From the NCBI GenBank assembly GCA_047495785.1, contig JBLDXI010000026.1, positions 496,001 through 560,000 of the forward strand: 64,000 nt of DNA, given 5' to 3'. The translations under genes and the position numbers were made by a program. Origin of the DNA: Lepidodermella squamata (taxonomy: Eukaryota > Animalia > Gastrotricha). This document shows positions 1 to 64,000 of the stretch, in pieces (positions within the stretch are counted from its first letter, which is position 1; each line of letters opens with the position of its first letter). The notes under the pieces are model-generated. The model was not told where the DNA came from and did not search any database. It worked only from the letters and a program-made list of their open reading frames with translations.

Positions 1-718
1 AGAATGACGCAACGAGGCCAAAAAGTGCCAGCAAAGTCTGTAAGAAAATTAAATTATTCTGGTCATATTTCCGAGAAAAAACTCACAGTTGAGATCGTTA
101 TGATGGTCATAATAATTATGGCGACAGGATAGCGAGACCTTGTTCGATGACTTTTCCTATCGATTTTTGTTATTCCAGGCCAGTCGACTTCTTCCTTGAC
201 GTAGAATTGCTTTTGAAATGCGGGATTCTTTCGGTACCGCCGTTTCGTTGTTTTGAAAACAAGATACGAAATTGCGGGGACAAAAATGAATGAAAGCAGG
301 AGTCCAACAATCGCAGCAGCAAGGAGAAACTTGTATTCTAGAATGCTTCTTCCGATGTTACTAGAAGCGTCATCTTTCTGTCCAATGGCTTCCAAGATCA
401 TCTCCCGAAGAAAACCTCGATTGATATAAAGGCCGAGATGAATAGATGGAACTTATTAAAATGCTTACTTTTAGCCTTTGAAGTTGTTTCCAGTTTGTCG
501 ATGATTTTTCCGGTAAATGAGTACAGATTCGGCCAAGATTCCTGAGATTCATACGAGGCAAGTCGCCCGGCATGAACTGCGCTGACTTGGAATCTATAAG
601 CCGGAAGTGAAATGCTCCAATTTTTGTAGAGCCGGTCGCCGTAATCATCCGTAAACTCTGGAGCCGGGAAGACATCACCAAGAGATTTTGGGAGCGATGT
701 CAAATCTTGGGAAGCCAT
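1..718 (-). CDS. Partial multi-pass membrane protein, weakly prominin-like; runs off the window start
   Basis: ORFs 398..718 and 63..401 join in frame through a ~50 bp gtaagc...ag intron (…SKAK/SFLREMILEA…). TM1 is EYKFLLAAAIVGLLLSFIFVPAISYLVF, followed by a basic loop. TM2 continues after a second intron (gtgagt...ttacag) as TLLALFGLVASF. The family assignment rests on topology only. Confidence 0.5.
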
Positions 719-1341
719 TTTCTGTCACCTGAGGTGTCTGCCCGAGTTTTCAGCAACAATACAAGCTGCCCTGCTCTGAACGGTTGCGGATTACGATAAT
801 CACCGGCCGCCGCGCTGTTGTAGCAAAGTTTTAAGCGGGTGTTAACGTTCACGTGAAATCGGTGTTAAGGAAATTAAATCCCTGATATGATTATATGCAT
901 TATAGCCGGGGGAGAAAAACGCGCGCGGCATGCCAGCCCGCAGCTTAATTGTCATGTTTTTTCACTCACTCCTATTCAAATTTATATTATAACACAGCCC
1001 CCGCTACACAAGGCTACGCGCGCGTGTAATCATCGACCCTTGGTATATATCAAGTAGTGAGATAACCGTCGCCTCTTAACAATTTTGCTACGTTGACGGC
1101 ATTTTGTATAAAAAATTTACTCATTTATATTAATTACGTGGTAGGTATGCTTCTATGTGGATAGCCTGATGCAATAACCACCAGGGTGGCCACTGCAGAC
1201 CGCCTCATTAGATGGAATTATGTCGGACAATCCGCCAGGCTTAACACGCAAAAACGCGGAAAAATCTCGAAAGTCAAGATTTATTAGATTTATTGACATA
1301 ATCGCAGTCTAAAAATAAGAATAAATGCCATTAAGCATTGA

Positions 1342-3635
1342 CTACCAGATGAAGCATTTTTTTGCTGAATTCATCCTGGATTTAGCGCTGCAGTTATACG
1401 CCGTGGAAAATTCCTCGAAATTAGACAGCGGGCCATTGACTCGAAAGTTAACAGGCGAGTGAGGCCGGGCTAAAATTTGAAATTTCAAAGATTCGGGTGT
1501 ATACAGGGTGCACCAAGATTGCGCCCAGCCGATGAAGAATAATTGATCGGACGACAAATTGACAGCTGGTAGCCGGACTTCATATGAATCGTTAGCTCTT
1601 CTATAAGCTTCAAATGCGGCTTTTATCGCACCATTGTCGGCGATGTTCTCGGGAAGGGTCTGATCTGACTTGAGTTTAAGGCCGTTGATTTCATAGACTG
1701 CATATTTGTCAACAAGGCATTTCGTCCGATTTGTGAATTCTTCGTTCGACGAGTTGCTCCACCAATCCGCTAAATTTCCGTACTTGTCAAACTGAAATGC
1801 TTCAAATTATCTTTTGAAAGCCTGGGTGAAAATGAGGCCTACCTGCCGGCCCATGTTATCAAAACCATGGGTGATCTGAAATTCAAATTGAAGTAATGAG
1901 ACCATAGCCTTGATAGAGGACTCACCTCGTGCCCTGCTATCCCTCCGACCGCTCCGTAGTTCAAGGCAATTGGGATCCCATGAGCGTTTCTGAAGAATGG
2001 AGGACCTAAAATGCCAGCTGGTATGACGATTTTGTTCTCGTTAGGGCTGTAGTAAGCATTGACTGCTGCTGGAGAGATTTCCCATTCATCTCTGTTTACT
2101 GGCTCTCCCAGTTTCTGTTTAAAGGAATTCATTTAAAACAGTAACCGCAAGTCATAATGGCTAACCTCAAACATTGTCTTCCTATTAAACCGATAGATGT
2201 TAATTTGATTATCGCAGAAGTCATCAGTTAGATTCAGATCACGATATTTTTCTACTAGAACTGTGGTATTCAGAAGCCAGTCCGGATACCCAACATTCAG
2301 GATCAATGTTTCCATTTTCTCAAGGGCGGCTTTTCGTGTTCTATCGTCCATCCACGGCGCCTCTTCGATTCGACGGCCGAACTCCGTAATCGTAGCTTTG
2401 ATGACTTTCAGAGCTGCTTTTTTGTCAGACTCCTTGAAAAAATGGCTGGCGTAGAACTCCCCGAGATGTATCCCTAACGCGTCTTCAACGTTAGTCAAGC
2501 ATATCTGCCATCGTTCTTGCGATCCTGATGCGCCATCAAACACTTTCCGGAAGGCTTCATCAGCTTCTTGCATCGGGCCTCCAATATAGGGCGCATACTT
2601 GCCTATAGCAGAGAAGATCAAATAGTTTTGAATTGTTCGCCGACCAGACTCTTTTATCAGGTAACGGTTCAACAAGCTTGACATTCTTTTGAAGTAAGAT
2701 TTCCCGTAAATCACAATGGGCGTCCTAGATTTGACGCCAAACCGAGCCGGTTTCAAAATATCACTGAAATATTTAGTCCAATTGAGAAAATTAGCGTTGG
2801 CGTGGAGCCAAGAAATGCTATGCTTGTTATACAGAGCCGCTTGATCTTGAAAATCCGCTTGTGACATCTGAATCTCGGCTAATCTCTTCTCAAAAGCGAT
2901 GACGTCGTAAATAAGATGGCGATTGATGGCCTCTTTCGCCACGCCCTGAATCACAGTCGCGTATTTTTGAAGCAAATCGGCGTAGCCCTGCAAAACTTGG
3001 TCGTTGTTGATGTTTTTCCCGATGTAGTAATCACGGCTATAGCGACCTAAGCCCAGTCCGCTCTGGCTTAATTGGAGAACATTAATTGTCACATTTCGAT
3101 CATCTGGCCCGACGTGAGTCGAAAACAATCCGTTATCCGTGAAAAAGCTTAAAGTTGATAGCTTGTCATTGAGTGACCATGTTGAGATGTTCGGAAATTC
3201 GGATGAATTCAGCATTAATCCACCGAATTTCTGCGAAATGCGCCTCATTGTTCCGACACTTGTGTTTGCCAGGGACTCAGTGTCCATGCACGACTTGTAG
3301 TACCTTCGAAGCTGTTTTCTAGAATTTGTCTCATTTACCGATCCATGACGTTCCAGGAGACTTCTGATTTGACGCCTGATAATGTTTTCGACTATGGTGA
3401 ATTGTTGAAGCTTATTCTCGCCGTTAGGGATGTTTTGCCTCAGCTGAAAGCCGCCGCAAGCGAATTGATAAAAATCTTCGCAGGGGTCGACTGATTGATC
3501 GATAGCGCTAAGGATGTCTCCAGCAGTTATGACACACTCAGGCGTGAGGCAGGTGTCACATTTTTGTTGAAAACACGAAATTCTAGGCCAGACGTAAGCA
3601 AAAGCTAAGAAATTCAGGAGAAGAAGCTTGGCCAT
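1342..3635 (-). CDS. Neprilysin/ECE-like M13 zinc metallopeptidase, probably secreted; 4 exons (3635-2166, 2114-1926, 1875-1843, 1791-1342)
   Basis: Motifs CLTPEC, VDPCEDFYQFACG, VGYPD, VNAYY, NYGAVG, HEITH (split by an intron), ENIAD, HSP..FRV and C-terminal CFIW. Three 50-51 bp GT-AG introns restore one frame. The N-terminus MAKLLLLNFLAFA looks like a signal peptide. Confidence 0.95.
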
Positions 3636-3756
3636 GAAGAAATGGTTTATTTTCACTTCAAAATATCGTGTGTCAAAGATCCATCATAAAAAGTATATAG
3701 CAATAATCATGAGTAAATCAATATGAGCGATGACGAGGGGCTAATTCAATAACGCA

Positions 3757-4189
3757 TCAATTCCCGTTCATTATGTCCTGAGCGGCTAGCTGGGCCCAGA
3801 CGTAGAAGCCGACTTTTTGCTCGCACAGTACTTCATATTTCAGTTTGGCCACGCATTTTTTCAGGCGCCGTTGGTATGATGTCATCCTAATATGGTTCAG
3901 CGTTGCCATCAGGTCTTTGACATCGCCAGCTTCAATGTATTTATTAACAGTATCAACTGAGGCGAAAGTAAACATTATTAGCTACAAAAACTCATTTGGT
4001 CTTGAACTTACCAAGTTTGTTCATTCTAACTTGAGGCGATACTTCCGTAAGTGGATTTACAGTAGTTGCTGCTCCGATATCCCGCAACGCTCCACTTTTG
4101 CTTTGAATGGCGTGGCGCTTCTGCTTTGGCCAAGCGGCAGTGATTACGCAAAGTTTAAAGGCAATAAAGCAGATTGTTATTACATTCAT
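3757..4189 (-). CDS. Secreted C-X9-C precursor family, copy 1 (2 exons; intron 4011-3957)
   Basis: Signal peptide MNVITICFIAFKLCVITAA, phase-1 gtaagt...cag intron, C-terminus QRRLKKCVAKLKYEVLCEQKVGFYVWAQLAAQDIM. Confidence 0.8.
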
Positions 4190-4624
4190 TTTTTTAACGA
4201 ATGCACAAAAGTGTCGGCGAAAATACGAACTGTGCCGTCAAGTGACAACCAGGGTGTCCTAGTTGAAAATGCGACCTGTTAAACAGATTAACAAGTCCTA
4301 GTCATGGCCAACTCACGGGCTTGGAACCGCGCCTGAGTGGGTGTCCTTCTGTGATTCAACTCGGAAATGAAATGCGTGTATCGAATTTCCGAATTTCCGA
4401 GAAGTGAGCTGCAAATCTAATGTATAATTTGTCCATCATGTTCGTAGCATTGATACACAATAAAATTCGTGACTGATTAGCTAAGCGCAAGCACGTATGC
4501 TTTATTTTGGCAAGCCATTTATTGAATTGTGCCAGTTATTGACTGGCAATAAGAAATTAAATTAAAAAACCGTAATTAAAAAATATTTGGGACTTTTGTT
4601 CCTCTGATTGGTCAGCCTGTCATA

Positions 4625-5149
4625 TCAGTTTCTCTTCAATTCTTTCGCTATCAGTTGAGCGCAGATGTAGTAGCTAGAGGCATAGTCGCATTTCATATCA
4701 TCTCGTAGCGTAGCTACGCATTTCTGAACACGGCCGCGATTGCTTGGAGCAACCGATTGCTGCATGAGTGCCGCAGCCTTCTCCGGCTTGACGTAGTATC
4801 CAGCGCACTTGCCTGCTTGAAACATCAAAGTTACATTTAAGACAGCTCATCATATTATTAACTCACCAAGTGCTTTTGTTGGTTCGGCCTTGACCTGAAT
4901 AGCTTTCTCGAGGGCAGATTTCACAGTGTCCTTCAGCTGCTGCGAAAGCTTCAGTTGGGAAGAGATTCCACGAAGGTTGCTCCTTTCAGGGGGCTTTTCC
5001 GTTGTTTGCAGCTTGCTGTCCTTCGTATCGGTCCGAAGCTTCCAGCTTGGCCTGTTAGCTCCGAGGAAGGATTTCGACTCTCCTAGGAGCATCGCCAGTA
5101 CAAGAAGGAAGCTAATCATTTGAAAACTCATTGCATGACAAAATTGCAT
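4625..5149 (-). CDS. Secreted C-X9-C precursor family, copy 2 (2 exons, most divergent)
   Basis: Signal peptide ISFLLVLAMLLGESKS, phase-1 gtgagt intron at ~4866-4815, C-terminus RVQKCVATLRDDMKCDYASSYYICAQLIAKELK. Confidence 0.75.
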
Positions 5150-6675
5150 GTTGTGTTGATTAAACCAGCTTGTTTAGGGGTCTGATTTTTCGAGAGGGCG
5201 CGAAAACCCTATTACATGCGATGGCGGATATAACATGTGATTAGGTAGGTAGCATTTGTAAGACGAGCCGTATAATTTGTCTACCCACTCACTATTTTTC
5301 CCTTACGCACGTATCGAGAGGCGACATCATCGAAATCTGATTGAAATGCTCTAATTAGGCGTAAAGAATTGATTTATTATCTTCACAGTTGGTTGCACGT
5401 CATAACAAAGAGTGAATGAAGGATAGGATTACAGTGTCAGCGGTGTCATCGAGTTCAGTGGCACTTAGCGGAATTGGATGATGTCCCGAGCAACCAGTTG
5501 TTGAACTCTCGCGTAGGAAAACTTAACTTACCCGACATTTCCAATTCGAGGACAAAAAATAAGAGACGTTGCAAGCCCGATCCCTATTCTCAGGTGTTTG
5601 AAAAGGCAACAGCTGGCGTGTACTCCCAATTTTCATATGACTGAGAAGATGTAGAGTTAGGGCCGAAATCGCTTGCCACGTCTCATATATCCACACAGTC
5701 ATGAGTATGAATATGAGCCAAAGCGACGAAAGTCGGACGGCTGCTAATTATTAATCTTTTATATTGAACGAATTTAAGGATATTGATAATAAAACCTACA
5801 TTTACCATATATCCACACAGTCAGTGCGCGAAGTAGGATTCTTGAACGGGCCACCAAATTAATGACCAAATCGTCTCCCCTTTGATTTTTTTGGCTTTTT
5901 CACCTGACTTTTGAATCTGAAAAGGAGATACAATATTCTCCATTTCCCGGGTACTCCGCGCACTGCACACCCTTTATTTGCTCAACTATTGCTTCGGAAA
6001 TTAGAATTAGATGACTTTGAGCTTGGATCGTTTTCGAACTCAACCTTGTGCTCCAGCTTCAAGCATCGAAATGGAGACATCTTGCTGAGGGATATGCTGA
6101 TAAGTGGAATCTCCGTATTTGCATCATCGTTTACGCGAAAAATTGAAGAAGAATCGTTGACGCAAGTTGATACTTTATGATTTCTGATTATGATTATGAT
6201 TATGATGTTTAATGAGCCATTAATTAAATTGAATATTTATCAGTCATTAAAGGTGAATAAACATGAGATTAAGCCGGATTATTGCCCATAAACTGTCTGT
6301 GTATTCTATGAACCTGGATGTTGTGAACAAGTTCGACGATTAAAAATTTATGAGCTATAATGAATCAGATGAAAACCTTGCTCTCTACCCGCGGTGTTGA
6401 CGACTGACGACAGAGCTTTTAGTAGACATGGGCACGATGAAACCTGTGAAGCGCGGACTCAGGACTGTTTAATCCGAGAATTCTTAACACAAACGTCCAC
6501 TACATTCAGTGCAGTTGAGTTATGTGCAGTTGGAATTACTTTGAAAATTGCGTCTTACTTCTGTTCTAGTATCCCAAGTTATTCTAATCCATCGGCGATA
6601 AGCCAGCTCTCGAATAAAAAGGGTAATGGTGAAGGGTTGTAATTTAGTATCATTTCGATAGCATTTGGAAAAGCC

Positions 6676-7903
6676 ATGAACAAGACAAATTCAACGCTAA
6701 TTGACCCATCATGCTGGAAGTTGGCCCGAGACGACTCGCTGCTTGTCATAATCGGTCTCGGCTACGTCCTTCCCGTTTTCCACGTTCTTGGTTTCATCGG
6801 TAACACATTGAGCTTCGCAATTCTTCGCAATTCGCAGCATTTTAAATCACCAAGTTATGTTTATCTAAAATTTTTGTCTGCGATTCAAATGGCCACTCTA
6901 ATCGGCCAATGGTTTTGGGTAGTTTTCCTGCTTCATTTCCACGGCGAGGCATGGACTCACCCAGTTTGGTCCTACTTCATTTGGCCACTCCTAAGCTGGT
7001 CGTGTACCCAATCTGTTGTCTTCACCCTTGCTTACACGATTCATCGCTACTTTTTCATTCGGCGGAACAAATCTTCGCTTCCAGGAATCGCCGTGTCCAG
7101 AGAAAGGGAACATGCTTCTAAAATTTGTTTTGCCTTGATGGCCTTAGGGACAATGCTGAATTTGCCGAGGATGGTTGCTTTTGGATCAAAACCTCCATCG
7201 AAGTGCAGCGGCTACCGCTTCAACAGCATGTTCGACTACTATTTCTACATTTATTCGATCGCTCGGTTTTTCGTCTACAACATAGGTGATACCCAAGAAT
7301 TTTTGTGATGAATTGTCCCTGAAATTGAACTTTCAGGCTGCCTAACTATGTTAGTGATCTTCAATTTTCTTTTGATTGCTACGGTCGTTAAATCCTATCG
7401 GCATCGTCGGCTATTGAGAAACGATACCTTGCGTAATTGTCGCCATCTAAATCAACAGAACTCTCTCACTTTGATGATCGTTTTTGGAACCATATTCACG
7501 GTCCTAGGCGAAATACCGGTAAGATTCGATTCAAATTCACGTTGTTTCCATGATAACAACTTTCTTTCAGGTGATCCTTGTGAATCCCGTGACCGATGTA
7601 TTGGTTTGGGAAAGGTTCGATATCATTGGAAAAGAGCTGCTGCGAAAGTTCCTGTATTGCGCAATGGTGATGGGATTTCTGGAGTACAGCGCTAATTTCT
7701 TGATATACTTCATTGGCAATCGGTTATTTCGACGGGCGCTTCTCGCGGAATTCAGAGTGACACAGCAATATTTACCTTTTATAAAATGGACTCAATCAAC
7801 TACAGCAGGCGGCCAGTCGGAAAGTTTCGAGGGACACAAGAAGGAATTATCGCAAATTGCGTTCATCGACTCGGAAAATGAAAGTGCTCATGTCTGGAAG
7901 TAA
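6676..7903 (+). CDS. Rhodopsin-class peptide GPCR (FMRFamide/myosuppressin/sex-peptide-receptor-like type), 3 exons (6676-7285, 7337-7518, 7571-7903), ~374 aa
   Basis: N-glycosylation sequons at the N-terminus. TM1 GFIGNTLS, TM2 YLKFLS, TM3 TIHRY (DRY equivalent), TM4 NLPR, TM6 GEIP, TM7 SANFLIY, helix 8 FRRALL. Two 51-52 bp introns join the three ORFs in frame. Confidence 0.88.
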
Positions 7904-8100
7904 CGTGACTTCAAAAGCATAATAAATAGATGACTCATGTACTTATCATTATTCCAAATTTATTGTCAAGTTCATCTTTCAAATATGTAGCGTACATCAA
8001 ACTATACACACATGATACAAACGCGAATCTGAAGGCGACGTACTTCATCACAGCAGCATCCTCAGATAGTTCATTCGGGTGCTGTTGATTCCACGTGAAA

Positions 8101-8483
8101 TCAGTGATTTTTCATAATGTCCTGAGCCATTAGCTGAGTCCAGATGTAGAAACTCATTTGATTGTTGCAAATTGCGGCAGATTTCAGCATTTGCACGCAT
8201 TCCCGCATCCTACGCTGCCGAGTGAGCTCACGGACACGAGCATCAGCATCAAATCGTCTGTTGGACTTTTCGATATCAAGCTATGGGTTTTACTTGCCAG
8301 AGTCTGCAGTAGGTGCTTTCGAACAAGCTGGCTAAGTGTTCTCGTGCGATTACCGAAATCTTTCGTTTTTGAGTTGGAGGTTCTCCTTAGGAGGATGGAA
8401 GCAAGTTGCGAATGCCCTTCCGTCACTAAGCTTGTCGCTATTGTAGCAATGAGCAGAAGGCAGCAAAATAGTTTGGCAAACAT
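8101..8483 (-). pseudogene. C-X9-C precursor family, copy 3, frameshifted
   Basis: Signal peptide and pro-region are in one frame. RQRRMRECVQMLKSAAICNNQMSFYIWTQLMAQDIMKNH* is in another. Removing a 2-nt GT duplication at ~8234-8237 restores the ORF. Confidence 0.75.
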
Positions 8484-9495
8484 TTTCCACAGATTATACT
8501 TGCCGTAGAGGATCCGTCAAGTAATTTTGTAGTCGTCTTTGACCAGAGCTAACGCTAACGTAATTTCGTTGTTTACGCTGAAAAGACAAACGCTCATAGT
8601 CACTTCCGAGAGCGATTGCACTTTGACATTTGGTGAACGTCAGTGCGTTTATATGCTCCTCGATCACCTCTGACATGCCCAGACGCTCCGTTGCGAGTAC
8701 GAAACCGCAATACAGTATTCTCAGTCCATAATGAATAATTGATATCAATTAGGTTTGAGAACTTCTCATACTTACATACTTTACGACAACGTGTTTTGCG
8801 TTTTTTTCAACACGAACTATGGAAATCGTGTCCGGTACTTGAAAACATGACCTTTGCCTTCATCTCCGACAACTATCCGACAAATTTGACTACGGCTTCT
8901 ATAAATGCCCCTTTATCCCAAACTTAATGAATCGGATCCTTCGAAGCGAGTTCTTTATTGACGTCAACATCGGGATGTTAGGCACATCATTAATTTGTGG
9001 CGACAATTTTCAGGATTTTGCGGTTCAAATTTATTATTCTGGCGTCCTTGTTTTCTCGCATGAAGCGACTGCGGCAATCGTACCTGAGTTCACCTTTTCC
9101 TTAATACAAGTAGAAATATATTCGGCAATGCAGAACTGAAACAAGAATGGTCACCTGTTTAGACTCAATCCTACCGCGATTAGGTTGAAAGCTAAATTTT
9201 TGGACCCTAGAAATGAAACACAAAAGTCTCTTGTTGTTATTGGCGTTAGAAAAGCGAAATAGATTCGAGGATTGATCATTGTGGGGAAAACAGATGACCC
9301 AGACATCCTTCCTGTTCCTACTACATTCTTTCCAAGGTACCGTAAAATATGATCGATAACGCTATTCAAGTTTTATTAAAGAAAAAGTTGGTAATAGATA
9401 TATATTAACCAGCAATAATTATATGGAAGGCAATCCCTTTATTCGCCAAGCCACACGTGTTACGTGTTTTCCAACTCTGGACTCTGGAGCGATCT

Positions 9496-9876
9496 TCAGG
9501 CAGATTCCATCATTTTACGAGCCAATATCCGAGCCCAGATGTAGAAACTAGCTTGATTGTTGCAGATTGCCTGCGAGCTGAACTTTTCGAGACATGCGCG
9601 CATCTTCTGCTGCCGAATGTATAGCAAAGCCAACTGGATGATTCTTTCTTCAACCCGACTCAATGTTACCAAGCTGTTAGAATCGGTTGATTGTGATCGT
9701 GATAGCATTCTCTTCACAATCTGGTTGATCCTGACTAATCTTTCCTTGGCCTGGTGCGGAGATAATTTCGAAGAGATGGAATCTATCGAACTTGGAACCT
9801 GGTGAGCTCTTACAGCTAGATTCGAAAATAAGATGACAGACGCGAATGCTGTTGAAGAAAGCACGTAGATATTCAT
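9496..9876 (-). CDS. C-X9-C precursor family, copy 4 (type B)
   Basis: Single ORF, signal peptide, RQQKMRACLEKFSSQAICNNQASFYIWARILARKMM. Confidence 0.85.
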   Translation of the reverse strand: MNIYVLSSTAFASVILFSNLAVRAHQVPSSIDSISSKLSPHQAKERLVRINQIVKRMLSRSQSTDSNSLVTLSRVEERIIQLALLYIRQQKMRACLEKFSSQAICNNQASFYIWARILARKMMESA

Positions 9877-10968
9877 GATCTCGCGATGTATGAAAATGAG
9901 AGCAACCTATACACCTTAGCACATTTAAGAAGTATAAGCCCCTACAAAACGTCCGGGGAGGTGGCGCGTCATTAAATTTAAAAATAGCGCAAAAAATCAG
10001 CGCCAATTTTTTGAGTCTAGACATTGCTACATTGCTAAGTTCCAGGATGCATGTCGTTATTTCATGTCAAGGTATAACTGGTTAATGAAAGAATGTCATA
10101 TTCTGTCGTTCAAAATTGACGCATATGGCTAAGTGGTTTATCCACTGTTTACTGCAAACGTTTTGAAACTAATTGGGATGAGGCTTAAATTCAACTTACC
10201 TGCGCGAGGTAATGCACTTATCTTTAGCGTGGTATCGGCCTAGTGTGCCACCACGGCATTCGACTGTTCAGGGATATTTTTTTTAACCCATGTTCGTAAT
10301 AGGCCTTCGTCATTCATGTGATTCTCAGAATAGAAAAAATGGCGTAATAATTCTGATGCCCGAAAAAATGTACTGGGAAAGGTACCGGATGCAGAACCAC
10401 CTGTCTCCTTAATTATTTCTGCGTCCCTTCGAAAGCAAGACGAAAACTTGCTTCCAGATTTGTTTTCCAGATTTGTACTTGCATGAGGCAGAAATAAAAA
10501 TGTTCCGTTTTTAGCTTCGGAATTAAAAATATACGAAACTCAGAATAGATTCAGTTTCTATTTTTAGCATCATATATACATGCGTTGACAAAGTTTAGTA
10601 GTTCTGCATCATTTGCATCGTTGTACCGTACAAAGTTAAAATGTTGTCCGGTAATCCGGTACAATTATGTTCGCACTTTGGGAAGTTGTGGCAGGAGCTT
10701 GCTTCAAACTCTTCATTCTCTTAAAAATAATTGCAGCCAACAAAAATGATTGAAATTTATTCATTCGGGATGGATTGTTTGAATTACCCCGCTTCGACCA
10801 GGTTAAGGGTTAAGTATAGCTGAAATAAATAAAAACAAGTAAAATATCTTTTTGATATAGTAAGAAGAAGTAAGACAAGACTCAATAAAAATCATTTATG
10901 CGTTTACCAATGATATTCAGAGTTTAAGTTGGTTTCCGACAACCAAATGATGGGTCCACGAGCGTTGC

Positions 10969-11352
10969 TCAGGCAAAGCGTTCCATCATGTTCCGAGCCA
11001 ATACTTGAGCCAAAATGTAGAAACTAACTTTATTGTTACATATTGTTTTGGAATTGAACTTTTCCATGCATTTGTTCATTTTTTGTTGCCGAAAGTGTTG
11101 TCGAACCAAGTGGATTATATTTTCCTCGACAAGGTTCACTGGTATCAAGCTGTTAGAATTTGCGGCTGATCGCGAAATCATTTTTTCAGCTATCTGTTTG
11201 ATCCTATCCACTCGCTTTTTAGGCTGGTATCTAAATGATTTCGTTGCTGTTCTGAAGCCGTCCCCGGAAGCCGCATTGAGGCTAGAGCCAGTCAGATTCG
11301 TAAAGACCAAGATACAGGCTAGTGCCGTCAAAGAATTCCAGAAGATATTCAT
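10969..11352 (-). CDS. C-X9-C precursor family, copy 5 (type A)
   Basis: ATG at 11352, signal peptide, RQQKMNKCMEKFNSKTICNNKVSFYILAQVLARNMM. Confidence 0.85.
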   Translation of the reverse strand: MNIFWNSLTALACILVFTNLTGSSLNAASGDGFRTATKSFRYQPKKRVDRIKQIAEKMISRSAANSNSLIPVNLVEENIIHLVRQHFRQQKMNKCMEKFNSKTICNNKVSFYILAQVLARNMMERFA

Positions 11353-12525
11353 AATCTCTAATTGCAACGAAGTGAGCGACCTGCGATCCTTAGTTATCAG
11401 AACATGTCCAATTGAATAGAGACAGTATGAGGGAGTAAAATCTCAGACAAACAATCGTGTAAAATTATATAAATAGCATCTCTGTGACACGTATGGTGTT
11501 GGACTACATTATAATATCCAGAACGTCGTCGACTTATCACGCCGCGCACTGTAAGCAGGTTGATTTTCAGAATTTCATGAATTTGAATGATCATTTCTGT
11601 ATGTCATTTCGAAGTGGATTATAGGGGATATCGTCGTTGAATAACTCTTTCGCGCAAGTAAAATAGACCCATTTACTTTTGGCAATTCTATGTGACAAAC
11701 TGGGAGACTTCAGCACTACTTTTGCAAGAGGATATTATGATGTTTATGATATTTACTCGCTTAGAGAACCGCCCTTATTAACTTCGATAGGCGACCTTGT
11801 GACATGCGGTGTAAGTTTATGTTTGGTTAGGATATAAATATTAGGGTTTGTTAGGGTTTGAAGTCGTATTAAGACATACTCTCCTGAATATGAACAGTTT
11901 TACACGCGCGACAAAGGTTTACGTTTGAAATCTTCCTCGATCTTCGGTAATTTCTAAGATCCTCTTCCATAAGTCCCAAAACAATTTATTCTCATTTATT
12001 CTCCGATCTGGTCCGGATGATCCCCCATTCCCTTGAAAAGCGCACACTGTTTTCCAGGACAGAAGAGGCATCCTGCTTTTGTCTAGTACTTACTGGCTAA
12101 TATAATCCCGCAACATCAGCCAGAGTGACCTCTGTCTATATCTCCGACAACACTAATTAACTGTGAAGTTTTACTACAGTTACTAAAGGTCACTTTCCTT
12201 TCGTTCTTTATCCCACAATTGCTGATTCGGATCGTGTCTTTGAATGATGCCAGCATCCTAGTAATTAAGGACAGCGTCAATCGTTGAAAGTAATTTTTAA
12301 AAGAAACCCAATGCTAAAATGTTACTTGTACGTAAAACAACGCATTATCTCCTCGAATCTTTAGTGCTTCCAATGTTATTAATTCCCATTGGATAAGGAG
12401 CGGTTTCGACGATGAAAGACCTGGAATAAAGCTGGAGGTAGTTGGCCTCGTTTTTGAAAATTTCTGCGACTATGGCGATCAGTGATCAGGATTCAGGATT
12501 CAGGAAACAAAATGATCCGGCTATG

Positions 12526-12838
12526 TATTATGTATAATAATAATAATTTCTGTTTCAAAGCGAGCTTTGACGACTAGAAGGGCATGCCACTTACTCTAGC
12601 CCTAGGTCTTTTCGTAAGTGAGTGAAATTTCCGTATGACGGGGTTTGACTGGTGCAGTCTAGCTGACACTCCCAGTCTACAAATTTTCTATTTCGTAAAG
12701 CGATGGATTGGTAAAACCACCGCGGGGCCGAGGGGGGACTCGTCCTGGTTCCGTCACTAGGACTTGAACCCAGTCCCGAGCGATATCCCCTCAGATACAC
12801 AGCAGCTCAACGACCCAACTGAGCCACCGTGCCTCCCT
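12526..12838 (-). mobile_element. tRNA-derived SINE
   Basis: Minus strand has a Pol III A box TGGCTCAGTTGG, a B box GGTTCAAGTCC and a (TTA)n tail. It is absent from the paralogous site near 23345 and flanked by tatg on both sides. Confidence 0.75.
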
Positions 12839-13082
12839 GATATGATGAATAAAAGAAGAAATAAAGTTGATTTAAACAATGACCTCTTGAAATATAACTC
12901 GTGATTTTATTTTTTGTACTAATTGTTGAAAATAGGAACCAAATCACTGATAAACGAATGACTGTATATGAAGAGTATTCATGTTAATGAAAGTTAAACT
13001 CGTTTAAAGGTCCTTTATTGCTCAGGTAATCGCGTACCGCAAGTAATGAGCTGCCCTCTCTGGGTGTCATAGCTTTGAAATA

Positions 13083-13370
13083 CAGGGTGACTTTTTTATA
13101 GTGGCAATAATCCATGTTAGCAATAATTGCGTCTAGTACTAAATCATCTTTGTATGGCGAGTACTTGCATGTCGATTTCTCCAAACTTAACGAACTCGTG
13201 CTAGCAATAAAATTTTATGAATGGCCTGGTATTACGCGATAATTATCAGATAGAGTTTGAAGAGTTTGGAGAAATCGACTTTGGTGCAGTGCAAGTACTC
13301 GCAATACTAGACAGTACTAGTCCCGATTAATGCTAACAAAGATTATTTCCACTATAAAAAAGTCACCCTG
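13083..13370. mobile_element. MITE with TA target duplication (Tc1/mariner-type)
   Basis: TIR cagggtgacttttttatagtgg / ccactataaaaaagtcaccctg flanked by TA. It is absent from the duplicate near 23580. Confidence 0.85.
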
Positions 13371-13562
13371 TAAATAAATAAATTAAGTAAAGAGCGACAA
13401 GGTTATATGAAAAATAGAACTAAATAAAAAACAAGTAGTTAAGTGAAGAAGACTACAGTTGATATTGGCACTACATATATTTTCATCAGCAACAGTTTCA
13501 AGGTGAGCCAATTTGCCAGGCCATAATGTTTGGTTGAAGTGATGCGGACAAGAAAGTGTTCC

Positions 13563-13928
13563 TCAAGCAGAACTCATCATTTTTTGCGCCATTATTCGAG
13601 CCCAGATGAAGAAGCTCACTTGGTTGTTACAAATTGCTTTTGAGCTGAACTTTTCGAGGCAAATGCGCATCTTTCGCTGTCGAATGTATTGGCGGGCCAG
13701 ATTGATGATTCTTTCCTCAATTTCGTTTGCTGGTAACATGGTGCTAGAATTGGCTGATATTGATCGCGACAGTATTTCTCGAAGAATAAGATTGATCCTA
13801 ACCAAGCTGTCCTTAGCCTGGGGTGAATTTGAGATGGTTGAACCTGGCACTTGGCCAGCTGTTACAGCTAAATTCGAAAAGATGATGATAGACGCAACTA
13901 CCGTCGAAGAAAACACGTAGATATTCAT
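13563..13928 (-). CDS. C-X9-C precursor family, copy 6 (type B)
   Basis: ATG at 13928 by alignment to paralogs, RQRKMRICLEKFSSKAICNNQVSFFIWARIMAQKMM. Confidence 0.85.
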   Translation of the reverse strand: MNIYVFSSTVVASIIIFSNLAVTAGQVPGSTISNSPQAKDSLVRINLILREILSRSISANSSTMLPANEIEERIINLARQYIRQRKMRICLEKFSSKAICNNQVSFFIWARIMAQKMMSSA

Positions 13929-14023
13929 GATGCGGAATTGCTGAATTGAAAAATCCGCGATTTGTGAGAATGACAACAAGCCGTCCATCCGGTTTATATA
14001 ACAAGAAAAAGCACGTACATATA

Positions 14024-14203
14024 CAGTGCACCTTTGTTATAACGAACGAACCATGATGGTGCCACATAAAAAGTTCGTTATAAGCGAAAGTTCGCTATAG
14101 CAAGGGTGAATAATATGGGAGAAGCCTAATAGCGTGCCAAAATTTTGGTTCGGTATAAGCCCAAGTTCCTTATAAACGGGTTCGTTATAACCAAGGTGCA
14201 CTG
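14024..14203. mobile_element. MITE with TA target duplication
   Basis: TIR cagtgcacctttgttataacgaa / ttcgttataaccaaggtgcactg with TA on both sides. The empty site is seen at ~18335 and ~24210. Confidence 0.85.
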
Positions 14204-15043
14204 TAGGGTCATAGAAGGTGGCGTATTTAAAAATAGCAAAACCCCGCCCTGGACTATAATGGACTACTGACATTATTCTTGTGCTCGTATTCAGTTAGCA
14301 TATTGAAAATGTCCTTTTCAAGTCACGGACGGATAACTGGTTCATTATATGAAGCCACAAGTTCTTAGCGATTCATGCTACGTGATTCACTCAGGATTTA
14401 CCGCAAATTGACGTTCGTTTTTGAAGTTGATAGATTCAAGACTCAAATGCAATTGAGGCCTTGCATCGGACTTTTTATGGAATCTAAAACATTACTTTGC
14501 TGCGGAGCTCTATTTGAGTCACTTCCAATGGCCGAAATCGGAAGGTGACATATCTCACCTTCAGGGAATTTTCCCGATCTTTAACTGCCTCAGCGGTATC
14601 CATCAAGTTAGCCTCTCCATAATTATAATAAAGTTCCTTACCCGAGTCTATCCAATGTCATCCTCCACTCGCTCAATAAATTTTCAAATTTGATTAAATA
14701 AGGGTTTAGCGTCAAGAATACGGCACCTTTAAGCATCGCGTAAACAATCTATGGCAATCCTAAATGAATAAAATGATATACATACTGAGAGTAGGTTAAC
14801 ATGTCATTTTCAAGATTGCGTACGAAATATTCAATTCAAATTAAAATAGACAGGAAATCTAGAAAGTTTTCCATGTAACTGCACTCAGCGGGTCCAAGTC
14901 GCTCCTAAATATTTACATATCGCGCTTTCCCGTCAGACGGTAAATCAGGTGACGGGAAATCGGGCTTCCACTGTATCCAATCTCTCTGGACGACAACTGG
15001 CGAGCTGGCAGATGGGGGACAGCAATGGCCGACTGTAGACTTC

Positions 15044-15160
15044 AGCCCGAAAAATCGGTACTGGTTTGGGAAATGTATCATATAATCGGAAAAGAGTTTC
15101 TGCGAAAGAGTCTGTATTGCGCCATGGCGATGACATTTCTAGAATGTAACGCTAATATCT
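15044..15160 (+). pseudogene. Fragment of a duplicated GPCR last exon
   Basis: VLVWEMYHIIGKEFLRKSLYCAMAMTFLECNANIF aligns to VLVWERFDIIGKELLRKFLYCAMVMGFLEYSANFL at ~7597-7700. Confidence 0.85.
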
Positions 15161-15758
15161 TTCATTCGCGAGTTACGTTTACGCTGAAAGCTGAATCTAT
15201 TGCAGCCAAAATTCCCTTCCTAATGCAAAATTACGCCACTCGGTCAATTCATGAAGGCCTTAAGAAAAAGCCTTACTTATGTAATGGGTCCTGCCGAATC
15301 CTGGGTTGTGAAAGTGAATTGCAGTGCGCTTTCTTCACAGCGAAGATCAAGGTTCTTCATATATCAAGCCAGTTAGTACTTAGTTTTGAAAAGTGAGGGC
15401 TACGAAAAATTCATTAAGAAAATAGAATCTAGTGCGATTGATAGCAATTGATCTCAACTTTTTCCAGCAATCGGAATGCTCAAAATTCATGTAAATTTAT
15501 TTGATTTATTTATTTGTTTGATTGTAGTATCAACTTGCTTCTATCACCTGCGAATAAATTAGCAAATAAAATGAAAAAACGTCAAATTTCCCACATCAAA
15601 GTTTAAGAAATTCAAGCTAAAGATATTTAGTGCAGCATCCTCAGAAATACCTGCGTTGAGAAGTAAGATGAGACTACAATGAAACTTGAAACTCGACTAT
15701 ATGTTTTACAATTATATCGCTTCGAGTTTAGCTATAGGTTTACAACGATGGCGATGGT

Positions 15759-16139
15759 TCAGGCGAATTCCATGAATTTCCGAGCCAATATCTGAGCCCG
15801 GATGTAGAAACGAACTTCATTGTTACATATTGCTTTGGAAGAGAACTTTTCGATGCATTTGATCATCTTTTGTTGTCGAACGTACTTTCGAATCAAATAG
15901 ATAATTCTTTCCTCGAAACGGGTTAACGATATCAAGTCATTTGAAGTAGCTGATCGCGAAACCATTTTTTCAGCAACCTCTTTGATTCTGTCCACTCGAT
16001 CTCCAGGCTGGTGGGTCGATGATTTCGTTTTTGTGCTGGAGCCATCTCTGAAGGCCATTGAAGCTGGAGCTTGGTCAGTCATTATAGCCAGATTCGTAAA
16101 GATGATGATAACTGCCGTCAAATAACTTAAGAAGTTCAT
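15759..16139 (-). CDS. C-X9-C precursor family, copy 7 (type A)
   Basis: Signal peptide, RQQKMIKCIEKFSSKAICNNEVRFYIRAQILARKFM. Confidence 0.85.
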   Translation of the reverse strand: MNFLSYLTAVIIIFTNLAIMTDQAPASMAFRDGSSTKTKSSTHQPGDRVDRIKEVAEKMVSRSATSNDLISLTRFEERIIYLIRKYVRQQKMIKCIEKFSSKAICNNEVRFYIRAQILARKFMEFA

Positions 16140-17869
16140 TATTTCAAATTGCAAGAAAAATGAATGATCTGAGATTCTCCGAAATCGAAAATCAGAACAT
16201 GCAAATGCAATGCATATCCAATTTAATCAGAGAGTAAAACTCAGACAAAAAGTCATGGAATGCGTGGATGGGTTTAAAAGCTATCGCCAAGTATGGTGTA
16301 GGAGTACATTACCTTTCAGATCGGCTTATGATTCCGCGGACAGAAAGAGGATTTCATGCAGAATGTCGCGCCATGTATTTCAATCTTTATTCTTGATGTC
16401 AATTGGAAATGGATTATAGGGGATATCACATGCAAATCTACCTAGATTTCCCATCAGGATTTTCGTGGAGCCGCAGAAGACGGGAAATCGGGGTTCCACT
16501 GTATGTAGCAGCATCGAGCCCTTCAAGAAACAGGTGTGGTGTTTCCATACATTTTATTTTGAAATATAAATTCAAAATTCAGGCTCAAACCGAGTCCATA
16601 CGATTCGTCTGACTTTAACAACCCGATTCGTATGCTCTTGTTTTTCAGCAAAGTAGAGGCATTCCTCATCTGTCCAGTACTAACAGGCTATTAAACCCCA
16701 CAACAAATTGTCGGAGGGAGTGACCTCTATCTACATACCTCCGACATGGCTATAATTCTCCGACAAATTTCGCTACGGTTTTCCTAAAGGTCACTATCCT
16801 AGATCGCTCTTTATCCCACACTTGCCCATTCGGATCCATCAAAACATGTTTAACCAGCGTCAACATTAAGTAGTTGACAGTAATTTTTCAGAATTGTGCG
16901 GTTTGCTGATTGAGGTGTCTTTTCTATTGGCATGATGCGATAAATAACCAAAATTATAAATGCAATGCTAATGTAATTTATACGTAAACCAACCCATGAT
17001 CTCCTTGAATTTTCAATGCTGTCGATGTCCCCCATGATCGCACAAGCAGCAAGGATACAATTGGGAGTAGTGTGCATAAGTTTACTTCGTTCTTACATAA
17101 TATTATTATAGTGCCTCGCAACTGTGTGCATGGTGCCATTTCAAGCCTCCAAACTTATTTACGATCAACGATTACAGCTAATAGCCTCGATTTTATTCAA
17201 AACATTCGAAATGGGGCCATTAGTTGTTCAGCGATAGGCAAAAAATGCGGCGTAGAGAAATGCACTGCTAAGATAGGAAGACTTCAGTTTTGTTGGTGCG
17301 CTTGATACGCAAGGATGCATTTTATTCAATAACTTTTCCTTCTAATTCGCACTTCCATGCCGCCTTGAAATCATTGCTTACATAGCGTTTGGAAAGAAGG
17401 GAAATCAAGAGAAATTCTACGACTGAGGTGATGGCGGGTTGACTCACTTAGGAAAATGATCCGGCTAAGTAAAGGAAGATGGGTCACGCGGTTATACTCA
17501 TACCTACTTATCGACGTGCGCCGAATTAAGCTGGTTTAAAGAATGACAGATGTAGATCTCTTGAAATAAAACTCGTGATTTTATTTTGTGTTCAAATTAA
17601 AATATGAACAAATCACTGATAAATGTATGAAGAAACTTGCTAATGAAAGTGTACGTCTTTTCGATAGCCCTTTATTTCTCGGGGCATGGTTTACCACAGT
17701 TTAAGAGCAGTGATAAGGCTATTCGAAATAAGCTAAATCAGAAACAAGTAAAGAAGTAAAGAAGACTACAGTTTTTATTGACAATATATCATTATTAACA
17801 ACAGTTTCAAGGTGAGCTCAATTTGCCACGCCATCAGGCCATGTTTGGTTCGATAATAACGAGTGTTCT

Positions 17870-18244
17870 TCAGGCAGAACTCATCATTTTTTGCGCCATT
17901 ATCCGAGCCCAGATGAAGAAACTCACTTGGTTGTTACAAATTGCTTTGGAGCTGAACTTTTCGAGACAAATTCGCATCTTTCGCTGTCGAATGTATTGGC
18001 GGGCCAAATTGATGATTCTTTCCTCAATTTCGTTAGCTGGTATCACGGCGTTAGAATTGGCTGATACTGATCGCGACAGCATTTCTTGAAAAATTTGGTT
18101 GATCTTCAGCAACCTGTTCTGAGCCTGGATTGATTTTGGTATGGTGTAGCCATTCGAGCCTGGGACTTGGTCAGCTGTTACAGCTAGATTGGAAAAGACG
18201 AGGATAAACGCAACTACCGTCGAAGATTTCACGTAGATATTCAT
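17870..18244 (-). CDS. C-X9-C precursor family, copy 8 (type B)
   Basis: The C-terminal ~50 aa are identical to copy 6. Confidence 0.85.
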   Translation of the reverse strand: MNIYVKSSTVVAFILVFSNLAVTADQVPGSNGYTIPKSIQAQNRLLKINQIFQEMLSRSVSANSNAVIPANEIEERIINLARQYIRQRKMRICLEKFSSKAICNNQVSFFIWARIMAQKMMSSA

Positions 18245-19265
18245 GATCTGGAATTGCTGAATTGAAGATTCGGCACTTTATGAGAATGATAAACAAACCG
18301 TTAACCGGCTTGTTTAAGAAGGATAAACACGTACAATAGATCATTGAAGGTGGCGTATATAAAAATAGCTCAATACCGCCCATACTTAATTGATCTATGG
18401 ACGAGTTACCGTGCTCGTTCCAATAAGTATCAACATGTCCTCTTTCGAGTCACGGACAGATAACCAGGTCATCATAGGCTGCCGCAAATTGTCTTTCGTC
18501 AGTTTTGCCACGGCGGTAAGTGATTTACTGGCTATTTACAGTGAATGAATGTTCCTTATCGATGTTGATTGAGTTGAGCCTCGATGCCTTGTACCTTGTA
18601 CTCAACCACAGGAATGCATCGGACTAGGGTGGGAGCTCGGAAACGTTGTTCGGAAATGCAGGTTGTTGAATGTACTCTATTTGAGACACTGCCGTTCCGC
18701 CCCAACGAGCAAAATCTGAAGCTGTGTCTCAAGTTCCATCAAGATATCCTGCGTGATAATTGCGTGTAAATAACTTGACAAGAATTGTTCAATTTTGGTT
18801 GCCCGAGTCAGAATTGCCCTCGATCCGATGCCACCGTCCTTGGTTTTAAAACTGTTCAAATTCGATTACATTATTAATTCGCCAAGAATGCGTCACCTTG
18901 TTAAGTAGCGCGTAGAGAATCTATAGCAACCCTTGCTCTTATAGAATAATTAGATTCGGTGGGTGAAATGGACGCTGATTGCAAGTTGTTTATTCTATAC
19001 CTAGATTCATACCATCGTTACATTTAAATTTCAAATTCCGCTGAAAGTGATGATAATTCACATCAGCATGATAGCATGATGTCTTCGGCTGTCAGCTGGC
19101 CCCATAAGTGGAGACTGACAGGATTTCAAACAGGAGAGTATGGCATATGTCTTCTTCCATTCGAGCGTTTTCACGCATTCTCCGACAATAATCTCATCTC
19201 ATGGACGCAATTATTCCTCTTCATGTGACATGACAGTCAGCATCGGAGAATCATGGGAGTTGAAG

Positions 19266-20450
19266 TGTGTTTGATGGCTGTTGACGTGTCTGTGATGTGA
19301 CGTGTCGATGTGGGCAGATTGTAGGAGAAATTGACTTCGCTTGCGAGTTGGCTCAATGAATATGACAGAAAACTTCAACAACAACAACAACCCCAAACCG
19401 GCGTGGGCCGCGGCGTCGTAGCTACTGAACAAAATGAGGTGCAAACGCACAGTTTTTAGCCTCAAGACTGGAAATGGCAAATCCACCACCGACAGCAAGG
19501 CAAAAGCTGAACGCATTGCCAAGACGTTCGCCAAAGTAATAGTCTCAGGTCTCAGCTCCTGCTGTGACATCAGAATTCAGCTCAGATCGCGATTTCTGGC
19601 GTGCGGTAGATGATGGGATCGAGTCTTGCCCAGCCGCAAAGCCAATATGCATACCAGAAAAGCTGAGTGTTAGAAGCCCGAAATCTTCCATGAAAGAGTT
19701 GTTTAAATAACTGAAATCATTTAAGGCTCCAGGTCAGGATGAAATGTCGAAAATTGTGATTAAAAATGATGGTCCAAGAATTGGCTGATACTGATCGCGA
19801 CAGCATTTCTCGAAAAATGTGGTTGATCTTCAGCAACCTCATGCAACTTCATGCCTCTCACCTACGTCGACATTATGAACTGAGCCTGAATTGCGGCTAC
19901 GTACCCAAGAGTTGGAAGATCGCAATAATAGTACCAATACATAAGGGTGGAAAGGATCCAGAACAACCTGAATCCAATCGTCCTGTCGCTCGTCAGCCCT
20001 GGGAAAGTGTCTGGAGCTCCTTGTGACCAAAGTCCTGATGGAATACCTCGTTAGAAGAATCTTGCTACCCAGCCACCAGTTCGGCGAGGCAAAACTGCCA
20101 CAGATCCCTCATTCCGTCAGGTCAACGACGTGGCCATAGCCCTGGCGCGAGACGCGACACTTGAAGCTAGTCGCTGAAGCCCTGGACTTTAAGAGCGCCT
20201 TTGATGTAGTATGGCCTGATCCACAAAATTCTTGAAGCGGGCGTTCCTGAGCCTATTGTCCGATGGTTATCGGAATTCCTACGCGGAAGTGGACGGAGAA
20301 ACCAGTTGTGAACATGAGATTCACTGCGGCATGCCGCAAGGCTCTCCGTTGAGCCCCCTACTTTTCCTCTTTTTTACAGCTAATTGCAAGTGTTCAAAAA
20401 TAAAAAAATCGGAACTTTGTATGCATATTTAGGTTACCTTGCCCTGTGGC
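19266..20450 (+). mobile_element. Degenerate non-LTR retrotransposon (LINE) reverse transcriptase
   Basis: Broken frames carry KAPGQD, VPKSWKIAIIVPIHKGGKDP...SNRPV, LDFKSAFDVVW and GMPQGSPLSPLLF. Boundaries are approximate. Confidence 0.88.
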
Positions 20451-20905
20451 TTGCTCATTTCGCTTGATAGTTGATCCCACAATCTGGTTGATCTTAACAA
20501 ATCTTCTTTCCTTGGCCGGATGCGGAGAAAATGCATCCGGAATAGATTCAGAATTCATTCAGAATAGATTCAGTTTCTATTTTTGGCATAGCTTTGACAG
20601 AGTTAAGTAGTTCTGCATCATTTGCATCGTTGTACCGTACAAAGTTAAAATGTTGTCCGGTAATCCGGTACAATTATGTTCGCACTTTGGGAAGTTGTGG
20701 CAGGAGCTTGCTTCAAACTCTTCAATCTCTCTTTAAATTAATTGCTGACAACAAAAATGATTGAAATTTATTCATTTGTGATGGATTGCTTGAATTACCT
20801 TGCTTCGACCACTAGGTTAAGTATAGCTAAAATTAATAAAAATAAGTAAAATATGTTCTTGATCACATCCTCCAAATTAAAGTAAGAAGAAGTAAGACAA
20901 GACTC

Positions 20906-21576
20906 TCTCCACTTGATGTAATCCGTGATACTCTTATAAATCATCTTTACCAGATACCTGAATAGTTCGTAATAATCTTGATATCAGTACTACTCGTTAT
21001 TTTATATTCTTCTAATTGAGCATTGTCAGCCTCCTTTAAACACTTCTGGAAACTTAATGAACACAGCTTATACCGACTATCTGCGACGATTCTTCACAAC
21101 TGATTTCTCTGTAGGGCGTGTCCCTTCCGGGGCGTGAACGCCGCCCGACAGGGCTGCATAGAGTATGACTTCCGTTTTCAGCACGGCGAAAGGCTTTGAG
21201 CTAGCGTGAGTCCTACTAGCAGCTCTGTTGGGCGATGCGTTCAGTTGTCCCCGGAGGCCTCATTCCCTGCCGAGAACTCAGAGAACAGTTGAAAAATCTA
21301 TGTATTATTATACCACTCTACAACATTACGTTGCAAACAATTCTACCTGATTTTACCTAATTTTACCTGATTATATTATCACTATTTATACATTTGTCAA
21401 CTAAATTCATAGCCTTCGTACTGAAACCAACAAATAACAAAAAATCGAACAAGTTCCAACAAAATACTGCTACATTATTGTACTTATACTAACCTAAAAA
21501 CAATTAGCGGTTACAAATTGCTATGGCTTTATACAATCGCGGGCTGGAATCCAAATAAAACATGATATTTAAAAAA
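20906..21576 (+). mobile_element. 5'-truncated retroposed insertion with 12-bp target-site duplication
   Basis: aagacaagactc at 20894-20905 and 21577-21588, AATAAA then an A-tail at the 3' end. The empty site is at ~10872-10883. Confidence 0.8.
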
Positions 21577-21677
21577 AAGACAAGACTCATTAGAAAATCG
21601 TTCATGTGTTTTGCAATGATATCGCTCAGAGTTTAGGTTGGTTTCCGACAACCAAATGATGGGTCCACGAGCGTTCC

Positions 21678-22043
21678 TCAGGCAAAGCGTTCCATCATGT
21701 TCCGCGCCAATACTCGAGCCCAAATGTAGAAACTAACTTTATTGTTACATATTGCTTTGGAATTGAACTTTTCCATGCATTTGTTCATTTTTTGTTGCCG
21801 AAAGTGTTGTCGAACCAAGTGGATTATTTTCTCCTCGACAAGGTTGACTGGTATCGCTGATCGCGAAATCATTTTTTCAGCTATCTGTTTGATCCTATCC
21901 ACTCGCTTTTTAGGCTGGTATCTAAATGATTTCGTTCCTGTTCTGAAGCCGTCCCCGGAAGCCGCATTGAGGCTAGAGCCAGCCAGATTCGTAAAGACCA
22001 AGATACAGGCTAATGCCGCCAAAGAATTCAAGAAGATATTCAT
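21678..22043 (-). CDS. C-X9-C precursor family, copy 9 (type A)
   Basis: Near-identical to copy 5, with an in-frame 6-aa deletion in the pro-region. Confidence 0.85.
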   Translation of the reverse strand: MNIFLNSLAALACILVFTNLAGSSLNAASGDGFRTGTKSFRYQPKKRVDRIKQIAEKMISRSAIPVNLVEEKIIHLVRQHFRQQKMNKCMEKFNSKAICNNKVSFYIWARVLARNMMERFA

Positions 22044-23753
22044 GATCTCTAATTGCAAAGAAGTGAACGACCTGCGATCATTAATCAGAACCTAAATTAC
22101 ATAAATAGCACCACTGCGACACGAATGGTCTTGGACTACATTTTAATATCCAGAACGTCGTCGGCTTATCACGCCGCGTACTGAAAGCGGGTTCATTTTC
22201 AGAATGTCGTGCCATGTATTTGAATGATCATCCTTTATGTCATTTGAAAGTGGATTATTATCGGGGATATCGTCGTTGATTTTCTCTTCCACGCAAGTAA
22301 ATAGACTCATTTACTTTCGCAATTCTGTGTGACAAACTGCGAGACCTTAGCACAACAGTTGCAAGAGGATATGATTTTATGATATTTACTCGCTTCTGAA
22401 TTCCTCAACCTGAACGATCGGGCGTTTAAGACAGATCATATCTGTTTATACGTCGCTAGGCGACGTGTGACACGGGGTGTAAGTTTATGTTTGGTTAGGA
22501 TTTAAATATCGGGGTTTGAAATCTTAAGACAAAACCTCCTGAACAGTTTTACACGCGCGACAAAGGTTTACGTTTGAAATCTTCCACGATCCTCTTCCAA
22601 GTTATTCTCAGTCTGTAGTGAAAAATGTGAAGTAATTGGGGCTGCGAACTTCTCTGACTTCAACAACCCAATAAAATACGTATGTTTTCTGTTTTTCCGG
22701 CAGGGTGCGATCTAGGATCCTGGAGCTGCCAGTGATGGCAGGGAAATTTTGAAGATTTTCCACTGAAACACGCTCCAAAATTGACAGCAGGCAACACGTT
22801 TTCATTTTCTTGTCCGATCTGGTCCGGATGATCCCCCATCCTCCTGAAAGGCGCACACTGTTTTCCAGGACAGAAGAGATATCCTGCTTTTGTCCAGTAC
22901 TTACTGGCTAATATAAACCCGCAACATATGCGGCAACGATTTATCAGACAGAGTGACCTTTGTCTATATCTCCGACAACACTAATTAACCGTGAAGTTTT
23001 ACTTCAGTTACTAAAGGTCACTTTCTTATCGTTCGTTATCCCACAATTGCTGATTCGGATCCTTCAAGGTGTCTTTGAATAATGCAAACATCCTAGTTAT
23101 CAAGGACAGCGTCAATCGTTCCAAGTAATTTTTAAAAGAAAATAAATCCTAAAATGTTGTAAACCAATGCTTGATCTTCTCCTCGAATGTCTAGTGCTTC
23201 CAATGTTCCAGTTGGCTAAGAAGCGGTCTCGACGATTAATGACTTGGAATTATGATTAAAGTTGGAGGTAGTTGGCCTTTTCATGGAAAGGTTCTGCGTC
23301 TATGACGATCAGTGGATGACTTTCTTAGGAAGCAGAATGATCCGGCTATGGTGAATAAAAGAAGGAGGGTTACGAGCCTTTAATGGTTAGCCCGAATACA
23401 GTTGATGTAAAGAACGACCTCTTGAAATATAAGTCCATTTTATTTTTGGTGTTAATAATTAAAAATAGGAACCAAATCACTGATTAGTGAATGACTGTAT
23501 AATATGAAGAGTATTCATGTTAATGAAAGTTAAAATCTTTTAATGCTCCTTGCTCCTTTATTTCTCAGGTCATCGCGTACTGCAAGTAAAGAGCGATAAG
23601 GCTTTATAAAATAAAACTAAATCAGAAACAAGTTAAGAAGTAAAGAAGACTACAGTTTATATTGGCGCTATATTGTAATCAGCAACAGTTTCAAGGTGAG
23701 CTGAATGTGCCAGGCCATGTTCGGTTTCGAGTGATGCTCCCAAAAAGTGTTTC

Positions 23754-24119
23754 TCAGGCAGAACCCATCATTTTTTGAGCCATTATTCGAGCCCAGATGA
23801 AGAAACTCACCTGGTTGTTACAAATTGCTTTGGAATTGAATTTCTCGAGGCATGCGCGCATCTTTCGCTGTCGAATGTATTGCCGGGCCAAATTAATGAT
23901 TTTTCCCTCAATTTCGTTTGTTGGTACCAAGGTGTTAGAAGTGTCTGATTGTGATCGCGACAGCATTTCTTGAAGAATTAGGTTGATCCTAAGCAGCCTG
24001 TCCTTATCCTGTGATGAATTCAGTGAATTCGAACCTGGAACTTGGTCAGCCCTTACAGCTTGATTCGAAAAGATGATGATAGACGCAACTACCGTTGAAG
24101 AAAACACGTAGATATTCAT
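23754..24119 (-). CDS. C-X9-C precursor family, copy 10 (type B)
   Basis: Signal peptide, RQRKMRACLEKFNSKAICNNQVSFFIWARIMAQKMM. Confidence 0.85.
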   Translation of the reverse strand: MNIYVFSSTVVASIIIFSNQAVRADQVPGSNSLNSSQDKDRLLRINLILQEMLSRSQSDTSNTLVPTNEIEGKIINLARQYIRQRKMRACLEKFNSKAICNNQVSFFIWARIMAQKMMGSA

Positions 24120-26284
24120 GATCCGGAATTGCTGAATTAAAGGATCGGCTATTCGTGAGAATGATAAACAAACCGTTAACCGGCTCGTTTAAGAAGAATA
24201 AACACGTACAATATGGAGTCATTGAAGGTGGCGTATACAAAAATAGCACTACACCGCCCATATATGTCAAGGATCTATAGACATTATTATTGTGCTCGTT
24301 TCCAGTAAGTATCAACATGTCCTTATTCTAGTCACGGACAGATAAACCGTTCATTATAGAATTCATTTCGAAATTCACAGCTAGTGATACACTCCCGATT
24401 CACCGCCAATGGATGTTCCTTTTCGAAGTTGATTGGGCTCAAATTTACTTCAACTTCGAATTTACTTGCGTGACCTTGCACTCAACCACAGGAACGCATC
24501 GGACTTTTGTGGAGACTCTGAAACATTATTTAGAAATGCAGGTTGCCGGAATGTACTTACTTTATTTGAGACACTGCCGTTCCGCTCCAACGGGCAAAAT
24601 CCCCGACCTTCAGCTGAGTGTCAAGCCTCCGTCAAGATATCCCGTCCATAATTATGTGTAAATATCATAACACGAATTGTTCAAATTTTGGTTGCCCGAG
24701 TCCAAGTTGCCCTCGATCCGATGTCACCGTCCCTTGGTTCTGCGAATGATTGAATAACAAATTCGCCAAGAATGCGTCACCTTTTAAGTAGCGTGAAGAG
24801 AAACTATAGCAATCCTTTTTCTTATTGAATAATTAGATTAGGTGGGTGAAAATGTACTCTAATTGCACGCGGGTTATCCCATACCTAGATTCATAATCGT
24901 CGATGTTTGCATTTTGGAATCTGGGGATAGTGATGCTACAGCAATGACGTTGCATGATATAATTCTCGGAGATCAGCCGGCCTCACATGTAGAGACTAAT
25001 GCGATTATCGCATGTTCCTTCTTCCTATTTGAGTTCTGTTATGAATTCCCCGACAAAAATCTGCTCTCACGGATTCAATTACTCCTCTCTACTTGAGACA
25101 TGGCAGTCAGCATCGAAGAATCACATTGAACATGGAAGTTGAAGGTCCAACCCAAGAAAACAAAGAAAACCCAAATAAAAACCACAGGGTTTGGTCCGAT
25201 AACTCATCGGCCGCAATCAATCGGCCGCAATCGGCCGGAAGTATCCCAGCTCTAGGATCCCACTTCGTACAATGACCGGTCATCAGACTTGCTATAAGCC
25301 GAGCATTGGATACGTTGGAACGCTGTTAAAAGCGAGGCGACAAAATGGCACACAGCTTGTTATTCACTTATAGTCGCAAATTGCTAAAAGCTAAATTTGC
25401 AAAATTGAGGGTGGAACTGAACAGGAACATCCCAGGACATGCGGACAGTATTTAGGAGGAATAATTCCAACTTCAAAGCGAAAGGATTTTTAGCTGAGTT
25501 AATGAAGATATTTTCCGAATTATACACGAAAATTTCCAAAGTTATCCATTTTCAGGACAAAATTATGGTTAGAAGAAAAAAGACACAGCCGGAGCCAAAT
25601 TTTGATTTCAAAATTTCAAAACTACCTTCCTTGAATTTTCTGGAATTCATTGATATGAAACATTGCTATCGCCAATTTATCTTCCAGCATTATTTATCTC
25701 CCTCAAAGTTCAGTCATTCAACCATAAACCGAATCGAACCGTCAAAAAAGTCAACGAGTAATTATTTCATTTTTTATTATGTTTTTTCCTTTCAATATTT
25801 TCGGTCATTTTTCCGAGCTGAGAGACAAACGTGCAACTTGTCGCGAGTCAAAGTTAATATTAACATTCACTATTCATTATAATAATCAATAAATTATATC
25901 AATTTTCAGTCATTTACACAACAGCTCTAACTTTCTGTACATTATCATCAATATCTCGCCGAAAAATTTATTAAATGAAACGAACAAGAAAGTCTACAAA
26001 TCAAAAGGCAAAGGAAGTCTCGAATCATCAGTTTTAGCATAATAACATAAAAAATGAAAAACCAACTCAATAAGGAGGAAAGTTTGCTATAATAATATTT
26101 CAGATTTTTTACCATCAATTATTATCAAAAAAACAAGAGATGATGATGAGAGAGAAATGACGTGAGCATAATCATTAATTTTGTTCAAGCGCGTTAAAAT
26201 CGAATTTTTTACACTGATTAAGGCGGATTTTTTTATTTTAAACTCTGAAAGACATGAAATTAATTATTTTTAGCCCGATTTTCT

Positions 26285-29200
26285 TCAAGGCGTCGACGTT
26301 TCGGACGATGACCCGCCGCCGTTTTGCTGCGCGACCATAACCAACTGGCGATACTCGGCATCTGGGTTGTAGCCGATAACTCGCCGTTGTAGTACCATCG
26401 ACACCTCAGACATAGCCGGGCGGCGCGACGGATCGGCCCGCCAGCACTCTTCCATAAGGCACGCCAACTCAGCCGGGCAGTAGGGCGACGGGATACGCGG
26501 CAAATACGTCTCATCATTCGACAGCTTACAAATGTGGGACGCTACGGCGGTTTCGTTTAGATGCGGCAGGGGTAGTAGGACCTCAGTCGGGGCGGGCGAG
26601 TAGGAAACTGTGCCCCAGGCTAGCAGCTCCCACAGGGTGACTGCAAATGACCAAACGTCGGATTTCGCCGAGTAGTCACCCGCTAGCAGGACCTCCGGCG
26701 CTGCCCACCTTACCGCGACCGGGCGATTCGCGCCTCGGCTCGATAGCGGCGTGTTCGGTTGCGAATACAGCCGCTGGTACCGTGTCCTAGCCGCGGCCGT
26801 GTCGGAGAGTTTCAGGACTAGCCCGACGCCGACGAAGCAATTCCGCGAGCCGACATCGCCGTGGCACATATGCGCGACTGAGTCCATGTACCTGAGTGCC
26901 GAACTCAACTGCGAGGCGAGATGGAGCCGGCAGGATAGCGATAGGTACGAGCTGTGATCTGCTAACAAATCAACCATATCGCCTAATTTCGGCAGTTCAT
27001 GCACTAAAATATTCGCCTGCATCGACTGGCCGACGACTAGCGATATGTTAGGGTGGTTCAAAATCGTTAGCAGCCGGCATTCCGAGGCGAATTGATCGCG
27101 AGACAGATCCGGCGCGTTCGGGAAGAGGCGTTTCACCAAAACTAGGGCAGACGATACGGACTGGTCGTTTGACCTAATTTCGCAGATGGTAATCTCGCCG
27201 AATTGCCCGCGGCCGAGCGTTTCGACGAGCAGCAACGACTCAGGGTCGATTTCGGCGACGAATCGTTCTTCAACCTCGGTCAACAACTGCTGGGCCTGTT
27301 CATCCAGATCGTTCGCCGTCGCGCTGAGATTCGCCAAAATCGGCAGGGTGTTGCCGCAGGACCCGGTCCCGCACCCTGGCCCAGCCCTAGCGCCTAGGTC
27401 GTAGGCGCTCAGGCGTGACGTGGTGTTATTGCCGGTCATTAGATGAGTCGAAGGCCGGCCGGTTGTTCGCGGCGAGGCGACCGATGTCCCAACATGCCAC
27501 CTACGACCCGCGGCCGGGGAGATCCAGCGGCCCAGGGTGCCCATAGTCGGAGCATTCCCGTTGTTGCTGTTCTGAATAAACTGGCGTTGATGGCTCGAAT
27601 TCGGGGAGATAACGTTCGGCGGCATCGGGGCGCGGATGGTGGGGAGGAACCCTGGCTGCTCATGAGGCGGGCTCACCGTCACCCCGAACGCGAGATGGCC
27701 CGAATTCGGGGGTGAGGTCAGCGCGTTAGGCATGAACCCTAGCGATGTCGCGGTTGTTGTCCAGTCAGAATTCACGCTGACCAACAACTGGCGGCTCCCG
27801 TAGGGTTTCTCAGCGGATCCATTGATATCAGGGGCGCCGGTCGAGTGGGGCGGCGAGGCGGAACCCGGCCCGGCTGAGGTGCTAGCCGCCGAGCCGCTAC
27901 TGCCGTTCGCCAGCATACACGCCTCATCGTCATGCAAAACCGACCTGAGATCTCTCAAATCACCCCTGGGGCCCAGGGCGCAAGGCCGGTAGACAAAGGC
28001 GGCACTCGGGCGCTTCAGACCCCCTGATTCAATCGAAACACCCCGCCTTCGCTTTAACCTCCGCCGCCTGATAACACAAGCGAGGACCACCACGAAAATC
28101 AACAGGGTGACTGCTAGGATCGATCCGACTACAATTGCGATGAACTCTTCGCTCAACGGCCGCAGCTCGATTATCGGTTTCGTAATCAACTGCCGATCGG
28201 GCACCACCGCCGGTTCGGTGCTAGGACTGGTCGAGGCCGTGCTATCCGCCTCGCTATTCACGTCAACATTCTCCGTCGAGTCATCGCTGGTTAAATGGCC
28301 CTCCTTAAGCCGTTTCGACAGCTCCTCATCGATGATATTCGTCATTTGCGTCGTAATTTTCCCACGCCCTGGCTTGCCCGTTTTCCACTTATTCGGGTCT
28401 TTGTTACCTGGTTTCTTCGATTTTTCCGATTTTTTCGTCGAGGTCGAAGTCAGGGTGGTTGTCGATGGCGGAATTGGTGTCGTAGTACTCGGCGTCGTCG
28501 ACGTAGTAGTCGTCACAGTCGTTTCAGCGGTTATCAGCGCTAAATCACTCGCTGGAACCGATTCGAAATGAACCTCGCTTATCGCAATCCATTGCGACGC
28601 GAAAAGCATCGTCATTTTAACGTATCGGCCGATTGTTTTCGATAGATCGATACGAATCGACTCAGGGTGGGCAGAATCCGACCGGACCGGCCTGGTTTCA
28701 ACGGCTTTTTGAAACCAAACCCCACCGATGGAGAATTCGAGTTTAACATAAGCCGGCGTTCTCACGTCTAATTTCGGGTCGTTTGACGTGTGGATGATTG
28801 CTGACGAGAAGTTGCGGACGCTGTCGAATTCGAATAGGATGCGGATGGGTTGGCCGTTGTTGCGCCATGCGACGGATCGCAGCAGGTTTCGCGAGTCGGG
28901 CTGTTGCGGGTTGGCGCCGGGTTCCAGCTGGCCGTCCATCAGGAGGCCGAGGCCTTGAACCCAACTGCCGTTTGAGAATGTACCGTCGTAGCGCGAGTCG
29001 TCTAGCAGAGCGTCGCCGAGACGGTCGCCGGGCGGGGTTGAATAGCTGACGTAGCCACCTTGGGAAAAAAATTGATAAAATATTAATAAATAGATGGACA
29101 AATTATTTTCCGAAAATTTACCAGAATTAACAAAAATTACTTCAAATTTCAAAATTTCGAAAATTCTTGGAAATACAGTATTTACAAAATTTAGAAAATT

Positions 29201-32200
29201 TGGCCCTGCAATTTTTTATTTGATGAGACATGACCTGAATAAACGAAAAAAATTCCCAAAGCTTCTAAAATAATTCCTTTTCTAAATTAGCAAACAACTT
29301 TTCAAATTCGAGCGATTTTTTTAAAAGATCCAATGCACAAAATTGAGCACAATTTTTAGATTTTCTCATGATAAGTAATAAAATTCCAAAATAAATCAGA
29401 AAAATTCAGCCCGACTAGAGGCAATTCGCTGCCGCCAAGAAAATGACCGATGAATATTCGCGATTATCGCAAATTTCCGAGCTGAAAACTTCTATTGAAA
29501 TGTTCCAGCCAATTTCTTTGCGAAATTTCACCTCATCAAAAAATTTAAAAAAATCATCTTTTTCAAATAATTCAAGACTTATTCAGATATTACAGATTAT
29601 TTTGCTAAATTGGCAATATTTTCTTCCTGTCATGTCTCATTTTTTCTTCCTTTTTCATCCTTATTTTTTATGAATGAATGCTGAATCTAGATGAAGTGTA
29701 TAATATATAAGTATTTACTTTTATCTCGACAGCCGTAGAATCCAAGATGCAGGCAGATCTTTTTGGCTGGCGCGTCAGCCGGCTGCAGCGGTACAATGCG
29801 AATGAACCGTGCGAGCAGGGGCGGGTCCAGCGCCGTCAGCTCGATGCCACTCGAGTCGTCGTTGCCCTTCATCACCTGAAACGTCACAAACAATTGTAAT
29901 ATCACATCGTGCCATCAAAGTAAACACTTGACTCAAATATAAGTCATATTAATAATACCCGAAAATTATTACAATCAAACAGCCATTTATCATCATCATC
30001 GCCTTGTTACACGGTTCATTGCCTTAAATTGTATGCCTATTAGGGTGGCCGATAATGAAACAATAAAAGGTGCCCGCGACGAGAAAGTTGTTTACTTTGT
30101 TTCGGTCCGTTTATTACGCCTGATTTGACCCTGCGCGTTCAAATAACTGGACGCAATAATATAAGTTGTCTTTTTCGAAAAATATTGTTGTGCCGCGGAG
30201 AAAAATCGAATTATATACCCGCTCTATAAATTTGTTTACGGCAAAAACTTGTTGTCTGCTTCGTCGTATTTTTAAGGCGATTAAACCAGGGGCGTCGGAT
30301 GAATTATCATTATCGTTATTATTTTTCATATATACAGCCAAGATTTCGGCTGTAAAACGAAATAAAACACAAAGCCCTGAGGGATGCTTGCCGATATATA
30401 TACAAAAAGGCCAATTTAGCCTGCACTTGTCGTCGTGTTTTTGTTTACGCCAGGTACTTACTATTACAGCGATGATAGAAATAAATATGCAAATACGACG
30501 TAACACTTTTTGAATTATAAGGTGGTTGTGGTTGACCGTTGGCCGATTCATATAAAATGCACGATAAACAGGTGTGAGAGAGCGTGGTAATAAAACACAC
30601 CACGACGCGCAATTATCGGAAATAAATGCGATAAATTTTATTATTATGGAAATCAGACACAAGCGACAACAATGTAAACGGCGTCGCTAGGAAGTCGCTA
30701 AGCGCGGGTTGGAATTAAACCACAGACAATATGGGAAAAATAGCCATAAATTGACCCCAATCATCGCAGAGGGAAAAATTGGAAAAAAAATTTGATTAAG
30801 GAGGATTTTTAATAAAAATTAGAAAATTAAATTACACCCCAAATTCAAAATTTTATAATTTATAAAATTCATAAATTATATTTTTGTCAAAAAAATTCTC
30901 ACCTCAGCTCCGTTGAAGAGTCGATAAACTTTCCAAGTTTCGTTAGATTTTCGCTTAAATTCGATGCGATAACGTTCGACGTATTCATTGGTCGCCAACA
31001 GGCGGCCTTTCGTAAGTACGCCGCGGAAATAGTACAACGCGCCGTAGTCGATTTGCAGCCATTCCGACTGGTCGGTGGGCCGGTCGAACCCAGGGTGAAC
31101 GTAGCCGCGCGAGCACCAGCCTTCACCCTCGAGTCGCACCTGGTTAGCGTCGAAATTACCCTCGTAAGAACTCGCCGTTAACACGGCTTTATCGCCAACT
31201 GTTTTCAGCAATTCGTCATTATCCTGCTGGCCGCAGCTTAATGATCCTGAAAAAAATTATAATTAATATTATTAATCATTCAATTAATTAATTTTCCGTC
31301 ATCAATTTCTCATATGTGCCTAAACTAATTATTTAATTAGGCCCAATTTTTCGAGTCAAATACGACAGCACGGAAACGGGTGCGACGAGCGACAGATGTC
31401 AGGCGCGAGATCAAGTCATCTGCCAGTCGCCCGGCTACTACTGGTTATCGCATAGCATTTGAGCCTATTTGCCAATATATAACTATATAATAATAACATT
31501 GGCCGCAACTTGCGCAACACATTTGGCGACGGACTAAGAGGGGGGGGGGGTGGGTCTTCGTTCGCACCCGCTAGGTCAGCCAGCTTATCGTCAGACCGGC
31601 GCCAAAATCGAAGCCGATAATGCCCAGCTTAGTTGCGTAACGCGCTGATCAATCGCACACACATCGCAGGCTTCTCTTTTATACTAATATTTATTATTAT
31701 TACCCGTCGCCCGTATTTATTACATTACTCAATGTTTGCTAACAAGCTAATGGCCGGAATCAATTGGATTTGAGACCCTTTATTATTATCATCACGATAT
31801 CGCCTATTGTCTAGCCGGGCTAGAAATTTGTCACAACTCGACGAGGTCATTTCACTGAGAGAATTAAATCACGACGACAGCCACCTTAATGAAAATAATT
31901 TGAAAACAATGCGTGCTTGAGGTGTCAATGATCTTATTTTAAGGTCGCGCTGTATTATTTCTAATTATCACAAGACCGCTGACCCGTATGAGTAGACGCG
32001 TGCCGAGTGCGCCTCACCGCCCCTATGCGCCACCCTACCTTGCCCACTCAACGTGTCAAGTGGCGACATAGGTGTGAAGCGTTTAAACATTATTTCGCAA
32101 TCATTCACGCCACCGAGTTCCCATATGGCCAGCTACTAAAAATGGCAGCAAATCATTATTATTAGACTACCGGCGGCTTGTCGCCTAAGCTCAGACGGCT

Positions 32201-32911
32201 TATCTGGGCAAGCAGATGGCGAGCGATCTCACGATAATAGCCGCAAACCGGTAAACACTGAATTGTTTACTCATAATCTTATTAAAAATGCCGGTGAAAG
32301 TTAAACGCGGTCACCTGTTGCAAAGATAGATGAAAAATTTCGTTTTAATCAAGTCACGTATTCAAAATTCTTAGCGAGCCGTCACGCGAAAAATTACCGC
32401 TATAAAAACAAAACGTGATTGACGTAACAAACAGCGAGCGTTCGGAATTCGAGTGTACAAAAGGCTCTCAGGCGTTGCCGACAGATAAATATTATTTATT
32501 GCGCGAAATCGTAACATAACAACGCACCGTTCAATTTCCCGTGCCGCCGTCGTACTATACTAACTACTACTATAAAGGTGAAAATTGCTGCGCGGTTAGA
32601 CACCCTCGAAGCGCCGGGTGACGGTTATACGCGAAAGTACGCACTTGAAATTATTAAGGCGGCGGTAAATATTTGCGCGATTTTTTCGGCGCGCGCGCGT
32701 CAAGAGGCGCGGCGGTGCTATTATCTTTGCGCGAACAGCCGCATCCTATGGTTACCTAAACCGGTTCGAACACTTGACGCGCCACTTGTCGTAATGCCTA
32801 AATTGAGTAAGTATAAGTAGACGTAAATATAAACGCACCTGAAACAGCCGCGATCGAGATCGAGATGGCGACGGTGATGTGAAGTAAAAATTCCACCTTA
32901 AAAATTCGCAT
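26285..32911 (-). CDS. Ddr: Discoidin domain receptor tyrosine kinase-like protein; exons 32911-32839 (signal peptide, inferred), 31246-30903, 29875-29719, 29058-26285
   Basis: F5/8C domain (ASS..GWC..EWLQID..TKGR..EYV; LDPPLLARFIRIVP..CLHLGFYGC) and DS-like domain (DSRYDG, GLGLLMDG, FEFDSVRNFS, WIAISEVHF). Then a Thr-rich stalk, TM helix and kinase (LGRGQFGE, VRWAAPE, KSDVWSFAVTLWE). Splice phases are compatible. First exon reads MRIFKVEFLLHITVAISISIAAVSG with a gtgcgt donor. Confidence 0.9.
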
Positions 32912-35900
32912 TTGTCAAGTTTTCGCGTTTTTCTCACGATAACAGAAGCGAATTTTCGACAGCAGATGATGTCATAAGTAAACAGCGGCAAAAATTGTGT
33001 GAAATATTAAATATCAAGTCTCTATAGGAATAAAAATAAACAAAACGGGAATTATTGTTATTATTTTAGCTGACAAGTAGAAATTTTTCCTGTAAAATAA
33101 TAGCGTCTTTTGGGCTGCAAGCGGCGGTCAATTACGAGCCTAAAATATGAAGAGCGAGAGAGATATATGCATTATAGCGATAGAGACATGAATGGGCCAA
33201 ACGAATGAAAATTTTACCATCGTAGTCATAATCCACGATGCGATGCTAGTAACAATAATACAATATTTACAATTTATGCCGGGGTATCATCGCCGCGCGC
33301 AATGTGGACACGAGTGGGGGTGAACTCTCGCGAAACACAGGAAGACATGATAATAAAAGTTGGCCCTAATAAAACCGTAGTTGCAGTAAATTTATACATG
33401 TAGCGTTCTATACAGCATAAAATCGAAATTATATAGCGGTCATCATTATAAACAAACACATTCTCGTTGTAAGATAGATACTTTAGCTACGTTCAAAACA
33501 CAGGGTGCCTCGTTCTATGAATATTATAAAAATAGCCAGCAGAGTAATAAAACGACGGCAACACTTCATTTCCTGGGCCATTAATACGGCTATTAAGGAG
33601 TAAAGGAGCCAAGCGGGGGTGTGTAAAATTGTAAGTGAAAGTTTTTCGCCGCCGATAAACAGCTGTTCCAATAAATATATTGAATCGCTTATTACTCGTA
33701 GTATGGGCGAGAAAAGGGCTACTATGCACTACTACTTGGTCACCGCGTGAGACTTTGTGTGTCGCTAGTCACTCGGCCAATCAGCGCGCGCCGTGTGCGC
33801 ACACCCTCCCATGCTCATGAATATTAATGCGCCAGCCGGGTGGACACAAACGCGACAACAACTCGCGCTGAGAAAATTAGCACGGCGGGAAACAAAAAAT
33901 GCAAATTGCATATACAACATTTGTATTATAATTAGCTATATATACAGCAGACCAGAGCTAAATCCTATTTTTGCTAAATTTGATAATAATGATAACGCGA
34001 TGAACAAAACAACAAGATCGGCTAAAAAATCGACCCGCGAATAAGGCAGCGCATTCGTGTTATTTCTAGCCGCCATGATCCATCTCGCTGCCCCTAGAGT
34101 GCATTATACTTCAACGCGCGGTCAGTTGCGGCCGGGCGCTAAAAAAAAATCACGCGCAAATAATAATTTATATTGCGCGCGCATACATTTCGGCGATCTG
34201 ATCGGAACGCCCGCGCGATTGACTCGCGGACTACTACTATCTATTTCGGTGTAATTTCTTTATCAAAACAATAGAAAATCGCGCCGCGGCTATATGCGCC
34301 GCAATTTAGCACGCCGATATAACTGTTATTATAACATTAAATTCTAGTCATGATTTCATCATATCGTTATTATTAAAAAATCAAGAGGGATGAACAATAT
34401 GCGGAAATATTTTTTTAACCGCAAGATTTTTGCACCGAGGAAAATTGAATAAAAATTGCGAGGGGCGAGAAAATTATAAAGTTATTAAGGAGGAGGAAGC
34501 GAAAAAATAGATGTGTCGGTCGAGTGTTTGGGGGACGCGTTGAGCAACAAGAAGCGGACGCGTAATCCGGTCGTAGGCGCGCGACTTGAAAAACGAGCCG
34601 TCGTGTTATGATTGCGATTAATAGGCCGTGGGAGTAATCGTCGTCTTAGATGAGCCTACTGGTATTACTTTTATTGTTATAACCAGCAGCTCGGCAAGCA
34701 GCGCTGGGTGGCGATAAATGGTCGGCTTATAAATATAACGAGATAAAAGGATGAGCGCGCTCGAGAGCGAGGCCGAGCTCTACAAAAGCAAGCGATGCGG
34801 CTCAATGCCGCCGAGCCGCAGACAAAGGCGCGTACAACTTGCCTGTGCGTTGATGCTTGTCAACGCCGCCTTAATACGCGCAAACGGTGCGCACACGCGC
34901 GCTTATACTAGTTGTAATATATTCAACCTTTTACTTATTTTACAACTGCGACAGTACGACAATAAAACATCGTTTTCGCTGTCGCGAGATGCAGATAATA
35001 CGCGCTCGGCTCGGCCCACTCGAGGCCGGGATGCCGAATAAACACGATGCGCGCCGACGCTGTCTTGAAATTGCGAGATAAAAGAGCGTAAACAGCAGCA
35101 GCAGCAGCAGCAGCGCCCGGCCCCGTTTTGCTACAACACAAGGGCGCCCGTTCAAAATAACCTGTCAGATTTTTTTTCGTCGTTATATCTTGCTCGCTGC
35201 ATCGGACAGGTTCAACAGGGCGCCTGTCTACGACGTTCTCGAGGCAAATAAAAACAAAAACAAGTGTTGTTGTTTTGTTACCAATTAACTAGTCAGACAA
35301 CGGCTGAAGAGCTCTAATTTCTCTTAAGTAAACTCGCCTCAGGAGAGGCAACTTTGACGCCAAAATGTCATCGCGAGACCATTGTTAGAAACGCAAGATT
35401 GTCTTATAATATTGCCCTAATGAGAGAAAAAATGATAAGATGGCTGTGGAAATTTCTCGAAGCTCACATAATTCGTAATATTTCAACAAAAAATGTAAAA
35501 AAAATCCTCAAAAATCGCACAAGATTTGATAGAAAAAATAATTAAGGAGGAATTTTTAAATATCGAGCAACTAACTTGACTTACGGTCTGATAATTTTAT
35601 CTACATCAAATTGATATTTGATTAAACGAAATCAATTGGAAATCGTTAAAACCGATTATGGGACTTTTAAAAATTCCGAAAAAATCTTTAAAAATCAGCT
35701 TGTTGATTTTCTAACGATATTTCAAGAGGTAAGAACAACAAGTGTTAAGGAGTAAGATGGTAATGATTTCAAAGCTGGTGGTTTCACCTTGCGGCGGCGG
35801 CCGCCAAAAGCGACGATTGAGTAGCCGGTGGCGCGTGTCCGGCGCCGCCCGCCCGCCTGCCGCCCGGGTCGGCGCCGAAATGCTCGACTGGCAATCTCGC

Positions 35901-38900
35901 GCCTAATAATCAGTGTGAACAACAAACGCGGGCGAAGATCATTAGCCGGCTACTACTAAACAACTAATAAACAACAGATCGTAAATGTGTAGAGATGCCT
36001 GTATTATAGCAGTAGTAGTAGAAGTACTACAAGAAGAAGATGCGCGATAATTTTTACAAATTTGGCGCATTTTCGGTTTTGGCGTCGCCTTTGTCTGCGA
36101 AACCCCGTCCGCACGCCGACAAGAGGCGTCGTTTTACTAATTGACTTTCCGTTCAAGAGGCGACGCCAAACAGACAAGAAAACTTGAACATCCGAAATCC
36201 GACGCATCAAAATTTTTCTAAAAAGGGGATTAGCCAGCCGGTTGGTTGTAATTTATCTATTTGCTATTATAATAAATAGCCAAAAATTTATTGTTGTATC
36301 GCTGCTGCTGCTACTTATTAGTATTGCTAAAAACGGCCGCGGCTGATTACGCGCCGAGAAATAATAAGTTATTGCGCAATGCCATTGACGCATCTTCAAC
36401 GGCCCTTAGGGCGAAAGTAATTAAGGCGACTGGTAATTAGCCAAATTCTACACGGCTCGCAGGTATTAAACCCAGCGGGTGGCGACCGCATGAGAAAACA
36501 GCCCCTCGACAGAAACGGTGACATGGCAAATTATCTACGCTAATTCAGAAATAAAAATACCAACCGCAACCAGCCACTATATGAATGAATGAACGTAAAA
36601 ATAAAGGTGGTAGTGTACAAATAGCTGCGATGAGACTGCTGATGCTGATTAAACAGCACGCCGTGTAAATGATGATCAGTCAGTCAGTCAGTCGGGTCGT
36701 AAAAGAAGAAGAAGAAGAAGAGTTAGTGCTATATAGATGGGATGGGTTATAAAATATTGTTTACGGATGCGCTTATTTATATAATCCGCGCGCGCGATCC
36801 GCCTTAATAACACTCGAAATTATTAGTAGTAGTCGGTTTGGTTTCACGGCTGCTGTTGTTTCACGGCAACGATGTTTTGTTAGCGGAAGAAAGTATCGCT
36901 GTGCGTTTTGTGGAAAAACAAAGCAGCCAGCGAGCAGAAGACGCGCGGGGCTGGGTTCGGTTTACAAACACACTGATCGAGGCGTCGAAATTACCGCGTG
37001 CCACAAAAACATAAACACGCGAATTAATCGCTACTAACCCAAGTTTTTTCGCGCGCCCGTAAACATGGCCAAAAATCTAAGGGCGTTGTTAAAAGTCACG
37101 TCCCTTCGAGCAGCAGCGGAGATAACAGCAGCAGACCGGGGCCGGTAAACACACACAGGAAGTTTTTCGAGCGACAAAGAAAGTAACAGGAAGCGAGAAA
37201 ATGATAAAAGCTCGTGAGCAAATTTGCCTTCCATCGCCAGCCGGCGGCGGTGCTTTGTTCTTCAAAATGACAAAGCACGCGTTTCGTGTAAAAGTTATTA
37301 CAATAATTGTAACGCGATGCCGTTAAAACCTGTAAAAATTCGCCAGGCGATGAAAAATTGAATAAAAACAATAAAAAGTGTGTTTTTAGCTGGTGTGTTG
37401 AAAAGCCACCAACCAGCCAGGCAATAAAAACCGTCGCCCCACGCGCCAGCTAGTAGGTCATCGCACAGACGAAGAACAAACAAGTAAAATGGCCATGATG
37501 TGTGTTAGGCCGAAAAATTTGCGTGACTTTTGACGTCATTATTATTATTACTGTCATTACCACACACACATACATACAGCAGTGTAAAAAGATGCATGGA
37601 TGCGAAGGCGCGGTATGGTGGTGTTTAACCGGCGTCAAAAACTTGTAAAAATGCACGTGTTGACGATGATATCTAAATAATAAACATTTTATTACACCTT
37701 AAATGAGCAATGAGTGAGTGAGCGAGGTTAGGAGAAGCAAAAAAAAATTTTGAATAAAAATAGCGCGTGCTTTTAAGGCGGATTTTTCATGTATTATTAT
37801 TTTCTAAAAACGCGCGCGCAGTGCAACATTGCGCACGTGTTTATTTCACCGGCAATTCGTGATAAATTCCGACGCTGAATGCTTTATAAAAGCTGACCGG
37901 TGCTCGTCGACAGGAAAAAAGGTCATTTAGCCGGCGCCGGGCCTGCGGCAGGCGGCGGCCAGGTGCCAGCCAGGAAATTCGAGCTCACTTTGCGCACACG
38001 GAGATTTTCGAGATAACTCGAGGCGATGTGGTCATTTTGTTGTTGTTGTTGCTGGTTGTCACCTTGGCGTTGTGTCGACGATGTCGCGGCTCGGTGGTGT
38101 CGTCGCACACAATCGCCAATGTGCGTTTTGCACATTTTCCCGAGCGAGAGCGAAACTCGATATAGTATCGCAGAGGTGTTTCCAGCATGAGTAAGGGTGA
38201 TGCAACAGGGGCGGTGTCTGATCGCTAAAAATGATTTCGCAAGGGCGGGTCCCGCCTTTTTACGGCCAAATGGCGCCTTCAGATAGCGATCGACGTTCAA
38301 AAACCGTAATTACAACCGCGCCGCACACACTTTGAATTTGACGCATCACTCATCGCATCGGCGCCATTAATATTATTGGGGTGAGAAGATAAAGTATATA
38401 TATCGGAAGCCTTTCACTGTATCGCGCTCACCTTTTGGCGTACATTTCAGTACAAGATTAATGCGCGCGGCTCACGCGCTCTCTGAAGACGAAATGATGC
38501 GCTGCACTCAAAATTAAGGTGGAGATCGCCTGCCGTGATCGAATTAGCCCGGGCGCGTGCGTCTCGCGATAAATCACGCCCGCCTTTGATCCGCACCGCT
38601 GCCACTAACTACGTCTCGTGTCAAATAGTACTAACAATGTTCGCCCATTCATAATTCGAATTTACGCCCATCAATCAGCCGATATGTATTGGTTACTAAG
38701 AACAAAATATCCAATCACAGGCGATGGAAGAAGGAGATGAAACGAAGCGAAACCACAGACCTTGTCGCTATCATGACCAAGGGTGATTGATTAATCAAAC
38801 AATTAATCCAGCTCAAAATCGAAGTTCGATTGTCAACATTGAATTTAATATCTAATATGAGCAATATTAATAATATATTGAATAAAATTGGCGCGAAAAA

Positions 38901-41900
38901 TATGGGTCATCGAAAATAGCATGAAAATTCCTGAACAACATCGCGGGTTTTCCAAAATTTTGAAAATATTCGAAAATTAGAAAGAAGTTGGAAAGAGATA
39001 AGTAATGGGATTATGAAGAACTGGCAAAATAAAGCTGCAATTTCAAAAATTTCAAAGAAATCCAATTTTTTCTGATTTTTTTGAAAATATTCGATCAACA
39101 CTTATTTTTCTTGTGAAAATATAATAGATATTGTTAAGCAGATAATATGTAATTATTATCTGTTCTATACCGAATCAGATTTTGATACCGAAGAGAATAA
39201 TGGCCACGCGTCTCCTGATTCAATTAGCCGCGCTCTATTACCGCTGGCTTGATTGGTTCTGATTGATTGGCGATAATTAACGCTAATAACGCAGTAAATC
39301 GCGGGATATAAATGTCGGAAATAATGCTATGAAATTATACTTGCTCAGATGATGCTGTTGTTGTTGTTTCGCTGTTCAGTAAACGGAATATTCGGGCCAT
39401 TATAATGTTTTGTTGCGTGTTTATTATTACGAGGGAATTGAAACGAAAACAGTAGGAGGAGGACCATGAGCTGTTGTGGCGTGACCTTGAGCGCAAAATA
39501 TTTCGCACGCGCGCGATCGACGCCCGTCGAGAGACGAGTGCAGGCGCAGCAGGATGCGCGAGATGGCGCGATTCGATTTATTATTAGTATTATTACTACA
39601 ACTATCATTATTACCATCGTTTTGTACATAGATTTATCTTCCGAGTAATATTATTATTACTTAACCCTATCAAGTGAAGAATGACGGGTAACAGTGGTAA
39701 TATAAGACGAAGATGAAGCAATTTGTTGTTTTTACCTCGCGCCCGCAATTAATCACTGCTGCCAAAACGTCGACGTGATAATAAATTAGCCAAAAATTAT
39801 AACCGCTATCATGGCAGCCGGTCTATAAATCACGCGCGGAAATTGAGCGCACTCAGCTAAGATAATATACAGAAAAAATGTGGCGAAATTATGATATATT
39901 TTTTTCATAGGTGTGATAAAATGTTCGGGAAATTGACCATTCGGCCCTGTGGAAAATTTTAGCCTTATTTATTGTTTTGTGTCGCGTTTTTTTCGGCGCG
40001 TGCGCACAATGTCCTCGTTGCAATAATAAATAAGCGCGCACTTTAGGTGCGGCCAATTAACTCGCGCCCGGCCAGTGAAAATATGGGCCTTCGAAATATG
40101 CAATAATCAGCATTTCGAGAGTGAGAATATTGCTTAATTATGTGCTATTTTTTGTCGATCGGCCGTCGATAGGTGGTAATTATTTTTCGGTCTGGCTGAA
40201 AGCTGAGTGCTGAATTTTCGTGACCATAATATCGGCATATGCCTAAAAGTTCAGGTCATAAATTTTGAAAAAAAATAACTTGTAGACCAATAAACAAAAA
40301 AACGTGACGTGAAAAGTTGTGGTCTAATCCAATGTGAAGAATAATTGAGCCATTACACTTCAGCTGACACAAGCCAAATTATGCAGACGTAAATAAGAAT
40401 AAAAAATGTCACTAATGGCCAACCAGTTAAAACCGTTAGGAAATGAAAAATTATCGCCGAAAATGTGATTTATGGTAGCCTCATGACTTGTATAAACTTT
40501 TGTAACAGCAATTTGTTTTATATAATTTTGTATCAATTTTTCCCTAATATGGAGGTGAATAGAATTCTGATTTGGAATTAAAAATTGACATAATGTGAAT
40601 ATACTAATGAAATAAATCGCAAAAAACCAGACTGTTCCATTTCTCACAGTAATAATATATGCAGTAATGTCATGCCTTGATTCTGAATTTTGAAAAATTC
40701 GTGAACAATTTATAATAAATATTCTTTCTCTGAGCGTTGGAATGCCAGAAAATTATGATCAGCCTAATTTGCGAAGGCTCGTGTCTCTTGTGAATGAAGA
40801 TTAAAGACAGCTAAAGCCGGTTCTGCTGACAGGTAAGAAAATTCGGAAGAATGAATGGCTCTTAAAAAAGTAAAATACCAATTTTTTAAGCTGAAGTATA
40901 GAATCGGACCTGTCTCTTAAAATGGATGAATCAGCGCTTTTTATCCTACTTCTGTGATTTTAGTGATTAAAACGTAATGCGGGGTATATTTATCCTACCG
41001 TTTTTTCATCGCAATTTCAGTGAAGGCGAGTCAATAAATAACAAAGGCAAATAGGAGCCTGGAAATTACCTGGAGTAAATCCATATAATCACGAAAAAAA
41101 TCAGGGCCACTCGAGGGAGATAAGCTTTTGAGCACTTGATCTAATGAAAGTGTAAGTTATATATTTTGCGAGACATGAACTAATTCGGCGACACGCGGCT
41201 TGTGAACTAATATAAAAGACCGCCGACAAATAGCCGGCTAATTTTAACGTGTTCGAATAACATGCGATATAAATGATAATATGGGACCTAAATATGTATG
41301 CGCGTGTTAATAGCCGTGTTACAGCAGACGCGCTGACCTTTCGCAGTAACTGACTTTTGCCTGCTGCCTAAATTACCTGTAAAATTAGCCCGCGCCTCAG
41401 GCCACAGACGGTGGTTGGTAGGCAAGCAAGTCTGCGGCTGAAGGCTGAAAGATGCGCGACTTGTTCGTTTTGTGTGCGATGGCGCCTGAAAACGTGCCCT
41501 ATCGCCGGTTGCGGCCGGCGGGCCCGGTACCAAGGCCGGAAATGACCGTTCCGCCGCCGTGGCAAGACTTGTCGCAAGACGCACGCGCGCGCAAAAACAA
41601 TAATATTACAGAGTGCGCGCTAGTAAATATATACAACAGTCGAAATATATAATAATATAATATAGGTCACTCACTAGTTTTCTCTCATTGCGCGATACTA
41701 TTAAGTGGGCTAAAATGCGTGTCCCGGCTACAGGTAGTGGCTAAATTTCCGGTCAATCGGCGACCGGAGACGAACGCTAGAACGTCATTAGCTCGCCTCA
41801 TCATCAGAAATCTTTCTTTTTATAGCGACAATAACATTATTTAATTTCAAAATAGCTATGCACTGTCGCTTTGTTTTTGAAAAAGGATGCACGGCCGTGG

Positions 41901-43844
41901 CGATAAACAAAATTTATTTCTTATAGCCTATATACTATAGGATCGTTTGTGATTTTGTTAGATCGCGTTCCTATGTCCTGGGAATTGAGATTTGTTGATT
42001 CTTTGCCTGGATTTTTATTTGATATTTAGTGTATAAGATAATAGCGTCGCGCGCGCCTTTTCTCATCCGGACGATGCGAAAAGTTTGTATTGTTTTTGTT
42101 TTTCGATTCCTTTTCTCGAGGCCGAATGAATTTTATAATAATTAAACCGGTACGCGTTCAGATCATCGCTTTGTCCTTGTTCTTGATACATTCCTCGTCC
42201 TGATCTTGGGTGAAAAGAGATTAAAAAAAATCTGAAAGCGTGATAGGAAAACAGCGCCAGACAGAACAGAAAAGATCAGGCCTGAATATTTGCGCCATTA
42301 AATTTAGGACTACAGATATGATAATTTCCGATGCTTGGCGATTGGGATGATTCATTTCCTAGATCGATAATTAATACCCGTCTGACCGCAGGATTTTTTA
42401 ATTCAGCAATCTTGAAATCTCATTTAAGTAGACAAATATTCAACACTGGTATCGGAAAAATCAGTAATTTTTGAAATCGATATCGGCTAAAGTTTAGCGT
42501 TTAACAGAATTGCGTAAAATAGTAAAATTTATCGGTTGGTTTTGATTTTTGATGAAAAAGAGATTTAAAGGAAAACGTGAAACCAGATTTCACGAAAATC
42601 TAGTGCCGGACCTTCAGATTTAATACTGGAACCTTACATTTGGGATTTGCACCTGAAACTTCAAAAATGCGGGTGAAATTTGAAAAATCAACAAAAATAC
42701 CTTTAACACGGAAAATTCTTCTATTTTGTTGCGCTTCAATGCTATTTAATTGGGAAATATTGAAATGTGATGGGACAGCAAGGCAAAAAAGCATAGAACA
42801 AAGTGTTTATTGCCCGAAAACTCATCTGCAAGGCGATTATACCGGAAGTGGCGATTTTTTGAACAATTTTAATAAAATATGGGCAGCGGAGAGTTCTGAG
42901 CTTTTATTAGCTTGAATTTTAGCGCAGTTCTCGCCCGATTATTTCCGCCTATTCTCGGTTCACTGAACATACTCATAAGAGCTAATGGCGAGAAAAAGGT
43001 GATTGTAAGCTGAAGTACTAAAGATTGACGAAAGATATATGAAACAAAATGCAGCTCCGAACTTCATGCCAGTGTTTGAAACAGGTAAGGTTTTGCAGAC
43101 CGATACCAGACCTGTGAACAGTGGAAGTCAAACTGGACCGGACCTGGAACGGCCCGTTTTAGAACAGAATTTTTTTAATCGCATGAAAATAGCGAAAGCG
43201 TGATATCAAACGCATAAAACTTCCTAACTCATCTAAAAAGTAAGATCAACCAATGTTGGGAGCCTTCTAAGCCTCAGTAAAAAAATTCGGAAGCCGTGAA
43301 CTAGCCCAACCATATCCGATAAGTTTGACCAACGCACAAATGCTCCAAGTCAAGAAAATGAGGAAAACAGCAAACTCTAATTTTTCTATAGAATTTTTTT
43401 CCATTATTCCCACGCCAAGCCTAAGTAAAAATTAAGTTTTCCCGGTCTACCGATGGCGTTTTTTGAGACCGATACCGGACCTGGAACGGCAACGGCGTCG
43501 GTCGAGTGGACCTGTTTCCAAAGCTTAACGATAGTGAAATTTTGCTAGACTCGCTCAGGTTTCTTTCAAATTCAATATTGCACGAATGTTAGTTTGGATT
43601 AGGATGAGAGCTTTTGTGCCCGTGATTCTGGACTTTCGTTAGCTGATCATCGATAAGATCGTGAACATTCTTCAATAATAATGCTCTGAGTGCCATGGAT
43701 TGTGAAAGGGTAAAGTGCTAGGTGTGGTTCATGTGTGGTTCCGTTACTCAATGCCCATTTTATTCAAATTCTAAGATAACGTGGTGCAAGCTCAGGAGTA
43801 AGGCAGCAGTCTAACAGTATTTCATTCATTTTCCATTTTTTTCT

Positions 43845-45266
43845 TTACAAAATGTGGCATATGCCACTGTTGAGGGATGGCACTCTAATTTGATTCGACG
43901 GCTGGGCAGCATCGAGAAACTGCTTAACCAGCCGCCAATCTCGCTGCACTTTCAACTTGGTCGTCTCGTTGCCAGCGAAAACAGCCTCATCTGGGAACCC
44001 AGCAAATTGCAACGTATTAGGGCCATCCACCTTTTTCAACGCAGCTTGACTTGGCTTCTTCGGATCTGCAGCATTCCGCTCGGCTTGGTAAACCCTAGGA
44101 AATTGATCCCGCAACTGCTCCATCCGAGATTCATTCACAGAATCTGCTTTAGTCGCCAGAAACATGAATCTCGTCTTGGAGCTGTTGTAACTCAACCACT
44201 GAAGAATGTTAGCAACAGTTTCGAAATAACCTGGCGGGAGACGGTCGGTTGCTGAGCATAGAATGAAAACAGCGTCGAGGTGGCGAACATTTGCTCCAAT
44301 CCGTCCGCGGAGCATTTTCACGATTTCATCATTATCCCAATGTCTGTCGTAAAATCCTACTGTGTCCGTCACGAGGATGTTACGTTGCCGTCCTCCGATC
44401 GTCCCTGTTCCACGGATAAAGTAAATCTCTCGAGTGACGTTTTCGAAACTGATCTCAGACTCGCAAATCTCTTCGTTGAAGATCACGTTGATCAGACGAG
44501 ATTTTCCTGAGCCGGTTGGGCCAATTAACAGGATGTTGTAGTCCTCATCTTTCGCCGAGTCGAGGTAATACTCAAACCGGCTCGCTCGAAAGTTTGTTTC
44601 AATGAAACTGTAAACCCGTTGCGGGACGTGATTTGGATCAAAAAAATGTGGCCTGATCGCGGCTGGGAAGGCATTAACCTTCGTCAAAACGTCGCCAATT
44701 ATGTTCGACCTAAAGTAGGACATCAAAACATTTTCACCATCCATCTGCGAACTTATCCAGCGGCCGCGGTAGATGTAATTGGCAACATGTTCGCAGTTTC
44801 GCAGGCAAAGGGAGTAGTTACACATGCCTAAGATGCTTTCCATGCGTTGTCGCATTGGTTCGTCGATTTCCTTAGCGTAAACGACTTGGTACTGATTTTC
44901 GGCGTATTGATTGCCAACAATTTGAACTCGAGCTTCGTCTAGGTCAATACGATCTGACCCGAATTCCAGGCAGTAAGGGCCGCAGAGTAGGAACCAATGG
45001 GAGTAAGCTAGGCTCATGTAGGATCTGTCGATTTTGCAAAGGCACACGTCGTGGCCAATGGAGAAGGCTCCGTCGACAAGGATATCCAATCCGCGCTCTC
45101 TTATTGCGCGATCGAAAATGATGGTGTGATCCTGCTGCCACTTCAACTTCTCAGCCTTCACGATATCGTTGTTTTGAATAGCTTTTGTAACGGCTATTGG
45201 CACCCCAATGGCAGCAGCCACAGCGGCACCAGCTGCGAACATTGCTCCAACTACTTTTGAATCCAT
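43845..45266 (-). CDS. LRAT/PLAAT-like (NlpC/P60, H-box/NC) domain fused to an AIG1/GIMAP-like P-loop GTPase; intronless
   Basis: Hydrophobic N-terminus, YSHW, YSLCLRNCEHVANYIYRGRWISSQ. Then G1 GPTGSGKS, G2 VT, G3 DTVG, G4 TKAD. Confidence 0.85.
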   Translation of the reverse strand: MDSKVVGAMFAAGAAVAAAIGVPIAVTKAIQNNDIVKAEKLKWQQDHTIIFDRAIRERGLDILVDGAFSIGHDVCLCKIDRSYMSLAYSHWFLLCGPYCLEFGSDRIDLDEARVQIVGNQYAENQYQVVYAKEIDEPMRQRMESILGMCNYSLCLRNCEHVANYIYRGRWISSQMDGENVLMSYFRSNIIGDVLTKVNAFPAAIRPHFFDPNHVPQRVYSFIETNFRASRFEYYLDSAKDEDYNILLIGPTGSGKSRLINVIFNEEICESEISFENVTREIYFIRGTGTIGGRQRNILVTDTVGFYDRHWDNDEIVKMLRGRIGANVRHLDAVFILCSATDRLPPGYFETVANILQWLSYNSSKTRFMFLATKADSVNESRMEQLRDQFPRVYQAERNAADPKKPSQAALKKVDGPNTLQFAGFPDEAVFAGNETTKLKVQRDWRLVKQFLDAAQPSNQIRVPSLNSGICHIL

Positions 45267-45689
45267 AAAAAGTTAGAAAAGCCGTTATTCAAGGAGAGTA
45301 TCAGGTTTTGCTCAGTCTGTTTGTGGAAGATAAGAAAATATAGGTTCGCTTTGACTAATTTTACATTCCCGGGAACAGGATAACTTATCTGCATTCTATC
45401 CTTATCATCGAAATCACAGTTCCAAGTTATAAACCCTTTTCACTTTTCAAGATGAGTCAACCTTGTAAGACAGAAAGAAAGTCTAATCCAGTCAAGCTGT
45501 TATCAGCTGTTTTGCATCGTCTAGACTGTTTTAGTTGTTGGTCCGAGTCAAATAGCTTATGGCCGAAGCCATATTTTTTACGCCTTCGTTTCCGTTAAAA
45601 AATCCGTTAAAAAATCCGTTACTCGCTATATGTTTGGATTTTATTTATTTAAATTAATTGTAGAAGGAAAGACAATGCTGATACATTTA

Positions 45690-47061
45690 TTACAATTCTG
45701 AGTAGCCTTTCCGCCTTAACATACAAAATGATAAGTGTCCATCTCTGAAAATTAGAAAAATTTGCATCATGAGACTGACCGCCAGCACCAAAGCTTGAAT
45801 AGACGTAGCGGCGGCGAATCCGAGATTTTCCATCATTGTCCCGGCTAGGAAAGCGCCCAAAAAGCCTCCGACTCCAAAACAGCAGTCGTAAAACGTCGAA
45901 ATGAACGCAGGTATCGAAGGGTCGTCTTTTGCCAGACCATTCAACTCACCTAGTCGTTGAACTTCTTTCGACAGCGGGACCATAACAGAAGCTAGGCCGC
46001 AATGAGCGACAATAGCTCCAACTACGAGCTGGATAAGCCCAGGCTCGAGTCCAGGGAAAATAGGACTCGGCCCAATGATCAAATAACCGAAGATTGCAAG
46101 AATCGTCCCAACAAGGATAACAACCCAACCAGCGTTGAACTTATCAGATAATCTACCCGCTATAGGAGCTGCGATGCCATAAGCTCCGGACGATGACAGG
46201 TATATTGCCCCGACTATTAACGGATCAGTTATTTCAAACTCAGCCAATCGAACACCTAATGTCGTCTCAGTGAAGACCATCGTCATTGTACCAGTTAGGC
46301 CGGTGTAAAACAGGAAGATCATGCTTAATCCAGATAGCTTTCTTAGTGCTACAAACATGTTCCCCTCACTATTTTCGTCTCCTTTTGAGTCACTAGGCAC
46401 CGCAATGAGGATAACTGGGACGAATACTATGAGAACTACGCCCATGAATAAGTAGGGCATCATGTAACCACCAGCAGCATACAAAGCACCGCCTAAACTT
46501 GGTCCGATGAGAGTCCCGAGAGAATAACTGGTCGACATGAGTCCGATGGTGAAAGTAAAATTGTCGCGGAACAGCAATCCAAGCATTGTGAAGGTTGTGA
46601 CGTAATACGCTGATACGCCAATGCCTTGGAAAATCCTGACGAGGAAGCTGAACGCTATGTAAATCGTTCCGTTTGGGCCCAGGTCGAGTAGGCCAAACAG
46701 GATTGAACATGTCGAGGCCCAGACGATGCCGGAGCATAGAAGAAATTTTAGCCCAATTTTTAACATGGTAAACGCTTTGATAATAAAACTTTATCGACAT
46801 ATTTATAAATAATCCAAGGGACTTACCAAGTATAATAGCTGCAAAGCATTGAATGAGTTGCATTGAGCCGAGAACAGCTCCTGCAATCGACTGACTCATT
46901 CCTTTCTCGATTGCTCGATTCGGAAAAAATGGGGCTGGAACTGAGAACAAAGCAGCTCCGATGAACTGAAGAGCCAAGAAGATGGCAAGTAAAAACTTTT
47001 TCTTTGCAGGCGACACTGCGGTTTTCACCGCATCTTTTCGTTCTAAAGGAGTTACTGCCAT
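45690..47061 (-). CDS. MFS transporter, SLC18B1-like; 2 exons (intron 46826-46774)
   Basis: APFFP, RIFQGIG, GPSLGGALYAAGGY..P, GRLSDK, GPSP, about 12 hydrophobic segments. A 53-bp gtaagt...aag intron joins the two ORFs. Confidence 0.9.
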
Positions 47062-48535
47062 CGAATGATAGCTTTGGGAATGCAAATAAGTGCTGCCCGA
47101 TGCCCAGACCGAGCTGAACAAATGGCTTCGATCTACACTCATTTTTGTGGTTGAGAATGAAATTCCTGGAGCAAGAGCAGAAAGTTGTAATTATATAAGT
47201 GATAAGATATTATCTTATCTTTGGCAATTCAAAGCCGATGTGTCCGGCGTGCGATCCGAGTTACAGATAACAATAAGCTGTTATCTGTCCGCTGACCAAA
47301 TATTCATCTTTCGTGTGTCCAGTCATATCGTGAACTTTATTTAGGGCCAGGTGTGAGAAGAGACTTGCTTGCTAGCAGAAATCGTGTTTAATCGAAGACG
47401 TAAGCAATAGCAATTTCCCGTTCTAACGGACAATTATTAACTTCGATCCTGAGTATCGTGTTCATTAGAGATGTAGAGCCTTAATAGTAATCATTATTAC
47501 GTAGGAATAATCGGTTTAAGATGAAACAAGCGAAATTCTCTCAATAACACGCTGGTCATGGTACTTCGAGCTGTTGTTGGTGACCTGATTTGCGGAAGTT
47601 GTGATGTGATATAAACAGACTTGGGGAAATTCCTAATGCTCGCGATTTTTGATTCTTCGATTCTGATTCTCAAATTTGGGCTTAGACTCTTGATTCCGGA
47701 GCCGAAATGTTGATACCAATTCTCACCCATGCGATTCTGATTCCCGATTCTCAAAAAATTCACAAATAAATTGTGTTGAAATTGTGTTGTAATACAAAAC
47801 AGCAAGCGCATCATTCTTTTATTGAGCCTTGTCGGCCATTTCAAAAATCAAAACAAAAATCGAAAAAAATCGTAAATTAATAACTCACAACTTTGAAAAT
47901 TAATGGTTTGAATACGCTCCATTGCAAAAGGGATATTGATTAAGATTCTAAAGCTATCAATGACTTTCTATAAAATGGCTGGCTGAAATTTGTCCCTGGG
48001 ACATAGAGATCACCGAAACTTAACCACGAGAGCTCCATTGTTTTCTAGATTCCTCAATTTTGCTTTCCAAGCTGTTTGCTACATACAGGAATACATTCTG
48101 TTTCATAGTCCTCTCTTTGAGTGCGAAACTATAAGCTACACGTGATTTTTGTCAAAAAGCTGAACGCGACGTACGCTGCTGTATTTCACAGACAGATCTT
48201 ATTACGTATGCTTTATCCCGTGCTCGCCCGATTGTCTACATTGATCGATATGTTTTTTTATGCGGACGCGTTGATCTTGTTTTTCAAGTTGACGTGGTTT
48301 TGTCAAGTAAATTCATGTGAAAGCGCATGTAATTGCCCATGATATTATGTAGCCACTCATTCAGCAAAGTGTTTAAACATACATTTTGTATTTTCAGATT
48401 TCATGTGTTTTGATTTCTTCGCTTGATAGATAATGTTCTCTATCCGTATGCGAAAGTGATGACTGTAGGAGTCAGTATATAAAATATAACGCCAGTGTAA
48501 CGAGCGAACTTTTCATCCTAGCCACTCAAGAATCA

Positions 48536-49938
48536 ATGCCCAAGCCACTTCGACCTACTTCATGTGAGGACACAGTGAAATGTCGTGTTTGTGATCTTGT
48601 TGTACCTCGGCGCCTCAAGTATCAACCCTCCTGCTGCGAGGCCTGCCAGAAATTCTTCAGGCGGAACTGCCATCGAACCGATCAACTCAAGTGCAAGCAC
48701 GCCAAATTAAAGCAACGCCCGGAACAATCCAAATTTGCAGTCTACGTAAGCCGGAGTATGTGTTCCCGCTGTCGGTTCGACAAATGTGTAGCAGCTGGAA
48801 TGACCAGTGAGGAAAACCGCCAATAACACATTTCAATAATCTTTTTGTTAAAATTGCAGGCAAATTTTTGATTCAAAATAATACTCACGGTATGAAATCG
48901 GAGCCCGGAAGTGAGGAAAGCGATCCATCAGAAAGTAATAGTGGGATTCCGTTACTCGAGCCAGCTGAGAGCTATGCAATCACGCTCACGCTGCCAAAAA
49001 CGCCCGAGTCTTTGGTCCAAAATCCAATAGAAAAGCTGGTTCGAACTTCTATTCATGCTTTCACGGTACTTCACGGACTCGAATTTGTAGGATTAACTGA
49101 TTTAGCCATAGTTTTACCTTATGTGCTAATCGATTGCAGGGTCCGCTGAAAGAAAGGTCTGATCCCGCTCAACAACTTGATTTACGCTCTCGCATCGTCC
49201 AACGGATCCACTACAACGTTGAACACGTCAAAGCATACCAGTTTCAGTTCCTAGGTGAGAAAGACTTTGCTAAAATGAAGCTGAAGCAATTTCCCACTAC
49301 CAGAGGCCTGGAATGACATCAACATTGATGACGTGGAGCCCGGTCGAGGGTTTGCATCTGGAAAAATGAGTTCTGTTTTCCACAACCTTTCGGGTGATTC
49401 GAAACCATCATGGTATGGTCTGGATGATGAAGTGAAGGAGCTCATTTACCGCGACTTCCCGTATTTATCGGTAGAGATTCCCTTGTTTTGTGCTTCCATC
49501 CTATATTCAAAATTAAATCCAGGTACTGGAGAAAGAGTATCATTTGCTGAAGAAACTGCTGAGCAAGCTAGCTCCTACCTTCATCGAAGCTGCATTAGTT
49601 CTGAGCATATCGATATTTCACGGTAATAATGAGCTTTCTAGCTTTAACATTTCATTGAGTTGAACTTTTCAGACGAGACAGGCAAAAATAAGCAACTTCA
49701 GCGCTTTCAGAGAAAACTTATCGCTGCTCTGATGGGAGTAATAAGCGACAGATACGGCGATAGCCGTGACGTTTTAAATGACCGCTTGAAGCTTCTTGGT
49801 CAATGTATCGCGACTAATGTTCGGCTGCAAAAACTAGCGCTAACCATCTTCGAACATGAAGCCCATGATTCCCATTTTTGCAGTTCAGCTGCTGTAGCTC
49901 TTAATTTTTCACCCGGATTTCAAGATGCTGATCGGTGA
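48536..49938 (+). CDS. Divergent nuclear hormone receptor 1 (subfamily A), 6 exons
   Basis: CRVC..CEACQKFFRR..CSRCRFDKCVAAGM DNA-binding domain. LBD-like exons separated by ~50 bp introns. Confidence 0.85.
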
Positions 49939-50221
49939 AAATACTTGCCAGAATGACATGTATTCGCTATTTTCAGCAACAATTAATTTTTGCTCAAATG
50001 AGATATTTTCAGCCACTGCAAAATAAAACGGGTGTTCTGCCAAGCTGTTCTGCTGTTCTAGCAGCGTGCCAATAAAGAATAAAGGATCACCTTAGAAACG
50101 AGAGTATCACTTGCTCTTTTAAAGGGGGTTCGCGTTATACTGAGCTCCTAGAGAACAGAGGTATTTCTGTTCATCTGCTCATCATCATGTTTATCTGCGC
50201 ATTGTTTGCGAAGCGCAACAA

Positions 50222-50637
50222 TTCTGGTTCCACACAATTCTCACAAATTCGAGCCCGTGGAGTAATGTGAAAGCATGTATCGATGTTCGTAAATGTTTTT
50301 CAGGTAAACTTGCAGCCACAGCTTTAGGAATTTCGGTTAAAACACGATCGCTATCTGCGGCGTCTTGGAGGTTTTCACTCATAGCCGTTCTGTCAGCGTA
50401 GAATTTACCTAAAAGAAACTTTTATAGCCGTTAGGAAGAAGGTAAAAAGGATTCGCTCACTCTGCATTCCAACGGCAATGCATTTCTCGAAACGGCATTT
50501 GCCGCACATTCGTCGGCTGATGTAGTATTTTAGCTTGTTAGGATCGGCTTTTGCGCCTTTCTTCGAATGGTGACACTTGAGGGAGTCCCTGCGATGGCAA
50601 TTCCTTCGGTAGAATTTTTGGCAGGCTTCACAGCACT
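50222..50637 (-). pseudogene. Nuclear receptor fragment: 5'-truncated DBD exon plus exon 2
   Basis: KCCEACQKFYRRNC...MCGKCRFEKCIAVGM then RTSIHAFTLLHGLEF. The first CxxC is missing. Boundaries are approximate. Confidence 0.8.
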
Positions 50638-52526
50638 TTCCCTGACTAAGTACTTGCTTTGCAATTCAAGCCTTTTTCCGTGTTATAGTGAGTTATTGGA
50701 TCAAATAATTTTTGCCGCCTCATCGGTTAAAAATCAGCATTTATCGGGATGGCTCCATATCGGTTATCATCGGAACAATATTTACAAGCGGACACAAAAA
50801 TGTTGCTCTATTCGACAATGTTCAGCGCCTCTGCAGTCGAATCGTGAAACTCCTTGCACTCAGGACTCAGGACGCCCAACATCAAAACAGGTGCGAGCTT
50901 TCCTGATAATAGCTACTGATTTTGAAACGCACTGCTTGAGCAGTTTCATGCGGAGTCGGACGAGTTCGGCATCGCCATGCTGCGTCTCGCTGAAAACTTC
51001 CCATATAGTCTCGACTAACCTTCGCTGAAATTTCTTTATTCGCTGATTTTTCGCTGATTGGTCTACAAATTGCGAAAATAGGGCAAAGTGCAAATAGTGG
51101 ATAACTCGAATGAAAATTACCGTGAAAAATGGCGATTGCAAGTAGTAAGGTTGCCTCGATAAAATTTGGGTTAAATCTATCGAGCGAAATCTTCAGTTTT
51201 CTGAACTTCTTGTCAAGGACCTTTTCAATAATAAGATAGTTAATATTGATATTTTTGGGGCAAATCGAAGGATTAATTACTGCCAAGTCAGGAAATTTTC
51301 GAGCCATGAAATCGACCATCTCATCATCAAGCCCAAACCAGGATGGCTTCGAACTGCCAGATAGGTTATGAAATATCGTGCACATGTGAGATGTTGCTGA
51401 GGCCCGAATTTCGATGACGTCGTCCATGCTTATTTCTTCAAATGAAGCTGGAAAAGGGAAGTAATTACATTAAGGTGTTCATTATACTCGACGTACCAAT
51501 AAACTGGAAACTATAAGCATTAAGATGATCGACGCTGTACTTCATCCGTTGAAGAAGTTGAGAGCTGATTGTTAGCCACTGTTCGTCACCATAATCAAAC
51601 GACTGTTTCTCTTTCAAAGGGCCCTGATTCGAAAAATTTCATCATAGCGTCTTGAATGACAATAATTACTTCCCTTTTCCAGCTTCATTTGAAGAAATAA
51701 GCATGGACGACGTCATCGAAATTCGGGCCTCAGCAACATCTCACATGTGCACGATATTTCATAACCTATCTGGCAGTTCGAAGCCATCCTGGTTTGGGCT
51801 TGATGATGAGATGGTCGATTTCATGGTTTGGGCTTGATGATGAGATGGTCGATTTCATGGTTCGAAAATTTCCTGACTTGGCAGTAATTAATCCTTCGAT
51901 TTGCCCCAAAAATATCAATATTAACTATCTTATTATTGAAAAGGTCCTTGACAAGAAGTTCAGAAAACTGAAGATTTCGCTCGATAGATTTAACCCAAAT
52001 TTTATCGAGGCAACCTTACTACTTGCAATCGCCATTTTTCACGGTAATTTTCATTCGAGTTATCCACTATTTGCACTTTGCCCTATTTTCGCAATTTGTA
52101 GACCAATCAGCGAAAAATCAGCGAATAAAGAAATTTCAGCGAAGGTTAGTCGAGACTATATGGGAAGTTTTCAGCGAGACGCAGCATGGCGATGCCGAAC
52201 TCGTCCGACTCCGCATGAAACTGCTCAAGCAGTGCGTTTCAAAATCAGTAGCTATTATCAGGAAAGCTCGCACCTGTTTTGATGTTGGGCGTCCTGAGTC
52301 CTGAGTGCAAGGAGTTTCACGATTCGACTGCAGAGGCGCTGAACATTGTCGAATAGAGCAACATTTTTGTGTCCGCTTGTAAATATTGTTCCGATGATAA
52401 CCGATATGGAGCCATCCCGATAAATGCTGATTTTTAACCGATGAGGCGGCAAAAATTATTTGATCCAATAACTCACTATAACACGGAAAAAGGCTTGAAT
52501 TGCAAAGCAAGTACTTAGTCAGGGAA
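50638..52526. repeat. Long inverted repeat: arms 50638-51467 and 51663-52526, 195-bp spacer
   Basis: Arms are near-identical reverse complements (mirrored ORFs in the track). The right arm carries an extra 34-bp tandem duplication at 51790-51857. Confidence 0.95.
50860..51624 (-). pseudogene. Nuclear receptor fragment: LBD exons 3-6 without upstream exons
   Basis: GPLKE...YSFQFI, FHNLSGSSKPSWFG, FNPNFIEATLLLAIAIFH, homologous to neighbouring receptors. Confidence 0.8.
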
Positions 52527-53024
52527 GAATCTATCTTTGAGTGCGATCATCAGTTGCTCATCGGCGAAATTCAAATTGAACCACACGGGAAACCCTTTGT
52601 AAACTTCGACTACAGTCGCGGGAAAGAGAAATTAGAAGAACAATTTCAGCTGTAATATAGCCAAATCTCAATTGATTTATCAGTCAGGTCCTCACACGGG
52701 AATTCAACTACGATTTTAAATAAATAACTAATCCGCGATTGCAATACCTTGATAATGATTTCATTTTATCGGGCCCAATCGCTTCTCAAATTCGAAGGAT
52801 AAACAACACGTCCGTTATAAGCTGTTAAAGCTCATAATCTGGGGGCGCTCATTCCTTTCATGTGTGTAGAATAACAGTGAATTCACGCTGATAAATCAAT
52901 GCAGATTTTATGAACTTATGTACGTGAGGCTATCCCTCGCACCCGCTCACATTCGCGAACGCAGTAGAACTATTCATCTGACTGTTATTCATTTGCAAAA
53001 AGGTCTGCCTTTTGATTTTGCATT

Positions 53025-54338
53025 ATGACTAAATGCCCTGTCTGCGATTGCTTCGTAGCGCCGCGTGAGAAATATCAACCGCGAACCTGCGATGCCTGCC
53101 AGAAATTCTTTCGCCGTAATGGCCAACGTTACAGCAAGCTAAAATGTTGCCATGACCCTCGATCGGCAAACCAATCGGTTTCTTCTATCTATTTCGCGCG
53201 AAAAATGTGCCCTAAATGCCGATTCGATCGCTGTTTGGCGACAGGAATGCAGAGTTTGTTATGCATATCATTATACTTTCATGAAACATAGGTAATTTCA
53301 ACCAGGCAAATTTCTATGCGAAGATGCGAAGATTGCCCGCATGAAACAAGATCTACCCAAACCCGATCCTACTCTGAGTAAGACTCCCGAGATGGTCATT
53401 GATGATTCGAATTCTAAAATTGCGATGCTATCGATTCGAGCTTTCACATTTCTTCATGGTCTTGAATTCGTAAGAAGCTTAAACAATATCTTTGAATTAA
53501 TTTGACATCTGAGTTCGCCAAAGGCTCCTGTTAAGAATTTCTCGATACTTGATTCGAAACAGTTACGTGAGAGACTAGTCCAACAAGCTGCTTATGCCGC
53601 CGATCTTTTAAACACTTACGGCTTCTGCTTTCTCGGTGAGTCTCATCAGGGGTAAAGATTGTATGGCAATTTTGTCTTCCATTACAGATCTCGCTCCGGA
53701 ACTTACTGAAGAAGATTTCCTCGACTTGCGAGCTTCGTCAACAATTCACATGACTGCAATTTATCACAATTTGCCTAGTTCAGCGAACCCTTCTTGGCTC
53801 GGAACGCCGGATGAAGTATTGCCTCTATTGGGCCACACCTTTCCGCAACTAATGGCGGTATAATTATTTTTCTAACTAAGGGAATATCGACAAACGTTTT
53901 CGTAGAAAGGATTGCCGAAAATCAATCGTTTGAAGCAGCAACTCGACGCTTTTAACCCGACTTTCTTAGAGGCTGCGCTCTTGCTGAGCATTTCAATTTT
54001 TCACGGTACGGCCCTGTAAAGCTGATGCGGATGATGATCAGGTTTTTTTCCTAGATATTTCTGGTAGAAATTCCCGTGTCGTGCAACTGCAACGGCAATG
54101 TTTTGCTGCTCTGCGCACTGAGATGCTAAATGCTGCTAGCGGGGATAAATCATTGGTTAAGGCTAGACTGCTAATGTTTCGCAAGTGTTTTGAAGCCGCC
54201 ATCGATGTTCAAAAACATACGCTGAGTGAAGTGGCTGCCACGAAGGATTCGTCGCCTATGTTCAAGATTTTCACCAAGATTATTAATTTCGCTGAATCTG
54301 GACCACCATTGGTAGGGGTGGGTGAACCCATTGTGTAA
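53025..54338 (+). CDS. Divergent nuclear hormone receptor (subfamily B), multi-exon
   Basis: CPVC..CDACQKFFRR..CPKCRFDRCLATGM. Downstream exons RAFTFLHGLEF, YHNLPSSANPSWLG, FNPTFLEAA. Confidence 0.85.
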
Positions 54339-54895
54339 AAATATCAATTCGAAAAATCTCCATAAAAATGATGACACCAACTATTGCACCCTCTTATTCA
54401 CGAAAATGAAACATGGAGATAGAACCTATGCCAACGGATTGATGATTTCGAAAACGTTTTCATATCAATATAGTTTTTATAGATTCGGATTCAGCCGAAA
54501 ACACCCAAGACTGTTTAACTCAATATCGATTAAAACTTGTTGAAAAATTGAGATAGAACTTGTTCTCGAAGTGTTGATAGTATGTTGTCCATCTTGAAGC
54601 TTTCGAAAGCTGCTATAATTACAAACATGCTGTTAGCATCCCCTCCGAGGTAATGTCTCTCTGAAATTTGACCAACAAACCTCATTTTTGCAAAGACATG
54701 TTGCAATCGTAATGGCAGGGCGGTCAATAAAGTATTTTAAGGACTGTTTATCATCCTCGTTTTTTTCATACGTCTGTGGATCAATAATCTGCCACCGCAT
54801 GCCTGCGAAAACGGAGGAATATAATTTCGTATATAAAGCTGTTTGGCGAATGAACTCGCTCACAAGTTATTTTGTTCTCGAATCTTGGACGATTA

Positions 54896-56279
54896 ATGCC
54901 TAAACCGCTCCGTTCTGCTGAAACGGTTGGCGGTGTTGTGAAATGTCGCGTTTGCGATCTGGTTGTATCGCGTCGTCCCAAGTACCAACCTTCCTGCTGC
55001 GAAGCGTGTCAGAAATTCTTCAGGCGGAACTGCCATAGAGCCAGTGAGCTGAGGTGCAAGCATACCAAAGGGAAGCAAAGCCCAGACCTCGCCAGATATC
55101 CTGTCTATGTAACCCGTGGTATGTGCTCCAAATGTCGATTCGACAAATGTATTGCAGCTGGAATGACAAGTGAGGATACGGCAGATGATTTCACTTGATG
55201 TGAATCATGCATTGTGCATTTTCTAGGCAAGTTTCTGACCCAGATGGTTGGCGGATCGAGATCGGGGTCTATATGTGAAAATAAAGAAGAGACCGCACCG
55301 TCCGAAGTCAGAGTCATTTCCCTGCCACTCACACCAGAATCATTGTTCGACAATCCAACGGAAAATCTGGTTCGAACTTCTATTCACGCTTTCACCGTTC
55401 TTCATGATCTTGAATTCGTGAGCTTGGAGCAACTAATGAAAGGTTCACTGTTTTCACTTGAAGCCTGAATTTTAGGGTCCACTGAAAGATAGGTCCGATG
55501 CCGCTGAACAGCTCGATTTACGTTCTCGCATTGTTCAACGAATGATCTACAACGTTGAACATGTGAAAGCATACCAATTTCAGTTTTTAGGTGAGAAATA
55601 TCCTTGTCAGTTGTCAGTAATAATGCTGAAACAATTTTCCGTTACCAGAGGCTTGGGAGGACATCAGCATTGATGACGTTGAGCCGGGACGAGGGTTTGC
55701 CTCTGGAAAAATGAGTTCCGTTTATCACAACCTGTCAGGTGATTCGAAGCCATCCTGGTACGGAATGGATGATAACGTAAAGGAGTTAATTTATCAGGAA
55801 TTTCCCTACTTAACGGTAAAACAATGCTTTGAAGTTTCCATTTTACTATGAAATCAATTCCAGAAGCTGGAGAAAGAGTTTTATCTGCTGAAGAGACTGC
55901 TGAGCAAGCTTGCGCCTACTTTCATCGAAGCTGCATTAGTTCTAAGCATATCGATATTTCACGGTAACATGGAACATTGGGTTTTTAGGATTTTGTAATT
56001 GCGAACATTCCAGATGAGACGGGCAAAAATCGACGAATCCAACGCTTGCAAAAACAGCTGATTGATGCTCTGCGGGGAGTAATAAGCGACAGGTACGGTG
56101 ATAGCCCTGATGTTTTGAATAGCCGCATGCAGCTTCTTGGCCAAAGCGTTACGACTACTGTTCGGCTGCAAAAGCTAGCACTAACTTTCTTTGAACATGA
56201 AGCCCACGACTTGGAGTTTTGCAGTTCAGCTGCTCTGGCTCTCAATATGCAGCGAGATTTGACAATGAATAATGATTGA
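54896..56279 (+). CDS. Divergent nuclear hormone receptor (subfamily A), paralog of 48536 gene
   Basis: MPKPLRS..CRVC..CEACQKFFRR..CSKCRFDKCIAAGM with the same exon layout. Confidence 0.85.
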
Positions 56280-57522
56280 AGATGTTTTGAGACAACAAAA
56301 TAACATTTCCAATTTACGGTTTTTCAAGTGAAGTTGCTGACCCTCATAAAATTACATGACGTTTCCTGATAATTTAAAAAAATAAAACTAGTTTCCTGAA
56401 AAATATTTTCTAGAATCATTCTTGGTTGTTTCCTTATTGAAATTTATCTCACTATATTCTGGTTCAACCCTATTGTTTGAAGTTCGACGAAAGACCTAAG
56501 CAACAAGCAACGTTCGTTAGGTTCTTCAAAGCAGACATCTGAAAGCTTGTATCCAGTCGTCATGTTATTTTTTCACCGCACAATCGATAATCAACCCAAT
56601 CTGCGGGTTTTTACTAAGAAATAGATCTAGAACTAGAACTTTTTTTAATAAATGCAGATCCGGACAATTTTCTCAAATCGGACTTTTTCAAACAGGGGGC
56701 TTTGAGCTGTTTTTGTCGGATTGTTTGGCAACAAAGTAGATGTGCTTGGTGTGCCCTGGATCAGTCGAGCTGCAGGGTTTAGGGTTTCCAGTTTCACGAA
56801 ACGCACCGCACAATCTGCTAATTTTTAAATCAGCTGCTGGCTCAATTTCCAGTATCAAAATTCACTCGCCATGGTGTCTGCTACATGTTTATGTCTTATG
56901 CGATGATCAAATATCTGTGTCTTATCGAAGATATATTAATTAACAAATGCAGTTTTCCCGTGCCAATTTTGTGACGCTTACTTTTGTATCCTCCTTTATG
57001 TCCTTTATGGGCCTAACATGTTATAGCTATGTGATATTACTTCATTTTCAGCTATGTCTGGGTTTAAGGTTTCTTGCGTGGCGATGAGAAGGGGCGGAAC
57101 GGCAGAACAAAAGTAGACATTTCCAGCCTCTAAAATATCCGTTCGACTTTGTTTTTGAGAGGTACTAAAAACGAGGACCACAGGGCCGCAGTTTCCCAAA
57201 CGCTAGCTAGCGGTGTTTATGAAAGGGCCGGTACCACACTATCCTACAACTTGAATTGATTAATTTCATAGGTTAAATGTTAAATCGTCCGCAACGCTGA
57301 AAAATAATCTCGAAAAGCTAGCGTGAGTACTTGGATTAGCAGCCGTAGTACTCATGCCATTTACCCTAACTGTAGCACCCCTGAAACCATTGTTAATGAC
57401 ACCAGCAGTTACCGCTTCATATCTGTTCATGTATTAAACAGCTGATTTTATTGAGGGATAGAACTCACACGTTTGTTTTTCAGAACAGAGATTGGGTCGG
57501 ATATGGTAACGGGCCCGCATTC

Positions 57523-58872
57523 TCATGGGAAACATTCGCTTTTTATCATGTCGCCTGCTATTGCAGGAGATTCAGCTAAATTAATTGTTTTGGTGAAAGT
57601 TTTGAACATATGTGACGGATCATCATTGATAGCTATTTCACTCAGCGAAATTCTTTGAGCGTCCAATGCGGCACCAATGCACGCGCGGAATTTCAGCAGT
57701 CTAGCGTTAACAATAGATTTATCCCCACTTGAGGCTAACAGCATTTCAGACTGCAAAGCAGATAACAATCGTCGTTGAAATTGCATGACACGGGGATTTT
57801 TACCAGAAATATCTATAAAGAAAATCCTATTATTCGAGATTGTGTTCCAAAGGATCCCTACCATAAAAAATTAAAACACTCAGCAGGAACGCAGCCTCCA
57901 GGAAAGACGGACTGAAATCTTCGAGTTGTTGCTTCAGATGGTTGATTTTGGGCATCATCCTCTGCGCAACACGTTAATCAGTATTATTGCTGTAAAAACC
58001 CAATTTTTACCGTCATTAGCCGCGGAAATGTGTCGTACATTAGAGGCATGGCCTTATCCGGCATTCCCAGCCACGAAGGGTTAGCTGAACTTGGCAAATT
58101 GTGATAAACTGCTGCCATGTGAATTATTGACGAAGCTCGCAACTCGCGAAAGTCTTGCTCTGTAAGTTCCGGAGTAAGATCTGCAAAATGGAATAACAAA
58201 AAGGTCACCTATACTCTTTGCTACGCTTTGACTCACCTAGGTAGCAAAAGCCATAAGCGTTCAAGAGATTAGCGTTATGAACACCTTGATAGAATAATCT
58301 TTCTTTCAGCTGTATCGAATTCTGTATTGGGGACTCTTTAAAAGGAGCCTTAAGAGAATTCAATTTTATAGAATATTAAAACATAAATGCACGCTTATTA
58401 CGAATTCAAGGCCGTGGAGAACAGTGAAAGCCCGAAGCGATCGCATCGAAATTATTGAATTCGGTTCTTCAATAACCAACTCTGGAGTCTTACTCAGAAT
58501 TAGAGGCGATTCAGGCTCGTATTTGAGGAAATCTGTGACTTGTATGATGCGTGGAACTTTAGCTTCTTCACATAAATATTTGCCTGCGGGAAAATCAATT
58601 TGTTATTTCAAGTTTGAATGAATAATAAAATTTCGTAGCAAACTTTGCATTCCTGTTGCCAGACAGCGGTGGAAGCGGCATTTCGCACACATTTTACGCG
58701 CGACGTAGATAGTTGCAACGGATTGGTGGGCTGATCGAGCGTGATGGCGACATTTCAGCAAGCTGTAACGTTGGCAATTTCGTCGGAAAAATTTCTGGCA
58801 GGCCTCGCAGGTTCTCGGTTGATACTTTTCACGCGGTACCACGAAGCAATCGCACACAGAGCATTTAGTCAT
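57523..58872 (-). CDS. Divergent nuclear hormone receptor (subfamily B)
   Basis: CSVC..CEACQKFFRR..CAKCRFHRCLATGM plus LBD exons homologous to the 53025 gene. Confidence 0.85.
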
Positions 58873-60474
58873 GGTTTATTATCAATATGAAAATATTGAC
58901 AGATAGAGCCAAGATATGTGAAAATATAACTTTGCTCGCTCGCGAACGTGTGAGAGACGCGTAGTCTAATGTCGGAGTTCTCACAAAGTTTATCGATTTA
59001 TAAGCGTTCGGCATATTTTTTTCTAGACTTTATTGTAGGAGAATAATTTGAGCTTTTGACAGCTCAGTACGTTGGAGGAGCGGACTACAAAATCGATTGA
59101 AGTTTATTTGCGATTGAGTTACTACGCTGAATGTTGCGAATAATCACGGCTAGCTGTTGCTGCGGGTAATGGCGGTACTTGTTACTTCGAATACTACTTG
59201 TTCGAATACTTGTTACTTGAATGAAGGTTATATGCCTATAAACGTGCTACACGGCTCAAATAGAGCGCATTTCTGCATTGGCCGATTCGAACTGGTCCTC
59301 CAAAGACATTTGATAGCGAGATCAATGTTTACTCTTGTCCCGCTTCTTTTCGGAAAGCCAAGATACCGTCGTTTCCGAAATACAAGCTCAGGCGGCACTA
59401 AGAAGAACATCAAAGTGCCGACAAAGAAGTGCCGCCTCGGCTTGTATGTTGGAAAATACGGTATATCAAAGTGCTTAGAAAACCTTCCTCAGTGACATCA
59501 TAGCCATAGGCCATTTTTGACGGATTTTGATATTTCTTGAGGCGATGATAGCAACGAGTTATATAAAGGCAGGCTGCAAAGACGTGAGCAAGGACTTTCA
59601 TCTCCGCGAAGCATGGGCGTCACTGATTTCCTCTCTGACTGTAAACTGCAACCCCTCTAACCGGAAAAGTGTTTGTGGGTCAAGTCTTTATTCAATGAAA
59701 TAATAGGTTAAGGCGTGAAGAAAACAATTGTAATCAATCACATTAAATGTAACATTAAATTCACGTGTTAGGATGAATTAATTTTCCTGAAATTAAAAAA
59801 TAACTAATCTGCAGATTTCCGTGCAACAGAAGGCGATTATCGGAAATATATTTCGGCTAGCGAAGACATAAGAACTAATAGTTCCATGTTTTTTCAGGGC
59901 TGCCGTCTCATCTTCCGAAATTTCGAAAGGAACAGAAAGATGTGCACGTTCAATGCAGTAAATTAACAGAAAAGTGTGTTTTGCCTTGTCTCGTGGTTGA
60001 AAGGGTCCCCGTAAGCTAAGTTCCTAGGGGCCCTTAAATGCTTGAAACGGCCCTGCAACCATCATGCCAAAGTTGCAGATCAAGAGGCATGATGATAGTT
60101 TGACATTCATCATCGGCAAAATGACAAAAAGAGGCAGCGACAACAAGGCAGAGGTTTTGCTGATCTTAATACTCTCTTTTATCTATTTAACTAATGTCGA
60201 ACCCTGATGACTGTCGATGGTACTCGTTGTACCGAAATTTCATGATTAAAAGTGTACAATTTACTCACGTTAGTCACAGCTCAGCTATTTAGTCCTCTAT
60301 AACACGTATAGCTGCATATCGCATTGATAATAATATGATCCAAGTATGTAGCAGCAAATTTAGCCTATCCTATAATCAAAGTAATACTGACTGATGGAGG
60401 TGACACGAATAAATTCAAGTGCTGACGATGATCTGCAAACGATCCAGAAACGCATGCTAACAGCCGAATTTAGT

Positions 60475-61804
60475 TCATTCTGCCAACGGCGAGGACTGAA
60501 ACTCAGCTATATTAAGAATCTCGGTGAAAATCTTGAACCGAGGTGACGGATCTGCCAAAGCTATCAGCTTCATTTCATGCAACAAACATTTTTGAACATC
60601 GAAAGCAGCTTGAACACACTTGTGAAACATCAGCAACCTAGCCTCCAACAATGATTTATCCCCACTCGCAGCATGCAGCATTTCAGCGCGAACAGCAGAC
60701 AACAACTGCCGTTGAAGTTTCATGACAAGAGCATTCTTACTGGAAATATCTATAGCAAACCTTATAATCCGCGTCGGTATTAGTGCGGTTTTTTCTTACC
60801 GTGAAAGATTAAAACACTCAGCATGATCGAAGCTTCCAGGAAAGTCGGGTTGAAATTGTCGAGTTGCTCCTTCAAATTAATGATATTCGGCATTGCTTTC
60901 TGTTTGGACAATAATTAAATTAGGAATATTCTTCTATCGCTCAAAAGCATTTTACCGCCACCAGCTGAGGAAATGTGCGCTCGATTAGAGGCATGACTTC
61001 ATTTGGTATTCCGAGCAATGAAGGGCTAGCTGAACTGGGCAAATTGTGATAGACTGCTGTCATGTGCATTATCGACGAAGCTCGAAGATCGCGGAACTCT
61101 TGTCCTGTAAGTTCCGGAGCAAGATCTGTAATGAAAAACAAGAATAACTTCTTCTGTGTATACTCCGCTCGACCCACCTCGAAAGCAGATGCCGTAAGAG
61201 TTGAAAAGATCAGCGGTATAAGAACTTTGTTGGACTAGTCTCTCTCGTAACTGCATCGAATCAAGTATCGAGCCATTCTTCACAGGTGCCTTTTGGCGAA
61301 CTCAGATGGTAAATAAATTCAGAGATAGGAAGCAACGCCCTTACGAATTCAAGACCATGGAGAACGGTGAAAGCTCGAAGTGACCTCATCGCATATTTGC
61401 TAGATCCATCAATAACCACGCCAGGAGTTAGGCCCAGAATTTGTGGCGGTTTAGGTTTGGATAGAGCCTTTGCCTGCTGAGATCGAGCGAGTTTCGCATC
61501 ATCACATAAGAACTTGCCTGTTAAAACATTTAATAAATTGTGTTTTTAAGAATAATAAACATTCAATAAACAAACTCTGCATTCCTGTTGCCAAACAGCG
61601 GTCGAATCGGCATTTTCCACACATTTTACGCGCAACGTATATGACAGCAACCGATTGGTACGCTGATCTAGTGTGATGGCGACATTTCAGCTTACTGTAG
61701 CGTTGGCAATTTCGTCGGAAAAACTTCTGACAAGCATCGCATGTTCGCGTTTGATATTTCTCACGCGGCACTACGAAGCAATCACAGACAAGGCATTTAA
61801 CCAT
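60475..61804 (-). CDS. Divergent nuclear hormone receptor (subfamily B)
   Basis: CLVC..CDACQKFFRR..CGKCRFDRCLATGM plus LBD exons. Frame continuity of every exon was not verified. Confidence 0.83.
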
Positions 61805-62164
61805 AGATTTTAATCTGAAATAATGAGTGTTATAACTTGCTCAAAAGTATTCTATTAGCTCTAACCCGCTTTCGAGCGTACATGAAGGATGTAAGGTGCA
61901 TATTAGTCTCACGTCCGTAAGTTCGCAAGATTTATTGATTTATTCGTACTGCTGTATTCTAGACTCTTAAGTAGAACACAGTCCCAACATTAAGAGCTTT
62001 GACAGGTTATGGCATTTGTTATATGCGTCATGGCTGACCAAAAACCTGAGTGTGAGCATGAGGCGTGCTTTTTATTTTCGTATGTTTACTTTTACGCTTT
62101 TCAATCAGGGAAAGTCAGGGAACATTGGTATTCTAGTGGTCAGCGTCAGCAGCACGTATCATAC

Positions 62165-62268
62165 AGTGAAAAGTAACGGGCAGTGAGAGTGCAGCCTCCC
62201 CCAAGAAAGTCGCGTTGAAAGCGTTCATGCAGTTGCTGCTTCAAATGATTAATTTTCGGCATCCCTTC
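62165..62268 (-). pseudogene. Eroded nuclear receptor exon 5 remnant
   Basis: GMPKINHLKQQL followed by frameshifted FN.TFL.EAAL-like sequence. Confidence 0.6.
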
Positions 62269-62932
62269 GTCCACCGTTATTTCATACTCATTAATGGATG
62301 TCCGCAAATTATGAACATTGCCAGCTTATAACGTACGTTTCATACGTCAAGCCGACGTGTGCTATGGAAGGGTTTGCGCCCAATAAAATGAAATTATTTA
62401 GTCATTTCTGATTTGTTGTTTTTGGTTCAAGTAGAAGTGTACTTGTAGCGGAAAAGACATTAGACGGAAATGATCATGGCGGAATTCGGTCACTTTTCGG
62501 GGGTTCGAAAATCCAATGTTTTCGGCTTGACCCCACGGCCGCATCCTTGATCAAATTATCGGGTTTCGGATGCATTTTTTGGTTTACATGATTTATTCCT
62601 AAACCACCCAGCCGTCATACCGGGTGAGAAACCGTGTTCGCGCTTCGTATTAAGAAATAGGGAAATTTCGTAGGCTGCTTTGAAATAATTTGAAAATAAC
62701 TTAGAACCCCCAAAAAGTGACAAAATCGTTCATTTCCCAGCTGATTCCTTTGAACTGGTTGAAGTTGAAACCGATCCCCATAGATTAAACTAAAAAAATC
62801 GAAATTCCATGACGAGGGATAATGGTTATAGCGCGAGGAACACATGTAAACATGTATGCGCGAGTTTCAAAAAGATCCGCCATAATAAAATTTTACGAAA
62901 ATCGGCAAAAGAATTAAGCAATCTTGGATGGG

Positions 62933-63041
62933 TCAGAATACAGAAACACTTTTCTTGTACGAATGACTGTATGAATCGAGGTTCCGCAGGAACCGAAGAT
63001 GAATACAGTCATGAGTACAAGAAAAGTGTTTCTGTATTCTG
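62933..63041. repeat. Near-perfect 109-bp palindrome
   Basis: tcagaatacagaaacacttttcttgtac...gtacaagaaaagtgtttctgtattctga. Related arms recur at ~63175-63220. Confidence 0.85.
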
Positions 63042-63384
63042 AGTAAATCCGAGATTGCTTTTCTCCTCTGTATCTGCCAAAAACTCGGAGAAACGTAGCT
63101 AGAAAGTGCGGGAAAAAGTGATCTTGTACGCCATTTATATAGGAAAATGCGATAATAAAAAGTCCATCTTAATAAAAGTGTTTCTGTATTGTACAGGAAT
63201 ACAGAAACACTATTTCTGTATCGTTTTTTAGCCTCAATCATAGGAGAATTAAATCTTCAAGCTTCCAATAGGAGCTTGATCATAGAGAACAGAAGTACTT
63301 CTGTTCTCTATGGAGCTTGATCTCTGGCATAGAGAAAGAAGTTCTCTATGATCTCTGGTAACTCCAATCTCTATGGTTCTGGGT

Positions 63385-63760
63385 AAACTTTCGTTGTGCG
63401 TTGTGTACAAATTTCAGTGTGACCAGTGCGACGCTGGTTATATCGGCATGACCACCCGCCATCTGCATCAACGTGTTGAGGAGCACTACCATAGAGCTAG
63501 TTTTAAGATAGAGGTCCTACTCCTGACTCTTAAAACTAGCTCTATGGAGCCTGCTGATCAAAAAGACCAAACTAAAAATCAGCCTCAATGTGCAGTCGGA
63601 CTCCGTCAAATTAAAATTATTTTAATTCTTGTTTTGTTGTGATTTTGATTTTGTTGTTTTTCTTCTATACTTCTAGTCTGATGATGGTACGAGAGCGTAC
63701 CGAAACGTCACGCCTTAACAATGGAATTTCATCGCTATACTCAATTCGTATTTTACTGAG
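63385..63760 (+). mobile_element. Penelope-like element remnant (GIY-YIG endonuclease and 3' region)
   Basis: VVYKFQCDQCDAGYIGMTTRHLHQRVEEH is the Penelope-type GIY-YIG with a CxxC insert. It is followed by a T-rich tract and a hammerhead core. Confidence 0.8.
63676..63712 (+). ncRNA. Minimal type I hammerhead ribozyme motif
   Basis: CTGATGA-t-ggtacg-agag-cgtacc-GAAA-cg-TC. Stem II is perfect and stem I is weak. Confidence 0.7.
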
Positions 63761-64000
63761 AATTTACCCTACGAGGGTGCTTTTTTCAACATTGCGCTCA
63801 TTACACACTTATATTGTCACACATATTGTCCATTGTATCAAAAATGTGCGATTTGAGTCTTTCAAAAGCTGCTATAACAGAAAATGCTGTTAGGATCCCC
63901 TCAGAATCCCAGGCAATGTACATAGGCAAGTCTCTCCGAATTTAACCGACAAATCTCAGTTCTGCAAAATAATATGTGGTAATCATAGTGAATGCGATGA

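Follow-up and report, generated by a model that had tools for sequence, protein, structure and literature searches.

An intron-free gene of the gastrotrich Lepidodermella squamata joining an LRAT/PLAAT-like domain to a GIMAP-type GTPase

Both PLAAT enzymes and GIMAP-type GTPases have links to immunity, to the turnover of organelles and to the integrity of membranes. To our knowledge, how either of them becomes switched on at a given membrane is poorly understood. In the window studied here, a stretch of 64,000 nucleotides of contig JBLDXI010000026.1, an earlier note made from the sequence alone had described one intronless gene in which both are fused. The locus raises the question of whether this gene is genuine, what its two halves are, and what a protein of this design could do at a membrane.

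The reading frame and its family

A complete single-exon ORF was found at 43845-45266 in the list of ORFs of the window, on the minus strand, as are all features described below. It runs uninterrupted from ATG to stop and encodes 473 amino acids plus the stop codon; the genome was matched at 100%, with zero stops. This agrees with the intronless gene of the earlier note, which had given no strand. The ORF is under purifying selection (dN/dS 0.11): against the second copy on contig C25, which is 96% identical, the ratio was 0.108, and for the G domain alone it was 0.017.

The contigs of the cDNA-like run X1 span 43839-45191 with zero differences and no joints, and show zero depth across both intergenic flanks of the ORF. 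The DNA run X2 covers the ORF and the flanks alike. The SMART cDNA-primer sequence is present in one loose end of run X1. The ORF is probably transcribed, with the cDNA-like contigs restricted to it. Downstream, a candidate AATAAA polyadenylation signal can be read from the sequence at 43759..43764, 81 nt past the stop codon; the cDNA-like contigs among those listed stop at 43839, short of this site.

Clustering at 50% identity gives at least 98 clusters of relatives, which are spread over animals, a chytrid, and metagenomic and metatranscriptomic eukaryotes; the named members come from a springtail, a fly, a rotifer and a chytrid. As the 98 cluster representatives were matched at E<1e-30, dN/dS was 0.108, and cDNA-like contigs were found on the ORF and none on its flanks, the ORF is a real gene, far beyond chance. 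Across many organisms, most relatives likewise consist of one ORF, of 420-450 aa, and the ten paralogues in this genome are all single, intron-free ORFs. A tandem pair (L006/L007) has a dN/dS of 0.93. L014, a relative from another animal, has a GT..AG intron at the position equivalent to the linker between the two domains. A search for the N-domain only in eukaryotes gave five matches. The contig of one of them (P0124) was examined, and there the match proved to be exon 1 of a split gene; a eukaryotic N-domain standing alone was not seen among the five. Viral contigs scanned with the N-domain motif gave no relative.

The fusion is thus widespread, which is one half of what the earlier note had set against its own reading; the other half, that it would already be characterised, was not borne out, since no description of it turned up in the papers searched on LRAT, PLAAT or NlpC proteins with AIG1 or GIMAP. 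Papers of the Aravind group (PMC7159879 among them) mention GIMAP-type GTPases as effector domains of bacterial conflict systems, not with LRAT. Family members are annotated merely as "GIMAP" or "hypothetical", so the enzyme half of the family is unrecognised in databases.

The two domains and their motifs

Residue conservation was derived from 59 aligned relatives (~25% identical), and the end motifs and the nucleophile were followed in 104 full-length relatives. The whole 473-aa protein was modelled by AlphaFold at high confidence, with a pLDDT of 87 and a pTM of 0.80, and the N-domain with a pLDDT of 91. The architecture proposed earlier, an LRAT/PLAAT domain followed by a GTPase, was supported for both domains.

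The LRAT/PLAAT-like (circularly permuted NlpC/P60) domain comprises aa 70-176 (44739..45059), as delimited by HMM, fold and conservation. Against Pfam LRAT (PF04970) the protein scored 21.6 bits, below the gathering cut-off of 24.3, and the N-domain alone reached 23.5 bits, still below it. LRAT was matched by 39 of the 59 relatives (E<=0.01; best 5.4e-7) and was the only recurrent Pfam family, PPPDE (PF05903) being matched by one relative. The assignment therefore holds despite the score of this copy: the LRAT domain of the earlier note falls just short of the cut-off here and is recovered across the family, with no other family competing.

When the N-domain model was compared with known structures using VIA-align, the ranking comprised Aichivirus 2A (Z 7.2), PLAAT4 (Z 7.0; 25% identity over 91 residues), the deSUMOylase DUF862 (6.2), TseH (5.5), CLN5 (5.4) and YiiX (5.2), all above background, and dropped to Z 3.7 after rank 8. 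The nearest non-self Atlas structure clusters were all 100% PF04970. As modelled, the N-domain has a circularly permuted NlpC/P60 papain-like fold. This call leans on VIA-align and the Atlas, because the Foldseek ranking against the PDB is only suggestive: nothing was obtained at E<=0.001, and the top rows were viral 2A H-box/NC proteins and PLAAT4. A profile of the N-domain sequence reached PLAAT2/PLAAT4 among PDB chains at E 0.4-0.7 only, below an unrelated otoferlin match, and is unusable as evidence alone; in that weak alignment His90 pairs with "YAHW"/"YEHW" of PLAAT2/4.

A link to bona fide LRAT proteins was provided by a stand-alone homologue of 166 aa in a myxobacterial (Archangium) MAG (L013:2863-3360). 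It matches Pfam LRAT over the full-length domain (48.8 bits) and, by hhalign, the family profile at 98.2% (E 5e-14); judged from these profiles, it bridges the family to Pfam LRAT. The match covers the N-domain only, at 28% identity. Shared with the family are YSHY...LELSG, with its His and Glu, and RNCEHVARYV..G.W.S.Q, whereas the bacterial protein has neither the GTPase nor the eukaryotic lipidation signals, and carries a hydrophobic C-terminal stretch, as in PLAATs. Its ORF adjoins a prokaryotic viperin gene. The LRAT-like assignment thus follows from the family-wide HMM matches, the fold matches, this bacterial bridge and the conserved His, Glu and Cys.

The intact His...NCEH motif reported by the earlier note was located at His90 (44997-44999), within YSHW, and at Asn-Cys-Glu-His, aa 157-160. 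The putative triad would consist of His90, Glu101 (44964-44966), proposed from residue conservation, and Cys158 (44793-44795), inside R-N-C-E-H. Among the 59 relatives, R156, N157 and E159 never vary; 57 keep H90, 57 keep H160, and 56 keep E101, the other three having Gln there. Position 158 is Cys in 40 and Ser in 17; the copy in the window has Cys. In the AlphaFold model, His90 lies in strand 86-95 and Glu101, which follows it by 11 residues and is polar but not His, in strand 98-102, while Cys158 opens helix 158-167. PLAATs have two His on beta2 and beta3 and a Cys at the N-terminus of alpha3, their motif is NCEHFV, and any polar residue is allowed as the third member of the triad, with Asn in PLAAT1 (PMC10102619). 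The family resembles PLAAT/LRAT proteins (H-REV107/HRASLS; PF04970) in the permuted fold, the His on beta2, the N-C-E-H at a helix start and the predicted membrane tethering. It differs in having a conserved Glu as third triad residue where PLAATs have His or Asn, a nucleophile alternating between Cys and Ser, the fused GTPase, the sub-threshold Pfam score of the window copy, and additional motifs. These are W170-x-S-x-Q and a family-specific helix with E39-x3-W43-x3-H47 (45117..45170), seen in the alignment of the 59 relatives, in which W43 is invariant and E39 and H47 are each found in 57.

An enzyme acting on lipids is not the only reading of this domain. It could instead be an amidase or peptidase regulated by the GTPase, either a PPPDE/DeSI-type isopeptidase or an enzyme that cleaves lipidated termini off proteins at the membrane. 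DUF862, CLN5, YiiX and TseH all rank above background, one relative matches PPPDE, and the NlpC/P60 superfamily is reportedly made up mostly of amidases, as Anantharaman and Aravind are said to have found in 2003. However, LRAT is the recurrent match, R-N-C-E-H corresponds to the PLAAT "NCEHFV", all of the nearest Atlas clusters belong to PF04970, and the bacterial protein nearest to the family matches the Pfam LRAT domain in full. We consider an amidase unlikely.

Somewhat less probable still is an inert LRAT-like domain, a lipid- or protein-binding module like the picornavirus 2A H-box/NC, in a protein that would be a membrane-scaffolding GIMAP-like GTPase. The viral 2A H-box/NC proteins, the best Foldseek matches, are not proteases according to a preprint (bioRxiv 10.1101/2024.04.06.588386), and of the 104 relatives, 30 have Ser in place of the Cys nucleophile and one has Gly, with at least 15 such changes along the tree. 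Inertness is nevertheless hard to square with the data, because the neighbours of the active site are conserved (R156, N157 and E159 invariant; H90, E101 and H160 at >=95%) in sequences that are only ~25% identical. Moreover, with a His/acid pair next to it, Ser too can serve as a nucleophile, and the window copy retains Cys.

A lipid enzyme has points of its own against it: a third triad residue that is Glu, not His; an LRAT score below the cut-off and a PDB profile reaching PLAAT2/4 at E ~0.5 only; a Ser nucleophile in ~30% of relatives, possibly reflecting lost activity or other chemistry; and permuted papain folds of the amidase type, PPPDE/DeSI among them, that match nearly as well by structure (Z 6.2 and 5.2-5.5).

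Between the two domains lies a linker (aa 177-240; 44547..44738), identified in the alignment by a conserved N198-x-F-P201, in which P201 is invariant and N198 is kept in >=90% of relatives. PLAAT1-4 and LRAT have a C-terminal transmembrane helix right after the catalytic domain, whereas this protein continues with the linker and the GTPase.

The AIG1/GIMAP/Toc34-type G domain (aa 241-400; 44067..44546) was recognised by Pfam, Foldseek and motifs. The complete G1-G4 set of the earlier note was recovered as G1 GPTGSGKS (aa 249-256; 44499-44522), the switch-I Thr278, G3 DTVG (aa 301-304; 44355-44366) and G4 TKAD (aa 372-375; 44142-44153), all in columns conserved across the 59 relatives. The domain scored 30.0 bits against Pfam AIG1 (PF04548; cut-off 27) over aa 244-358, covering profile positions 2-111 of 212 only, and 30.7 bits against MMR_HSR1 (cut-off 21.9). 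GIMAP7 was matched in a sequence search of the PDB (E 4e-6), and Foldseek returned GIMAP7 (3zjc, E 2.3e-9) and Toc34 (1h65, E 1.1e-8), with GIMAP2 and GIMAP5 also listed. An AIG1 score above the cut-off and a fold nearest to GIMAP7 and Toc34 uphold the AIG1/GIMAP-like identity proposed earlier. NCBIfam and PADLOC scans gave generic GTPase similarity only, far under their cut-offs. Between G3 and G4, in the region of the AIG1 "conserved box", a conserved hydrophobic strand precedes R342, which is near-invariant; both the Pfam and the PDB sequence alignments end before or around this point. A helical extension follows at aa 401-469 (43860..44066), with AlphaFold helices at 405-412, 427-430 and 434-452 (pLDDT ~90).

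The solved structures that match the G domain best are GIMAP7, GIMAP5, Toc34/33 and GIMAP2. With the GIMAP/AIG1 (IAN) and Toc33/34/159 proteins, of the septin-related branch of TRAFAC, the family shares the AIG1 score, intact G1-G4, a helical extension at the C-terminus and a predicted attachment to membranes. It differs from them in a sequence similarity that does not go beyond the AIG1 profile's first half, in the enzyme domain in cis, and in a predicted CaaX prenylation in place of C-terminal hydrophobic helices.

Membrane anchors and the age of the locus

The N-terminal hydrophobic anchor seen by the earlier note was confirmed as a predicted signal-anchor or transmembrane helix at aa 5-26 (45189..45254), the sole strongly hydrophobic stretch of the protein: the Kyte-Doolittle 19-residue mean has its maximum of 2.11 at aa 8-26, and AlphaFold places a helix at aa 4-20. 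At the other end, a CaaX box, CHIL (aa 470-473; 43848..43859), is a predicted geranylgeranylation site. It had been overlooked in the earlier note. Cys470 is kept in 52 of the 59 aligned relatives, and 87 of the 104 full-length relatives finish in Cxxx, 78 of these with Leu as the last residue. An MG start is found in 57 of the 104, in the form MGxxx[ST] in 43 of them, so that typical members are predicted to carry a lipid at both ends, N-myristoyl and prenyl. These N-terminal (helix or myristoyl) and C-terminal (prenyl) anchors contrast with the C-terminal transmembrane helix of PLAATs.

The clade of the window protein lacks the MG start and has the hydrophobic helix in its place; here the helix has evidently taken over the role of the predicted myristoyl anchor. 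In P0075, P0095 and P0148, which lie inside MG clades of the tree, a hydrophobic N-terminus arose independently, which argues that the N-terminus acts as a membrane tether. A cleaved signal peptide was considered and rejected, since the hydrophobic core is ~22 residues long, the relatives, with their predicted myristoylation, would be cytosolic, and the CaaX box and the GTPase need the cytosol. The protein would therefore have both ends anchored in the membrane and most of its mass in the cytosol.

A recent retrocopy or horizontal acquisition, which the earlier note had raised from the lack of introns, is very improbable: single-ORF paralogues, the linker intron in another animal and the stand-alone N-domain in a myxobacterial MAG would suit it, but the locus is old, since the gene keeps its order with an MFS neighbour on two diverged chromosome copies (contigs C26 and C25; dS ~0.19); single ORFs prevail among relatives across organisms; the family as a whole conserves myristoylation and CaaX signals, which are eukaryotic; a GC content of 0.45 makes the gene no outlier; and the bacterial match is limited to the N-domain at 28% identity. 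Nor is intron poverty unusual in the window, as a DDR-like kinase and an M13 peptidase also have long coding stretches free of interruption, of 955 and 507 aa.

Proposed function and its meaning

We give roughly even chances to a functional animal gene for a two-domain membrane enzyme that is tethered at both ends and carries out lipid acyl chemistry under GTP control. The predicted order is hydrophobic helix (aa 5-26), ExxxWxxxH helix, LRAT/PLAAT-like domain, linker, GTPase with helical tail, and CHIL. The Cys, or Ser in some relatives, would attack an acyl chain held by an ester bond in a membrane glycerophospholipid to give an acyl-enzyme, from which the acyl group would pass to water or to another lipid, as PLA1/2 or acyltransferase activity of the kind known from PLAATs. 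The G domain may switch or position this activity through GTP binding, and would probably do so by self-associating in response to nucleotide, in the manner of GIMAPs, Toc34 and septins. We infer from this a GTP-gated lipid acyl-hydrolase/transferase; the GTP-regulated membrane-remodelling or defence effector proposed in the earlier note is likewise an inference.

More speculatively, and in our view improbably, the family could be a cell-autonomous executor of immunity or organelle clearance in invertebrates and protists, in which a GTPase on the target membrane switches on a PLAAT-like phospholipase in cis. A pathogen vacuole or damaged organelle would be sensed by the GIMAP-like GTPase, or serve as its site of assembly, and the phospholipase, once on, would rupture or remodel the target membrane. 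The ten-copy lineage expansion, the dN/dS of the L006/L007 pair, the recurrent Cys/Ser switching and the viperin neighbour are only suggestive of such a role.

With PLAAT-like and GIMAP-like halves in one chain with predicted anchors at both ends, the protein offers a direct test case of nucleotide-gated lipid-acyl chemistry. The recurrent exchange of Cys and Ser at the nucleophile, like the hydrophobic helix that has more than once taken the place of a myristoyl signal, is a natural experiment on how such enzymes work and are targeted. If the family did act as such an executor, one polypeptide would do what vertebrates divide between immune GTPases and PLAAT enzymes.

Reading frame, motifs and domain assignment

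The gene was found in the ORF listing of the window as one uninterrupted frame of 473 aa at 43845..45266 (-), in agreement with the intronless gene described in the earlier note. The motifs that note had read from the sequence were all present on the (-) strand. The N-terminal hydrophobic anchor corresponds to MDSKVVGAMFAAGAAVAAAIGVPIAV, with a 19-residue Kyte-Doolittle mean of 2.11 at aa 8-26. The intact His...NCEH motif consists of His90, within YSHW, and Asn-Cys-Glu-His at aa 157-160, and the G1-G4 set is complete, with GPTGSGKS (aa 249-256), Thr278, DTVG (aa 301-304) and TKAD (aa 372-375). In addition, the protein ends in a CaaX box, CHIL, which had not been listed. Residue 306 (44347-44349), after G3, is Tyr in this copy versus Cys in 51 of 59 relatives, whose G3 motif with the conserved Cys reads DT[IV]G[FL]CD.

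The AIG1/GIMAP-like nature of the GTPase was supported. The G domain scored 30.0 bits with Pfam AIG1 (cut-off 27) and 30.7 bits with MMR_HSR1 (cut-off 21.9), and its closest solved sequence relatives were GIMAP7 (E 4e-6), GIMAP5 and then septins. An AlphaFold model built from 59 relatives (pLDDT 87, pTM 0.80) retrieved GIMAP7 (2e-9), Toc34/Toc33 and GIMAP2 as best Foldseek matches. The sequence match differs from the AIG1 family in being limited to the first half of the profile.

The LRAT assignment was upheld. The window's copy itself falls just below the Pfam LRAT cut-off of 24.3 bits, scoring 21.6 over its full length and 23.5 when the domain is scanned alone, but five independent lines support an LRAT-like N-domain, among them the relatives, the fold and a bacterial bridge. 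When the N-domains of the 59 relatives were scanned singly, 39 matched LRAT (E ≤ 0.01, best 5.4e-7), and no other Pfam family recurred. A structural comparison of the N-domain model (pLDDT 91) with 48,161 PDB representatives ranked a subunit of a Euglena respiratory supercomplex first (Z 8.3), ahead of Aichivirus 2A (Z 7.2), PLAAT4 (Z 7.0, 25% identity), a DUF862 deSUMOylase (Z 6.2), TseH, CLN5, YiiX and a Bacillus cysteine peptidase; below this group the scores dropped to Z 3.7. Leaving the Euglena chain aside, the named proteins have NlpC/P60-type or permuted papain-like folds. The same group came first, weakly, in Foldseek, and the closest non-self structure clusters in the ESM Atlas were all 100% PF04970. 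In PLAATs the catalytic residues are a His on β2, a His (Asn in PLAAT1) on β3 and the Cys of NCEHFV at a helix start (PMC10102619). In the model, the conserved H90 (strand 86-95), E101 (strand 98-102) and C158 (start of helix 158-167) occupy the places of this triad, with Glu101 standing where PLAATs have His or, in PLAAT1, Asn.

The bacterial bridge came from a scan of the genome collection, in which an Archangium MAG proved to carry an ORF of 166 aa (contig L013:2863-3360 (+)). This stand-alone homologue is clearly LRAT by Pfam (48.8 bits, covering positions 5-118 of the 120 in the profile), matched the family profile with an hhalign probability of 98.2% (E 5e-14), and has YSH..LE..G and RNCEHVARY..G.W.S.Q in common with the family. 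It lies divergent from, and 43 bp apart from, a prokaryotic viperin (pVip; L013:1744-2820 (-), PADLOC 208 bits), and an HNH-domain ORF sits just downstream. This single instance may point to a defence-island setting for bacterial LRAT-like proteins.

Family breadth and lipidation signals

An exhaustive HMMER pass returned 594 representatives at E ≤ 0.001. Members were mostly 410-470 aa long and aligned from about residue 35 to 385, indicating that most of them hold both domains. Named members came from Folsomia candida (annotated as 'GTPase IMAP family member 4'), Bradysia odoriphaga, Adineta ricciae and the chytrid Cladochytrium tenue; Nematoda is listed in a 67-member Atlas cluster, and in one cluster a member bears the source label 'merc', which we take to denote a catalogue of transcripts from marine eukaryotes. 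Contigs from metagenomes that bear members also hold animal or other eukaryotic genes. The C. tenue protein (P0108, 1335 aa) has a complete family module in its first ~450 residues (MGQSIST..., RNCEH, P-loop), after which come a Zn2Cys6-like motif and an extended tail of low complexity; this larger architecture may be an artefact of gene-model merging and not genuine. The earlier note had allowed that the fusion might be widespread and already characterised. It proved widespread, with 98 representatives at E < 1e-30, but full-text literature searches returned no description of an LRAT/PLAAT-AIG1/GIMAP fusion. We class it as two known domains in a conserved architecture for which no published description was found.

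Among 104 full-length members, 57 start with MG (43 with MGxxx[ST]), 87 end in Cxxx, with Leu as the last residue in 78 of these, and 51 carry both signals. Based on these counts, the typical family protein is predicted to be N-myristoylated and geranylgeranylated.

Paralogues, transcription and origin

Ten full-length paralogues without internal stops were counted across the whole genome (121 Mb, 151 contigs). The closest, on contig C25, encodes a protein 96% identical to the window's copy, and collinearity between the two loci spans all of the 4.4 kb retrieved, with the adjacent MFS transporter gene included. Between both copies dN/dS was 0.108 (dS 0.19); split by region, the ratio was 0.12 in the N-domain and 0.017 in the G domain, and the C-terminal tail gave 0. 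Two pairs of genes, L001/L002 and L003/L004, lie ~180-200 kb apart and are collinear between C26 and C25 (dS 0.19-0.24, non-coding divergence 7%). The two contigs represent strongly diverged haplotypes or else homeologous chromosomes, a hint that the genome is hybrid or asexual.

The gene sequence was present in two public runs. In X2, all bins of a 4.6-kb stretch were covered, as expected for DNA. In X1, contigs identical to the window were confined to 43839-45191, showed no joints inside the ORF, and depth was zero in the intergenic stretches on both sides and low over the neighbouring MFS exon. One loose end reads CAGTGGTATCAACGCAGAGTAC then T's; we take CAGTGGTATCAACGCAGAGTAC to be the SMART cDNA primer. 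Owing to this end and the ORF-confined contigs, we take X1, whose own 'RNA' label is a guess, to be cDNA, and the gene to be transcribed. A further set of X1 contigs, showing 7 differences per ~115 bases, is consistent with the C25 copy. The MFS gene (45690-47142 (-)) ends 424 bp upstream of the finding on the same strand, and its X1 depth is ~10x lower than that over the finding; it comprises two ORFs that overlap in different frames, which suggests a short intron near 46393-46766. Just downstream of the finding, 42954-43569 looks like a multi-copy repeat: the summed X2 contig depth rises there to ~470-560, compared with ~80 over the gene, and the stretch also shows a 77-nt skip and several variant contigs.

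The earlier note had raised retroposition or horizontal origin from the lack of introns. This reading, the weakest of the rivals, lost most of its ground. All ten paralogues are single ORFs, as are most relatives. The window holds other long uninterrupted coding stretches (955 aa in a DDR-like receptor kinase gene, 507 aa in an M13 peptidase gene), GC at the gene is unremarkable, synteny extends over two diverged contigs, and the myristoylation and CaaX signals are eukaryote-specific; a recent retrocopy or transfer is thus little supported. An ancient bacterial origin of the N-domain is possible. To judge from its splice signals, at least one animal relative is split by an intron, its two exons having been matched separately: P0124 (184 aa, on contigs also bearing hemocyanin and Ig-domain genes) ends at a GTAAGT donor, and ~148 nt on a ...CTACAG acceptor opens an ORF 41% identical to query aa 216-460 and ending in CNIL. 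The DDR-like ORF (26285-29152 (-); DDR1/2 discoidin-like and tyrosine-kinase domains) sits in the sole GC-rich stretch of the window (0.56 versus ~0.42 elsewhere).

Predicted membrane attachment and proposed mechanism

In a maximum-likelihood tree (85 rows, quick search), paralogues L008 and L009 kept MG...CaaX and grouped with Folsomia, Bradysia and Adineta sequences. The remaining eight, L001-L007 and L010, formed a clade restricted to this genome (SH-aLRT 83), all of whose members have lost the MG start. Within this clade, Ala/Gly-rich hydrophobic N-termini occur in L003/L004, in L005, and in the window's copy together with its partner on C25, and similar helices arose separately in the relatives P0075, P0095 and P0148, inside MG clades. 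This convergent anchor replacement is the best argument that the N-terminus would tether the protein to the membrane, with the catalytic bulk facing the cytosol. The tandem pair L006/L007 (G000:C28:1030729-1048631, 16 kb apart) showed a dN/dS of 0.93, and the CaaX box, lost from L007, is also missing in L010; this indicates relaxed constraint or diversifying selection in some copies, L006/L007 in particular.

At the nucleophile position, 73 of the 104 members have Cys, 30 have Ser and one has Gly; the tree requires at least 15 Cys/Ser switches, and the neighbouring R, N, E and H stay fixed in the 59 aligned relatives. An amidase or isopeptidase activity of the N-domain, the DUF862 deSUMOylase, CLN5, YiiX and TseH being among its structural matches, carries the most weight among the rivals; an inert binding module comes second. 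The phospholipase/acyltransferase reading is preferred. The protein would be held by both ends on the cytosolic face of a membrane, where Cys158, activated by His90/Glu101, would remove an acyl chain from a glycerophospholipid and transfer it to another lipid or to water, by analogy with PLAATs. The G domain would gate or position this acyl step through GTP, probably by self-association that depends on the nucleotide, as its structural relatives do; for Toc33/159, the title of PDB entry 2j3e states that dimerisation matters for GTPase activity.
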